Below are positions 1-55,054 of a stretch of 55,054 nt of DNA, in pieces. How positions within the stretch are numbered: position 1 is the stretch's first letter; each line of letters starts with the position of its first letter. Position numbers and translations under genes: made by a program. The notes beneath the pieces were generated by a model. That model saw nothing but the letters and a program-made list of their open reading frames with translations. It was not told where the DNA came from and searched no databases. The DNA is from Lacinutrix sp. (GTDB lineage Bacteria > Bacteroidota > Bacteroidia > Flavobacteriales > Flavobacteriaceae): contig NZ_JALZVX010000004.1 in assembly GCF_023299985.1 (NCBI RefSeq), positions 1 to 55,054 on the forward strand. Reading direction: 5' to 3'.

Positions 1-152
1 TTATCAAGTTTTATCTCCTTGTAATTGTTAGCGTTTTTAATGGTTTTGGCAATTTTAGAAATACTGCCTTTTTCTATTAAAATATCTTGAGTAGTGTTAT
101 GAAAATCACTCTTAGAATCAATTATTCTTGCAGATTTTATAAGTACGTTCAT
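1..152 (-). CDS. pyrC: Dihydroorotase-like amidohydrolase, N-terminal part (continues off the left edge of the window)
   Basis: Manual translation from ATG at 152: MNVLIKSARIIDSKSDFHNTTQDILIEKGSISKIAKTIKNANNYKEIKLD, an amidohydrolase-type N-terminus. ATGA overlap with the stop of the BatA-domain gene. Confidence 0.7.
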   Translation of the reverse strand, partial: MNVLIKSARIIDSKSDFHNTTQDILIEKGSISKIAKTIKNANNYKEIKLD

Positions 153-2083
153 TTAAAATATTTTAAGATGATCATTTCTAAAACTAAAAATAGTAATGCT
201 AAAATAACAAACCATTTCCATAGCTCATTTACTTTGCTGTCCTTTTTTATGGTATTAAAAACTTCTGAAATAGAATTACTAACCGTTAAGTTATCACTAT
301 TAGAAAAGCTTTGATAGTTTAAATTACTTTCATTTCTATTGTAATTATAGCTAACATTCTCTATAATTTCAGCTTTGTTTTTAATATTGTAAACGCCAGC
401 TTTTTCTGGAGTTTCTGTTGTTGTAATAGCCACTTTATTATTAAAATACTGTTGTTGTGGAATTATATTTATATTAGCGTCTTCATTTACCAAAGTTAAA
501 ACAGCATCTTGTTGTAAGTCTGTAGCTACATCGTAAGTGTTTTCTTTACCAATGGTATAATATAAATTAGACAGTTTTAAGCTGCGTTTCGAGATGTTAT
601 AAAACGTTGGAACAATTAAATTAATATCTTGAAAACTTGAGTTTTTGCTGTTTAAAGCTGAAGTAAATACAAAGGCATTATTGTTTTCAGATAAAAAAGG
701 TTTTCCGTCTTCAAATTGAAGCACAGCAGATGCTTTACCTAAGATTTGTGGATAGTAAGATTTTATCTTTGGATATTGAAAATTTGCAACACGCTTCTCG
801 AACACACCATCACTATACAAAGGATGAGAATAATTAATGTTAGTTAAGCGTTTTTCGGTTTTAGAAAGCTTAGCAAAAGGAGTGAGGTTGTAGTTTAATA
901 GTAGGCTGTTATATTCTTGAATATCAATATTTTCTGAAGGTATTACAACTAAAATACCACCATTATTTGTAAACGATTTCAAAGCAGTTATCAAAGCACT
1001 TGAAATCTGTTTTAATTCATTTAAAACAATAAGATTCTGACTGCTAATATCACTATAATTTAACTGATTTAAAGCTGTTGCTTTATAGCTAAACTCGTTA
1101 GCAGAATAGATACTTTTTAAGAAGGCATCGCTAGTTTGGTTAATAGCTAAAACGTTTATTTTTAAGTTAGTATTGATGTTAAAAAACAAAGTATTATCAA
1201 ATTGAAGGTTTGTATCGTCTATAGTAACTTTTCCGTCTATGCGCTCGTTTGCAGGTAATGTAAAAACAGTAGTTGCCTTGTCTGTAATTTTAACAGACGA
1301 TTTTGTTAATAAACTACCATTGTTGTATAAAGACACTGGAAGATTTTCTATGGTGTTTCCTTTGTTTTTAAGACTAACAGTTAGTTCTAAATTACTAGAG
1401 GTTTTTTTAGAAATATAAACACTATCTATGGTTACATTGCTTTTACTAACAGGTTTTAATTGTACTAAATTTAGATTTGTGGTTTCATCTTTTTCAGCTT
1501 TAAAATTCGACTCTTTTTGCTGAAAATCACTTATAAAAACTAAGTTTTTAATGGTATTATCATCTTTAGAAAAGTACTTTTTACTTTTTAATAAAGCTGC
1601 ATCGTAAGGTAACTGGTTTGTAGCGTAGTTAAGCTTGAGCAAATCGTTAGTAATTGCTTTAACTGTTGTATTTCTAAAGCTATTATCGTTTGTAACAAGT
1701 GCTATGTTTTCGTCTTCTGGAACACTACTAATAATATCGCTTACAGCACGTTTTAGCAACTCGCCTTTATCTCCTTTTACTTGCATACTAAAAGAATTAT
1801 CGAGATAAATAACGGTTTCAGATTTGGTATTAAACGTTTTGTTTTTTGAAGTAAAAGGTTGCGCAAATGCTATTACAATGGCAGCAAGAATACCCATTCT
1901 AGTTAATAAAGTTAACCATTTTTTAATTTGAGCACTTTTACGTGTTTGTAAGGATACTTTCTTTAAAAAAGCAACATTAGTAAAAGCTTCCGTTTTAAAT
2001 TTACGTAGCTGAAATAAGTGAACAATAATAGGGATTAGCAGTAATAATAACGCGTAAAGAAGTTCTGGGTGTTTAAACTGCAT
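149..2083 (-). CDS. BatA/N-terminal double-TM, vWA-domain membrane protein
   Basis: N-terminus MQFKHPELLYALLLLLIPIIVHLF (BatA-type), DNSFSM MIDAS-like motif, C-terminal TM ELWKWFVILALLFLVLEM. Confidence 0.85.
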   Translation of the reverse strand: MQFKHPELLYALLLLLIPIIVHLFQLRKFKTEAFTNVAFLKKVSLQTRKSAQIKKWLTLLTRMGILAAIVIAFAQPFTSKNKTFNTKSETVIYLDNSFSMQVKGDKGELLKRAVSDIISSVPEDENIALVTNDNSFRNTTVKAITNDLLKLNYATNQLPYDAALLKSKKYFSKDDNTIKNLVFISDFQQKESNFKAEKDETTNLNLVQLKPVSKSNVTIDSVYISKKTSSNLELTVSLKNKGNTIENLPVSLYNNGSLLTKSSVKITDKATTVFTLPANERIDGKVTIDDTNLQFDNTLFFNINTNLKINVLAINQTSDAFLKSIYSANEFSYKATALNQLNYSDISSQNLIVLNELKQISSALITALKSFTNNGGILVVIPSENIDIQEYNSLLLNYNLTPFAKLSKTEKRLTNINYSHPLYSDGVFEKRVANFQYPKIKSYYPQILGKASAVLQFEDGKPFLSENNNAFVFTSALNSKNSSFQDINLIVPTFYNISKRSLKLSNLYYTIGKENTYDVATDLQQDAVLTLVNEDANINIIPQQQYFNNKVAITTTETPEKAGVYNIKNKAEIIENVSYNYNRNESNLNYQSFSNSDNLTVSNSISEVFNTIKKDSKVNELWKWFVILALLFLVLEMIILKYFK

Positions 2084-2135
2084 TGCTAATTTTGATTAAG
2101 CAAATATAAAAACTAATACTTAAATATTAAGCGCT

Positions 2136-3143
2136 TTAACAAAAGAAAAAATAATCTCGCATAGATTCCTTTGTTAGTTTAAAAAAATAGTTTCTAATAA
2201 TGACTTGCTCTTCTTTATTAGCAACACTTACAATACATTGAAAATGCTCTAGAGTTTCTAAATATTGAAACGGTTTCATTTCTACATCGTAAATATGTTT
2301 GCCAATTTTTTTTGGGTTATCGCAAATCCAGTGAAACGGAATATTTAACGCCTTTAATTTTTTAGCTATGGTTTTACCTTTATTGCCTGCTCCCCAAATT
2401 ACTAAAGGCTGTGAACTATTATAGTCTAATTTTAAAAAATAATGAAGCTTGATGTCTATAAAACTATTTTCGGCATAATTAGCATCTGTTCTTGAAGCTC
2501 GCGTTCCGTAATCTCGCCATTGGTGCAATACTTTGTCACATGCAATTACTTTGTAATTAGCTTGATAAAACCTAAAAGTAAGGTCATAATCTTCAGGATA
2601 ACGTACGGGATTAAAAGCGTCTATGGCAACCAAGTTTTCTCTACTAATCATCCAGCAAGGAGATGGTATAACACACTCTTTATAGATTTCAGAATAATTA
2701 GTTCCTTTAGTAGTTAAACTGTTTAACCAATCTTCATATTTTCTGTAGCCATCGCTTATGCCTTCCGCAGAAAAATAACTTACCAAACCAGTTGCAACAT
2801 AGTTTTTGCCATGTTGTTTAAGGTTGTTTAAAAGTGTTTCTAGTTTAATAGTTGGCATAATATCATCACTATCCATTCTAGTAATATAGTCGCCTTTAGA
2901 TTTTGAAAAAGCTAATTTTAAGGCGTCAATAATACCAGAACCTTCATTTTTAAAGAGCTTAATTCTTTTGTCGCTATTTGCATATTCTTCAACTAAATTA
3001 TAGCTTTTATCTGTAGAATTATCGTCTATAATTAGTAACTCCCAATTGGTGTAGGTTTGCGTAATTAAAGAATCTAGACATTCACTAAGAAATTTTTGAG
3101 TATTTTTAAACGGAATTAAAATACTAATTAAAGGCTGCTGCAT
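2136..3143 (-). CDS. Glycosyltransferase family 2
   Basis: ISILIPFKN...IIDDNSTD...RMDSDD (DxD) and EDYDL motifs. Confidence 0.9.
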   Translation of the reverse strand: MQQPLISILIPFKNTQKFLSECLDSLITQTYTNWELLIIDDNSTDKSYNLVEEYANSDKRIKLFKNEGSGIIDALKLAFSKSKGDYITRMDSDDIMPTIKLETLLNNLKQHGKNYVATGLVSYFSAEGISDGYRKYEDWLNSLTTKGTNYSEIYKECVIPSPCWMISRENLVAIDAFNPVRYPEDYDLTFRFYQANYKVIACDKVLHQWRDYGTRASRTDANYAENSFIDIKLHYFLKLDYNSSQPLVIWGAGNKGKTIAKKLKALNIPFHWICDNPKKIGKHIYDVEMKPFQYLETLEHFQCIVSVANKEEQVIIRNYFFKLTKESMRDYFFFC

Positions 3144-3221
3144 ACTTGCAATATACTATTCTACACCATTTTATTTAACACTAATTAACATAATTTTACA
3201 ATTAGTGTATGCAACAGATTG

Positions 3222-3229
3222 TACATTTG
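3222..3229 (+). promoter_or_regulatory. Bacteroidota sigma-70 -7 element for the peptidase M61 gene
   Basis: TACATTTG matches TAnnTTTG, 72 nt before the ATG at 3302. Confidence 0.5.
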
Positions 3230-3243
3230 TGCTTCATAACTTT

Positions 3244-3294
3244 TAACTACTAACTACTAACTACTAACTACTAACTACTAACTAACTAACTAAA
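3244..3294 (+). repeat. Simple tandem repeat (TAACTAC)5(TAAC)3TAAA
   Basis: Five perfect heptamers at 3244-3278 followed by three TAAC units. Confidence 0.95.
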
Positions 3295-3301
3295 TAAAAC
3301 A

Positions 3302-5209
3302 ATGAAAAAACATCTTTTAAGTATTGTATTTGCTGGAGTTCTTCTAGTTGGATGTAACTCTACTAAAACCACAGGTGGGAAAAAAACTAACGATTTAGCT
3401 ACTTTAAATCCTATTCAAACCACTTTAGATTTAACTAAAGTTGTAGATGATAAAGTACCAGTTACTATAAATCCTGGGCGTTTTACGGTAGAAACTGTAA
3501 CCTATAGATTACCAAGAGTAGTACAAGGAACGTACTCTGTTAGTGATTTTGGAAAGTATGTTGACGATTTTAAAGCTATAGATTATAAAGGCAACGCATT
3601 ACAAGTTGTAAAAACAGATACTAATACTTGGACTATTAGTAATGCTGTTACCTTAGACAAGATTACATATAATGTTAATGACACTTTTGATATGGAAACA
3701 AGTGGTGGTGGAATAGGTAAAGAAGTTCCATTTTCTCCTGCTGGAACTAATATTGAATCTACAAACTATGTATTAAACTTACACGGTTTTATTGGTTATT
3801 TCGATTCTTTAAAAACGGCACAATATAACTTAGATGTTACTGCACCTAAAACAATGCTTAAAACATCTGCATTACAAGAAAAAGGTACAAAAATGAATGA
3901 TGATGGTGTTTCTATGACTTCTACTTATTTTGCACCAAGATATTTTGATATTACAGATAACCCAATGTTTTATGGTGCATTAGATGTTGAAGAGTTTAAA
4001 GTTGGAGACATTAAAATAGTTTTAAGTGTGTATTCTCCAAACAATGTACATTCTGCTGAAAAAATTAAAGCAGTTATGCAAAAAATGATGCTAGCTCAAA
4101 AAGCATACTTAGGAGCTGTAAATACAACACCTCGTTACGATATTTATTTATATTTATCTGAAGGTAAAGCTGAATCTCCAAAAGGTTTTGGCGCACTAGA
4201 ACACCATACTTCTACAGTAGTAGTTTTACCAGAAGCTATGCCAGATGAAGCTTTAGCAGAAAGTATGATTGATGTTGTATCTCACGAGTTTTTTCATATT
4301 GTAACACCTTTAAGTGTGCATTCTGAAGATGTACATTATTTTGATTACAACCAACCAACATTTTCTAAGCATTTATGGATGTACGAAGGTGTAACAGAAT
4401 ATTTTGCAACATTATTTCAAGTAAATCAAGATTTGGTTTCTGAAGACGAATTTTACACCAAAGTAATGGGTAAAATAAAATCTGCATCAGCAATGGATGA
4501 TGCCATGAGTTTTACCGAAATGAGTGAAAATATTCTTGAAGAACCTTATGCTCCACAATATGTAAATGTGTATTCTAAAGGTGCTTTAATAGGTATGTGT
4601 ATGGATATTATTTTGCGAGAAGAAAGTAATGGTAACAGAGGAATTTTATCTTTAATGAAAGAATTATCTTTAAAATACGGAAAAAACAAGCCTTTTGAAG
4701 ATAATAATTTAATTGCCGAAATTACTGCAATAACGTATCCATCTGTAGGAACATTTTTAAACACTCATGTAGTTGGTGGAACACCAATTAATTATAACGA
4801 TTTTTTTGCTAAAGCAGGTTTAGCGCTATCAGAAGGAAAAGTAGAAACTAACTACATACAAAACGATGGTGTTTTAATTTTTGCACCAGATATGTCAACA
4901 ATGTCTCTTCCTTTTTCTGATGCTGTTAAAAACAATAGTTTTTGGGCCGAAAATGGTGTTTTACCAGGAGATGTTATAAAAACAGTTGATGGTAAAGAAT
5001 TAACAATGGCTACTGCTCAAGCAATTTTAACAGAGGTTTTTATGTGGAAACCAGGTAGAGATGTAGATGTTAGAATAGACAGAAAAGGTAAAGAGGTTAT
5101 TGTTAAAACTAAATTAACACAATCTTATACTACTGGTTCAAGTTTAGCAATAGACCCAAATGCAACAGCTAAACAAAATGCATTACGTGAATCTTGGTTG
5201 AGAGGATAA
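3302..5209 (+). CDS. Peptidase M61 (glycyl aminopeptidase family) lipoprotein with C-terminal PDZ-like domain
   Basis: Lipobox LVGC; GALEH, HEFFH zinc motif, LWMYEGVTEYF, YSKG. Confidence 0.9.
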   Translation: MKKHLLSIVFAGVLLVGCNSTKTTGGKKTNDLATLNPIQTTLDLTKVVDDKVPVTINPGRFTVETVTYRLPRVVQGTYSVSDFGKYVDDFKAIDYKGNALQVVKTDTNTWTISNAVTLDKITYNVNDTFDMETSGGGIGKEVPFSPAGTNIESTNYVLNLHGFIGYFDSLKTAQYNLDVTAPKTMLKTSALQEKGTKMNDDGVSMTSTYFAPRYFDITDNPMFYGALDVEEFKVGDIKIVLSVYSPNNVHSAEKIKAVMQKMMLAQKAYLGAVNTTPRYDIYLYLSEGKAESPKGFGALEHHTSTVVVLPEAMPDEALAESMIDVVSHEFFHIVTPLSVHSEDVHYFDYNQPTFSKHLWMYEGVTEYFATLFQVNQDLVSEDEFYTKVMGKIKSASAMDDAMSFTEMSENILEEPYAPQYVNVYSKGALIGMCMDIILREESNGNRGILSLMKELSLKYGKNKPFEDNNLIAEITAITYPSVGTFLNTHVVGGTPINYNDFFAKAGLALSEGKVETNYIQNDGVLIFAPDMSTMSLPFSDAVKNNSFWAENGVLPGDVIKTVDGKELTMATAQAILTEVFMWKPGRDVDVRIDRKGKEVIVKTKLTQSYTTGSSLAIDPNATAKQNALRESWLRG

Positions 5210-5233
5210 AATTTAAATACTTTATATAATTTT

Positions 5234-5268
5234 AAAGCCGAATCTTAATTTTAAGATTTGGCTTTTTT
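5234..5268. terminator. Intrinsic terminator between convergent genes
   Basis: AAAGCCGAATCTTAA-tt-TTAAGATTTGGCTTT followed by a T tract. Confidence 0.8.
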
Positions 5269-5284
5269 ATGCTTCATTTTTAAT

Positions 5285-6049
5285 TTAAAAATTTTCGAAA
5301 ACACCTAAACCGAAGAGTGCGAAATCGTATTTTACTGGATCTTTAGCATCTAGTTTTCTTAAAGAATAATCTAATTCTGCTAAAGCTTTTCCATCGTTTT
5401 GTTTTCGTTTTAAAAGGCCAAGTTTTCTTGCTACATTTCCAGAGTGCACATCTAATGGGCAGGATAATTGGGAGGCTGATAATGTTTTCCAAATACCAAA
5501 ATCTACTCCTGTACTGTCATCTCTAACCATCCAGCGCAAAAACATATTAATGCGTTTTGCTGCTGAATTTTTAAATGGATCGCTAACATGTTTTTGGGTA
5601 CGTGGTAAATGTTCAATTTCAAAAAATAATTGTTTAAAATGATGAATTGCCTTTTGCATGGATTGTTTTTCTGCATGTTTAGCAAACGCAGCTTCTAATC
5701 CATTATGGTTTTTATAAATGTGTTGTAGGCTTTTAATAAAGGTTATAAAATCGCCTCCATTAAAGGTTCTGTGCACAAAAGGTAATAGTTTATCTAAGTC
5801 GGATTCTTGATGATTCATCACAAAATCGTGAGGAGAATGTTCTAATAAAACTAGCATCTTATTTGCATTATTTATAATACTTTTTCTATTTCCCCAAGCA
5901 ATAGTAGCACTTAGAAATCCAGCGATTTCAATATCTTCTTTTTTATTAAACTGATGCGGAATCTGTATTGGATCGCTAGTTATAAAATCTGGTCTGTTGT
6001 ATTGCTCTACTTTAGCGTCTAAAAATTCTTTGAGTTCTTTTTTAGTCAT
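5285..6049 (-). CDS. TIGR02757 / DUF2400 family protein
   Basis: SDPIQIPH, SAAKRINMFLRWMVR, PLDVH, DPVKYDFALFGLG. Confidence 0.9.
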   Translation of the reverse strand: MTKKELKEFLDAKVEQYNRPDFITSDPIQIPHQFNKKEDIEIAGFLSATIAWGNRKSIINNANKMLVLLEHSPHDFVMNHQESDLDKLLPFVHRTFNGGDFITFIKSLQHIYKNHNGLEAAFAKHAEKQSMQKAIHHFKQLFFEIEHLPRTQKHVSDPFKNSAAKRINMFLRWMVRDDSTGVDFGIWKTLSASQLSCPLDVHSGNVARKLGLLKRKQNDGKALAELDYSLRKLDAKDPVKYDFALFGLGVFENF

Positions 6050-6056
6050 TCTATTA

Positions 6057-7760
6057 CTATTTTGGTATTACTTTTTTAGAATAAAACCCATCTTTTAAAT
6101 CATTAGAATACTGTTGCGGAAACACATTAAAATAGGTTCTAAAATAATTGAGTTGGTCTTCGCTTAAAGCAGGCAAAGGTGCGTTTCCAGTTTCCCAGAG
6201 TAATCCACTGCCTTTAGATAAGGAATGTATTGTAGTATTTTTTATTTTAATGGTATTGTAAGCATCATTATATTTAGAATTACTATGTGGTTCTAGAATA
6301 TAGTTTAAAGAAAACAAACCATTGCTTTGATGATTGGTATTGTTAGTGATAGAAGACGTATTAACATTAATAAACAACGGGATTACAGGCAATAAAACAA
6401 TTATAAACACTAATAAAATAACACCTTTTTTGTTATTAATTATAGTTGAAGTTATAACCAACAGAAAAAACATTAAAAACGGAAAGTAAAAGCGGTATTG
6501 TGGTGAAAACACAAACAAGAAAATAAGAAAGCCAATACCTGTAAAGTAGATTATTTTTATAGGTTTATTCGTCTTAAATTTTTTAAAAAGAAAAGGAATA
6601 ACAGTAATGCATAATAGAAATAGAGTATTAAAAATACTATCTAGTTTGCCTTGTGTTACCCAATGTAAAAGTTTTTTTAATAGAGAAGTTTTATTATAAG
6701 CGTCGATAGTTAAACCATAGCTTGCAGCAGTTTCATACTGCGATAAATAGATATTAATAGTATTTGGTAAACTCCAGTCTTGTTGTAAAAAAGAGATTGG
6801 TAATGGATATAAAGGATGACCAGTAATTATTGTGTTTTTTACAATAAATAAGATAAATGTTACTAATGAAACAACCAATAAGCCTTTTGTTTTTCGTCTT
6901 GTGTAAATAAAATAGTAGAAGTAGAGTATAAGTGCAAAAACAAAAAATACTAGTCCTGTTAATTTTATAAACGTTGCAAAAACAGACAGTATAAAAACAG
7001 CATAAAATGAATGCATATTGTATTGTTTGTAGCAACTTAAAAACTCATAAAAAACAATAATTCCAATAACGTAAATAGCAATATCTGGTGAAGGCGCTCC
7101 AATAAATTGAAATAAGAAAACATTAAAAACAGGAAATAGTCCAATTACTAAATCCATTCTATTTTTAGCTGTTTGGTTGTAATAACTATTTAGTTTTTCT
7201 ATTGCATAAATATTTCCAAGCAATAACATAAAACCGCTTAAATCGTTAAGATTATTGGTTATAAAGGCAAAATTGAATCCGCTTTGTAATACATGCCAAC
7301 CAGAAGTCTGCCCTAAAAAAGGATGTAAATTTGTTAAGCCTTTGGTGAAACCAAATTGATTTAACCATTTTATGGTTTGTATGTAATAGGTTTCATTATC
7401 TACTATAAAAGGTGCAGAAGCACATTTTGCTAATATTAAAAGTGTAGTGACTATTAAAGCTATTTTAAACACAACGTTTAAGCTACTAAAACTGTTTTTA
7501 AATTGTTTGATCTTGTCGAAAATACTTGCTTTATTTACAAAAAATAATGATGTAGTAAGTATAAAAAGGAAGGTAGAAAATAATTGATTAATAGGAGCGA
7601 AAATAGCCCAAAAACCAGCTAATAAAGTAATGCCAAAACAACCAAAGAGTATTGTTGGTATTGAATTTTTTACTTGTAATCTAAATATACGAGAAGCGCT
7701 TGTGCCTATAACTAACGTTGTAGCAAAAACAAAGATCCAAGACAGTAGTATAAGAAGCAT
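6057..7760 (-). CDS. Polytopic membrane protein (LIC_10190-like, possible GT-C fold)
   Basis: Many TM helices; DNETYYIQTIKW, SPD, K..TGHPLYP and PQYRF motifs. Confidence 0.65.
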   Translation of the reverse strand: MLLILLSWIFVFATTLVIGTSASRIFRLQVKNSIPTILFGCFGITLLAGFWAIFAPINQLFSTFLFILTTSLFFVNKASIFDKIKQFKNSFSSLNVVFKIALIVTTLLILAKCASAPFIVDNETYYIQTIKWLNQFGFTKGLTNLHPFLGQTSGWHVLQSGFNFAFITNNLNDLSGFMLLLGNIYAIEKLNSYYNQTAKNRMDLVIGLFPVFNVFLFQFIGAPSPDIAIYVIGIIVFYEFLSCYKQYNMHSFYAVFILSVFATFIKLTGLVFFVFALILYFYYFIYTRRKTKGLLVVSLVTFILFIVKNTIITGHPLYPLPISFLQQDWSLPNTINIYLSQYETAASYGLTIDAYNKTSLLKKLLHWVTQGKLDSIFNTLFLLCITVIPFLFKKFKTNKPIKIIYFTGIGFLIFLFVFSPQYRFYFPFLMFFLLVITSTIINNKKGVILLVFIIVLLPVIPLFINVNTSSITNNTNHQSNGLFSLNYILEPHSNSKYNDAYNTIKIKNTTIHSLSKGSGLLWETGNAPLPALSEDQLNYFRTYFNVFPQQYSNDLKDGFYSKKVIPK

Positions 7761-7884
7761 GATTGGTTTTAGTTAAAACGAATTTACAAATAGTTTTACT
7801 AGTTATAAAGTTTGGTGTCTTGTTATTCCATCACTTTAGTGTATAGAAATTATTTAAATTCAATTTTATTAATTTTCAATATTA

Positions 7885-8448
7885 CTAATTGGCTAAAAGA
7901 TCTCCAAATAATAAAAAAGGTAAAGTTAATACACCATTGTACAAAGCATGTAAAAGTATAGAGTAAATTAAACCAATTTTTACACGTAAAAAACCTAAAA
8001 TTAAGCCTAGAATTACTTGTGGTAAAATTAATATAGGAGATAGTAGAATAACGTTTGTTGTTATTTCAAAATTTGTAATATGCACATAACCAAAAAGGAT
8101 TGCAAAGGCATAAAAAATATATTTAAACTGTTTTTTGTATTTACAAAATAAGGTTATTGGAGCTCTAAAAATTAACTCTTCTAATAAAGGTGCTGCTACC
8201 GAAACTAATAAAAGTACTACTATTTTAGGATAGTCCTCAAACAAATCTGCAGATGCATGCTTGCTCATATCTATAAGTTCAACATGTTCTAAAACTGAAA
8301 ACACAGACACTAAACTTATAGAAAATAAAAGGCTAATTATTAATGTATTAAAAACTAAAACAACCTTTTGGTTTAGAGATAAATGTTCGTTGAATCCACA
8401 TTCTGGATTTTTAATAAATTTAAGAATTTCTCTTGCAGTAGTAATCAT
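7885..8448 (-). CDS. CPBP (CAAX/Abi) intramembrane glutamic endopeptidase
   Basis: APLLEELIFR, FGYVH and HALYN motifs. Confidence 0.9.
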   Translation of the reverse strand: MITTAREILKFIKNPECGFNEHLSLNQKVVLVFNTLIISLLFSISLVSVFSVLEHVELIDMSKHASADLFEDYPKIVVLLLVSVAAPLLEELIFRAPITLFCKYKKQFKYIFYAFAILFGYVHITNFEITTNVILLSPILILPQVILGLILGFLRVKIGLIYSILLHALYNGVLTLPFLLFGDLLAN

Positions 8449-8451
8449 TTA

Positions 8452-9117
8452 TTACTCTGTAACTATTTTCCCATCCACCATAACCAGCTTTCTATCTGCT
8501 AAATCTGCTAATTCTTCGTTGTGTGTTACTATAACAAAGGTTTGTCCGAATTCGTCACGCAATTTAAAGAATAAACTGTGTAGATTTTCAGCACTTTCGC
8601 TGTCAAGATTTCCAGAAGGTTCATCTGCAAAAATAAGACTTGGGTTATTTATTAACGCTCTCGCAACTGCTACACGCTGTTGTTCTCCACCAGATAATTC
8701 GTTTGGTTTGTGGTTATATCTATGAGATAAACCTAAGAAGTCTAATAACTCCTTAGCACGTTTGGTAGCTTCAGCTTTAGGTGTTTTTTTAATAAAAGCA
8801 GGAATACATATGTTTTCTAAAGCTGTAAATTCTGGTAATAATTGATGAAACTGAAAGATAAATCCAATATGTTCATTTCTAAATTTAGCCAATTGCTTTT
8901 CAGAAAGTGAACCAATATTTTCTCCATTTATTATAAGTGAAGCGTTTTCGGTTTTAGAAATAGTATCTAAAGTGCCTAAAATTTGCAATAGCGTCGTTTT
9001 TCCAGCACCAGAGGTACCAACAATAGAGACTACTTCACTTTTTTTAATATGCACATTTACGCCTTTTAAAACATGTAAATCGTCGTAATACTTATGTATG
9101 TTTTTAGCTTTTATCAT
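8452..9117 (-). CDS. lolD: ABC transporter ATP-binding protein, LolD-like
   Basis: Walker [50 protein letters not shown]. Confidence 0.85.
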
Positions 9118-9177
9118 GGAAAAAAATAAGAAGTCTAAATTACTATTTTACAAATTGTTTTACAACTTTTAAAACGT

Positions 9178-11616
9178 TTAAGATTTTCTTTTAAAAACCT
9201 TTTTTATATCGTTGTAATCTAAAAAGTAAACCATTTTAAGCGAAAAAGTATTGCCATTTGGCTGTTCTAATAAATCGCTAATGCTACTTCCAAAAGTTTG
9301 TTTACCATCATTATTAATGTTGAAAATACGATTACGATATTGTGCTGTTAAAAAACTTCCAGGTCCAAACTGCCATGAGTAAGTTAGGTTTAAATTCCAT
9401 GTGCTAAAATTTACATCTGGATCGTCGATATCATCTTTTGTATAATTGTTGTCTCTATTTAATCTTCCGTTTTCGCTTAAAGCATAAATATCATTCTCAT
9501 ATTGTACAGCACTCCAAAAGTTTCTAAAACTTAAGGTTAAACTATTTAATGCGTTAAAATTATAACTTCCAGAGATACTATTTGTTATAGTAACTTGGTC
9601 GCGTTGTCCATAAATAATATCATCTCCAATAAAGTCTATCCAACCACGTTCGCGAAGTTCTTGATCCCAATTAAAAGAATAAATAACAATAAAATTTTCG
9701 TTAAACTTCACTCTTGGTTCTATACTAAAAAACACATTTTCGTAAGATCTTTCGTCTTCAAATAGTGTTTCGTATCCAAGGTTTACATCTATGGCATATT
9801 TTTTATTATAATTTGTAGAAATAAAAGCACTGGTATTTAACCAATCTTCGGTAATAAAAAAACGATTATCCACACGAGGTCCAAAATAATCAAACTGTTT
9901 TCCTGGTTGTATATTAAAATTACCACCATAAGCCATTAAGCTCTTTTTTCCAACAGCAAAAATACTGCCTCCAAAATTATAACCTGTAAACGTTCCGGGT
10001 TGGTATAAACTGTTATAATTGGTCCAAGCGCTAATGCTAAAGTTGTTTAACGTCTCGGTTGGTTCAAAAATTTGATAAGAAAAATTAGCGCCTACATTAC
10101 TATAGTTATTTCTAAAAATGAGTCCTATATCGTTAATATCGTAATCTTTATCAGCCAATTCATGATAAGCGCTCCATCTATATTTACCACTATTTTTACC
10201 TAAACTTAGACTTGTACTAATACCTGTTTGCGTACCATTTTCAAGATTTATATTACTCATTTTAACATCTGCAGTTGCACCATAGGTGTTTTTTTTGTTT
10301 TTTAAATCGAAAAGTAAACCAGTAACATTAGCATCTCTAAAACCAGAACCATTACGTGTTACATTAGTGTTAATTAAAGTTACAGACGAATTTTTATTAA
10401 ACTGTTGGTCTACTACCATAATATTATAATTGGTTAAAGGTTCTACTGTTTCACTACGTTTTTCACCTGTAACTGTATCTATAATATCTACATTTGTTTT
10501 TTCGGTAACGGCATTAAAAAAACCAACACCTAATCCATTTTTTGTTCTTCCTGAAACTTTTATAGCATTTAATAAAGATGTTTTATCAGGAAAATCACCA
10601 TCTATAATTTCGTTTTCATTTAAATTAGGGCTTCCTACAGGAGCACTACCAATACGCCTAGAGAAGAATAAATTTCCTTTTCTAAATAAATCGACACCTT
10701 CTGTAAAAAACTGTCTTTGCTCCGAAAAAGTCTGCTCAAATGGTCCTAGGTTAAGCTGTACATCATCAAAGCCAACTTGGCTAAAATCTGGAATAAGTGT
10801 AGCATCGAGTGTAAAATTTTCTGTAATACCATATTTAATATCTAATCCTGCATTAAAATTGCTAATGGTTTCGCCATCAAAATTATCGACTATAGCAGAA
10901 GCGAATGGATAAAAACTTAGTCGTGTAAGTGGTTCTAAACTGGTAAGCCCTTTTAATTCACCATTAAAAAAACCAATTGGTGCTCCACTAGTAATATCTA
11001 CAGCGTTCCAGGTATTTTGCTCGCGAGTGTTTCTATAATGTCTATGAAATTGAATGCCCCAAGTTGGGTTTTCTTGTTGTGTAAAACGTAATGCTCTGTA
11101 TGGAATTTTCATTTCTACAATCCAACCATCTTCAACAGTTGTAGTTGCACTTTCCCAAACAGCATTCCATCCAAAATCCTCTCCGTTCCCTGGGCTTTCT
11201 GTAGCGTCTGCTTGTGTGCCAGAACTAAACACAAAGAATTCGGTATTATTTTGTGCATCATTATTTGGGTTAAAAATAACACCAAAAAAATCTGACTGTC
11301 CAAAATCATCACGCTGCGTAAATTGCTTCATCATGTCATTAGGATCATCGTATAAATAAGCAGCAATATAAATACCAGAATCGTCATAAGTCATTTTTAC
11401 TTCTGTACGTTTATTTTCTGGCATTGTTTTACCAACTGTTGGTCTAAACTGAACAAAATCTGTAGCAATTTCCGCAGTATTCCATACAGCATCATCTAAA
11501 ACACCATCAATTTTAGGTGCTTTTTCTGTACGTGCAATAGTATATGCTTTTTTGTCTTGCGCAGTAACTTGAAAAAGAGTTAGAAATGTTAGTGCTGTTA
11601 CTAAAAAAAGTTTCAT
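9178..11616 (-). CDS. DUF5916 outer-membrane beta-barrel protein with N-terminal CBM9-like domain
   Basis: Signal peptide MKLFLVTALTFLTLFQVTAQ (start moved to 11616); PKIDGVLDDAVW, GWIVEMKIPY, PDFSQV, EQRQFFTEG. Confidence 0.85.
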   Translation of the reverse strand: MKLFLVTALTFLTLFQVTAQDKKAYTIARTEKAPKIDGVLDDAVWNTAEIATDFVQFRPTVGKTMPENKRTEVKMTYDDSGIYIAAYLYDDPNDMMKQFTQRDDFGQSDFFGVIFNPNNDAQNNTEFFVFSSGTQADATESPGNGEDFGWNAVWESATTTVEDGWIVEMKIPYRALRFTQQENPTWGIQFHRHYRNTREQNTWNAVDITSGAPIGFFNGELKGLTSLEPLTRLSFYPFASAIVDNFDGETISNFNAGLDIKYGITENFTLDATLIPDFSQVGFDDVQLNLGPFEQTFSEQRQFFTEGVDLFRKGNLFFSRRIGSAPVGSPNLNENEIIDGDFPDKTSLLNAIKVSGRTKNGLGVGFFNAVTEKTNVDIIDTVTGEKRSETVEPLTNYNIMVVDQQFNKNSSVTLINTNVTRNGSGFRDANVTGLLFDLKNKKNTYGATADVKMSNINLENGTQTGISTSLSLGKNSGKYRWSAYHELADKDYDINDIGLIFRNNYSNVGANFSYQIFEPTETLNNFSISAWTNYNSLYQPGTFTGYNFGGSIFAVGKKSLMAYGGNFNIQPGKQFDYFGPRVDNRFFITEDWLNTSAFISTNYNKKYAIDVNLGYETLFEDERSYENVFFSIEPRVKFNENFIVIYSFNWDQELRERGWIDFIGDDIIYGQRDQVTITNSISGSYNFNALNSLTLSFRNFWSAVQYENDIYALSENGRLNRDNNYTKDDIDDPDVNFSTWNLNLTYSWQFGPGSFLTAQYRNRIFNINNDGKQTFGSSISDLLEQPNGNTFSLKMVYFLDYNDIKKVFKRKS

Positions 11617-11649
11617 TCGATTTTGGTTAGTTGATTTTTGATAGTATAA

Positions 11650-11680
11650 AGACTTCAATAGTTTTATTCTGTTACAGTTT
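11650..11680 (-). promoter_or_regulatory. Putative ECF-type promoter (TGTAAC-N18-TCT) for the DUF5916 gene
   Basis: Minus strand AAACTGTAACAgaataaaactattgaagTCT; same motif and spacing as upstream of the ECF sigma gene. Confidence 0.55.
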
Positions 11681-11792
11681 TGATGGCAAAACTAATTTTA
11701 CAAGCGCCTTTTTGTCTTAATTAAAAGTTAAAAAAATAAGCTTGAGTAAGGTATTGCTTATTAAATGTACTTTTTTTAAGTAAATTTATAAA

Positions 11793-12335
11793 ATGATAAA
11801 CAAAAATTTAGAAATAGCAACATTTGCAAATGGTTGCTTTTGGTGTACTGAAGCTGTATTTAATAGAGTGGAAGGTGTCGAAAATGTGGTTTCTGGTTTT
11901 ACTGGTGGAAACATTAAAAATCCTGCTTATCGCGAAATTACTACAGGCAGAACAGGACATGCAGAAGGTATTCAAATTTCTTATAATGCTGCATTAATTA
12001 GTTATATTGAATTGCTAGAAATCTTTTTTGCAACACACGACCCAACAACATTAAACAGACAAGGTCATGATGTTGGAACACAGTATCGTTCTGCTATTTT
12101 TTATAATTCTAATACTCAAAAAGACCAAGCTGAAGCTTTTATAAAACATTTAGATTCCGAGAAGGCTTTTAATGCTAAAATTGTAACAGAAGTTACTGCA
12201 TTAGATGTATTTTACAATGCAGAAGCAGACCATGATAAATATTACGAACGCAATTCGGAAAATTCGTATTGCCAATTCGTTATTCATCCAAAGCTAAAAA
12301 AATTAAATACCTATTTTAACGATAAATTAAAATAA
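11793..12335 (+). CDS. msrA: Peptide-methionine (S)-S-oxide reductase
   Basis: [31 protein letters not shown]. Confidence 0.95.
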
Positions 12336-12351
12336 TAAAAGCACAACAAAA

Positions 12352-12948
12352 ATGCCATATAAAAAATTTGAAGAGTATAATATAAAAGTAACAGACGATG
12401 TTAAAGACCGTTATAAAAGCATCATTGAAGATTTAGGTGAAGACACAAAACGCGACGGATTAATTAAAACTCCAGAACGCGCAGCTAAAGCCATGCAGTT
12501 TTTAACACAAGGTTACGAGCAAGATGCAGCCGAAATTTTAAAAGGTGCCATGTTTAAAGAAGAATATAATGATATGGTTATAGTTAAAGATATCGAATTG
12601 TATTCTCTTTGCGAACACCATATTTTACCGTTTTTTGGTAAAGCACATATAGCTTACATACCAAACGGACACATTGTAGGTTTAAGTAAACTACCAAGAA
12701 TTGTAGATGTTTTTGCTAGACGTTTACAAGTTCAAGAACGTTTAACACACCAGATATTAGACTGTATAAACGATACCTTAAAACCAGAAGGTGTTGCAGT
12801 TGTTATAGAAGCATCGCACATGTGTATGATGATGCGTGGTGTTCAAAAACAAAACTCTACTACCACTACGTCTGGATTTAGAGGTGCTTTTGAAAACATT
12901 GAAACACGTACAGAATTTTTAAAATTAATTAGTTCTAAATTGAGTTAG
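12352..12948 (+). CDS. folE: GTP cyclohydrolase I
   Basis: [41 protein letters not shown]. Confidence 0.97.
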
Positions 12949-13120
12949 TAATTTTAAAATAATTTATAATTGCATTATTTTGATTGTTATTGTAACAAAT
13001 TGTGTAAAATGCTTACCTATAGTTAAATAGTTTTTTATTACTTTTTTTAGTTTGAAATAGTTTAAACTAAAAAGTGGAACACTATTTGCTCTATTATAAG
13101 TATTAACACAATTAAACAAA

Positions 13121-13429
13121 ATGAATTTAGAAAACACAAACAAGTACAAAATATTAGCAGCAAGTATCATTTTTGATGCCGTAGGTTACGCTAGTTTTAT
13201 AATTCCAGGAATAGGAGAACTAATTGATGTGGTTTGGGCTCCAGCTTCAGCTTTTTTAATGACTAAGCTTTACAAAGGTAATGCAGGAAAAGTTGGTGCA
13301 GCAGTTTCTTTTATAGAAGAAGTAATGCCAGGACTAGACGTTATACCAACATTTACATTAATGTGGTTATATACTTATGTATTTAAAACACAAACTGAAC
13401 CTGAAGAAACTATTATTGATGTGAGTTAA
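13121..13429 (+). CDS. Small hypothetical membrane protein
   Basis: Hydrophobic ORF with IPGIGELIDVVWAP...EE.MPGLDVIPTFT; followed by a terminator. Confidence 0.75.
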   Translation: MNLENTNKYKILAASIIFDAVGYASFIIPGIGELIDVVWAPASAFLMTKLYKGNAGKVGAAVSFIEEVMPGLDVIPTFTLMWLYTYVFKTQTEPEETIIDVS

Positions 13430-13459
13430 ATGTTACATTATATTTTAGAAAAAATAATG

Positions 13460-13484
13460 AAGCACTCTTTGGAGTGCTTTTTTT
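13460..13484 (+). terminator. Intrinsic terminator
   Basis: AAGCACTC-tttg-GAGTGCTT followed by a T tract. Confidence 0.75.
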
Positions 13485-13503
13485 GTTTTTGGAACTAATA
13501 ATA

Positions 13504-15966
13504 TTAAAACTTCATACTAGTCCTAACATTAAACACTCTTGGTGTTAAAAAATTTGGGATAGCAAATTGTCTTTTACTATTTACATCGCGCACCCAAGTA
13601 TTAGTAATTGAATTTTGCACATCGAAGACATTAAATATTTCAAAACCAAAAGAAAGGTCTTTAAATGGTTTTTTCCAGCCACTTTCAAATTGTTTTTTTG
13701 CATCTACAATTACAAATCTAAAACCTATATCTGCACGATTATAATCTGGTAACCTGCTTTGAAACTGGTATCTATCTGCATTACTTGGAGAGCCTCCCGG
13801 TAAACCTGTATTATAAACTAAGTTTAAGTACATTTTAAAGTTTGGTAGGTTTGGTACATAATCTTGAAAAAGTGCCGCAAATTTTAAACGTTGGTCTGTT
13901 GGTCTTGCAATATAACCTCTATTATCAATATTTTCTTCGGTTTTAAGATAACCAAAGCTAAACCAACTTTCTGTTCCAGGAACAAATTCACCATTTAATC
14001 GCATATCTAATCCATAAGCATAAGCTGTTGCATTATTATCTGCAGCATAGCGAATACGAACGTTTTCTACTGTGTATGGATTAACATCTGTAAGGTTTTT
14101 ATAATATATTTCTGTTGTTAGTTTAAAAGGTCTGTTTCGCATTTTAAAGCTATAATCATTACCAATTACTAGGTGTACAGATTTTTGTGCCTTAACATTA
14201 GGTTGTACTATTCCACTAGCATCTCGTAACTCCCTATAAAATGGTGGTTGATAATATAAACCTCCACTAACGCGAAATAACATATCTTTTTCCCAATTTG
14301 GTTTAATTGCAAATTGTCCTCTTGGGCTAAATACTATTTGGTTGTCTCCTGTTACGTTAGCATCTTTTACTTGCCAATTATGTGCACGAATTCCTGCATT
14401 ATACCAAACATCTGCATCGCCTAGAGTAGTACGTTTGCTCCATTGTAAATACGCTTGAATTCTATTTATTTGTGTACTGTTTCTTGCTTGAACATTTTGA
14501 AAAGCTGTAATAGGAAACGTATCTGGTTCGTAAGGTTCTTGATTAGCACTTCCAGAATTTGATGGGTTTATAGAAAATCCGGCAGAGTCTATAATTTCCC
14601 ATTCTATTAAACGATCACGAATATCTTCGTTTGTATATTTTATAGACCATTTAATTTCGTTGTCTTCAATATCTGCTGTTCCTTTATGTTCTATTGTTGT
14701 AATTAATGCATCTAAATCGTTACGACCATGATTTAACTGTCCACCAATACCTTCAGAAAATTCTACTTCTCCTAAATCCTCATCTCCAATATTACTATTT
14801 ACTTCACCTAAACGGTATTGCGCTAAAATATCGAAATGTTCTTCTTCTTTAGTATGGTAAGTTGAAGCTACTAAGCCTAATGTTACATTATCGTTTACTT
14901 CGTAACTAGCCTGTAAAGCACCAAAAAGTGTTTCGTAGCTATCACGTTCTTCTCCTTCATAAAAAATTAAAAGTGCCATTGGGTTATCTAAAGTCCCAAA
15001 ATTAGTTTGCCTAGTCTCTGGCTCGTAATTGTATCTATTAAGTGAAGCGTTTCCAAGGAAACTTAGTTCAAATTTATCTGTAAACCTATAGGTTAAAAAC
15101 GTTTGCACATCTGCAAAAGTAGGATCGTAGTTTGTTTGTGTTTCTTTTGCGCTAACTAATAATGTATTATCACGATAGCGTAAACCAGTTATACTTGTGA
15201 ATTTAGAATCTTTACTAGCACTTTCTATAGCAACACTTCCACCAAGTAAACTTAGGTCTGCAGCAACAGCAAAGTCTTTAGGACGTTTGTAAGTAATGTC
15301 TAAAACCGAAGATAATTTATCTCCATATTTTGCTTGAAAACCTCCAGCAGAAAAGTCGACATTTTGTACCATGTCGCTGTTTATAAAACTTAAACCTTCT
15401 TGTTGTCCAGAGCGTACAAGAAACGGTCTGTAAACTTCTATACCATTTACATAGACTAGGTTTTCATCAAAATTTCCACCACGAACAGAATATTGTGTAC
15501 TTAATTCGTTGTTACCACTAACACCTGGTAGTGTTTTTAATAAATTTTCGACACCAGCTTGAGCGCCTGGGATTTTAATTAATGCTTCTGGATCTATGTT
15601 AATAATACCTTGGACGTCTTTACGTTTTCTGCCATTAAGTATAATGGTTTCAATTTGATCTACATCTGTTTTTAAAATAGGATTAAACTCGAAAACTTCA
15701 CCATTTTTTAAGTTTACAGTTACGGTTACATTTTTGTGCGATACGTGAGAATATACTATTGTAACATCTGTATTTGCTGCAATGGTAAGTTTGTAAAAAC
15801 CAGTATCGTTTGTAGAGACACCTGTAGTTTCTGTTTTAACATTTACAGCTTGAAGTGGAAAATTGCCTTGATCTAAAATAACTCCATTTACAGTTGCTGT
15901 TTGCGCTATTGCGAAGAGTGGAAGTAGTAAGGTTAATAGTTTTAGAACGTTTGTTTTTATAGTCAA
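13504..15966 (-). CDS. TonB-dependent receptor-like outer-membrane protein with CarboxypepD_reg-like N-terminus
   Basis: Signal peptide, plug motif YSVRGGNFDENLVYVNG, FQAKYGDKLSSVLDI, terminal Phe. Confidence 0.85.
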   Translation of the reverse strand: MTIKTNVLKLLTLLLPLFAIAQTATVNGVILDQGNFPLQAVNVKTETTGVSTNDTGFYKLTIAANTDVTIVYSHVSHKNVTVTVNLKNGEVFEFNPILKTDVDQIETIILNGRKRKDVQGIINIDPEALIKIPGAQAGVENLLKTLPGVSGNNELSTQYSVRGGNFDENLVYVNGIEVYRPFLVRSGQQEGLSFINSDMVQNVDFSAGGFQAKYGDKLSSVLDITYKRPKDFAVAADLSLLGGSVAIESASKDSKFTSITGLRYRDNTLLVSAKETQTNYDPTFADVQTFLTYRFTDKFELSFLGNASLNRYNYEPETRQTNFGTLDNPMALLIFYEGEERDSYETLFGALQASYEVNDNVTLGLVASTYHTKEEEHFDILAQYRLGEVNSNIGDEDLGEVEFSEGIGGQLNHGRNDLDALITTIEHKGTADIEDNEIKWSIKYTNEDIRDRLIEWEIIDSAGFSINPSNSGSANQEPYEPDTFPITAFQNVQARNSTQINRIQAYLQWSKRTTLGDADVWYNAGIRAHNWQVKDANVTGDNQIVFSPRGQFAIKPNWEKDMLFRVSGGLYYQPPFYRELRDASGIVQPNVKAQKSVHLVIGNDYSFKMRNRPFKLTTEIYYKNLTDVNPYTVENVRIRYAADNNATAYAYGLDMRLNGEFVPGTESWFSFGYLKTEENIDNRGYIARPTDQRLKFAALFQDYVPNLPNFKMYLNLVYNTGLPGGSPSNADRYQFQSRLPDYNRADIGFRFVIVDAKKQFESGWKKPFKDLSFGFEIFNVFDVQNSITNTWVRDVNSKRQFAIPNFLTPRVFNVRTSMKF

Positions 15967-15983
15967 GGTATTTGTTTTGTTTT

Positions 15984-17669
15984 TTATTTCCTAAAAAAAG
16001 TAGTTTCAAATGTAGTATTATTTCCCACATTATCTGTAACTATTACTTTTAATTTATTTTTGGTTTCAGTAACAACAGCGTCGTTAAAATCGTATGTTAA
16101 TGTTTTATTTTTATAATTATATTCCATTAATATCCATTTTCCGTTTATGGTAGCTCTGTAATTTGAGATACCTGTACCTTTATCGTTAATTTTAACTTTT
16201 AAGTAACGGTATTTACTTAACCAACTTTCTTCTTTAAAATTTACAGCATTTATAGTTGGTGCAATTGTATCTCTAGCTAGAACGTAAGTTCCTAAATTTT
16301 TAGTATAAGTACTTAAAGTATTTCCTTTTCTTTTTGTAGTTGAGTAGCTTGGCCAATTATTCCAACCTATTAATTCTGCTATGTACAATTGCTTTAAGTC
16401 TTCTTCTTTATAATTACTGATATCGTAAGAGATTGTAAAGCTTTTTTTAACAGCAAGTGTAGGTTTATGTAATGTTAATGTATCGTTTTTAACATTGAAA
16501 TAAATAAAAAAACTATCGTAAAAAGTATCTTTATAAAAACTAACTTTAACATTGTCTTGTTCTAATTCTGCTTCTAAATCGTGTTGTATGTAATGCTTTG
16601 ATTTCACTTCTTTTTCAACATCGTTAGGTAATTTATCATCGCCTTTAATAGTAATGTCTAAATTAGTTTCGTTGCCTTTAAAATCGCTTATTTTTGCTTT
16701 GAAGACTGAAGCTGTACTGTCGTAAATAGTAATGTAACCGTCATTAATTACATTATTATACATGCTTAACGTATTGTTTTGTTCAACAAATAATTTTTGA
16801 AGACGCTCTTTGTTTTCCTTAAAATGAGAATAATCTATTAATCTATTAAGATGTTTTGTTTCTGAAAATGAAAAACGCTTAAAGTCTATTTCAAAATTTT
16901 TAGCACCATTATAATACGTTGAAATATTATAAACGCCATTTTTATTAGCAGCAAGATCCTGTCTATCTACTGTGTTAATAGCAAATCCAATGGTACCAAA
17001 CGCTTTTAAATCTGCAATTTTATAGTCTCCATTTTTTTGCGGAATTACACGAATTTTTTGTCTTTTATTAGAACCATTAATATGAGAATTAGCTCCAATA
17101 GGATAGGCGTAAAGATTAGAAATAATAGGTTTAGTAGTGTCTTTAACATCCACACCAAAAAGCATTGGGTTAATTGGTCTTTCTTGATTATCACGAATTT
17201 CGAAATGTAAATGAGGACCGGAAGAACTACCAGTATTTCCAGAAAAAGCAATAATTTCTCCTTTTGTAATTTTTAATTCTGCTACTGTTGGAAAAACTTC
17301 AATTTCAAAAGATTCCTTTTCATATTGTTTAGTTTTAATATACGCTTCAATTCTTGGACTAAATTTTTGTATGTGTGCATAAACACTTGTATAGCCATTA
17401 GGATGTGTAACATATAATGCTTTACCATAACCAAAATGAGCAATTTTTATTCTACTAATATAACCATCTGCAATACCATAAACTTTTAAACCTTCAATTT
17501 GCTTCGTTTTTATATCTAATCCAGAATGAAAGTGGTTAGAGCGTAACTCTGCAAATGTTCCAGCTAAAACAATGTTTATATCTAAAGGCGACCTAAAATA
17601 GTCTTGAGGATATTCGCTTTGCGAAAAAACAGAATAACTAATTAAAAATAATAAAAGGAATTTACGCAT
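15984..17669 (-). CDS. M23 family metallopeptidase
   Basis: HFHSGLD, YAHI, GNTGSSSGPHLHFEIR. Confidence 0.92.
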   Translation of the reverse strand: MRKFLLLFLISYSVFSQSEYPQDYFRSPLDINIVLAGTFAELRSNHFHSGLDIKTKQIEGLKVYGIADGYISRIKIAHFGYGKALYVTHPNGYTSVYAHIQKFSPRIEAYIKTKQYEKESFEIEVFPTVAELKITKGEIIAFSGNTGSSSGPHLHFEIRDNQERPINPMLFGVDVKDTTKPIISNLYAYPIGANSHINGSNKRQKIRVIPQKNGDYKIADLKAFGTIGFAINTVDRQDLAANKNGVYNISTYYNGAKNFEIDFKRFSFSETKHLNRLIDYSHFKENKERLQKLFVEQNNTLSMYNNVINDGYITIYDSTASVFKAKISDFKGNETNLDITIKGDDKLPNDVEKEVKSKHYIQHDLEAELEQDNVKVSFYKDTFYDSFFIYFNVKNDTLTLHKPTLAVKKSFTISYDISNYKEEDLKQLYIAELIGWNNWPSYSTTKRKGNTLSTYTKNLGTYVLARDTIAPTINAVNFKEESWLSKYRYLKVKINDKGTGISNYRATINGKWILMEYNYKNKTLTYDFNDAVVTETKNKLKVIVTDNVGNNTTFETTFFRK

Positions 17670-17852
17670 AAAATTTTATACCAATTTAATACTATAACAT
17701 TTTAGCTAATGTAGTTATAGATTCTAAAATATACAATTGATTATTAATATTAAAAATATAATCAAAGACTAAGCCATAGTATTGGTTTTTTGGAGATTAA
17801 ATTTTAATTAGCAGTTTTACGCTTTTTTTATTTAAAATTTATGAAAAAACAA

Positions 17853-17883
17853 TTGTTAAATAGGTTGTGTTCTGTTAACTTTG
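17853..17883 (+). promoter_or_regulatory. Bacteroidota sigma-70 promoter of the zapB-like/zapA/6S/rny cluster
   Basis: TTG(17853)-N20-TAACTTTG(17876-17883). Confidence 0.65.
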
Positions 17884-17907
17884 TAAGATAAGTATTGATA
17901 TTTGTAA

Positions 17908-18198
17908 ATGAGTAATATAGAGGATATTGTAGTTGCTTTAGAGAAAAAAATAAGCAAAGTCTTGCAAAACCAAAGTGTTTTAAAGGAAACTAATTTAAAA
18001 TTGTCTCTAGAAAAAGTACAATATTACAGTACATTAGAAAATCAAGCACTAGAAATTGAAGCTTGGAAGGATAAGTATAACACACTCAAAATGGCTAATA
18101 CAATACTTGGCAGTAATGAAGATAAACGAGAAACAAAACTCAAAATAAACGCATTAATACGAGAAATAGATCATTGTATTGGTCAACTCTCTGAATAA
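17908..18198 (+). CDS. Coiled-coil protein upstream of zapA (ZapB-like)
   Basis: Heptad coiled coil; C-terminal TKLKINALIREIDHCI; position before zapA. Confidence 0.75.
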   Translation: MSNIEDIVVALEKKISKVLQNQSVLKETNLKLSLEKVQYYSTLENQALEIEAWKDKYNTLKMANTILGSNEDKRETKLKINALIREIDHCIGQLSE

Positions 18199-18214
18199 TG
18201 TAACATAGCAACTT

Positions 18215-18508
18215 ATGGCAGAAATGCTTAAAATTAAGCTTTCGATAGCAAACAGAGTATATCCTTTAACAATTCCACCAAGTCAGGAAGAAGGATTGCG
18301 AAAGGCAGCTAAAAAAATAGAAGCTATGATAAAACAATTTGAGCAAAGTTATTCTGTTAGAGATAAACAAGATGTTTTGGCAATGTGTGCTTTACAATTT
18401 GCTTCTCAAGTAGAGCAGAAGACTTTAGATAAAGAACATGTAAACGAGCACGTAGATGAAAAGTTAAACGCTTTAAATCGAATGTTAGATTTGCACTTAA
18501 GTTCTTAA
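18215..18508 (+). CDS. zapA: Cell division protein ZapA
   Basis: IANRVYPL...EEGLRKAAK...DKQDVLAMCALQ. Confidence 0.9.
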   Translation: MAEMLKIKLSIANRVYPLTIPPSQEEGLRKAAKKIEAMIKQFEQSYSVRDKQDVLAMCALQFASQVEQKTLDKEHVNEHVDEKLNALNRMLDLHLSS

Positions 18509-18536
18509 ATGTTCTTATAAATAAAATTAGGTTACT

Positions 18537-18708
18537 GCCTACATTAATTATTTTTTTGATAAACTCAACAGTTAATTCTTTAAAAAGGGTGAGTTGAAGT
18601 TGTAAAAGCGTGCTGCTAATAGTTTACTATTTGGGCAGATACTTGATCAGCTTGTTAACCCTAAACGTGTTTTTAAGGAGTTTATACAAAACCAAAATTA
18701 GTGTAGGT
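18537..18708 (+). ncRNA. ssrS: 6S RNA (6S-Flavo type)
   Basis: Long rod: GCCTACATTAATT(18537-49)/AATTAGTGTAGGT(18696-708), ATAAACTC/GAGTTTAT, AGGGT/ACCCT with a central bubble; zapA-6S-rny gene order. Confidence 0.85.
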
Positions 18709-18734
18709 TTTTTTATACAATTAAACTAACTAAA

Positions 18735-20309
18735 ATGGATAATACAATTATATTTGGTATTGCAGGTGTAGCTATAGGAGCAATTTTTGGCTTTGTTATA
18801 GCTAAAATGATGGAGAAGAGTAATGCATCAAAACTTATTAAAAACGCTAAAAAATCGGCCTCTAATATTCTTAGAGATGCTAAAAGTGAAGGTGAAAGCA
18901 TTAAAAAGGATAAAATGCTTCAAGCCAAAGAAAAATTTATTGAGCTTAAGTCTGAACATGAAAAAGTAATTTCTAGTCGAGAAAGAAAAATGTCTGAGGC
19001 TGAAAAACGAACTAGAGACAAAGAATCTCAAATTTCTAGTGAACTTGCAAAATCTAAAAAGTTAAGTTCTCAGGCTGATGCTAAGCAAAAAGATTACAAC
19101 CATCGTACAGATATTCTTGAGAAAAAACAACAAGAAGTAGATAAACTTCACAAAAGCCAAATACAACAATTAGAAGTTATATCTAGCTTATCTGCAGAAG
19201 ATGCTAAGTCTCAATTAGTAGAATCGCTTAAAGGTGAAGCTAAAACTGAAGCCAATGCTTACATTCAAGGTAAGATGGAAGAAGCGAAAATGACTGCACA
19301 ACAAGACGCTAAAAAAATTATTATAAATACTATACAACGTATTGGTACTGAAGAAGCTGTAGATAATTGTGTATCTGTATTCAATATTGAAAACGACGAT
19401 GTTAAAGGCCGTATTATTGGTAGAGAAGGTAGAAATATTAGAGCTATAGAAGCTGCAACAGGTGTAGAGATTATTGTAGATGATACTCCTGAAGCTATTA
19501 TTTTATCTTGTTTTGATTCTGTAAGACGTGAAATTGCACGTTTATCTTTACACAAGTTAGTTACAGATGGTAGAATACATCCTGCTAGAATTGAAGAGGT
19601 TGTTAAAAAGACACAAAAACAAATTGAGCAAGAAATTATAGAAGTTGGTAAGCGTACAGTTATAGATTTAGGTATCCATGGATTAAATCCAGAATTAATA
19701 AAAATGGTAGGTCGTATGAAATACCGTTCGTCTTACGGTCAAAACTTATTACAGCATTCACGTGAAGTTGCAAAGCTATGTGGAGTAATGGCTGCAGAGT
19801 TAGGTTTAAATCCAAAATTAGCCAAGAGAGCAGGTTTATTACATGATATAGGTAAAGTGCCAGATGCAGAAGCAGATATGGAAACACCTCACGCTATATT
19901 AGGTATGCAATGGGCAGAAAAATTTGGTGAAAAACCTGAAGTTTGTAATGCTATTGGTGCGCACCACGATGAAATAGAAATGACATCTTTACTGTCTCCA
20001 ATTATTCAAGTATGTGATGCTATTTCTGGCGCAAGACCAGGTGCAAGACGTCAAGTTTTAGATAGTTATATACAACGTTTAAAAGATTTAGAAGAAATAG
20101 CATTTGGCTTTCAAGGTGTAAAGAAAGCTTATGCAATTCAAGCAGGAAGAGAACTTCGTGTAATTGTAGAAAGTGAAAGAGTTAACGATCAAAACGCAGC
20201 AGACTTATCATTTAGTATCTCACAGAAGATTCAAACAGATATGACGTATCCAGGACAAGTTAAGGTTACAGTTATTAGGGAAACTAGAGCAGTAAATATT
20301 GCAAAATAG
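18735..20309 (+). CDS. rny: Ribonuclease Y
   Basis: N-terminal TM, coiled coil, KH ([13 protein letters not shown]), HD (LLHDIGK), ARPGAR. Confidence 0.97.
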
Positions 20310-20332
20310 AATCTAAAGTTTATATAATAATT

Positions 20333-20364
20333 AAGTCCAATTAGATCTACTAATTGGACTTTTT
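20333..20364 (+). terminator. rny terminator, overlapping the stop of the convergent kinase gene
   Basis: AAGTCCAATTAG-atcta-CTAATTGGACTT followed by T's. Confidence 0.75.
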
Positions 20365-21495
20365 ATTTGGTATAATAATTTTAAAAGTACTACCAACATT
20401 TACCGTACTATCTACAGTAATTTTACCACCAAAAGTTTCAATTTGATTTTTTACTAAATATAAGCCTACGCCTTCGGCATCTTCATTACTGTGAAATGTT
20501 CTATACAAACGAAAAATCTCTTTTCCGTATTTGTCTAAATCTATACCAACACCATTATCTTGAATTGAAATGACTAAGTTTTCTTGTAATAGCTCAGATT
20601 TTATAGAAATAACAGGATCTCTGTCTGGATGTTTATATTTAATAGCATTAGATAGCAAGTTCTGAATAATACTTTCTAAATAGGCTGAATTAAAATAGAT
20701 AAATAATTTTTTATCAATTTTATTATTAATAGTAGCATTACTCTTAGATATTACAACATTTAATAATATAAGTGTATTTTCAATAAAATTACTAACATTA
20801 AGTTTTAGTAAATTTTCAGCTTTTTTAGATTGTACAGAAACAATTTCGTTAAGGTTGTGGATTGTTCTATTAAGAGAAGTTGAAATATCTTTTAAATGAA
20901 TAAAAAGTTCAAACTTTTCATCATCAGATTCGGCTTCTTCATAAAACTCTAAAAGACTTTCAAAATTTCCAGAATATTGTTTAAGGTTATGAGTAACAAT
21001 ATGAGCAAAATTTTTAAGTTTATTATTTTGTTCTGTAGCAATATTTAAAGCGTTTTTAACTTTAATTTCATTTCTAACTTGTTCTGTAATATCAGTATGT
21101 GTGCCAACAAAATGAACATAGCCATCTTTAACATGGTCGTTAATTATTTGACCTTTATCTAATATCCATTTGTAATCTCCATTTTTGCACAACACCCTAT
21201 TTTTATTGACATAAAGTGGTGTTTTTCCATTAATATGATTTTGATAATCCTCTAGGTATTGTTCTTTATCATCTGGATGCACACGATCATTCCAATCGTT
21301 TATATTATTTCCAAAAGAATTATCATCCTCAAAACCAATAATAGTTTTAGAAGATTTAGAAAAGAAAAGAGTGTTAGATTTTTCGTTAAAACTCCAAATG
21401 CCAATATTAGAAATATCTAATGCTGTTTGGAATATTTCTAGGTTATGTTTTGGAGTATTTAACTCCATAAAAATGTTATTATTAGCTTTTGGCAT
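20350..21495 (-). CDS. PAS-domain sensor histidine kinase (no adjacent response regulator)
   Basis: PAS_3 (WNDRVHPDD), H-box FAHIVTHNL, NLLSNAIKY, DNGVGID, GVGLYLVK. Confidence 0.9.
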   Translation of the reverse strand: MPKANNNIFMELNTPKHNLEIFQTALDISNIGIWSFNEKSNTLFFSKSSKTIIGFEDDNSFGNNINDWNDRVHPDDKEQYLEDYQNHINGKTPLYVNKNRVLCKNGDYKWILDKGQIINDHVKDGYVHFVGTHTDITEQVRNEIKVKNALNIATEQNNKLKNFAHIVTHNLKQYSGNFESLLEFYEEAESDDEKFELFIHLKDISTSLNRTIHNLNEIVSVQSKKAENLLKLNVSNFIENTLILLNVVISKSNATINNKIDKKLFIYFNSAYLESIIQNLLSNAIKYKHPDRDPVISIKSELLQENLVISIQDNGVGIDLDKYGKEIFRLYRTFHSNEDAEGVGLYLVKNQIETFGGKITVDSTVNVGSTFKIIIPNKKSN

Positions 21496-21606
21496 AACAA
21501 TATTTTAAAAAATTTATCAAGGGAAATTAGTAATGATTATAAATAGCTATATCAAATATATGCAAAAAACACTTTTAAATACATTTAATGACGATAAAAT
21601 GTTATT

Positions 21607-22503
21607 TTATTGTCTTGGATGAAAGTTTTGTATTACATTTTTTAAGTGGCTTTTATCTACATGCATGTAGATTTCTGTAGTTGTAATACTTTCATGCCCA
21701 AGCATAAGTTGTATGGCTCTTAAGTCTGCACCATTTTCCAAGAGGTGTGTTGCAAAGGAGTGTCTAAATGTGTGTGGAGAAATGGTTTTTTCTAAATTTA
21801 TTTTAACTGCCAATTGTTTTATAATTGTAAAAATCATGGCTCTAGTTAATTGTTTTCCTCGTCGATTTAAAAACAGTGTATCTTTAAACTCGTTTGGAAT
21901 AGTTTGGTGATTTCTCACTTCTTTTCTGTAGATTTCAATGTATTTTTTTGTAGCATCAATTATAGGTACAAAACGTTGTTTATCTCCTTTTCCAGTTACT
22001 TTAATAAATCCTTCGTCGAAAAATAAGTCTGAAATTTTAAGATGCGTTAATTCACTAACACGTAAACCACAGCCATAAAGTAACTCTAAAATAGCACGAT
22101 TACGTTCACCTTGAGGTTTGCTTAAATCTATAGCGTTAATAAGTTGGTTTATTTCATTTTCACTAAGAGTATCTGGGAGTTTTCTACCAATTTTAGGAGA
22201 ATTGATTGTGTCGAGTGGGTTTGTTTTACGATAATCTTCAAAAACTAAGTAATTAAAAAAACCTTTTAATCCAGAAATTAATCTTGATTGCGAGCGAGCG
22301 TTAACTGTTTTTGCAATAGTATAAATAAATTGCTGAATGGTTTCTTTAGTTATTGTAATAGGAGAGGAGGTGATGCTATTTGCTTCTAGATAATTCATTA
22401 GTTTTTTAACATCAAAACTGTAGTTACTTATCGAATTGTTAGATAAGCCTCTCTCAATTTTAAGATAAAGTTGATAATCTTTTAAAGCGTTTTGCCATTT
22501 CAT
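21607..22503 (-). CDS. xerD: Site-specific tyrosine recombinase XerD
   Basis: 298 aa; LYGCGLRVSEL, GKGDKQR, SPHTFRHSFATHLL, LGHESITTTEIY. Confidence 0.9.
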   Translation of the reverse strand: MKWQNALKDYQLYLKIERGLSNNSISNYSFDVKKLMNYLEANSITSSPITITKETIQQFIYTIAKTVNARSQSRLISGLKGFFNYLVFEDYRKTNPLDTINSPKIGRKLPDTLSENEINQLINAIDLSKPQGERNRAILELLYGCGLRVSELTHLKISDLFFDEGFIKVTGKGDKQRFVPIIDATKKYIEIYRKEVRNHQTIPNEFKDTLFLNRRGKQLTRAMIFTIIKQLAVKINLEKTISPHTFRHSFATHLLENGADLRAIQLMLGHESITTTEIYMHVDKSHLKNVIQNFHPRQ

Positions 22504-22516
22504 AGTACTAAAATAG

Positions 22517-22547
22517 AAAAAGCCACTTCAATAAAGAAGTGGCTTTT
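22517..22547 (-). terminator. Terminator after the TM2 gene, just upstream of xerD
   Basis: AAAAGCCACTTC-aataaa-GAAGTGGCTTTT. Confidence 0.75.
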
Positions 22548-22567
22548 AAATTTATAAATATATTTTC

Positions 22568-22918
22568 TTAGTAGAAGTTGTCAGTCAACATATTGATTAA
22601 ATCAACTATTGCCCAAATACCTAAACCACCAAAAGTAACAATAAATAAAATGTTCCATCCTATTGGAGAACCATGGTACCATCTGTGCGCAGCAAAAGGC
22701 CATAAAAATGCCCACAATGCAACACCAACCCATTTTTCATCAGAAGCAGCAACTGCTGGAGATGTAAATAGAACTTGATCTGTGTTAGAAACATCAAGTG
22801 TTTCAGAATTAGAAGTTGTCGTTTCGGTTTTTACAGTTCTTTCAACTGGAAACGATGCGTAGCTAGAAGTTAAAGCTACAAAAAACACTAAAAGTGTTAA
22901 AAATAATTTGGTTTTCAT
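22568..22918 (-). CDS. TM2-domain protein with signal peptide
   Basis: AAHRWY.G...TFGGLGIWAIVDLI. Confidence 0.85.
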   Translation of the reverse strand: MKTKLFLTLLVFFVALTSSYASFPVERTVKTETTTSNSETLDVSNTDQVLFTSPAVAASDEKWVGVALWAFLWPFAAHRWYHGSPIGWNILFIVTFGGLGIWAIVDLINMLTDNFY

Positions 22919-22969
22919 AAATTATATTGATTAGTTTTACACTCAAATCTAATACTTTTTTCAAAATAA

Positions 22970-23839
22970 ATGAAGAATTTAAATGTTTTTTTATTCATGA
23001 TTATCTTCATGAAGATGTCTTTTTCACAAAGTACTTACGAGTATGTTGGAGCTATAAAGCTCAATGACAGCTCGTTAATAACTTATCAAGTAAAATTTAC
23101 AGAAACTAAAGGTGAAATTATTGGGCATTCAATAACAGATGTTGGTGGTTTACATGAAACAAAATCAAACTTATATGGTAAATATAATGCAGTAGATAAG
23201 TTTATAGAGTTTAGTGAGAAAGATATTATTTATACTAAATCGCCAGTGATACAAGAAGATTTTTGTTTTATAAACTTTAAAAGTTCTAGATTTAAATTAG
23301 GAAATAATAAGATTACAGGAAAATTTAAAGGTCTTTTTTCTGATAATACAGAATGTATTAATGGAGATATTTTATTAAGTACAAAAGAGAAGATGGAAAA
23401 ACGTATTGCTAAAGTGCAAAAAATTATTAGCAAAACTAAAAAAATCCCAGATAGCCTTAAATCTAGTAACAATATAGTGAAAATCATGGATTCTGTTAAC
23501 ATGAATATTTTGAGAAACAAACAAGTTTTAAGTGTGTTCTCTAAAAGTAAAAATATTAGAATTGAAATATTTGATGGAGGGAAACTAGATGGCGACAAGG
23601 TTACTTTAAAGTATAATGGTACTACTCTTTTAAGAAATTTTGAAACTAAAAAAGAAAGAAAAAGTATTCCTCTTACACTTATAAACAAAAAGAATTCTTT
23701 TATTTTATTGGCAGAAAATGTGGGAAGTATTTCTACAAATACAGCTATTATAGAAATTTTTGTTGATGATTCTAAAATTCGCGCATTAACAAACCTTAAA
23801 AAAGGAGAAAATACCCAAATAGATTTTTATTTAAAATAA
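22970..23839 (+). CDS. Secreted hypothetical protein
   Basis: Signal peptide ending SFSQ; C-terminal DGGKLDGD...AENVGSISTNTA motif. Confidence 0.75.
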   Translation: MKNLNVFLFMIIFMKMSFSQSTYEYVGAIKLNDSSLITYQVKFTETKGEIIGHSITDVGGLHETKSNLYGKYNAVDKFIEFSEKDIIYTKSPVIQEDFCFINFKSSRFKLGNNKITGKFKGLFSDNTECINGDILLSTKEKMEKRIAKVQKIISKTKKIPDSLKSSNNIVKIMDSVNMNILRNKQVLSVFSKSKNIRIEIFDGGKLDGDKVTLKYNGTTLLRNFETKKERKSIPLTLINKKNSFILLAENVGSISTNTAIIEIFVDDSKIRALTNLKKGENTQIDFYLK

Positions 23840-23894
23840 AACCCTTCTTAATAATATTCCAAGTAAAATGCCATAACTTTTGTATTTTTACTAT

Positions 23895-24314
23895 ATGAAG
23901 AAAATAATCATTATTAATGGACCAAACCTTAATTTACTAGGTAAACGAGAACCTAATATTTATGGTAGTTTATCTTTTACAGAATTTTTTAATACTGTAA
24001 AAGAAAAATATACTAATGTTGATTTAGAATATTTTCAGTCTAATATAGAAGGAGAGCTTATAGATAAATTACAAGCTTGTGGTTTTAATTACGATGGTAT
24101 AATATTGAATGCTGCAGCTTATACCCATACTTCTGTTGGTATTGGAGATACGGTAAAGGCTATAGAAACTCCAGTAGTAGAAGTGCATATTTCTAATACA
24201 TTTGGACGAGAAGAGTTTAGACACCAATCTTTTATATCACCTAATGCTAAAGGCGTAATTTTAGGCTTTGGCTTGCAGAGTTATGAATTAGCGATACAAA
24301 GCTTTTTAGATTGA
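23895..24314 (+). CDS. aroQ: Type II 3-dehydroquinate dehydratase
   Basis: INGPNLNLLGKREPNIYG, NAAAYTHTS, VEVHISN, REEFRH. Confidence 0.97.
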   Translation: MKKIIIINGPNLNLLGKREPNIYGSLSFTEFFNTVKEKYTNVDLEYFQSNIEGELIDKLQACGFNYDGIILNAAAYTHTSVGIGDTVKAIETPVVEVHISNTFGREEFRHQSFISPNAKGVILGFGLQSYELAIQSFLD

Positions 24315-24319
24315 TTTTC

Positions 24320-24805
24320 ATGAAAAATACAGTGCTATTACTTATTTTGTTATGTTCAATATCAATAGCTTCTGCGCAAACTGAGATTAGTGATTTAGGT
24401 GTTAAAGGAGGTTTAAACTTTACTTTTTTTAATGTAAGTGAAGCTAATTTTGGAGAAAACTCAGAAACTGCAACAGGTTATTATGGTGGTTTATACCTTA
24501 ACATAGATTTTGGAGAAAATTTACATTTACAACCAGAAATATTATATATAGGATTAAACGATTTTAGATTTATAAACGCACCTATTTATATTAATTATAA
24601 AGCAAGTAAGACGCTAGATATTTTGGTTGGACCAAGTATGAACTATTTTTTCGATTTTTTTAATAATAAATTTAAAGTTCGTGCAGATTTAAGTTTGTCT
24701 TACAATATTACAAACCATATTAATACACATGCTAAATATACCATTGGTTTCGATGAAATTACACCTAATGGTTTGTTTTTAGGTGTTGGTTATAGATTTC
24801 TTTAA
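24320..24805 (+). CDS. Outer-membrane beta-barrel (PorT/OMP_b-brl-like) protein
   Basis: Signal peptide, LGVKGGLNF, LQPEILY, C-terminal LGVGYRF. Confidence 0.8.
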   Translation: MKNTVLLLILLCSISIASAQTEISDLGVKGGLNFTFFNVSEANFGENSETATGYYGGLYLNIDFGENLHLQPEILYIGLNDFRFINAPIYINYKASKTLDILVGPSMNYFFDFFNNKFKVRADLSLSYNITNHINTHAKYTIGFDEITPNGLFLGVGYRFL

Positions 24806-24887
24806 GCTAAGAAAATCTCGCGAATAGAAATTAAAGAATAGATAAATAATAAAGAGAAAAATAAGAAAAGAGATACTAGAGTAAATA

Positions 24888-24919
24888 AAAAAATGCGATT
24901 CATTTGAATCGCATTTTTT
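24888..24919. terminator. Bidirectional terminator
   Basis: AAAAAATGCGATTCA-tt-TGAATCGCATTTTTT between convergent genes. Confidence 0.85.
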
Positions 24920-24967
24920 AATCTATATTATATTCTCTATCAGTTTGCAAAGCAAACATTCTATGTT

Positions 24968-26344
24968 CTATAAATGTATAACTTCATCATAAGCAGCAGC
25001 TACAGCTTCCATAACAGCTTCACTCATGGTTGGATGTGGATGTACAGTTTTTAAAACTTCATGTCCTGTAGTTTCTAATTTACGTCCTAAAACTGCTTCT
25101 GCAATCATATCTGTAACACCAGCACCAATCATATGGCAACCTAACCATTCACCATATTTGGCATCAAAAATAACTTTTACAAATCCTTCTTTTGTTCCTG
25201 CAGCACTTGCTTTACCTGAAGCCGAGAATGGAAACTTACCAACTTTAATATCTAAACCTTGGTCTTTTGCTTGCTTTTCGGTTAAACCAACACTAGCGAT
25301 TTCTGGTGACGCGTAAGTACAACCAGGAATATTACCATAGTCTAAAGCTTCCACATGCTGTCCAGCAATTTTTTCTACACATAAAATACCTTCAGCAGAC
25401 GCTACGTGAGCTAATGCTTGTCCAGGAGTAACATCACCAATAGCATAGTAACCTGGAATATTAGTTTGGTAGAAATCGTTAACTAAAATTTTATCTCTAT
25501 CTACAGCAATACCAACATCTTCAAGACCAATACCTTCGATATTTGTTTTAATACCAACAGCACTTAATACTAAGTCTGCTTCTAAAACTTCTTCACCTTT
25601 ACTTGTTTTAACATTAGCTTTAACGCCTTTGCCAGAAGTATCAACTTTAGTTACCTCGGCAGAAGTCATTACTTTTATACCACTTTTCTTAAAAGATTTT
25701 TCTAATTGCTTAGAGACATCAATATCTTCAACAGGTACAATATTTGGTAAATATTCTACAACAGTAACATCTGTTCCCATTGCATTATAGAAATATGCAA
25801 ATTCAACACCAATTGCACCAGAACCAACCACAATCATTTTCTTTGGCTGTTCTTTTAAAGTCATTGCTTGTCTGTAACCAATTACTTTCTCACCATCTTG
25901 TGGTAAACTTGGTAACTCACGAGAGCGTGCTCCAGTTGCTACAATAATATGGTCTGCGGAATATTCTTTTCCATCTACTTCAACCTTTTTACCAGGTTTT
26001 AGTTTACCGAAACCATTTATAACGTCAATTTTATTTTTCTTCATTAAAAACTGAACACCTTTACTCATGCCTTCTGCTACATTTCGACTTCTGTTTACAA
26101 CAGCATCAAAATCCTTATCATATTCTTTAACAGATAATCCGTAATCACTAGCGTGCTTTAAATATTCGAAAACTTGTGCAGATTTCAATAATGCTTTGGT
26201 AGGTATGCAGCCCCAATTTAGGCAAACACCACCAAGACTTTCTTTCTCGACAACAGCAGTTTTTAAACCTAATTGCGAAGCTCTAATAGCAGTTACGTAG
26301 CCTCCAGGACCACTTCCAAGAACAATAATATCGTATTTACTCAT
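24968..26344 (-). CDS. lpdA: Dihydrolipoyl dehydrogenase
   Basis: GSGPGGY, GGVCLNWGCIPTK, HPHPTMSE. Confidence 0.97.
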   Translation of the reverse strand: MSKYDIIVLGSGPGGYVTAIRASQLGLKTAVVEKESLGGVCLNWGCIPTKALLKSAQVFEYLKHASDYGLSVKEYDKDFDAVVNRSRNVAEGMSKGVQFLMKKNKIDVINGFGKLKPGKKVEVDGKEYSADHIIVATGARSRELPSLPQDGEKVIGYRQAMTLKEQPKKMIVVGSGAIGVEFAYFYNAMGTDVTVVEYLPNIVPVEDIDVSKQLEKSFKKSGIKVMTSAEVTKVDTSGKGVKANVKTSKGEEVLEADLVLSAVGIKTNIEGIGLEDVGIAVDRDKILVNDFYQTNIPGYYAIGDVTPGQALAHVASAEGILCVEKIAGQHVEALDYGNIPGCTYASPEIASVGLTEKQAKDQGLDIKVGKFPFSASGKASAAGTKEGFVKVIFDAKYGEWLGCHMIGAGVTDMIAEAVLGRKLETTGHEVLKTVHPHPTMSEAVMEAVAAAYDEVIHL

Positions 26345-26561
26345 TGTATAATTTTTAGTCTATAATTTTAAGTTACGAATTTACAAAACAAAGCCGAAAT
26401 AATAAATTGTAGTTTCATTTTTATTTAGTCGTGATTTAGAAGTCAGGTTTTCAAGGCTCGCTCTCTTTGAGGAGATAAAAAAACAATTAATTACGAAGTA
26501 ATCACGATTTATTCCAAAATAAATTTAATAAGTAAGCATTCACGCTATAGTAAAGGTTTAG

Positions 26562-26963
26562 CTATTTATCTTGTTTGTCAAATTTTACAGAAATAGAATT
26601 TACACAGTAACGTGTTCCAGTTTCTGTAGGACCATCATTAAATACATGACCTAGATGTCCACCACAATTAGAGCATACAATTTCTGTTCTTGTCATGCCA
26701 AGTGTTTTGTCTAAAACATATTTTACTGTTCCTTTAATAGATTCGTCGAAACTTGGCCAACCACAGTGTGCATTAAATTTACTAGAGCTTTCAAATAATT
26801 GCTGGTTGCAACCAGCACATGTGTATGCGCCTTCTTCAAAGTGAAGATTGTATTCTCCAGTATTTGGTCTTTCGGTTCCTTTTTCTCTTAAAATACGATA
26901 TTCCTCTTCTGTAAGTTGGTCTTGCCATTCTTTATCAGACTTATTTACTTTAAAATTACTCAT
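26562..26963 (-). CDS. msrB: Peptide-methionine (R)-S-oxide reductase, cytoplasmic
   Basis: GTERP, CAGC, GWPSF, CSNCGGHLGHVFNDGP, RYCVNS. Confidence 0.95.
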   Translation of the reverse strand: MSNFKVNKSDKEWQDQLTEEEYRILREKGTERPNTGEYNLHFEEGAYTCAGCNQQLFESSSKFNAHCGWPSFDESIKGTVKYVLDKTLGMTRTEIVCSNCGGHLGHVFNDGPTETGTRYCVNSISVKFDKQDK

Positions 26964-27441
26964 CTTTTTTTGGAATAAATTTTAACGCAACACCATTAAT
27001 ACAATGTCTTTTGCCTGTAGTTTTTCGTGGACCATCATTAAAAACATGTCCTAAATGTCCACCACAAGTTCCACAATGCTCTTCTGTTCTTGCGTGACCT
27101 AAATTATAATCTACAGAAAAGTCTACATTTCCTTTTACCTCTTTATCAAAACTTGGCCATCCAGTTCCAGAATCGAATTTGTCTTCACTTTTAAATAAAG
27201 GTGTTTCACAAGCAGCACAAATATATGTACCAGAGCTGTATTCTTTGTTTAGTTTACTTGAAAAAGGACGTTCGGTTCCTGCTTGACGTAAAACATAATA
27301 CTCTTTGTCCGAAAGAGATTGTTTCCATTCTGTATCTGTTTTAGAAACTTTGTAAGTTTTAGTTTCTTTTTTACTGTCTTGCGCATTGCTATTACAGTTA
27401 AATAATATAAGGGCTAATGTTAATAGTGCTATTTTTTTCAT
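26956..27441 (-). CDS. msrB: Peptide-methionine (R)-S-oxide reductase with export/lipoprotein signal
   Basis: MKKIALLTLALILFNC signal; GTERPF, CAAC, GWPSF, HLGHVFNDGP, RHCING. Confidence 0.93.
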   Translation of the reverse strand: MKKIALLTLALILFNCNSNAQDSKKETKTYKVSKTDTEWKQSLSDKEYYVLRQAGTERPFSSKLNKEYSSGTYICAACETPLFKSEDKFDSGTGWPSFDKEVKGNVDFSVDYNLGHARTEEHCGTCGGHLGHVFNDGPRKTTGKRHCINGVALKFIPKKDE

Positions 27442-27729
27442 ATTAATTGTTTTAAGTATTTACGCAAAAGCGGAAAAATAAGTTTTAAAAGTGTTTAACT
27501 TTATTAAAGTTATAAAGATAATTGTAAATATCTTTTTAGTTTATAATCAGTCGTAATTTTAAGTAAATCATAACATTCTAACATCTTGTTATGCTTTTAA
27601 TACATTAAAGTGAATTTAAACGATAAAAAGTGTTTTTTATCGCATACTTAATTAACTTTTAAATAGCATTAATGGCTTTTAGTGTAACTTTTTGTAATTT
27701 GGTTTTACATTAATATAATTAACAAATAA

Positions 27730-28557
27730 ATGAAATTTAAATCAACCATAACATTAGCACTTACAGTGCTTATTTTCTTTTCTTGTTCTACAAATCCTTT
27801 TACAGGAAAGAAAACGATGGCATTTATGCCAAACTCTCAATTATTTCCAACAGCTTTTGCACAGTACAATCAGTTTTTAAATGAAAACAATGTTATCACC
27901 GGAACTACACAATCTGAAATGATAACTAGAGTAGGACAGCGCATAGCTGTAGCAGCAGAACGTTGGTTAAATGCTAACGGAAATCAAGGGTATTTAAACG
28001 ACTATAAATGGGAATATAACTTAGTAAACGATCCAGCAATTAACGCATGGGCAATGCCTGGAGGTAAAATTGTTTTTTATACAGGAATTTTACCTGTTGC
28101 TCAAAATGAAGCTGCTGTTGCTGCAATTATGGGTCATGAGGTAGCACACGCTTTAGCAAATCATGGGCAACAACGTATGAGTGCAGGAATGTTACAACAA
28201 GGTTTAGCATTAGCAGGAAATGTTGCTTTACAAGGAAAAGAAAGAGACTTATTTAACCAATACTATGGTACGGCGTCTCAAGTTGGAGGTATGTTACCAT
28301 TTAGTAGAGGTCATGAAACAGAAGCAGATAGAATAGGCTTAATATTAACTGCAATAGCTGGTTACAATCCAGATGAAGCTGCAAATTTATGGAGACGTAT
28401 GGGAGCAGCAAGTGGAGGACAAGCACCACCAGAGTTTTTAAGTACGCATCCAGCGACAACAACACGTGTGAACAATTTAGAAGCACTGGCTCCAACAGCA
28501 AAAGCAGAAGCTAAAAAGTTTGGTGTTAGTTCTTTTAGACCAGTAACGCCTTATTAA
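27730..28557 (+). CDS. M48 family metallopeptidase lipoprotein
   Basis: Lipobox FFSC; NAWAMPGG, GHEVAHA, ETEAD, FLSTHP. Confidence 0.93.
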   Translation: MKFKSTITLALTVLIFFSCSTNPFTGKKTMAFMPNSQLFPTAFAQYNQFLNENNVITGTTQSEMITRVGQRIAVAAERWLNANGNQGYLNDYKWEYNLVNDPAINAWAMPGGKIVFYTGILPVAQNEAAVAAIMGHEVAHALANHGQQRMSAGMLQQGLALAGNVALQGKERDLFNQYYGTASQVGGMLPFSRGHETEADRIGLILTAIAGYNPDEAANLWRRMGAASGGQAPPEFLSTHPATTTRVNNLEALAPTAKAEAKKFGVSSFRPVTPY

Positions 28558-28580
28558 TAAAATATAAATTCTTATTTTCG

Positions 28581-28610
28581 AAGTCACTCTTTAAATGAGT
28601 GGCTTTTTTT
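28581..28610 (+). terminator. Terminator-like hairpin abutting the MFS start codon
   Basis: AAGTCACTC-N7-GAGTGGCTT+TTTTT immediately followed by ATG at 28611. Confidence 0.65.
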
Positions 28611-29900
28611 ATGAAAAAAATACAAAAAGGAGATAAAAAACTATTAAACGCTTGGGCTTTTTACGATTGGGCAAATTCGGTTTATACATTAACTATTGCA
28701 TCTTCTATATTTCCACTATTTTATGGTTTTATTTATCCAAATAAAGACGAATTAATTAGTGTTTTTCAATTAAAACCAACCGTTTTAGTATCTGCTGTTA
28801 CAGCTTTCACCTTTTTGATAGTCGCTTTTTTATCGCCTTTGCTTTCTGGAATAGCAGATTACGTTGGTAACAAAAAAATCTTCATGAAGATTTTTTGTTA
28901 CATAGGTAGTATAGGTTGTATTGGCTTATTTTGGTTTAGTAAGGATTACATTCATTTAAGTATGTTTTTTTATTTTATGGGTTTAATAGGGTATTGGGGA
29001 AGCTTAGTATTCTATAATTCGTACTTACCAGATATCGCTTTTCCAGAGCAACAAGATAGTATTAGTGCAAAAGGTTTTAGTCTTGGTTATTTTGGTAGCG
29101 TATTACTGCTTGTACTTAATTTAATTATGGTTATGAGCTTTGAAGGAGAAACTGCAATTAAAATGATGCGTTATTCGTTTGTTACAGTTGGCTTGTGGTG
29201 GATGTTGTTTAGTCAATATACATTTTACATTTTGCCTAATGGAGTATCTACAGGGCACAAGGTAACTAAAGCTGTTATCTTTAATGGGTTTAAAGAGCTT
29301 AAAGTCGTCTGGAAAGGTCTTAGTGAAAACTTAAGATTAAAACGTTACTTAACAGCCTTTTTTGTTTTTAGCATGGCAGTACAAACCATAATGCTAATGG
29401 CTACTTATTTTGGTGAAAAAGAAATAATGTGGCAAAATTCAGACCAGAGAATCCAAGGTTTAATAGGAAGTATTTTAATTATTCAATTAGTTGCAGTTTT
29501 GGGTGCTTTTACAACCTCTAAAGCATCTAATAGATTTGGAAATATTACAACTCTAATTATTATTAATGCCATTTGGATGTGCTTATGTTTTTACGCTTAT
29601 TTTATGATTACTCCAATCCAATTTTACATCGCTGCAGGTTTAGTTGGTTTTGTAATGGGTGGTGTACAATCTTTAGCACGTTCAACCTACTCTAAATTTC
29701 TACCAGAAACTAAAGACACGACTTCTTATTTTAGTTTTTACGATGTTGCAGAAAAAATTGGAATTGTAATTGGTATGACCATCTTTGCAGTTGTAGATCA
29801 AGTAAGTACTATGCGAAATGCAATTCTATTTTTATTTGTTTTCTTCTTAATAGGAATTATTTTATTGTTTAGAGTACCAAGAAAAGATTTCGATAGTTAG
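28611..29900 (+). CDS. MFS transporter (UMF1/Atg22-like)
   Basis: AWAFYDWANS, GIAD, FYNSYLPDIA, GGVQSLARS; many TM helices. Confidence 0.9.
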   Translation: MKKIQKGDKKLLNAWAFYDWANSVYTLTIASSIFPLFYGFIYPNKDELISVFQLKPTVLVSAVTAFTFLIVAFLSPLLSGIADYVGNKKIFMKIFCYIGSIGCIGLFWFSKDYIHLSMFFYFMGLIGYWGSLVFYNSYLPDIAFPEQQDSISAKGFSLGYFGSVLLLVLNLIMVMSFEGETAIKMMRYSFVTVGLWWMLFSQYTFYILPNGVSTGHKVTKAVIFNGFKELKVVWKGLSENLRLKRYLTAFFVFSMAVQTIMLMATYFGEKEIMWQNSDQRIQGLIGSILIIQLVAVLGAFTTSKASNRFGNITTLIIINAIWMCLCFYAYFMITPIQFYIAAGLVGFVMGGVQSLARSTYSKFLPETKDTTSYFSFYDVAEKIGIVIGMTIFAVVDQVSTMRNAILFLFVFFLIGIILLFRVPRKDFDS

Positions 29901-29936
29901 AATATAATTTATTATGTTTGTTAAAAAATTTAAAAT

Positions 29937-31166
29937 ATGAAAAATATTAGTAAAGTTTCGGTTTTATTTATGATGGTATTTGCTTTCGCCATTATGGCAT
30001 GTGATAATGAACCATTGGATGGTTTTGATTTAAATAATCTAGATGGGTCGAATAATTTAATAGGCACTTGGACATTAACTAATTTTGATGCGACAGTTAA
30101 TACAGCATCAGAGGTTGGAGGCATTCCTTTTGAGACTGACTTTTTAATACAAAGTGTAAACCCTAATTACGATTTAACTTTTGCGCCAAGTACTTTTACA
30201 ACTAGTGGTAGTTATGGATACGATGTTAATATAACAGTAAATGGACAAACTAGTATGCAAAATTTGTCTGTTGATAATGTTATGGGAGCTGGAAGTTATA
30301 CTACCAATGGAAGTGAGATAACTTCAGACGGTTCTTTTGTTTCGTATGAATTTCAAGGTATGGATTTATCAGAATTTGATGGACCACAAACAGCACCTTA
30401 TACTATTTCTGCAGACGGACAAACTTTATCCTTTGTACAAAACTCTACAGAAACAACTAATGATGGTGGTTTTACTACAACTTCTACAATATCTTCTAGT
30501 TCTACTTGGACAAAAATAAATAATACTGTAGATCCTTGTATTGAAGCTACAAGTTTTGCTTCATCTGCAGAAACAGCTTTTAACAACGATATTACAAATG
30601 AAAATTTATGTAACGCTTACAAATCTGCTTTACAAAATCAAATTAACTCTTGTGGAGATAATAATGGTTCTATTCAAGCACTTATAAACGGATTAGGTGA
30701 TTGTTCTAATTCTACACCAGACGAAGGTATAGTAGGTACATGGTTGTTAACAGCATGGAATGGTGAAGAAGCTATTGACCTTAATAATGATGGTACAGAA
30801 AATATTAATTTTTTAGATGAAATGGACTGTTTAACAAACGAAACTATAGTTTTTAATGCAGATAATACAGGTACAGTAATGAGTACTTCTTTTCCAAGTT
30901 TTACAACTGAAATTGAAGTAGGAACAACAGATTCTTTTATTTTTACAATAGATTGTGAAGAAGAAGTAGAAAACACAGACATTACTTGGACGCAAAATGG
31001 AAACATAATTTCTATTACAGATACAGCAACAGCAGGTGTTACCGATTGGACTATAAACGGTAATGAATTATCTATTATAGTACCTGAAGGATTTGTTGCT
31101 TTTGATGGTGAAGACTTTACAGCAACTGTGACCCAAGATTTAACTTTTGTTTACGAAAAGCAATAG
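29937..31166 (+). CDS. Acidic lipoprotein with two lipocalin-like domains
   Basis: Lipobox IMAC; LIGTWTL and IVGTWLL domain starts; Cys-containing helical linker. Confidence 0.75.
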   Translation: MKNISKVSVLFMMVFAFAIMACDNEPLDGFDLNNLDGSNNLIGTWTLTNFDATVNTASEVGGIPFETDFLIQSVNPNYDLTFAPSTFTTSGSYGYDVNITVNGQTSMQNLSVDNVMGAGSYTTNGSEITSDGSFVSYEFQGMDLSEFDGPQTAPYTISADGQTLSFVQNSTETTNDGGFTTTSTISSSSTWTKINNTVDPCIEATSFASSAETAFNNDITNENLCNAYKSALQNQINSCGDNNGSIQALINGLGDCSNSTPDEGIVGTWLLTAWNGEEAIDLNNDGTENINFLDEMDCLTNETIVFNADNTGTVMSTSFPSFTTEIEVGTTDSFIFTIDCEEEVENTDITWTQNGNIISITDTATAGVTDWTINGNELSIIVPEGFVAFDGEDFTATVTQDLTFVYEKQ

Positions 31167-31180
31167 GTTTTAAATTCAAC

Positions 31181-31221
31181 AAAAAAAGCCATTTTTCTAT
31201 ACTAGAAAAATGGCTTTTTTT
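31181..31221. terminator. Bidirectional terminator
   Basis: AAAAAAAGCCATTTTTCTA-tac-TAGAAAAATGGCTTTTTTT. Confidence 0.9.
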
Positions 31222-31235
31222 GTTTTTAGGTTAAT

Positions 31236-32021
31236 CTAATTCCCAATACTACCAGAACCTGTAACTTTACTATCTTCAGATTTTGGTGAGCCTTTATATT
31301 CAATATCTCCAGAGCCAGTAACTCTAGCTTTTAAATCGCCATTACATACAATTTCTACATCTCCAGAACCTGTTACCTTAGCATCTACATCTATAGCTTC
31401 TAAATTATAACCGTGGAAATCTCCAGAACCCGTAACACTAGCTTTTAATTCTTTAGTCTTACCATTTAAGGTTAAATCTCCAGAACCATTTACAGAAGCA
31501 CTAATATCGTTTGCTTCAATATCTAATACTATGTCTCCAGATCCAGATATTCTTGTAGTAAAGTTGTTGGCTACAATTTTATCTTTATTAATAACATCTC
31601 CAGAACCAGATAAGCTTACATAGTCTATGTCTTTAAAAGGGATTGTAATTTTTATAGTTTTGTTAAAACTTGGCTTTAAGCTAATATTATTTTCAGTTTT
31701 AATTTTAAGCGTATTACCATCAACTTCTACTTTAATATATTCTAAAAGATTGCTTTCTCCTTCAATTTTAATATCTCCTTCTTTTCCTTTTACAAGAATA
31801 AAGTCCATTGATCCTGCAAACTTAATTTCATCATAGTCTGATGTAGATTTGGTAATGGTTGTTACTTCTCCATTACCTTTTATTTTTTTACTTCCCCAAA
31901 GTTGTGCTTGAGCAAATGTGAAGCTTAATAATGCAATAGCTAATACAAATGTGTTTTTTAAGTATTTACTCACATCTTTATTATTGTTTAAGTGTTCGTT
32001 ATTTTTTTTTGAAAAGTTCAT
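31236..32021 (-). CDS. Head GIN / DUF2807 domain protein
   Basis: Repeated (V/I)xGSGD beta-helix motifs. Confidence 0.9.
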   Translation of the reverse strand: MNFSKKNNEHLNNNKDVSKYLKNTFVLAIALLSFTFAQAQLWGSKKIKGNGEVTTITKSTSDYDEIKFAGSMDFILVKGKEGDIKIEGESNLLEYIKVEVDGNTLKIKTENNISLKPSFNKTIKITIPFKDIDYVSLSGSGDVINKDKIVANNFTTRISGSGDIVLDIEANDISASVNGSGDLTLNGKTKELKASVTGSGDFHGYNLEAIDVDAKVTGSGDVEIVCNGDLKARVTGSGDIEYKGSPKSEDSKVTGSGSIGN

Positions 32022-32058
32022 AATTTTCGTTTTATATAATTAAATTAATTGATTTTTT

Positions 32059-33156
32059 TTAATTATGAAAGAAAGTAACACTACCATATTCAGAATTTAC
32101 TTTTACTAAACTTCCAGAATTTTCGGTGTTGTAATAACCTTTATAGTAGCGATCTGAAGATTCTATACGTTTTTTTATAAAATTTAAACTAGCATCACTA
32201 TCTTTTAAAGATCCATATTCTAATGCGATATCAAAATCGAATGATACCAATGGATCGTAACCTATTTTTATACCAACGTAATCCGAATCTATGGATACAT
32301 TTTTTATGCTCTTGTTTAGTTTGGCTATTTTAATAGAGCCATAGTCTGCAGTAATATTTAGATTCTTGTAAACATCTCCAATTATTACGGTTAAGTAGTC
32401 TCCATTACCTTTTAGGTTATTTACTTTATCTACAGTAATACCACCATAATCACAGTTGTAAGTAATAGCTTCTGCAATTTCTACTTTAGACTTTGTGTAA
32501 TCTGCTATAATTTCTAGCGTATTGGTTTTAGAGACCGTAAAACCACTATAATCAGCATTAATTTCTCCACTTTTAATAAACTCGAAATAACAGTTACTAG
32601 AGTAATCAAAATTTATTCTATTATTATCGGCTAATAACTCTTTAGTGGTAATTTTACCATAATCGCAATTAATTTCTGCACGACCTTCAAGTGTGCCTAA
32701 ATTAATATTCCCATAATCGTTATTTAGGTTTACATTATTAGTAATTGGTATTTTAATAATGTAATTAATTTTCATTTGTACATTATTACTATTTGTCCAA
32801 CTCCACCAAGATTTACTTTTGTTTTTACTAAACCTTGTAATTGCAGTAACCAAATCTTGAGATCCAGAAAAATCTACTGTAATTCCATCAAGTTTTTCTT
32901 GTGCTTTTTCTTCGTTATCTCCTGTTGTAGTAATCTTTATTTCAAAATCTATAGTGTTACCATCCCAAGTTACAATATCTAGATTCCCGTAACTGTTATC
33001 TACTTTTAATGTCGCGTTATCGTTAACATTAAATGTTTTAGTAATGGTTTTTTCCTTTTTATACTTTCCATCTTTATCGTTATTAATATTAGCGAATAGT
33101 GCTAATGGTAATAGTAGCAATATGGCAAATAGGTTATAGTGTTGTTGTTGTCTCAT
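32059..33156 (-). CDS. Secreted adhesin-like (DUF4097-like) protein
   Basis: Signal peptide; repeated xDYG/NxYG motifs; lies in the ECF operon. Confidence 0.7.
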   Translation of the reverse strand: MRQQQHYNLFAILLLLPLALFANINNDKDGKYKKEKTITKTFNVNDNATLKVDNSYGNLDIVTWDGNTIDFEIKITTTGDNEEKAQEKLDGITVDFSGSQDLVTAITRFSKNKSKSWWSWTNSNNVQMKINYIIKIPITNNVNLNNDYGNINLGTLEGRAEINCDYGKITTKELLADNNRINFDYSSNCYFEFIKSGEINADYSGFTVSKTNTLEIIADYTKSKVEIAEAITYNCDYGGITVDKVNNLKGNGDYLTVIIGDVYKNLNITADYGSIKIAKLNKSIKNVSIDSDYVGIKIGYDPLVSFDFDIALEYGSLKDSDASLNFIKKRIESSDRYYKGYYNTENSGSLVKVNSEYGSVTFFHN

Positions 33157-33700
33157 TGGTGTTTAGTTTAAATGTTTTAATACCTTCTATGTTTTCTAAT
33201 ACTGTTTTTAAAATGTCTATTCTATTGCCAAAATTATTAATCATGGCATGGATAACGCGTTTATCGTTTCCGCTTTCTGTTAAGTCTAATTTTAGTTGAT
33301 TGTACTGTATTTCTAACGTTTCCATTTGGGTCATAGCATCTTTAACTAGAGCTTCGGTCTCTGGAGTACGTTCTCTATCAATTTTTTCTAATTCTTCTGC
33401 AATAACAGAAGTAAAGAAGTTTTGAGTATTTGCCATTTCTGGAGAAACACTTGCTAAACCTTGTACGTCTGGTTCAGTATTAAAACTAACAGCTAACGTA
33501 ATTAATAATACAAGAGAGGCTGCAACGCCTAAAAAAGGCTTCCATAAGTTTTTACTTGTATTGGATACTGAAACATCTTGTGTTTGGTTTTGTGCTTTTA
33601 GTTTGTCTAGAAACCTATTTTCATGACCATGACTTGGTGCATCAACATCAAACTCATGTTGAAATTTATCGAAAATTTGATTTATGTTATCGTTTTTCAT
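33134..33700 (-). CDS. Putative anti-sigma factor (single TM)
   Basis: P..GHENRFLDKL, VAAS transmembrane segment; directly downstream of the ECF sigma gene. Confidence 0.7.
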   Translation of the reverse strand: MKNDNINQIFDKFQHEFDVDAPSHGHENRFLDKLKAQNQTQDVSVSNTSKNLWKPFLGVAASLVLLITLAVSFNTEPDVQGLASVSPEMANTQNFFTSVIAEELEKIDRERTPETEALVKDAMTQMETLEIQYNQLKLDLTESGNDKRVIHAMINNFGNRIDILKTVLENIEGIKTFKLNTNETTTTL

Positions 33701-33710
33701 TTGTAATTTT

Positions 33711-34268
33711 TTATCCAACTAAGGCTTGCATTTTTTTTCTTAAACTTTCTTTTGCTCTTGAAATGGTAGTGCGACAGTTAGCATTAGAAATTCTCATAAT
33801 TTCACTTATCTCTTCGTAATCGAAACCTTCAATTAAATGAAGCGTTAAAGCTATACGATAATTATCTTTCAAGTTTTTCATAGTTTCAATTATCTGTTTG
33901 GCTTGTATGCTTGTAAACTCATAATCTTCTGTAATGCCATCTGTATCTTCAACTTTATAAAGCACTTCGTCTAGAGGTACTTCGTCAAACTTAGTACTCT
34001 TATTGTAATGGTAAATACTTTTATTAATCACTATACGTTTTAACCAAGCTCCAAATGTTTTAATATCCTTTAAAGTATTAAGCTTCGAAAACGCAAGTAA
34101 AAAAGCATCTTGCATTACATCTTCGGCTTCAAATCTATCTTTTACAATGCGATATGCAGTGTTGTACATAGCTTTATAATACCTATTATACAGTTCCAAT
34201 TGCGCGAATTGGTTGTTGCTTTTACAAAGGGCAACGAGCTGTTCGATATTGTGGTTGGTTAATGTCAA
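33711..34268 (-). CDS. ECF RNA polymerase sigma-70 factor
   Basis: AEDVMQDAF, FGAWLKRIVIN, region 4 EGFDYEEISEIM; probable TTG start at 34268. Confidence 0.92.
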   Translation of the reverse strand: MTLTNHNIEQLVALCKSNNQFAQLELYNRYYKAMYNTAYRIVKDRFEAEDVMQDAFLLAFSKLNTLKDIKTFGAWLKRIVINKSIYHYNKSTKFDEVPLDEVLYKVEDTDGITEDYEFTSIQAKQIIETMKNLKDNYRIALTLHLIEGFDYEEISEIMRISNANCRTTISRAKESLRKKMQALVG

Positions 34269-34290
34269 TTCTAATGGTTTGTTGTAATAT

Positions 34291-34321
34291 AGATACAAGT
34301 TAAATTAGTTTGTTACAGTTT
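34291..34321 (-). promoter_or_regulatory. Putative autoregulated ECF promoter (TGTAAC-N18-TCT)
   Basis: Minus strand AAACTGTAACAaactaatttaacttgtaTCT just upstream of the sigma gene. Confidence 0.6.
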
Positions 34322-34603
34322 TTAAAAATTTTATTTAAAATTTCTCAAAACAGTAAGTTAAAAGCTAATAATTAAAAACGGACAAAAGTCAATTATATAT
34401 AGCAGTACTAACTATTAACGCATCACTTTTATCTCTTAACTAAAACTATGGCATATTAATTGAACTTTTAAAAACAGATACAAATATTAGATTGTTGATA
34501 ATTAATTGATAATCAAAGTATTTAAGCATTATAAATATTAATTTTACAAATAAGACATTAGACATCAAATGTTATTTGGTGACAAAATGACGGAAATATA
34601 CAT

Positions 34604-37051
34604 ATGAAGAAATCTAATTTTATTAGTTTGGACAGTTTGTCACTGCAGGATTTTGATGAAAATTCTGAGTTAATCCCTTTGATGACTCCTGAAGATGAAG
34701 AGAAAATTAACAAGGAAGAGCTACCAGAAACATTACCAATTTTACCGTTACGTAATACAGTTCTATTTCCTGGAGTTGTAATACCAATTACAGCAGGAAG
34801 AGACAAAAGCATTAAATTAATAGACGATGCTAACAAAGGTTCTAAAGTTATTGGTGTAGTATCACAAAAGGATGAAGCAGTTGAGGATCCAAAAGCAGGA
34901 GATATACATGAAACTGGTACAGTAGCACGTATTCTTAAAGTACTAAAAATGCCAGATGGTAACACTACAGTTATTATTCAAGGTAAAAAACGTTTTAGTG
35001 TTGCTGAAGTTATTACTGAGGAACCTTATATGAATGCTACAGTTCGTGAAGTACCAGAAGCAAAGCCAGCAAAAAAGAATAAAGAATTTCAAGCCATTAT
35101 AGACTCTATAAAAGATTTAGCGCTTAGAATTATAAAGGACAGTCCAAATATTCCAAGTGAAGCATCTTTTGCGATCAAGAATATAGAAAGTGATTCATTC
35201 TTAATCAATTTTGTGTCTTCTAATATGAATTTACCTGTAAAGGATAAACAAAAACTATTAGAAACAAACGACCTTAAAGAGCGTGCTTTAGAAACCTTAA
35301 AATTTATGAATATCGAACTTCAGAAATTGGAGCTAAAAAACGATATTCAATCTAAGGTTCAAAACGACATGAATCAGCAACAACGCGAATATTTCTTGAA
35401 TCAGCAAATGAAAACCATTCAAGAAGAACTTGGTGGTGGCAATGCAGAGGAGATAGAAGAAATGAAAAAACGTGCCAAAGCAAAGAAGTGGGACGATAAG
35501 ACTGCAGAACATTTTGAAAAAGAATTATCTAAAATGCAACGCATGAATCCGCAAGTTGCTGAATACTCTATACAACGTAATTATTTAGACTTGTTTCTAG
35601 ATTTGCCTTGGAATGAATTTAGTAAAGATAAATTCGATCTTAAACGTGCTAAAAAGATATTAGATAGAGACCATTATGGTTTAGACGATGTTAAAAAACG
35701 TATTATAGAATACTTAGCAGTATTAAAATTACGTAACGATATGAAATCACCAATCTTATGTCTTTATGGACCTCCAGGAGTTGGTAAAACATCTTTAGGT
35801 AAATCTATAGCAGAGGCTTTAGGTCGCGAATATGTACGCATGTCTTTAGGTGGTTTACGAGATGAAGCCGAAATTAGAGGACACCGTAAAACCTACATTG
35901 GTGCAATGCCAGGACGTATAATCCAGTCTTTAAAAAAGGCAGGAACATCTAATCCTGTATTTGTTTTAGACGAAATAGATAAACTCTCTAACTCGCATCA
36001 AGGCGATCCATCTTCTGCTTTATTAGAAGTTTTAGATCCAGAGCAAAATAGCGAGTTTCATGATAATTTCTTAGAAATGGGTTACGACCTGTCTAAGGTT
36101 ATGTTTATTGCGACTTCTAATAGTTTAGGTACCATACAGCCTGCTTTACGAGACAGAATGGAAATTATAAACGTTACAGGTTATACCATAGAAGAAAAAG
36201 TAGAGATAGGTAAACGCCATTTATTACCAAAACAGTTAAAAGAACATGGTTTAACAGATAAGCACTTAAAACTAGCAAAACCACAATTAGAAAAAATAGT
36301 AGAAGGTTATACAAGAGAATCTGGTGTAAGAAGTTTAGAAAAGCAAATTGCAAAAATGGTACGTTATGCTGCCATGAATATTGCAATGGAAGAAGACTAT
36401 GATCTTAAGGTAACAAACGACACAGTTATTAAAGTTTTAGGAGGACCAAAATTAGAACGTGATAAATACGAAAATAACGATGTTGCAGGAGTAGTAACAG
36501 GCTTAGCTTGGACTAGAGTAGGAGGCGATATTTTATTTATAGAATCTATTTTATCTAAAGGAAAAGGCACAATGTCAATTACTGGAAATTTAGGAAAAGT
36601 AATGAAGGAGTCTGCAACCATAGCTATGCAATACATAAAAGCTAATGCAGACGAATTTGGAATTAACGCAGATATTTTCGATAAGTATAGCGTACACATT
36701 CACGTACCAGAAGGTGCCACTCCAAAAGATGGACCTAGTGCAGGTGTAACCATGCTAACATCTTTAGTATCTTTATTTACCCAACGAAAAGTAAAAAAGA
36801 GTTTAGCTATGACAGGTGAAATTACACTTCGTGGTAAAGTACTACCAGTTGGCGGAATAAAAGAAAAAATATTAGCAGCAAAACGTGCAAGAATTAAAGA
36901 AATATTACTTTGTGAAGATAATAGAAGAGATATCGAGGAAATTAAGCAAGACTATTTAAAAGGCTTAACATTCCATTATGTTTCAGATATGAAAGATGTT
37001 TTAAAATTAGCTATTACAAAGCAGAAAGTTAAAAACGCTAAAAAATTATAA
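34604..37051 (+). CDS. lon: ATP-dependent protease La
   Basis: [32 protein letters not shown]. Confidence 0.97.
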
Positions 37052-37053
37052 AG

Positions 37054-38391
37054 ATGAAAGCAATTGTATTTTGTTTATTCGGTTTACTATCATTAGGTCT
37101 TTTTGCTCAAGAGATTGAGGAGGAGTTTCTTCCTATAGAAGTTGAAGGTAAAGAAGCTTACATGTCTACTAAAACAGGAGAGTTTACTTTTAGAGCTCAT
37201 AGTAAGACAGATGCAACCCAATTAAAAACGACACCAAGTGGTGTGGTTTATACAAATATTACAACGCATACCATTAAAAAAGGAGAGACTTTGTTTACTG
37301 TTGCTAAAAAAAACAACGTTTCTATAGACGAGATTAAAAGGTATAATAAAGTTGCGAGTTCAAATTTAAAAATAGGAACACCTATTAAAATTGTTAAAAA
37401 AGAATTAGTAAAATCTAGCAGCCCAGTTATTAGTTATGCTGGAGAAGAACGTATAATAGCTTCACTACGTCCTGGAGAATCTCCTGGTCAATTTGCTGCT
37501 CCACCTTCTGTGGCAGAGGTAGAAAATAAAGTTATTGAAACTAAAAAAACAGAAGAGAAACCTTCTGCTACTGTTTATAAAGCTAAAACTAGTGTGAAGA
37601 ATCCTATTTTTGGATTAACTAGTGCAAAAGCAGACAATACTCAGGATAATGATGATAGTATAAATGACCTTTCTAAAGCAATTAGTCAAGAAATTAAAGC
37701 GGCTAAAACAGATAAAACTGTAAAAGCGGTTAAAACTGAAGTTATAAAAGAAAAAATTCGTGTAGTTGAAGCTCCTAAAACAAAAGTAAAAGTCGAGTCT
37801 AAAAAAGAAAAATTAGCACGACTTAAAGCAGAAATGCAAGCTTTGGAAGCAGAGTTAGACGAAGAAACACCTTCAAAAAAAGTAATAAAACAAGAAGTAG
37901 TAAAACAAGAGGTTAGAAAAGAAATTAAAGAAGAAGTTAAAAAAGTAAATACAGCTGTTGCACAAACAAAAAAAGAAGACGCTAACGCACTAGAGCTTAT
38001 AAAAAAATCTAATCCAGAGGCTACAATTGAAGAAACTGCTAATGGTAGAAAAGTTATGGTTTTTGAAAACAAGCCAAAAGCTGAAGAGTCTACAGCAGCA
38101 AAGGCTAAGAAAGCTATAGCTTCGGTTAGAAAAACTAAAGAAGATGTTGCCACTTCAAAAGTAGAAGCATTAAAAAAAGAAAAGAAAGTAGCAGCCGAGA
38201 ACAATTCTAAAGAAAACACTGAAGAAACTAAAACAGAGGCTAATAATTTCTATACCGTAGAAAAAGGAAACTCTTTATGGTCTATTGCTAAAAAGCATAA
38301 TATGACTGTAGATGCTATAAAAAAATTAAACAATTTAAAAAACAATAATCTTAGTGTTGGTCAGAAATTAAAAGTGACGTCTAAAAAATAA
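37054..38391 (+). CDS. Secreted protein with two LysM domains and a long K/E/A-rich linker
   Basis: HTIKKGETLFTVAK and YTVEKGNSLWSIAKKH LysM motifs; signal peptide. Confidence 0.85.
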   Translation: MKAIVFCLFGLLSLGLFAQEIEEEFLPIEVEGKEAYMSTKTGEFTFRAHSKTDATQLKTTPSGVVYTNITTHTIKKGETLFTVAKKNNVSIDEIKRYNKVASSNLKIGTPIKIVKKELVKSSSPVISYAGEERIIASLRPGESPGQFAAPPSVAEVENKVIETKKTEEKPSATVYKAKTSVKNPIFGLTSAKADNTQDNDDSINDLSKAISQEIKAAKTDKTVKAVKTEVIKEKIRVVEAPKTKVKVESKKEKLARLKAEMQALEAELDEETPSKKVIKQEVVKQEVRKEIKEEVKKVNTAVAQTKKEDANALELIKKSNPEATIEETANGRKVMVFENKPKAEESTAAKAKKAIASVRKTKEDVATSKVEALKKEKKVAAENNSKENTEETKTEANNFYTVEKGNSLWSIAKKHNMTVDAIKKLNNLKNNNLSVGQKLKVTSKK

Positions 38392-38460
38392 TCAAAAATA
38401 AATTTTTGTTTTACCATAATTAACTGAGTGTAAACAAAACATAAAGAAACCCTATTTTAT

Positions 38461-38958
38461 ATGAAAAAAGTAATTTTGGCATTAGTATGCCTAGTAAGTT
38501 TTAGTGTATTTTCTCAAGAAAACATAGTAGATGTTATTATGGATGGCAAGCCTGCGAAATTGAATACTACAACAGGAGTTTTTACCTTTACAAAAGGTAC
38601 ACCAAGTAGTTATGCTACAAATAATAGCACTACAGATTCTAAACCTTTAAATGGAGACATACATATAGTTGGCAAAGGTGAAACTTTGTATTCTATTTCT
38701 AAAAAATATCAATTAAGTATAGCGCAAATTAAGAGTTTAAATAATCTTGTAACTAATGTGCTTAACGTAAATCAAGAATTAAAAATAGGTTATAATACTT
38801 CAGCTAAAATTAGTGAATTTTCTGTTTATACAGTAAAAAAAGGAGATTCATTATACAGTATTGCTAGGACAGCAAATATTACGGTTAATGCCTTAAAACA
38901 ACTAAATAATATAGAAAATAGTATTATTAGCATAGGTCAAGAGCTTAAATTAAAATAA
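38461..38958 (+). CDS. Secreted protein with two LysM domains
   Basis: HIVGKGETLYSISKKY and YTVKKGDSLYSIAR. Confidence 0.88.
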   Translation: MKKVILALVCLVSFSVFSQENIVDVIMDGKPAKLNTTTGVFTFTKGTPSSYATNNSTTDSKPLNGDIHIVGKGETLYSISKKYQLSIAQIKSLNNLVTNVLNVNQELKIGYNTSAKISEFSVYTVKKGDSLYSIARTANITVNALKQLNNIENSIISIGQELKLK

Positions 38959-39008
38959 AAAACACATCGCTGCGTTTTAAAATAGATTTAGTTACTTTAA
39001 CCACTTTT

Positions 39009-40028
39009 ATGCTTAAAAAATTTATCCCTTTTTATTTTATACTTTTTAACACTTTTTGCTTCGCGCAATTGGGAGGAGAATCTACTTATCAGTTTTTAAA
39101 TTTAGTATCCTCGCCAAGACAAGCAGCTTTAGGTGGTAAAGTTTTAACAAATATAGATTGGGACGTTACACAAGGTATTTATAATCCATCTGCAATTAAT
39201 GTAGAAATGGACAACCAATTTGCATTAAATTACACTAATTATTTAGGCGGTATTAAGTTTGGTACTGCAGCTTATGCTTATACTGTAGATAGGCGTGTAC
39301 AAACATACCATGCAGGTATTACCTTTATTAATTATGGTGATTTTGCTGGTTTTGATGAAGATGGAAATGAAACCGGTGATTTTTCAGGTTCTGAAATTGC
39401 ATTATCCTTTGGTTATGCAGCGCAAGTTGGTTTTTCAGATTTTTACGTTGGAGCAAACTTAAAACTTATTAACTCTAGTTTAGAGCAATTTAATTCTTTT
39501 GGTATTGCTACAGATTTAGCATTAATGTACATAGACGAGCGTCTAGAGTTTCAAGGTACTCTAGTGGTTAGAAATTTAGGTACACAAATCACCACGTATG
39601 CTGGAGTACAAGAGTCTTTGCCTTTAGAAATAGATATAGGTTTATCTCAAACGCTAGAAAATATACCATTGAGATGGCACTTAACCTTCGAGAATTTACA
39701 ACAATGGCCAATTGGAGAACCTAATCCTGCTAGAGCAGCTACAGATTTAGAAGGCAATCAAGAACAAGAGAATGTAGGTTTCTTAGCGCAAGTAGTTAGA
39801 CATACAATATTAGGCGCAGAGCTATTTCCAAATAAAGGTTTTAATATACGTTTAGGTTATAATTTTAGACGTGCCGAAGAGTTACGTATTGTAGACCAAA
39901 GAAACTTCTCAGGTATTTCTGCAGGTTTTTCTATAAAGCTTAATAAAATGCGTATTAGTTATACACATGCAAAATATACTGCTGCTTCAAATTCTAACTT
40001 CTTAGGATTGCAGATTGATTTGAGATAG
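39009..40028 (+). CDS. porQ: Type IX secretion system protein PorQ
   Basis: YQFLNLVSSPRQAALGG, NPSAI, RLGYNFRRAEEL; lon-porQ-cmk gene order. Confidence 0.88.
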   Translation: MLKKFIPFYFILFNTFCFAQLGGESTYQFLNLVSSPRQAALGGKVLTNIDWDVTQGIYNPSAINVEMDNQFALNYTNYLGGIKFGTAAYAYTVDRRVQTYHAGITFINYGDFAGFDEDGNETGDFSGSEIALSFGYAAQVGFSDFYVGANLKLINSSLEQFNSFGIATDLALMYIDERLEFQGTLVVRNLGTQITTYAGVQESLPLEIDIGLSQTLENIPLRWHLTFENLQQWPIGEPNPARAATDLEGNQEQENVGFLAQVVRHTILGAELFPNKGFNIRLGYNFRRAEELRIVDQRNFSGISAGFSIKLNKMRISYTHAKYTAASNSNFLGLQIDLR

Positions 40029-40039
40029 TTTTACATTTG
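40008..40039 (+). promoter_or_regulatory. Bacteroidota sigma-70 promoter upstream of the att-like site, the cassette and cmk
   Basis: TTG(40008-10)-N21-TACATTTG(40032-39). Confidence 0.6.
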
Positions 40040-40063
40040 ACTTTCTAAAAAAAATAGTCGAAC

Positions 40064-40124
40064 TTCGTTTAACGTCTGATATAAAACATTTAAACGATTT
40101 CATATCAGGTAAAACGTTATAAGC
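40064..40124. repeat. Left attC-like recombination site (hybrid)
   Basis: TTCGTTTAAC (contains RYYYAAC) - inner stem CTGATAT(A)AAA/TTT(C)ATATCAG - G|TTATAAGC. Confidence 0.75.
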
Positions 40125-41362
40125 AATGAAAAACATGAAATTATGAAATATTTAATATTAATTACAATTTATCTTACACTACAAAGCTGTAATTCTGATG
40201 ATCCCAACATAAATAATAATGATAATGGACAAGCATTATCTGCGAACATTGATGTTCTTAATAGTCAATTAACAATATACTATAATGAAATAACACTTGA
40301 TGGATCAAATTCCACAGGTAATATTGATAATTATAAATGGGAAATCATTGATGCTCCTGCTTCATATAATTACTTTCGTCCTAGTGAAAATCAAAATACT
40401 GAATCATACTTGTATCATAATGACCAATTACCGGAAGTACCATTATTATCATTTAAGGCCAGAGAAGTAGGTAATTATACCATTAAACTTACTGTTAATT
40501 CTGGAAACGAACAGTCATCCACCGAGATTAGCTTTTTTGTATCGAATGAAGAACCAAATTATACTTTTTCAAATATACATGACGAATTATTTAATAATTC
40601 TAACGAATGGAATATTTCAAATTATTCAATTGAAGAAGATATAGCAACTCTTCCAGCAGGAACAGCACACGGTTATGATACACTTGAATCTATTGGAGGC
40701 AATTTGTCTTTTAATAATAATATAGAGGTGGATACAGGAACATATCTTTATTGGAAAGCTAAAAAAAACTTACCTAATTTAAATACTGAACCATCAAATT
40801 TCTTGTTCACAATTAAATCTACTAGTGATGAATTTGGATATCAATTAAGTTATACTGATGCGTGGGATTTCGTATCTGATATTAAAATAGTATTTGATGG
40901 GTATTTAATTTCGTTCAAAGGTGACTTAAATAACCAAAAACCTTTACTTTTTTGTTGTTTCGTTGATGATGAATTTTATAGAACTAATCTATCAAATCAG
41001 GATATTCGAATTTATTTTTATCGAAATGTTAACGGAGAATATTCTATTAATGCTATTTGTAACAATCAAAATATTTCAGAAAGAATTCAAATTTCAGAGA
41101 CTGACTTACAAGACTCAATAGAGTTTTATTTCTATAGCACACGTAAACATAATGGAGGAGGGTTAAAAATTACTCCAAAAAACTTAAACATAGTTAAATA
41201 TAATATTTCTGAATTTTAATTCTATAAAATAACAGCTTATAACAAAGTGTAAAAATAATTGCTCATTTTAGGCTCAAACCAAAGGGCTATTACCTTTTGC
41301 ATTTTTGAATTTTACTGGCTTGAAAGCTTATACGCTAAGAGCAACTATTCTTACACCAAACG
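40117..41362 (+). mobile_element. Integron-like single gene cassette (no integrase in the window)
   Basis: Outer arms of the two flanking palindromes are swapped: GTTATAAGC(40116) complements GCTTATAAC(41235); TTCGTTTAAC(40064) complements GTTAAACGAA(41362). Confidence 0.75.
40143..41219 (+). CDS. Cassette-borne lipoprotein with PKD/REJ-like Ig domain
   Basis: Lipobox LQSC followed by NSDD; ITLDGSNS...YKW...GNYTIKLTV PKD signature; Asn-rich. Confidence 0.8.
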   Translation: MKYLILITIYLTLQSCNSDDPNINNNDNGQALSANIDVLNSQLTIYYNEITLDGSNSTGNIDNYKWEIIDAPASYNYFRPSENQNTESYLYHNDQLPEVPLLSFKAREVGNYTIKLTVNSGNEQSSTEISFFVSNEEPNYTFSNIHDELFNNSNEWNISNYSIEEDIATLPAGTAHGYDTLESIGGNLSFNNNIEVDTGTYLYWKAKKNLPNLNTEPSNFLFTIKSTSDEFGYQLSYTDAWDFVSDIKIVFDGYLISFKGDLNNQKPLLFCCFVDDEFYRTNLSNQDIRIYFYRNVNGEYSINAICNNQNISERIQISETDLQDSIEFYFYSTRKHNGGGLKITPKNLNIVKYNISEF

Positions 41363-41371
41363 TTAAACGAA
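41235..41371. repeat. Right attC-like recombination site (hybrid)
   Basis: GCTTATAAC-aaa-GTGTAAAAATAATTGCTC...GAGCAACTATTCTTACAC-caaac-G|TTAAACGAA (GTTRRRY); starts 15 nt after the cassette gene stop. Confidence 0.8.
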
Positions 41372-41406
41372 ACTTTCCAAATAAACCATTATCTAAATAA
41401 AATAAA

Positions 41407-42102
41407 GTGCAAAAAATAACCATAGCCATAGACGGTTTTTCATCCACCGGAAAAAGCACAGTTGCAAAGCAACTAGCCAAACATTTAGGTTACATATATG
41501 TAGATTCTGGAGCCATGTATCGTGCAGTAACACTATTTACTATGCGAAACGGTTTTATTACTAAGGAAGACTTTAATGTAAATGCATTAGTAGAAAAACT
41601 AGGTGAAATAAATATTAGTTTTAAGTTTAATGCAACCTTAGGCTTTGCCGAAGTTTATTTAAACGGTGAAAACATAGAACACGACATTAGAACGTTAGAA
41701 GTTTCAAGTTTTGTAAGTAAAGTAGCAGCTATTCCAGAAGTGCGTTACCAATTGGTAAAGCAACAACAACAAATGGGAAAAGATAAAAGTGTTGTAATGG
41801 ATGGTAGAGATATTGGTACTGTAGTATTCCCTTATGCAGAACTAAAACTATTTATGATAGCGTCTGCAGAAAAAAGAGCAACCAGACGTTTCGACGAGTT
41901 AATAGGTAGAGGAGACGATGTAGAATATGAAGCCGTTTTAAGAAACGTACAAGAACGCGATTATATAGATTCTAATAGAGAAGATTCTCCATTACGTAAA
42001 GCCGATGATGCTATCGAGATAGATAATAGCGACTTATCTTTAACAGAACAATTTGAAAAAGTACTACAGTTAGTAGAGATTACTTTTGAGGATTTGGAGT
42101 AG
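41407..42102 (+). CDS. cmk: Cytidylate kinase
   Basis: IAIDGFSSTGKST, DSGAMYRA, VMDGRDIGTVVFP; GTG start. Confidence 0.96.
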   Translation: MQKITIAIDGFSSTGKSTVAKQLAKHLGYIYVDSGAMYRAVTLFTMRNGFITKEDFNVNALVEKLGEINISFKFNATLGFAEVYLNGENIEHDIRTLEVSSFVSKVAAIPEVRYQLVKQQQQMGKDKSVVMDGRDIGTVVFPYAELKLFMIASAEKRATRRFDELIGRGDDVEYEAVLRNVQERDYIDSNREDSPLRKADDAIEIDNSDLSLTEQFEKVLQLVEITFEDLE

Positions 42103-42108
42103 GATTCA

Positions 42109-42340
42109 TTCTCAGTTAGCAGTCTCAGTATTCAGTGTTCAAAAAAAACAAATCAAATCTATTAATTTAAAAATAGCGAGACTATTTTTTTCTCTGCGAA
42201 TCTCTGTGAAATCTCTGTGAACCTTAGTGTAATATTTTTTATATTAAAAAACCTGTTACTTCGAGTGATTCTGAAAACAAGAGAAATTGTATCGAGAAGC
42301 TCTAGTTAGATATTTAAAAATCCTGAAACAAGTTCATGAT
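42109..42340. repeat. Cluster of decayed miniature repeats
   Basis: CAGT with 6-7-nt periodicity (42113-42136); TCTCTG(C/T)GAA x3 (42191-42221); CTTCG..../TCGAGAAG imperfect palindrome (42254-42300); ATCCTGAAACAAGTTCATGAT hairpin (42320-42340). Confidence 0.6.
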
Positions 42341-42344
42341 AAAT

Positions 42345-42378
42345 AAAAAAGCGAGCTAACCTAAGTTAACTCGCTTTT
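42345..42378. terminator. Bidirectional terminator
   Basis: AAAAGCGAGcTAAC-ctaa-GTTAaCTCGCTTTT. Confidence 0.8.
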
Positions 42379-42399
42379 AAAATAAACCATTATTAATCC

Positions 42400-42777
42400 C
42401 TATAAGTTAGGAATTATTAATTCTTGATCTGGGTGTATAACATCTGGATTTTTTAAGATGTCTGTATTCGCACTAAAAATAGCATTGTATTTTCCTGCGC
42501 TTCCATAATATTGCTTAGCAATGGCACCTAAAGTTTCACCACTTTTAACAGTATGTCTCGCAAAAACGCTAGAATCTGCAACAGCAATATCTGCAACGAT
42601 ATCGCTTGGGCTTTCACCACCTGCACTCTTAATTGCATCCCAAAGTAAATTTTTATCATAAGGAGTAGCAGCAGTACCTTTTACTGTTAACACACCATTT
42701 GCTTCAGAAATATCTCCATTTGCAATGTTTAATTTTTCTCCTAAATCAAGTACTCCCTGATATTTTGCTCTTACCAT
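42400..42777 (-). CDS. BON-like + LysM protein (Kbp/YgaU-like)
   Basis: HTVKSGETLGAIAKQYYG...YNAIFSAN...NPDVIHPDQELIIP. Confidence 0.85.
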   Translation of the reverse strand: MVRAKYQGVLDLGEKLNIANGDISEANGVLTVKGTAATPYDKNLLWDAIKSAGGESPSDIVADIAVADSSVFARHTVKSGETLGAIAKQYYGSAGKYNAIFSANTDILKNPDVIHPDQELIIPNL

Positions 42778-43032
42778 AATTTGTTTTGTTTTTATTGTTA
42801 ATCTTTATAATAATAAATATAGTAATTTTTCTTAACATGTTATTGTTTCAATAATTCTATTAGATAATCAGACTGATATATCAGATTAAATGTATATTTT
42901 CACCGATTAAGCGCAGTGTTTCAAATACTTATGTTAAATAAAGAATTTACTAGTGATTTAGTATCTATTGTTTTGACTAACAATGGGTTTAATCTTTTTA
43001 ATTGAAGGTTAGGCAATATGATTAAAAAGTAT

Positions 43033-43162
43033 TATTTTTGCACTCCTTTTTAGCGATTTATTGGAAAGATAGAAAGGGATAAAACAAAACTATTTATAAC
43101 ACTTCTGTGTGATACCGCTTAAAATCTTCCAAAACAACACAGAATACAAATAATTATCTGCA
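43033..43162 (+). promoter_or_regulatory. rpsA promoter -7 element and structured 5' leader
   Basis: TATTTTTG at 43033-40; hairpins at 43044-43078 and 43103-43144. Confidence 0.55.
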
Positions 43163-45007
43163 ATGGCTGAAAAAGCAAAACAAGCAGAAGTTGTAGCTGA
43201 AACTAAAGAAGCAGCAACTGAAACAAAAGCAGCTCCAGTAATATCTGAAGCACAAGCAAACCCTGAAAAATTTTTAGAAGAGTTTAACTGGCACAATTAC
43301 CAAGAAGGTATTGATGAGGTTGAAGATTCTCAACTAAAAGAATTTGAAAAATTAGTATCAGAAAATTTCGTAGATACATTAGACGACGAGGTTGTTGAAG
43401 GAACAGTAGTACACATGTCTGATCGTGATGTAATTATTGATATCAACGCTAAATCTGAAGGTGTTATTTCTTTAAACGAATTTCGTTACAATCAAGATTT
43501 AAAAGTAGGTGACAAAGTAGAGGTATTAATCGATGTTCGTGAAGACGCAACAGGACAATTAGTATTATCTCACAGAAAAGCACGTGTAATTAAAGCTTGG
43601 GATCGTGTAAATAATGCACACGATACTGGTGAGATTGTAAACGGTTTCGTTAAGTGTAGAACAAAAGGAGGAATGATTGTAGATGTTTTTGGCATCGAAG
43701 CATTTTTACCAGGTTCTCAAATTGACGTTAAGCCAATTAGAGATTACGATCAGTACGTAAATAAAACTATGGAATTTAAAGTTGTGAAAATCAACCACGA
43801 ATTCAAAAACGTAGTAGTGTCTCATAAAGCTTTAATTGAAGCTGATATTGAAGAACAGAAAAAAGAAATTATCGGTCAATTAGAAAAAGGTCAAGTATTA
43901 GAAGGTATCGTTAAGAATATTACTTCTTACGGTGTGTTTATTGATCTTGGTGGTGTTGATGGATTAGTACATATTACAGATTTATCTTGGTCAAGAATTA
44001 ACCATCCAAATGAGATTGTTGAGTTAGACCAGAAATTAAATGTTGTAATCCTTGATTTTGATGAAAACAAATCAAGAATTCAATTAGGTCTTAAGCAATT
44101 ATCTAAACATCCTTGGGATGCATTGGGAGAAACTGTAGCAGTTGGAGATAAAGTAAAAGGTAAAGTAGTTGTAATCGCAGATTACGGTGCATTTATTGAA
44201 GTTGCAGAAGGTGTTGAAGGTTTAGTTCACGTTTCTGAAATGTCTTGGTCTACACACTTACGTTCGGCTAACGATTTTGTAAAAGTTGGTGATGTAATCG
44301 ATGCTCAAATCTTAACATTAGATAGAGAAGATCGTAAAATGTCTCTTGGTATCAAGCAATTATCGCAAGATCCTTGGACAGATATTACAACTAAATATCC
44401 TGTAGGTTCAAACCACAAAGGTATTGTACGTAACTTTACAAACTTTGGTGTTTTTGTTGAATTAGAAGAAGGTATTGATGGATTAATTTACATCTCAGAT
44501 TTATCTTGGACTAAGAAAATTAAGCATCCATCTGAGTTTACAAACGTAGGTGATACTTTAGAAGTAGTAGTATTAGAGTTAGATGTTGAAGGACGTAAAT
44601 TATCTTTAGGTCACAAACAAACAACTGATAATCCTTGGGATAAATACGAAACTGAGTTCGCTTTAGGTTCTACACATACTGCAGAAATTGCTGAAGTTGT
44701 AGATAAAGGTGCAACTATTGAGTTTAATGAAGATATCGTAGCATTCGTTCCTTCTCGTCACCTTGAAAAAGAAGATGGTAAGAAATTGAAGAAAGGAGAT
44801 TCTGCTGAATTCAAGATTATAGAATTTAACAAAGAGTTTAAGAGAGTAGTTGCTTCGCATACTGCAATCTTTAGAGAAGAAGAGATGGCTAACGTTAAAG
44901 CTGCACAAGCTAAACAAGCGTCTCAAGCTGCAGAATCTAAACCAACATTAGGTGATGCAAATGAAGCTTTACAAGCTCTTAAAGATAAATTAGACGGAAA
45001 GATATAA
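43163..45007 (+). CDS. rpsA: 30S ribosomal protein S1
   Basis: Repeated S1 domains (AFLPGSQ, DGLVHITDLSW, EGLVHVSEMSW). Confidence 0.98.
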   Translation: MAEKAKQAEVVAETKEAATETKAAPVISEAQANPEKFLEEFNWHNYQEGIDEVEDSQLKEFEKLVSENFVDTLDDEVVEGTVVHMSDRDVIIDINAKSEGVISLNEFRYNQDLKVGDKVEVLIDVREDATGQLVLSHRKARVIKAWDRVNNAHDTGEIVNGFVKCRTKGGMIVDVFGIEAFLPGSQIDVKPIRDYDQYVNKTMEFKVVKINHEFKNVVVSHKALIEADIEEQKKEIIGQLEKGQVLEGIVKNITSYGVFIDLGGVDGLVHITDLSWSRINHPNEIVELDQKLNVVILDFDENKSRIQLGLKQLSKHPWDALGETVAVGDKVKGKVVVIADYGAFIEVAEGVEGLVHVSEMSWSTHLRSANDFVKVGDVIDAQILTLDREDRKMSLGIKQLSQDPWTDITTKYPVGSNHKGIVRNFTNFGVFVELEEGIDGLIYISDLSWTKKIKHPSEFTNVGDTLEVVVLELDVEGRKLSLGHKQTTDNPWDKYETEFALGSTHTAEIAEVVDKGATIEFNEDIVAFVPSRHLEKEDGKKLKKGDSAEFKIIEFNKEFKRVVASHTAIFREEEMANVKAAQAKQASQAAESKPTLGDANEALQALKDKLDGKI

Positions 45008-45039
45008 GTTTTCTAACCTAAATGTTTAATAAACATTTT

Positions 45040-45070
45040 AAAAGCCTCTCGTTTTCGAGAGGCTTTTTTT
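45040..45070 (+). terminator. rpsA terminator
   Basis: AAAAGCCTCTCG-tttt-CGAGAGGCTTTT followed by T's. Confidence 0.9.
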
Positions 45071-45143
45071 ATGCCTTTATTTATAATGTATTGTAGTTTC
45101 AAAAATAAATAAAAGCTTAACTTTGATTATAAATTTAAATGTT

Positions 45144-46247
45144 ATGAAAAAATATTTCTTTACACTTTTCTTAATAATATTAATTAGCTTTTCTGCAAAT
45201 GCGCAAAACGGAAAGGACATGCATTTAAGTAAAAAAGAAAGAGCAATTCCAAAATATTTAAAAAATAAAGAGCTAAAAAGGGCAGAACTTTATAAAAATG
45301 TTTTACCATCTGTAGTTACTATATACACAACTTCAAATTCATACACTGCAGAAGGTTCAAAAACAAATCAAGGCTTAGGTAGTGGTGTTTTAATTTCTCA
45401 TGATTGTTACATTTTAACAGCAGCTCATGTTGTAGATGGGAGTTCTAAAATTCTTGTAAAAACACAAGATGGTAAAGAGCGAAAAGCTTCAGTATTATTT
45501 AGTGAAAAAACATCAGATATAGCTTTGTTACAATTAGATGTTTTAGATTCTAACTTAACACATGCTGTTTTAGGAGATAGTGATGCATTAGCAGTAGGAC
45601 AAGATGTTTTTGCAATAGGAAGTCCTTATGGTTTAGAAAATTCATTTTCTTCAGGTATAATTTCTTCTTTTAGAGGTTTTAACCAACTTTATGATGGTAC
45701 AGTAAGTTTAGAGTTTCTTCAAACAGATGCAGCTATAAACTCTGGTAATAGTGGAGGACCATTATTTAATTCTCAAGGAAAAGTAGTTGGTATTGCCTCA
45801 AGTATTTTAACTGTTTCAGGTGGTTTTCAAGGTATTGGTATGGCAGTTACTATTAATACTGCTAAAGACTTATTAGCTTTTAAAGATAGACCTTGGATAG
45901 GAATAGATGGTATTTTATTATCTAAAGAAGAACTAAGTAAAGTATTCAACCTATCATTAAAAGGTGGTTTATTAGTTCAAAATGTGAGTGCTAATAGTCC
46001 AGCAGATAAAGCAGGTTTAAAAGGTGGTTTTATTGTAGCAAATTTATTTCAAAAAGAAATATTATTAGGAGGAGATATTATTCTTAAAATTGGAGATCAA
46101 GAGACTTGCCATGTAGATTGTATTGATAAAGTAAAATCTTCGTTGAAAAAAAATAAAGATTTAGAAATCAAATACTTAAGAGATGGTAAAGTGTTTACTA
46201 CTACTTTGGATGTTACAAATATTAGACGTAATTTTTTGTCAGAATAA
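45144..46247 (+). CDS. HtrA/DegQ-like serine protease with one PDZ domain
   Basis: LTAAHVV, DIALL, QTDAAINSGNSGGPL; signal peptide from ATG 45144. Confidence 0.92.
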   Translation: MKKYFFTLFLIILISFSANAQNGKDMHLSKKERAIPKYLKNKELKRAELYKNVLPSVVTIYTTSNSYTAEGSKTNQGLGSGVLISHDCYILTAAHVVDGSSKILVKTQDGKERKASVLFSEKTSDIALLQLDVLDSNLTHAVLGDSDALAVGQDVFAIGSPYGLENSFSSGIISSFRGFNQLYDGTVSLEFLQTDAAINSGNSGGPLFNSQGKVVGIASSILTVSGGFQGIGMAVTINTAKDLLAFKDRPWIGIDGILLSKEELSKVFNLSLKGGLLVQNVSANSPADKAGLKGGFIVANLFQKEILLGGDIILKIGDQETCHVDCIDKVKSSLKKNKDLEIKYLRDGKVFTTTLDVTNIRRNFLSE

Positions 46248-46309
46248 AAGGGTGTTTTAAGGTTTAAAAAAATAGATTATCTTTGCCAACCAAATACGTT
46301 TGGAAACAT

Positions 46310-46849
46310 ATGAGTCAAAAATTGTTACTTAATGCAACAGCCATAAACATCATTCTTCATCGTTTGGCTTGTCAATTAATTGAAAACCATAAAGATTTTT
46401 CAAACACAGTTTTAATAGGTTTACAGCCTAGAGGTAAGTATTTAGCAAATAGATTAGCGCTAATGCTAATAACAGAATACAAGATTAAAAACTTACAATT
46501 AGGCTTACTAGATATTACATTTTATCGTGACGATTTTAGACGAGGCGACAAAATACACGAAGCCAATACTACAGAAATAGATTTTATAGTTGAAGACAAA
46601 AAAGTTGTTTTTATTGACGATGTTTTATACACAGGACGTAGTATTCGTTCTGCTTTAACTGCGATTCAATCTTTTGGAAGACCAAAAGAAATAGAATTGT
46701 TAACACTTATAGATAGACGTTTTAGCAGACATTTACCAATACAACCTAACTACAGAGGCAGACAAGTAGATGCTATAAATGAAGAAAAAGTAAAAGTAAA
46801 CTGGAAAGAGAATGAAGGTGAAGATGCCGTATATTTAGTTAATAGCTAA
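46310..46849 (+). CDS. pyrR: Bifunctional pyr regulator / uracil phosphoribosyltransferase PyrR
   Basis: LDITFYRDD, DDVLYTGRSIRSAL, RHLPIQP; -7 element TATCTTTG at 46278-85. Confidence 0.95.
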   Translation: MSQKLLLNATAINIILHRLACQLIENHKDFSNTVLIGLQPRGKYLANRLALMLITEYKIKNLQLGLLDITFYRDDFRRGDKIHEANTTEIDFIVEDKKVVFIDDVLYTGRSIRSALTAIQSFGRPKEIELLTLIDRRFSRHLPIQPNYRGRQVDAINEEKVKVNWKENEGEDAVYLVNS

Positions 46850-46905
46850 GTTAACTATACCGTTTGCAAGTAGAGTCGTTGAAGTACTTATAATTATGAA
46901 TAAAA

Positions 46906-46981
46906 TTTGTCATTCCTGCGTAGGCAGGAATCCACAATAAAGAATAAAGAAATAGATTCCTGCCTTCGCAGGAATGACAAA
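46906..46981. repeat. REP-like inverted doublet (REPIN-like)
   Basis: TTTGTCATTCCTGCGTAGGCAGGAATC (46906-32) and its inverted copy (46955-81), 26/27 identical; each arm is self-palindromic. Confidence 0.9.
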
Positions 46982-46991
46982 AGAAAAAAAT

Positions 46992-47918
46992 ATGAGCGAA
47001 TTAAGTGTTAACCACTTATTAGGAATTAAATACCTTCAAGAAAAAGATATTCAACTTATTTTTGAAACAGCCGATCATTTTAAAGAAGTGATTAATAGGC
47101 CAATTAAAAAAGTACCTTCGCTTAGAGATATTACTATTGCCAATTTATTTTTTGAAAACTCTACACGTACAAAACTCTCTTTCGAGTTAGCAGAAAAAAG
47201 GCTTTCAGCAGATGTTATAAATTTTTCAGCTGGACAATCTTCAGTTAAAAAAGGAGAAACGTTAATAGATACAGTAAACAATATTTTATCTATGAAAGTA
47301 GATATGGTAGTTATGCGTCATCCCAATCCTGGAGCCTGTGTGTTTTTATCTAAACATGTAAAAGCAAATATTATAAATGCAGGAGATGGAGCACACGAAC
47401 ACCCAACACAAGCATTATTAGATTCCTATTCTATACGAGAATGTTTGGGAAATGTAGCAGGAAAAAATGTAGTAATTGTTGGAGATATATTACACAGTCG
47501 CGTCGCGTTATCTAATATTTATGCTTTAAAATTACAAGGTGCAAATGTTATGGTTTGTGGTCCAAAGACACTATTACCAAAGTATATTAGTGAATTAGGC
47601 GTTAAAGTAGAAACCAACTTGCGTAAAGCATTAGAATGGTGTGATGTCGCAAATATGTTACGTGTTCAAAACGAACGTATGGCAATAAGTTATTTCCCAT
47701 CAACAAGAGAATACACACAACAATATGGCGTTAATAAAGAGTTACTAGACTCTTTAAATAAAGAAATCACTATTATGCATCCAGGACCAATTAATAGAGG
47801 TGTGGAAATAACAAGTGATGTTGCAGATTCTAAACAAGCAATAATACTAGACCAAGTACAAAATGGAGTAGCAGTTAGAATGGCAGTTATTTATTTATTA
47901 GCTGCAAAAATAAAATAA
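46992..47918 (+). CDS. pyrB: Aspartate carbamoyltransferase catalytic subunit
   Basis: FFENSTRT, HPTQALLD, GDILHSRV, HPGPINRG. Confidence 0.97.
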   Translation: MSELSVNHLLGIKYLQEKDIQLIFETADHFKEVINRPIKKVPSLRDITIANLFFENSTRTKLSFELAEKRLSADVINFSAGQSSVKKGETLIDTVNNILSMKVDMVVMRHPNPGACVFLSKHVKANIINAGDGAHEHPTQALLDSYSIRECLGNVAGKNVVIVGDILHSRVALSNIYALKLQGANVMVCGPKTLLPKYISELGVKVETNLRKALEWCDVANMLRVQNERMAISYFPSTREYTQQYGVNKELLDSLNKEITIMHPGPINRGVEITSDVADSKQAIILDQVQNGVAVRMAVIYLLAAKIK

Positions 47919-47924
47919 TAAGTT

Positions 47925-48257
47925 ATGATTATAGATCAACAAGAGAATACGTCGATAATTACACAAGAAAAAGCTACTGTTATAGAATTAGTTAAGAAGC
48001 TAGAAGCTTTATATCCTAAATTTGAAAAACACAACATTATCATTAAATTGTCTTCTTTAGGAAAGATAACTCTACAAGATATTAATGAGTTTTTACGCAT
48101 CTCTAATAAACATCGCGAAGCAAAACATTCATTCGTAGTGGTTACAAATACAATTGCTATAGACGAAATCCCTGATGAGATTATTGTGGTACCAACCGTT
48201 AAAGAAGCTTTCGATATTATAGATATGGAAGTAATGGAACGCGATTTAGGTATTTAA
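47925..48257 (+). CDS. Small hypothetical protein upstream of rnz (STAS-like)
   Basis: HSFVVV...VVPTVKEAFDIIDMEVMERDL; no metallo-beta-lactamase motifs. Confidence 0.7.
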   Translation: MIIDQQENTSIITQEKATVIELVKKLEALYPKFEKHNIIIKLSSLGKITLQDINEFLRISNKHREAKHSFVVVTNTIAIDEIPDEIIVVPTVKEAFDIIDMEVMERDLGI

Positions 48258-48340
48258 AAATGTTTATTTGTGAATCTTTTTTTCGTTTGTTTTCATAAAA
48301 ATAGTAAATGAATTAATAAAAATAAAGCCTACCATTTTTA

Positions 48341-49246
48341 ATGAAACTAAATATTTTAGGTTGCTACAGTGCAACACCACGAACGTTTACTAATCCAACT
48401 TCCCAAGTATTAGAAATAAATAATCATGTATTTTTAATAGATTGTGGAGAAGGCACACAGGTAGAACTGCGAAGACATAAAATAAAGTTTAATCGTATTA
48501 AACACATTTTTATTTCTCATTTGCATGGCGACCATTTTTTTGGTTTAGTTGGTTTAATATCTACCATGCGATTGCTAACCCGTGAAACAGATTTGCATAT
48601 TCACGCACCAAAAGGTTTAAAAGAAGTAGTAACGCTTCAAATGAAATTAGCTAATTCATGGACTAATTATAACCTTATTTTTCATGAACTAAATAGCAAG
48701 ACTTCAGAATTAATTTTTGAAGATAGTAAGGTAGAAGTTCATACAATTCCTCTAGACCATCGTGTTTACACTAATGGTTTCTTGTTTAAAGAAAAAGAAG
48801 GAGAACGTAAGTTAGATATTGCGGCTGTAGAAAACGCTAATATTGATGTAGCTTATTACAGAAAGCTAAAACAAGGTTTCGATGTAGAAAATAACGATGG
48901 TAAACTTATAAAAAACGAAACTGTAACCTCTTCACCAGAAAAACCTAAAAGCTATGCGTTTTGTAGCGATACAGCTTACAAAGAAGATATTGTGCCTATT
49001 ATTAAAGATGTAGATGTTTTATACCACGAATCTACATTTCTTGAACAACATGCACATTTAGCACCCAAAACAAAGCACAGTACTGCTAAAGAGGCAGGAA
49101 GTATTGCAAAACAAGCAAATGTTGGGACTTTGTTGCTTGGACATTATTCTACTAGATACGATGATTTAAATGTTTTTAAAACTGAAGCTAAAGAGCACTT
49201 TAAAAATGTTGAGCTAGCAGACGATGGTAAGGTTTTCGAATTTTAA
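48341..49246 (+). CDS. rnz: Ribonuclease Z
   Basis: DCGEGTQ, SHLHGDH, SDT, HEST, HST, GHYSTRY. Confidence 0.95.
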   Translation: MKLNILGCYSATPRTFTNPTSQVLEINNHVFLIDCGEGTQVELRRHKIKFNRIKHIFISHLHGDHFFGLVGLISTMRLLTRETDLHIHAPKGLKEVVTLQMKLANSWTNYNLIFHELNSKTSELIFEDSKVEVHTIPLDHRVYTNGFLFKEKEGERKLDIAAVENANIDVAYYRKLKQGFDVENNDGKLIKNETVTSSPEKPKSYAFCSDTAYKEDIVPIIKDVDVLYHESTFLEQHAHLAPKTKHSTAKEAGSIAKQANVGTLLLGHYSTRYDDLNVFKTEAKEHFKNVELADDGKVFEF

Positions 49247-49339
49247 TTTTATTAATACGTTTATATTTTTAATTATAAATATATATTGTATTTGCTGAAT
49301 TACTTTTTAAATAATTTTTAAATCTCGTAACTTGCAGCT

Positions 49340-49987
49340 ATGGAAAAAGATTTAGGAAATTACAGAAAGTCTTACGAAAAAAGTGAACTACTACTTAAAG
49401 ACACTCCAGAACATCCAATAGAGTTGTTTAAAACTTGGTTTAATGACGTAGATAAACATTTTCCTGAAGAAGAGACTAATGCTATGTCTATTTCTACAAT
49501 TGGCTTAAATGGTTATCCTAAGAGTAGAGTAGTGCTGCTTAAAAAATATACTTCTGATGGTTTTATTTTCTACACTAATTATGAAAGTGAAAAAGGTCAA
49601 GCTATTATAAATAATCCAAAAGTATGTTTGTCATTTTTTTGGCCTGGAGCCGAAAGACAAGTTATAATAAAAGGAATAGCAAAAAAAGTAGCTAATAGTG
49701 TAAGTGACGATTATTTTAAATCACGTCCAAGAGGAAGTCAATTTGGTGCGTTAGTATCTAAACAGAGTGCTGTAATAGAAAATAGAAACGTATTAGAATC
49801 TAAACTTAAAGCGCTTGAAGCGGAATTTGAAAGTATAGAAATACAAAGGCCACAGTTTTGGGGAGGATTTATTATAGAGCCTGTTGAAATAGAATTTTGG
49901 CAAGGACGTCCTAACAGATTACACGATCGTATTCATTATAAATTAAATAATGACTTTTCTTGGACTAAAAACAGATTATCACCATGA
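49340..49987 (+). CDS. pdxH: Pyridoxamine 5'-phosphate oxidase
   Basis: RVVLLK, FYTNYESEKG, EFWQGRPNRLHDR. Confidence 0.96.
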   Translation: MEKDLGNYRKSYEKSELLLKDTPEHPIELFKTWFNDVDKHFPEEETNAMSISTIGLNGYPKSRVVLLKKYTSDGFIFYTNYESEKGQAIINNPKVCLSFFWPGAERQVIIKGIAKKVANSVSDDYFKSRPRGSQFGALVSKQSAVIENRNVLESKLKALEAEFESIEIQRPQFWGGFIIEPVEIEFWQGRPNRLHDRIHYKLNNDFSWTKNRLSP

Positions 49988-50170
49988 TCGTTAGGTTAAA
50001 ACGCTATTAACTTCGTCTAAACGCATATAAAATCATTCAATAATAGCACTTAGCCGATTAAAAACATTAAATACCGTTGAAATACATGTTTTTAGTCGAT
50101 TTTAACATTTAATTAACATTTCGTTACGTTTTGCTTGGGTATATTTAAGTCCCCAAACATATGTAACCTT

Positions 50171-50656
50171 ATGAAAAATTTACTTAACCTACTTGTGCTA
50201 TCCTTATTTTTAACTTTTTCAACTTCATGTACTAAAGATAGTGAAGACGTTTTAAAATTAGAAGATATTACTATCCCTGAAACGAAAACTATTGAAATAG
50301 AAATAATGGAACTTATAAATGCTTATAGGATCGACAAAGGTTTAAACGCTTTAGATCATAATGATTTAGTTAAATCACAAGCATTTTCTCATTCAAATTT
50401 CATGGCAGAAGCAGGTAATATTTCTCATGCAAATTTTTATACTAGAAAGTCTTTCCTGGTAAATAATGCAGGAGCTAATATTGTAACAGAAAATGTTGCT
50501 TATGGATTTACGTCTGCAGAATCTGTAGTAAATGCTTGGATAAATAGTGATGGACATAGAGTAAATATGGAAGGAGATTATACAAATTTTGATGTCTCTG
50601 CAGAAAAAAATAATCAAGGAAACTGGTACTTTACAAATATATTTATGAAAAAATAA
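50171..50656 (+). CDS. CAP/SCP domain lipoprotein
   Basis: Lipobox STSC; LINAYR, HSNFM, ENVAYG, WINSDGHR. Confidence 0.9.
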   Translation: MKNLLNLLVLSLFLTFSTSCTKDSEDVLKLEDITIPETKTIEIEIMELINAYRIDKGLNALDHNDLVKSQAFSHSNFMAEAGNISHANFYTRKSFLVNNAGANIVTENVAYGFTSAESVVNAWINSDGHRVNMEGDYTNFDVSAEKNNQGNWYFTNIFMKK

Positions 50657-50673
50657 TACTTAAAATATTACAT

Positions 50674-50705
50674 AAAAAGAGCGATTTATTATAATCGCTC
50701 TTTTT
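50674..50705. terminator. Bidirectional terminator
   Basis: AAAAAGAGCGATT-tattat-AATCGCTCTTTTT. Confidence 0.88.
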
Positions 50706-50782
50706 GTATTTAAATATGTCTTTTGTTATTTTTTTTTGAAATATAGATTTAAGATTAAATAACTTATTTTTTGAAATATAAA

Positions 50783-52726
50783 TTATTCTCCAACGTAACC
50801 ACCAGTAATTATAAATTTAGAGCGTCTATTTTCTTGATGTTCCTCTTCACTACAACTCTTACTGTTAGCATCGTTACAATGGTTAACTAATTGGCTCTCT
50901 CCATAACCAATAGCGCTTTCTACTCTGTTAGTTTCTATACTTCTTGAGAATAAATAGTCTCTGGTAGATTTTGCTCTTCTATCAGATAATTTTTTGTTAT
51001 AAGCGTCCCTACCACGACTGTCTGTATGAGATTCAATTTTAATAACCATTTTAGGGTGTTCTCTCATTACAGCTACAATATTTTCAAGTTCGTAAGCTGC
51101 TTCTGGTCTAATCTCTGATTTATTATAATCGAAAAATATTGGATTAATTACAATTTCAACATCAATAATTAAAGGCGTTAAAAAGAGTTCTACAAAAGTT
51201 TCATCACCACTTTCTTCATTTGTTGTTACATCTTTTTGGTCTGGTCTATAAATTACTCTTTCTCCAAGAATTACAAAGTTTTGATTACAAGCTACATTTT
51301 TAAATTCGTAAGCACCATCTTTATCAGATGTTTCCATTTGTATTACTTTACCATTTTCATCCATTAATTTCACAACTACTTTTGCAAGTGGCTCATTAGT
51401 AATTTTATTTTTTGTAATACCTTTTATTATTTGTTTACACTCATATTTACCAAAACTGTAGATATCGTCGCCACCTTTACCACCTTCTCTATTTGAAGAG
51501 AAATAACCTGTATTAGTCTCTGTATCTATAAAAAATCCAAAATCGTCGAAACCACTATTATAAGGCGCTCCTAAATTTTTGATATATACTTCTGCGGTGT
51601 CCCTTTTTAGTATATTACTTTCAAATATATCATAGAGACCTAAGTTTATATGACCATCTGATGAGAAGTAAAATGTTGAGTCTTTTGCAATAAAAGGAAA
51701 GTTTTCTCTTCCTTCTGTATTAATCTTACTACCTAAGTTTATAGGGTTTCCAAATGTGCCATCATTATTAATTTTTACTTTGTAAATATCTGTAAGACCT
51801 TTAGAGCCTTCGCGATCTGATGAGAAATAAAGTTGTTTTTCATCTGGACTTAAAGTTGGTGATCCTGTAGAAAAATCTTCTCCATTAAATGGTAGCTCTT
51901 CAATTTTCTTCCATTTATTATCAACTTTCTTTGCTCTAAAAAGTTTAATCTGTGAAGTTCCTTCTTTGTCGTATTTTGCTTTATTTTTATTATTTAAGTT
52001 TATTCGAGTAAAGTACATTGTTTCACCATCTTTTGTAATAGCAACTGAACTTTCATGAAAATCGGAATTTATTTCGTTGGATTCTATTTTAATAGGTGAA
52101 CCAACTAATTTTGTTCCTTCATTTATAGAAATGTCAGACTGATATATATCTAAAAAAGGTTCTTTGTTCCATTGATATAATTTTTTCTGGTCTATAATTG
52201 TGTCTTCAACTCTTGTTGAAGCAAAATAAAGAACTTTGTCAATTTCAAAACTTCCAAAATCTGAGTATTTGGTGTTAATTTCAAGGTTTTCAAAATTTAC
52301 ATAAACGTTATCAGTAGATTCTAAAGCTTCAAATTTTTCAATATCGAATTCATCATCTTCAATACGTTTATCATTTTTTTTACGCTCTTTAAAAATAGTA
52401 GACCATTTTTTAGATTCTTCAAATTGATTTAAACTACGTAATGTTTGTACATATTTGTACAAGTATTCAGGATTAACGTCCTTATATTTTACTACTGCTT
52501 TTTTATACCAATAGCTAGCTAGTTTTACATTAGAGTTATTATAGTAACAATCACCAAGTCTAGTTAATACGTGTTCTGTTGTATCTCCTTTTTTTAATAC
52601 TTCTAAGTATAATTCTGTTGCTTGATAATAGGCATAATCTTTAAAAAAATTATCGGCTACTTTTGTTTGCGCTATCGAAATATAGGCAGTTAAAAAAAAT
52701 AATATATATAGTAAACTTTTTTTCAT
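50783..52726 (-). CDS. OmpA family protein (TPR + PD40 + CarboxypepD_reg + OmpA_C; PorE-like)
   Basis: YFSSDREG PD40 repeats; IFFDYNKS, SHTDSRG, LSDRRA, NRRS. Confidence 0.92.
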   Translation of the reverse strand: MKKSLLYILFFLTAYISIAQTKVADNFFKDYAYYQATELYLEVLKKGDTTEHVLTRLGDCYYNNSNVKLASYWYKKAVVKYKDVNPEYLYKYVQTLRSLNQFEESKKWSTIFKERKKNDKRIEDDEFDIEKFEALESTDNVYVNFENLEINTKYSDFGSFEIDKVLYFASTRVEDTIIDQKKLYQWNKEPFLDIYQSDISINEGTKLVGSPIKIESNEINSDFHESSVAITKDGETMYFTRINLNNKNKAKYDKEGTSQIKLFRAKKVDNKWKKIEELPFNGEDFSTGSPTLSPDEKQLYFSSDREGSKGLTDIYKVKINNDGTFGNPINLGSKINTEGRENFPFIAKDSTFYFSSDGHINLGLYDIFESNILKRDTAEVYIKNLGAPYNSGFDDFGFFIDTETNTGYFSSNREGGKGGDDIYSFGKYECKQIIKGITKNKITNEPLAKVVVKLMDENGKVIQMETSDKDGAYEFKNVACNQNFVILGERVIYRPDQKDVTTNEESGDETFVELFLTPLIIDVEIVINPIFFDYNKSEIRPEAAYELENIVAVMREHPKMVIKIESHTDSRGRDAYNKKLSDRRAKSTRDYLFSRSIETNRVESAIGYGESQLVNHCNDANSKSCSEEEHQENRRSKFIITGGYVGE

Positions 52727-52731
52727 CTTTA

Positions 52732-53679
52732 TTAGAAATATCTAGGAGATTTAATACGTTTTCTTGGTTTATATACTTCGAACATTAATAAAATCTCGTG
52801 TGTACCACTAGTGTATGGTCTTAAGTCTGAAAGAAAATATTCATAAGTATAACCAATTCTTAATTGTTGTGAAACCTGAAAATCTGCTTGTGCTCCAAGT
52901 GTAGTAGTATCTAGATTATAACGGTAACCACCACCTAACCAGAATTTTTCGAAGAATAATAAATTAGCATTAATATCGAATGAAATTGGTGCTCCGTTTG
53001 TAACTTTAAATAAAGCTGATGGTTTTAATTTAAGGTCTGAGCTAAGATCAAAAACATAACCTCCTGTAACATAATATCCAATGCGCTCTAAAGCTAAATA
53101 TTCTGGTCCAGCATCATTGTTACCTCTTAGGTTATAATCTGTATTTAAAATTCTTGGTGCAGATAAACCTAGATACCATCTATTACTATGAAGGAATAAA
53201 CCAACACCAATATTAGGATTCCAACGGCTTGATATATCACTAAAAAAAGGATCGGCAGCTATTTCTTGTTCATTTAAAAAGCCGTCACCATCTAAATTAT
53301 AATGTGTGAAACCAGCTTTTAATCCAAAAGCTAATTTTGTAGTTTCACTTGTATTTATGGTATAAGAAAAATCACCATAAGCAAATACAAAGTTTTCAAA
53401 ACCTAATTGGTCGTTAATAATTGATAGTCCTATACCTATTTGTTCTTTTTCTAATGGAGAATGAATAGATACAGTTTGTGTACTTGGTCCACCTTCTAAA
53501 CCAACCCATTGGGTTCTATGTAAACCAACAACACTTATTGTTTCTCTACTTCCTGCATATGCAGGGTTTACAGATATGGTATTAAACATATACTGTGAAA
53601 ATTGAGGTAGTTGTTGTGCAAAGGAAAATGTGCAACTTAATGCTATAATAGCAAATATATAAACTCTACTTTTTTTCAT
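52732..53679 (-). CDS. Type IX secretion system membrane protein PorP/SprF family
   Basis: QFSQYMFN.ISVNPAYAG, RTQWVG, GTHE, C-terminal SPRYF. Confidence 0.93.
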   Translation of the reverse strand: MKKSRVYIFAIIALSCTFSFAQQLPQFSQYMFNTISVNPAYAGSRETISVVGLHRTQWVGLEGGPSTQTVSIHSPLEKEQIGIGLSIINDQLGFENFVFAYGDFSYTINTSETTKLAFGLKAGFTHYNLDGDGFLNEQEIAADPFFSDISSRWNPNIGVGLFLHSNRWYLGLSAPRILNTDYNLRGNNDAGPEYLALERIGYYVTGGYVFDLSSDLKLKPSALFKVTNGAPISFDINANLLFFEKFWLGGGYRYNLDTTTLGAQADFQVSQQLRIGYTYEYFLSDLRPYTSGTHEILLMFEVYKPRKRIKSPRYF

Positions 53680-53687
53680 TAATTTTA

Positions 53688-55054
53688 TTATTTTGTACCT
53701 AAATACAATGGTCCTGTAATAGGATCTAGTCCACTATCTCTTAAAATTATAACGTAATAATATGTTCCATTTGGCAACTTATTTGCACTACCTAATGATT
53801 CTTTAATGGCTTGACCACTCCAATCGTTTTTATAATTCTTAGCATCGAAAATTATGCCACCATAACGATTAAATATTTGTAAATCGATAATGAAACCACA
53901 TTTTAAGTCTCCTTGAATAGAGAAGAAATCATTATGTCCATCACCATTAGGAGTTACTGCTTTTGAAATAATATAACCTTCAACTCCACATGGTAGTACA
54001 ATACAGTCGTTAGTAATTTCTATTGTTACTCTAGTTGTAGCTATACAATCTTGACTAGTTACAGAATAATTAAATATATAATCACCAAGTTCTAATTCTA
54101 ATGGATCGAAAGTACCATCACTATTAACTGTTACGTCTCCTTGTTCAACGTTCCATGTTCCAGAATCGTCTATTCCGTCTGCTAAAAATTCAAATAAATC
54201 TATAATACCATCTTCTGAACAGCGTTCAGCATCAAGATTATTAACAAAATTTTCACTTATAACATTAATTGTTTGTGTAAAACTATCAGAATTATTACAA
54301 CTATCTGTAACTACCCATTCCCAAATAATTTGATAATCTTCACCATCACCAAGGTTATTGTTAGTTTCAGTAAAATCTAAAGTAACATCAACATTAGAAC
54401 ATTCATCAGAGAATTCTAAAGTTGGTGGTTCAGGGATTTCAGAACAAATTACGAAAGATTCAGGCTCTAAGTCTGTTAATAGAGTTGGAGCAATAGTATC
54501 TTCTATCGTTAATATAGCTACTAAAATTGACTGATTTCCACAGTCGTCAGCTACTGTATATGTTACTTCTATTGTTCCTCCAGCACCACAGTCTGAATTC
54601 AAATTAACAAATGCATAATCTGAAGTCACAGTGTTTGTTATATCAGCATCACAAGCATCAACTCCACAAGATGTAAGTGCTAAAATATTATCAGCATTCC
54701 AGTTGTCTGCAAGTGTTTCATTTTCATCTCCATTACATTCTAGAGTAGTATCTGTTACACTACAATTAGATAAATCTGGTCCAGTTGAATCTTCAAGTGT
54801 TAATGTAGCAGTTGTTGTTACTATGTTTCCACAATCATCTCCAATAGTATAAGTTACTAGTATTGTACCACTAAGACCACAAGTTGAAATCAAGTTAGTG
54901 AAATCGAAATCTGAAGTTACTGTATAAGTTGCATCAGCATCACAATTATCGCTTGGACAAGTAGTTAAAGCCAAGATATTAGCAGCATCCCAATCACTAG
55001 CAAGTGTTGCATTATCAGTTCCGTTACATTCTATAGTAGTATCTGCTACATCAG
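53688..55054 (-). CDS. Large T9SS type-B CTD (gliding-motility-associated C-terminal domain) adhesin, 3' part; start lies beyond the window
   Basis: Frame stays open to the window edge (DVADTTIECNGTDN...); VTPNGDGHNDFF, IFNRYG, WSG, LPNGTYYY; Cys-rich HYR-like repeats 97 aa apart. Confidence 0.9.
   Translation of the reverse strand, partial: DVADTTIECNGTDNATLASDWDAANILALTTCPSDNCDADATYTVTSDFDFTNLISTCGLSGTILVTYTIGDDCGNIVTTTATLTLEDSTGPDLSNCSVTDTTLECNGDENETLADNWNADNILALTSCGVDACDADITNTVTSDYAFVNLNSDCGAGGTIEVTYTVADDCGNQSILVAILTIEDTIAPTLLTDLEPESFVICSEIPEPPTLEFSDECSNVDVTLDFTETNNNLGDGEDYQIIWEWVVTDSCNNSDSFTQTINVISENFVNNLDAERCSEDGIIDLFEFLADGIDDSGTWNVEQGDVTVNSDGTFDPLELELGDYIFNYSVTSQDCIATTRVTIEITNDCIVLPCGVEGYIISKAVTPNGDGHNDFFSIQGDLKCGFIIDLQIFNRYGGIIFDAKNYKNDWSGQAIKESLGSANKLPNGTYYYVIILRDSGLDPITGPLYLGTK

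What the first reader, a model, noticed from the sequence alone, without database searches (positions are those of the whole stretch)
40064..41371. Integron-like gene cassette with swapped attC-type arms between porQ and cmk, and no integrase nearby
Seen: a lone gene is bracketed by two imperfect palindromes. Left site: TTCGTTTAAC(40064-73)...G|TTATAAGC(40116-24). Right site: GCTTATAAC(41235-43)...G|TTAAACGAA(41362-71). Neither site's outer arms match each other beyond the TAAC/GTTA core, but crosswise they are perfect complements (10 bp and 9 bp). Removing 40117-41362 in silico restores a perfect empty hairpin. Circularising that piece restores a perfect cassette site. Established: crossover at G|TT, RYYYAAC...GTTRRRY cores and a site starting just after the stop codon are hallmarks of integron cassettes. 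Differences from canonical attC: spacers are 3 and 5 nt, no obvious extrahelical base in the 18-bp stem, and the cassette core is TTATAAC/GTTATAA. Inference: a Flavobacteriaceae cassette system distinct from classical integrons, in which a trans-acting recombinase inserts single cassettes into dispersed chromosomal hairpins. I cannot tell from the sequence alone whether it has been described.
Basis: partly seen in the sequence, partly recalled or inferred. Interest (0 to 1): 0.9.

Follow-up and report, generated by a model that had tools for sequence, protein, structure and literature searches.

The report
Dispersed single-slot gene-cassette docking sites
The gene between porQ and cmk is a removable 1,246-bp cassette sitting in one of about 24 short hairpin docking sites scattered over this flavobacterial chromosome; the same site occurs empty in a sister sample and holds other genes in relatives, and a distant integron-like recombinase that lacks the integron hallmark domain likely loads these sites.

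Summary
Confirmed and extended. The crosswise arms are exact. The left site is one of 24 dispersed ~95-bp 'pads' in this genome: a promoter-like motif, a 47-60-nt inverted repeat and a crossover triplet (none in shuffled DNA). A public DNA run holds the predicted empty porQ-cmk allele, lacking exactly 1,246 bp. Four relatives carry other cassettes at the same junction. Pads occur in 12 of 13 congeners, 27 of 150 family genomes and Cellulophaga phages. Natural variants fix the crossover after base 1 of G|TT, with unlike spacers, as in integrons. Another contig carries a 276-aa tyrosine recombinase beside a cassette array. It lacks about 42 residues of the IntI-specific insertion, and the sites lack extrahelical bases. 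In one relative a 556-bp cassette is identical in array and pad except base 1. Best reading: a 'distributed' integron-like system in which one recombinase serves many mostly single-slot sites. Enzyme activity, hairpin use and promoter function are untested. This scan already noted the Bacteroidota array system in at least 21 other genomes; four look-ups found no note on the pads. Ten literature searches found no description. The closest are SALIN/attG and an unexplained cassette-sized integration in Riemerella.

The parts
39009..40028 (+). porQ, T9SS protein; fixed upstream flank
   Evidence: NF033711 432 bits, over cut-off
40037..40067 (+). Promoter-like part of the pad: TTG box, 20 nt, then a -7-like octamer (GAACTTCG here; TAACTTCG in most pads). 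Function inferred.
   Evidence: TTG 19-21 nt upstream of the octamer in 100 of 116 pads with an octamer (120 examined); TAACTTCG at the -7 position of one mapped F. psychrophilum sigma-A start (PMC9723704 supplement 3)
40064..40073 (+). Pad left arm (R''-like); pairs with 41362-41371 in the empty state
   Evidence: arm covariation
40076..40108 (.). Pad inner inverted repeat (11-bp stem, 11-nt loop)
   Evidence: 5 of 11 pairs show changes on both sides in 20 natural empty pads
40116..40117 (+). Left crossover G|TT
40117..41362 (+). 1,246-bp gene cassette; absent from the empty allele
   Evidence: joint in run X3; head and tail complementary
40143..41219 (+). 358-aa cargo ORF: probable lipoprotein (LQSC lipobox-like motif read by eye) with a PKD-like domain under the Pfam cut-off; function unknown
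   Evidence: PF22352 E 3.5e-5, 24.2 bits against cut-off 27; 2 homologs, 66% and 37%; single-sequence fold uninformative, pLDDT 34
41235..41362 (+). Cassette recombination site (attC-like, 124 nt from AAC to GTT): R'' GCTTATAAC, 3-nt spacer, long stem with no bulged base in the L box, 5-nt spacer, G
41363..41371 (+). Pad right arm, displaced by the insertion
   Evidence: same junction in G001, G002, G006, G007 and a remnant in G008
41407..42102 (+). cmk; fixed downstream flank, same strand as pad and cassette
   Evidence: PF02224

Best explanation
The porQ-cmk site is one of about 24 dispersed chromosomal docking sites ('pads') that take up and release gene cassettes at a fixed point after the first base of G|TT, and a distant integron-like tyrosine recombinase lacking the IntI insertion likely does this in trans, probably by one strand exchange on folded DNA. 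Shown by sequence: an empty pad is a promoter-like motif, a short perfect inverted repeat and the crossover triplet. Insertion splits its outer arms around the cassette, and excision restores them. The same cassettes occur in the integrase-adjacent array and in pads. Inferred: (1) the C6-type recombinase is the catalyst; (2) the cassette site, and probably the empty pad, is used as a bottom-strand hairpin with a single exchange that replication resolves, because the partner spacers are not alike; (3) a filled pad has mismatched outer arms and so is a poor target, which would explain why most pads hold one cassette; (4) the upstream motif is a sigma-A promoter that expresses the cassette, and cmk at this locus. 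How pads first arise at new loci is not resolved. Local duplication and spread on phages are both seen as possibilities.
For: Empty allele with an exact 1,246-bp skip in run X3; in X2 the cmk side is joined to a different attC-like end. Different cassettes at the same junction in G001, G002, G006, G007. Of 120 pad hits in 7 genomes of the genus: 15 empty, 56 filled with the far arm found, 24 unresolved, 25 not parsed. 51 of the 56 filled pads hold one detectable cassette site, 1 holds two, 4 show none. Crossover: of 54 filled pads with a TT core, base 1 left/right is A/G 34, G/G 17, A/A 3, G/A 0; the 7 nt up to base 1 never match fully (1-6 of 7). Pads with an arm ending ATC are AAT when empty (2 of 2) and give xTT left and GAT right when filled (8 of 8). 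In G006 a 556-bp cassette is identical in the integrase array and in a pad except base 1. A 69% homolog of the window's cargo ends in a pad-type arm at another locus. 9 of 9 integrase loci fetched from congeners have 1-24 same-family sites on one side. The integrase has 58 residues from KDR to HxxRH against 100 in an IntI. The bottom strand folds better in 37 of 39 cassette sites and 13 of 15 empty pads, as reported for attC (PMC5027507, passages). Empty pads show changes on both sides at 10 of 21 pairs, with 0 of 500 shuffles as high.
Against: No enzyme test, no circle junction and no RNA data. The recombinase lacks the domain that IntI uses to block the second exchange (PMC4792948, passages), so a single exchange needs another explanation. 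Covariation shows an inverted repeat, not a single-stranded hairpin. 38 of 116 pads, including this one, have GAACTTCG instead of a TA-start -7 box, and GAnnTTCG is not enriched upstream of genes. The X3 joint lies in an 8-bp direct repeat, so on its own it could be a microhomology deletion; all four runs come from one study and one may be the source sample. Pad and integrase co-occurrence is weak: 24 of 27 pad-bearing family genomes have an integrase hit at E<=1e-45, against 110 of 150 overall. The far arm was found by requiring a match to the left arm, so arm complementarity is partly by construction, and unresolved pads may hide longer arrays (C106 and C73 continue into further cassettes).
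Confidence: 0.78

Rival explanations
1. The same or another tyrosine recombinase (including XerC/D) recombines pad and cassette as double-stranded sites with two exchanges that tolerate mismatch, as conjugative-transposon integrases do (recalled). The inverted repeats are then protein-binding arms, not hairpins.
For: The enzyme lacks I2 and scores best against XerA-like models. Inverted-repeat covariation fits double-stranded binding too. The integrase-proximal attI-like sites are not hairpins, yet share TATAT..N..GTT with the pad's right half.
Against: A heteroduplex overlap should leave both junction types after segregation, but base 1 is A/G 34 times and G/A never. The crossover maps to one phosphodiester. 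The cassette sites have 120-190-nt hairpins with a bottom-strand folding bias. The integrase family, not XerC/D, lies next to the arrays.
Confidence: 0.12
2. Pads are not dedicated targets but leftovers: decayed arrays (CALIN-like) or one-off insertions at attG-like secondary sites (SALIN-like).
For: Some pads are decayed (G008 porQ-cmk, G010 cysK locus). SALINs and CALINs are common in bacteria (10.1101/2022.09.11.507474, passages).
Against: Both pad arms are chromosomal, conserved and covary across the insert; 14 of 18 non-consensus arms match their own far arm 9 of 9. Orthologous pads are empty in one species and filled with different cassettes in others. The pad profile finds no pad in 18 integrase-flanking loci or 9 array contigs. 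attG sites are described as differing in sequence and structure from att sites.
Confidence: 0.05
3. A transposase (an HUH enzyme or the IS3 element found beside the sites) moves the cassettes or the pads.
For: An IS3-family element starts 14 nt after the start of the core triplet at 12 of 12 left ends examined.
Against: The IS lies outside the cassettes and has its own ends. The cassette junctions have no target duplication beyond the shared core. The arrays sit beside the tyrosine recombinase. HUH enzymes were not searched for.
Confidence: 0.05

Closest known systems
Integrons (IntI, attI, attC cassettes; sedentary chromosomal type)
   Same: Promoterless single-gene cassettes with complementary head and tail; AAC...GTT cores; crossover after base 1 of G|TT; a tyrosine recombinase gene beside a same-strand array with a non-hairpin attI-like first site; toxin-antitoxin cassettes (ParDE); bottom-strand folding bias.
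   Different: The recombinase lacks the IntI insertion and scores 164 against the TIGR02249 cut-off of 265. The sites have 3/5-6-nt spacers, no extrahelical base in the L box, and lengths near 124 or 187 nt. Cassettes also go into dozens of dispersed, reusable pads far from the integrase.
SALINs and attG insertions (bioRxiv 10.1101/2022.09.11.507474; passages seen)
   Same: Single cassettes away from any integrase, inserted in trans, expressed when next to a resident promoter.
   Different: attG sites are many unrelated double-stranded sequences. Pads are a conserved family with two covarying arms and a built-in promoter-like motif, kept at orthologous loci across species and reused.
Homology-independent integration of resistance genes in Riemerella anatipestifer (PMC13148043; section 11 and passages seen, Fig. 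S6 not seen)
   Same: Reported unit is 27 bp of leader, the gene and 140 bp of attC-like trailer, entering a fixed chromosomal site by an unexplained mechanism in a Flavobacteriales species. The window's cassette has 27 bp from the core G to ATG and a 143-bp trailer.
   Different: No recombinase or target-site family was identified there. I did not compare the Riemerella sequences, so identity with this system is only a lead.
Bacteroidota integron-like arrays noted earlier by this scan (unpublished AI notes)
   Same: Same site family, and the same I2-less recombinase beside arrays; phage cassettes with antisense genes.
   Different: Those notes, as listed, describe arrays and remnants; none of my four pad look-ups returned a note on dispersed pads.
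IS elements that target attC sites (IS1111-attC group; recalled, papers seen only as a search listing)
   Same: An IS inserting at a fixed position relative to cassette recombination sites.
   Different: Here the element is IS3 family (NF033516 over cut-off) and inserts 14 nt after the start of the core triplet.

Membership tests
Integron (canonical) | Tyrosine recombinase with intact catalytic residues next to a cassette array | tested here: met
   PF00589 and PF13495 over cut-off; R, K, HxxRH, H, Y present; arrays or sites beside 9 of 9 fetched loci and on contig C6
Integron (canonical) | IntI-specific insertion with the I2 helix | tested here: not met
   58 vs 100 residues from KDR to HxxRH, the same 58 in all 25 family homologs where it could be measured; split match to VchIntIA 2A3V; TIGR02249 164 against cut-off 265
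Integron (canonical) | Crossover between A and C of the bottom-strand AAC (G|TT) | tested here: met
   base-1 and base-2 variants
Integron (canonical) | attC with extrahelical bases near L'' and 5-6-nt spacers on both arms | tested here: not met
   First 9 L-box positions pair without a gap (A-C counted as bottom-strand wobble) 9/9 in 28 and 8/9 in 11 of 39 sites; spacer after L' 6, 5 or 4 nt with the R''-side spacer set to 3
Integron (canonical) | Cassette head and tail complementary | tested here: met
   13 of 16 consecutive array pairs match 6-7 of 7, against 0.8% of mismatched pairs
Integron (canonical) | Recombination of the folded bottom strand with replicative resolution | not testable with these tools
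   Only indirect: folding bias and one-sided junctions
Integron (canonical) | Detected by IntegronFinder models | not testable with these tools
   IntegronFinder is not available; Rfam gave nothing at a gathering score
SALIN / attG insertion | Single cassette with no integrase nearby | tested here: met
SALIN / attG insertion | Target is an unstructured genomic site, not another att site | tested here: not met
   Target is a conserved inverted-repeat family
Bacteroidota sigma-A promoter | TTG, 19-21 nt, TAnnTTTG-type box, with a mapped start | tested here: inconclusive
   Spacing met in 100 of 116; box is TAACTTCG in 61 and GAACTTCG in 38; no RNA holder listed

The most novel reading that the evidence does not exclude
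Flavobacteria run a distributed integron. One recombinase without the I2 domain exchanges cassettes between its storage array and dozens of single-slot, promoter-bearing expression sites spread over the chromosome and shared with phages. This would be a second, independent solution to hairpin-DNA recombination, and the route by which resistance genes enter Flavobacteriales chromosomes without homology.
Probability: 0.55. Interest if true: 0.9.

Novelty: new variant of a known kind. Interest (0 to 1): 0.8.

Why it matters
Integrons are reported as rare in Bacteroidetes (PMC9024848, passages), and the I2 domain is held to be the innovation that allows single-strand recombination (PMC7790495, PMC4792948, passages). 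An I2-less enzyme whose products map to the same single crossover makes that claim directly testable. The pad layout also avoids the integron's position problem: many cassettes could each sit behind their own promoter at once. It offers a concrete candidate for the unexplained homology-independent uptake of cassette-sized resistance genes in Riemerella. A ~60-nt reusable site that needs no spacer homology could serve as a genetic tool in a phylum with few.

Tried and rejected
Rfam on the window and 9 loci gave only sub-threshold chance hits. The sigma-70 promoter scan was at background (14 vs 10.2 +/- 3.9). An ECF (SM6-type) reading of the motif was dropped because the AAC-to-CGT spacing differs from two mapped examples. 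No RNA holder was listed, so expression is open. Laying contigs on the C9 tandem gave two weak joints with unknown sequence between; not used. The first site model over-fitted and lost the window's site, and a strict regex found few sites near integrases; both were replaced. A strict empty-pad pattern found 0 of 121 order-level genomes, G000 included, so it says nothing on absence. The cargo fold was uninformative. Cassette-site DNA found no plasmid match. One G151 pad was miscalled empty and one G079 pad left unparsed; both were corrected. Pad origin: no target duplication or mobile end was found; left conservation starts abruptly at the TTG box. Within-genome nearest neighbours are strong only in some genomes (G151 14/14, G089 7/9, G133 6/7, G000 14/20, against G002 4/17, G013 6/21). 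The idea that pads serve downstream housekeeping genes in general was dropped: the downstream gene is same-strand in 29 and opposite in 35 of 64.

Full report
Observation. The four arms are at the stated coordinates and are exact crosswise complements. A 358-aa ORF (40143-41219) lies between porQ and cmk. The only tyrosine recombinase in the window is a XerD-like gene at 21607-22503. Rfam knows neither site.

Two site families. The left site is a repeat. An iterated profile finds 25 hits in this 78%-complete genome (24 pads and one pad-like mini-site) and none in shuffled DNA. Each pad has a TTG box, about 20 nt, an AACTTCG-type octamer, an outer arm ending AAC, an 11-bp inverted repeat and then G|TT or A|TT. 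The right site belongs to a second family of 120-190-nt hairpins that end cassettes: 36 in the genome, 0 in shuffled DNA.

The pad is a reusable slot. In run X3 a 3,456-bp contig (depth 13.5) joins 40111 to 41358 and so lacks exactly the 1,246-bp cassette. In X2 the cmk side is joined to a different attC-like end. The four runs are DNA contigs from one study, so this shows presence, not frequency. Among 13 congeners searched, I read the porQ-cmk interval in 11 whole and 1 in two pieces. G001, G002, G006 and G007 have the pad with four different cassettes and the same right junction, G008 has a remnant, and the others have no pad there. Across 120 pad hits in 7 genomes of the genus, 15 were empty, 56 filled with the far arm found, 24 unresolved and 25 unparsed; the loci were the higher-scoring hits I fetched, not all. 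Of the 56 filled pads, 51 hold one detectable cassette site. Orthologous pads are empty in one species and filled in others. The covariance model finds 2-47 pads in 12 of 13 congeners and pads in 27 of 150 family genomes. In 44 hits from 9 other genera the layout is the same: 19 called filled, 7 empty, 13 unresolved, 5 unparsed, with two calls corrected later. Twenty natural empty pads show changes on both sides at 10 of 21 pairs; no shuffle or slid control comes close.

Crossover. Base 1 of the triplet stays with upstream DNA: left/right is A/G in 34, G/G in 17, A/A in 3 and G/A in 0 of 54 filled pads. Base 2 goes with downstream DNA: pads whose arm ends ATC read AAT when empty and GAT at the right junction when filled (2 of 2 and 8 of 8). 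So the exchange lies between base 1 and base 2, the integron position (PMC5027507, passages). The 7 nt before it never match fully between partners. This fits one strand exchange resolved by replication and argues against a homology-checked second exchange (inference).

The enzyme. Contig C6 carries a 276-aa tyrosine recombinase transcribed away from an array of at least four cassette sites, with a non-hairpin first site bearing two direct repeats. It has the catalytic residues and the IntI-like N-terminal domain but lacks about 42 residues of the IntI insertion. That insertion contains the I2 helix said to be the basis of hairpin recombination (PMC7790495 and PMC4792948, passages). Homologs occur in 110 of 150 family genomes and 10 of 13 congeners. 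All 9 loci I fetched have same-family sites on one side. The strongest link to pads is in G006: a 556-bp cassette is identical in the array and in a pad on another contig except base 1, G against A. The cassette sites have no bulged base in the L box, matching the loss of I2, yet fold better on the bottom strand in 37 of 39 cases.

Promoter. The TTG-to-octamer spacing is 19-21 nt in 100 of 116 pads, the same as the genome's background peak. TAnnTTCG is enriched upstream of genes, but GAnnTTCG, the type in this window, is not. One mapped sigma-A start in F. psychrophilum has TAACTTCG at -7 (PMC9723704: passages, and rows of supplement 3; the large docx supplement could not be read). At one locus a padless relative has the same motif, so pads may be built on native promoters. 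Promoter function is untested.

Spread. Tandem pads with duplicated flanks occur (contig C9). The pad's inner repeat and arms also occur in Cellulophaga phages phi17:1 and phi18:1, where one site holds different cassettes with antisense genes, and apparently empty in phi19:3; the upstream motif is absent there. The origin of new pads stays open.

Cargo. The ORF has a lipoprotein-like start and a weak PKD-like match, and only two homologs. One relative, 69% identical over the matched part, ends in a pad-type arm at another locus.

Prior description. Ten full-text searches found no paper on this system; the library lacks most subscription journals. Surveys report almost no complete integrons in Bacteroidetes (PMC9024848, passages; also PMC8618304, PMC2426708 and PMC8138268, passages). 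SALIN/attG insertion is the nearest described route (10.1101/2022.09.11.507474, passages). PMC13148043 (section 11 and passages) reports a cassette-sized, homology-independent integration in Riemerella with an attC-like trailer and no known mechanism; its supplementary figure was not seen and its sequences were not compared. PMC8876359 and PMC13616975 (passages) added nothing. This scan had noted the array system in at least 21 other genomes but returned nothing for the pads.

Verdict. It works like an integron cassette system but is not a canonical integron: two defining features (I2, extrahelical bases) were tested and not met. New variant of a known kind; the dispersed reusable slot is the new element. 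Confidence in the mechanism 0.78; interest 0.8.

Noticed in passing
L097-L108 (G000, G002, G006); also L186, L195: A 1.3-kb IS3-family element begins exactly 14 nt after the start of the G|TT (once A|TT) triplet at 12 of 12 left ends examined, after both pads and array sites: an IS3 that targets cassette recombination sites.
   Followed up: partly
L002:1-3500 (G000 contig C9): Four tandem pads about 230 bp apart, each unit carrying the 3' end of a neighbouring gene; one is empty, the others hold a ParDE pair and two unknown genes. Each unit has the form of a gene-less cassette.
   Followed up: partly
L015:3771-3897 (G000 contig C167): A gene-less mini-cassette of about 125 bp, with a strong internal hairpin and a short pad-like site, sits between cassette and pad right arm, upstream of a trmD-like gene (gene name recalled).
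   Followed up: no
L273:1393-2750, L275:2071-2545, L276:285-340: Cellulophaga phages phi17:1 and phi18:1 carry pad-like sites with different cassettes whose genes are antisense to the site; phi19:3 has an apparently empty one.
   Followed up: partly
L274:2500-2570 (Pontimicrobium record NZ_CP157200.1): A perfect empty pad on a 7-kb record filed as a plasmid; its neighbours look chromosomal.
   Followed up: no
L183-L200: Two integrase types in the genus: the ~277-aa form has its array upstream and divergent; the ~380-aa form, with an N-terminal extension, has it downstream on the same strand.
   Followed up: partly
window 40029-41406 and L047-L064: The porQ-cmk interval is a hot spot even without a pad: padless relatives carry unrelated accessory genes there, and three other genera have porQ and cmk almost adjacent.
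   Followed up: no
window 40040-40059: Between the TTG box and the octamer many pads have a short inverted repeat (GACT...AGTC) around an A- or T-tract; possible regulator site, untested.
   Followed up: no
L066:1551-1600, L116, L137: Several empty pads are followed or preceded by terminator-like hairpins; at the htpG-like locus of G013 terminator and promoter-like motif are duplicated on both sides of the pad.
   Followed up: no
window 37054-38958: Two adjacent genes with repeated LysM-like motifs (read by eye, not scanned) upstream of porQ.
   Followed up: no
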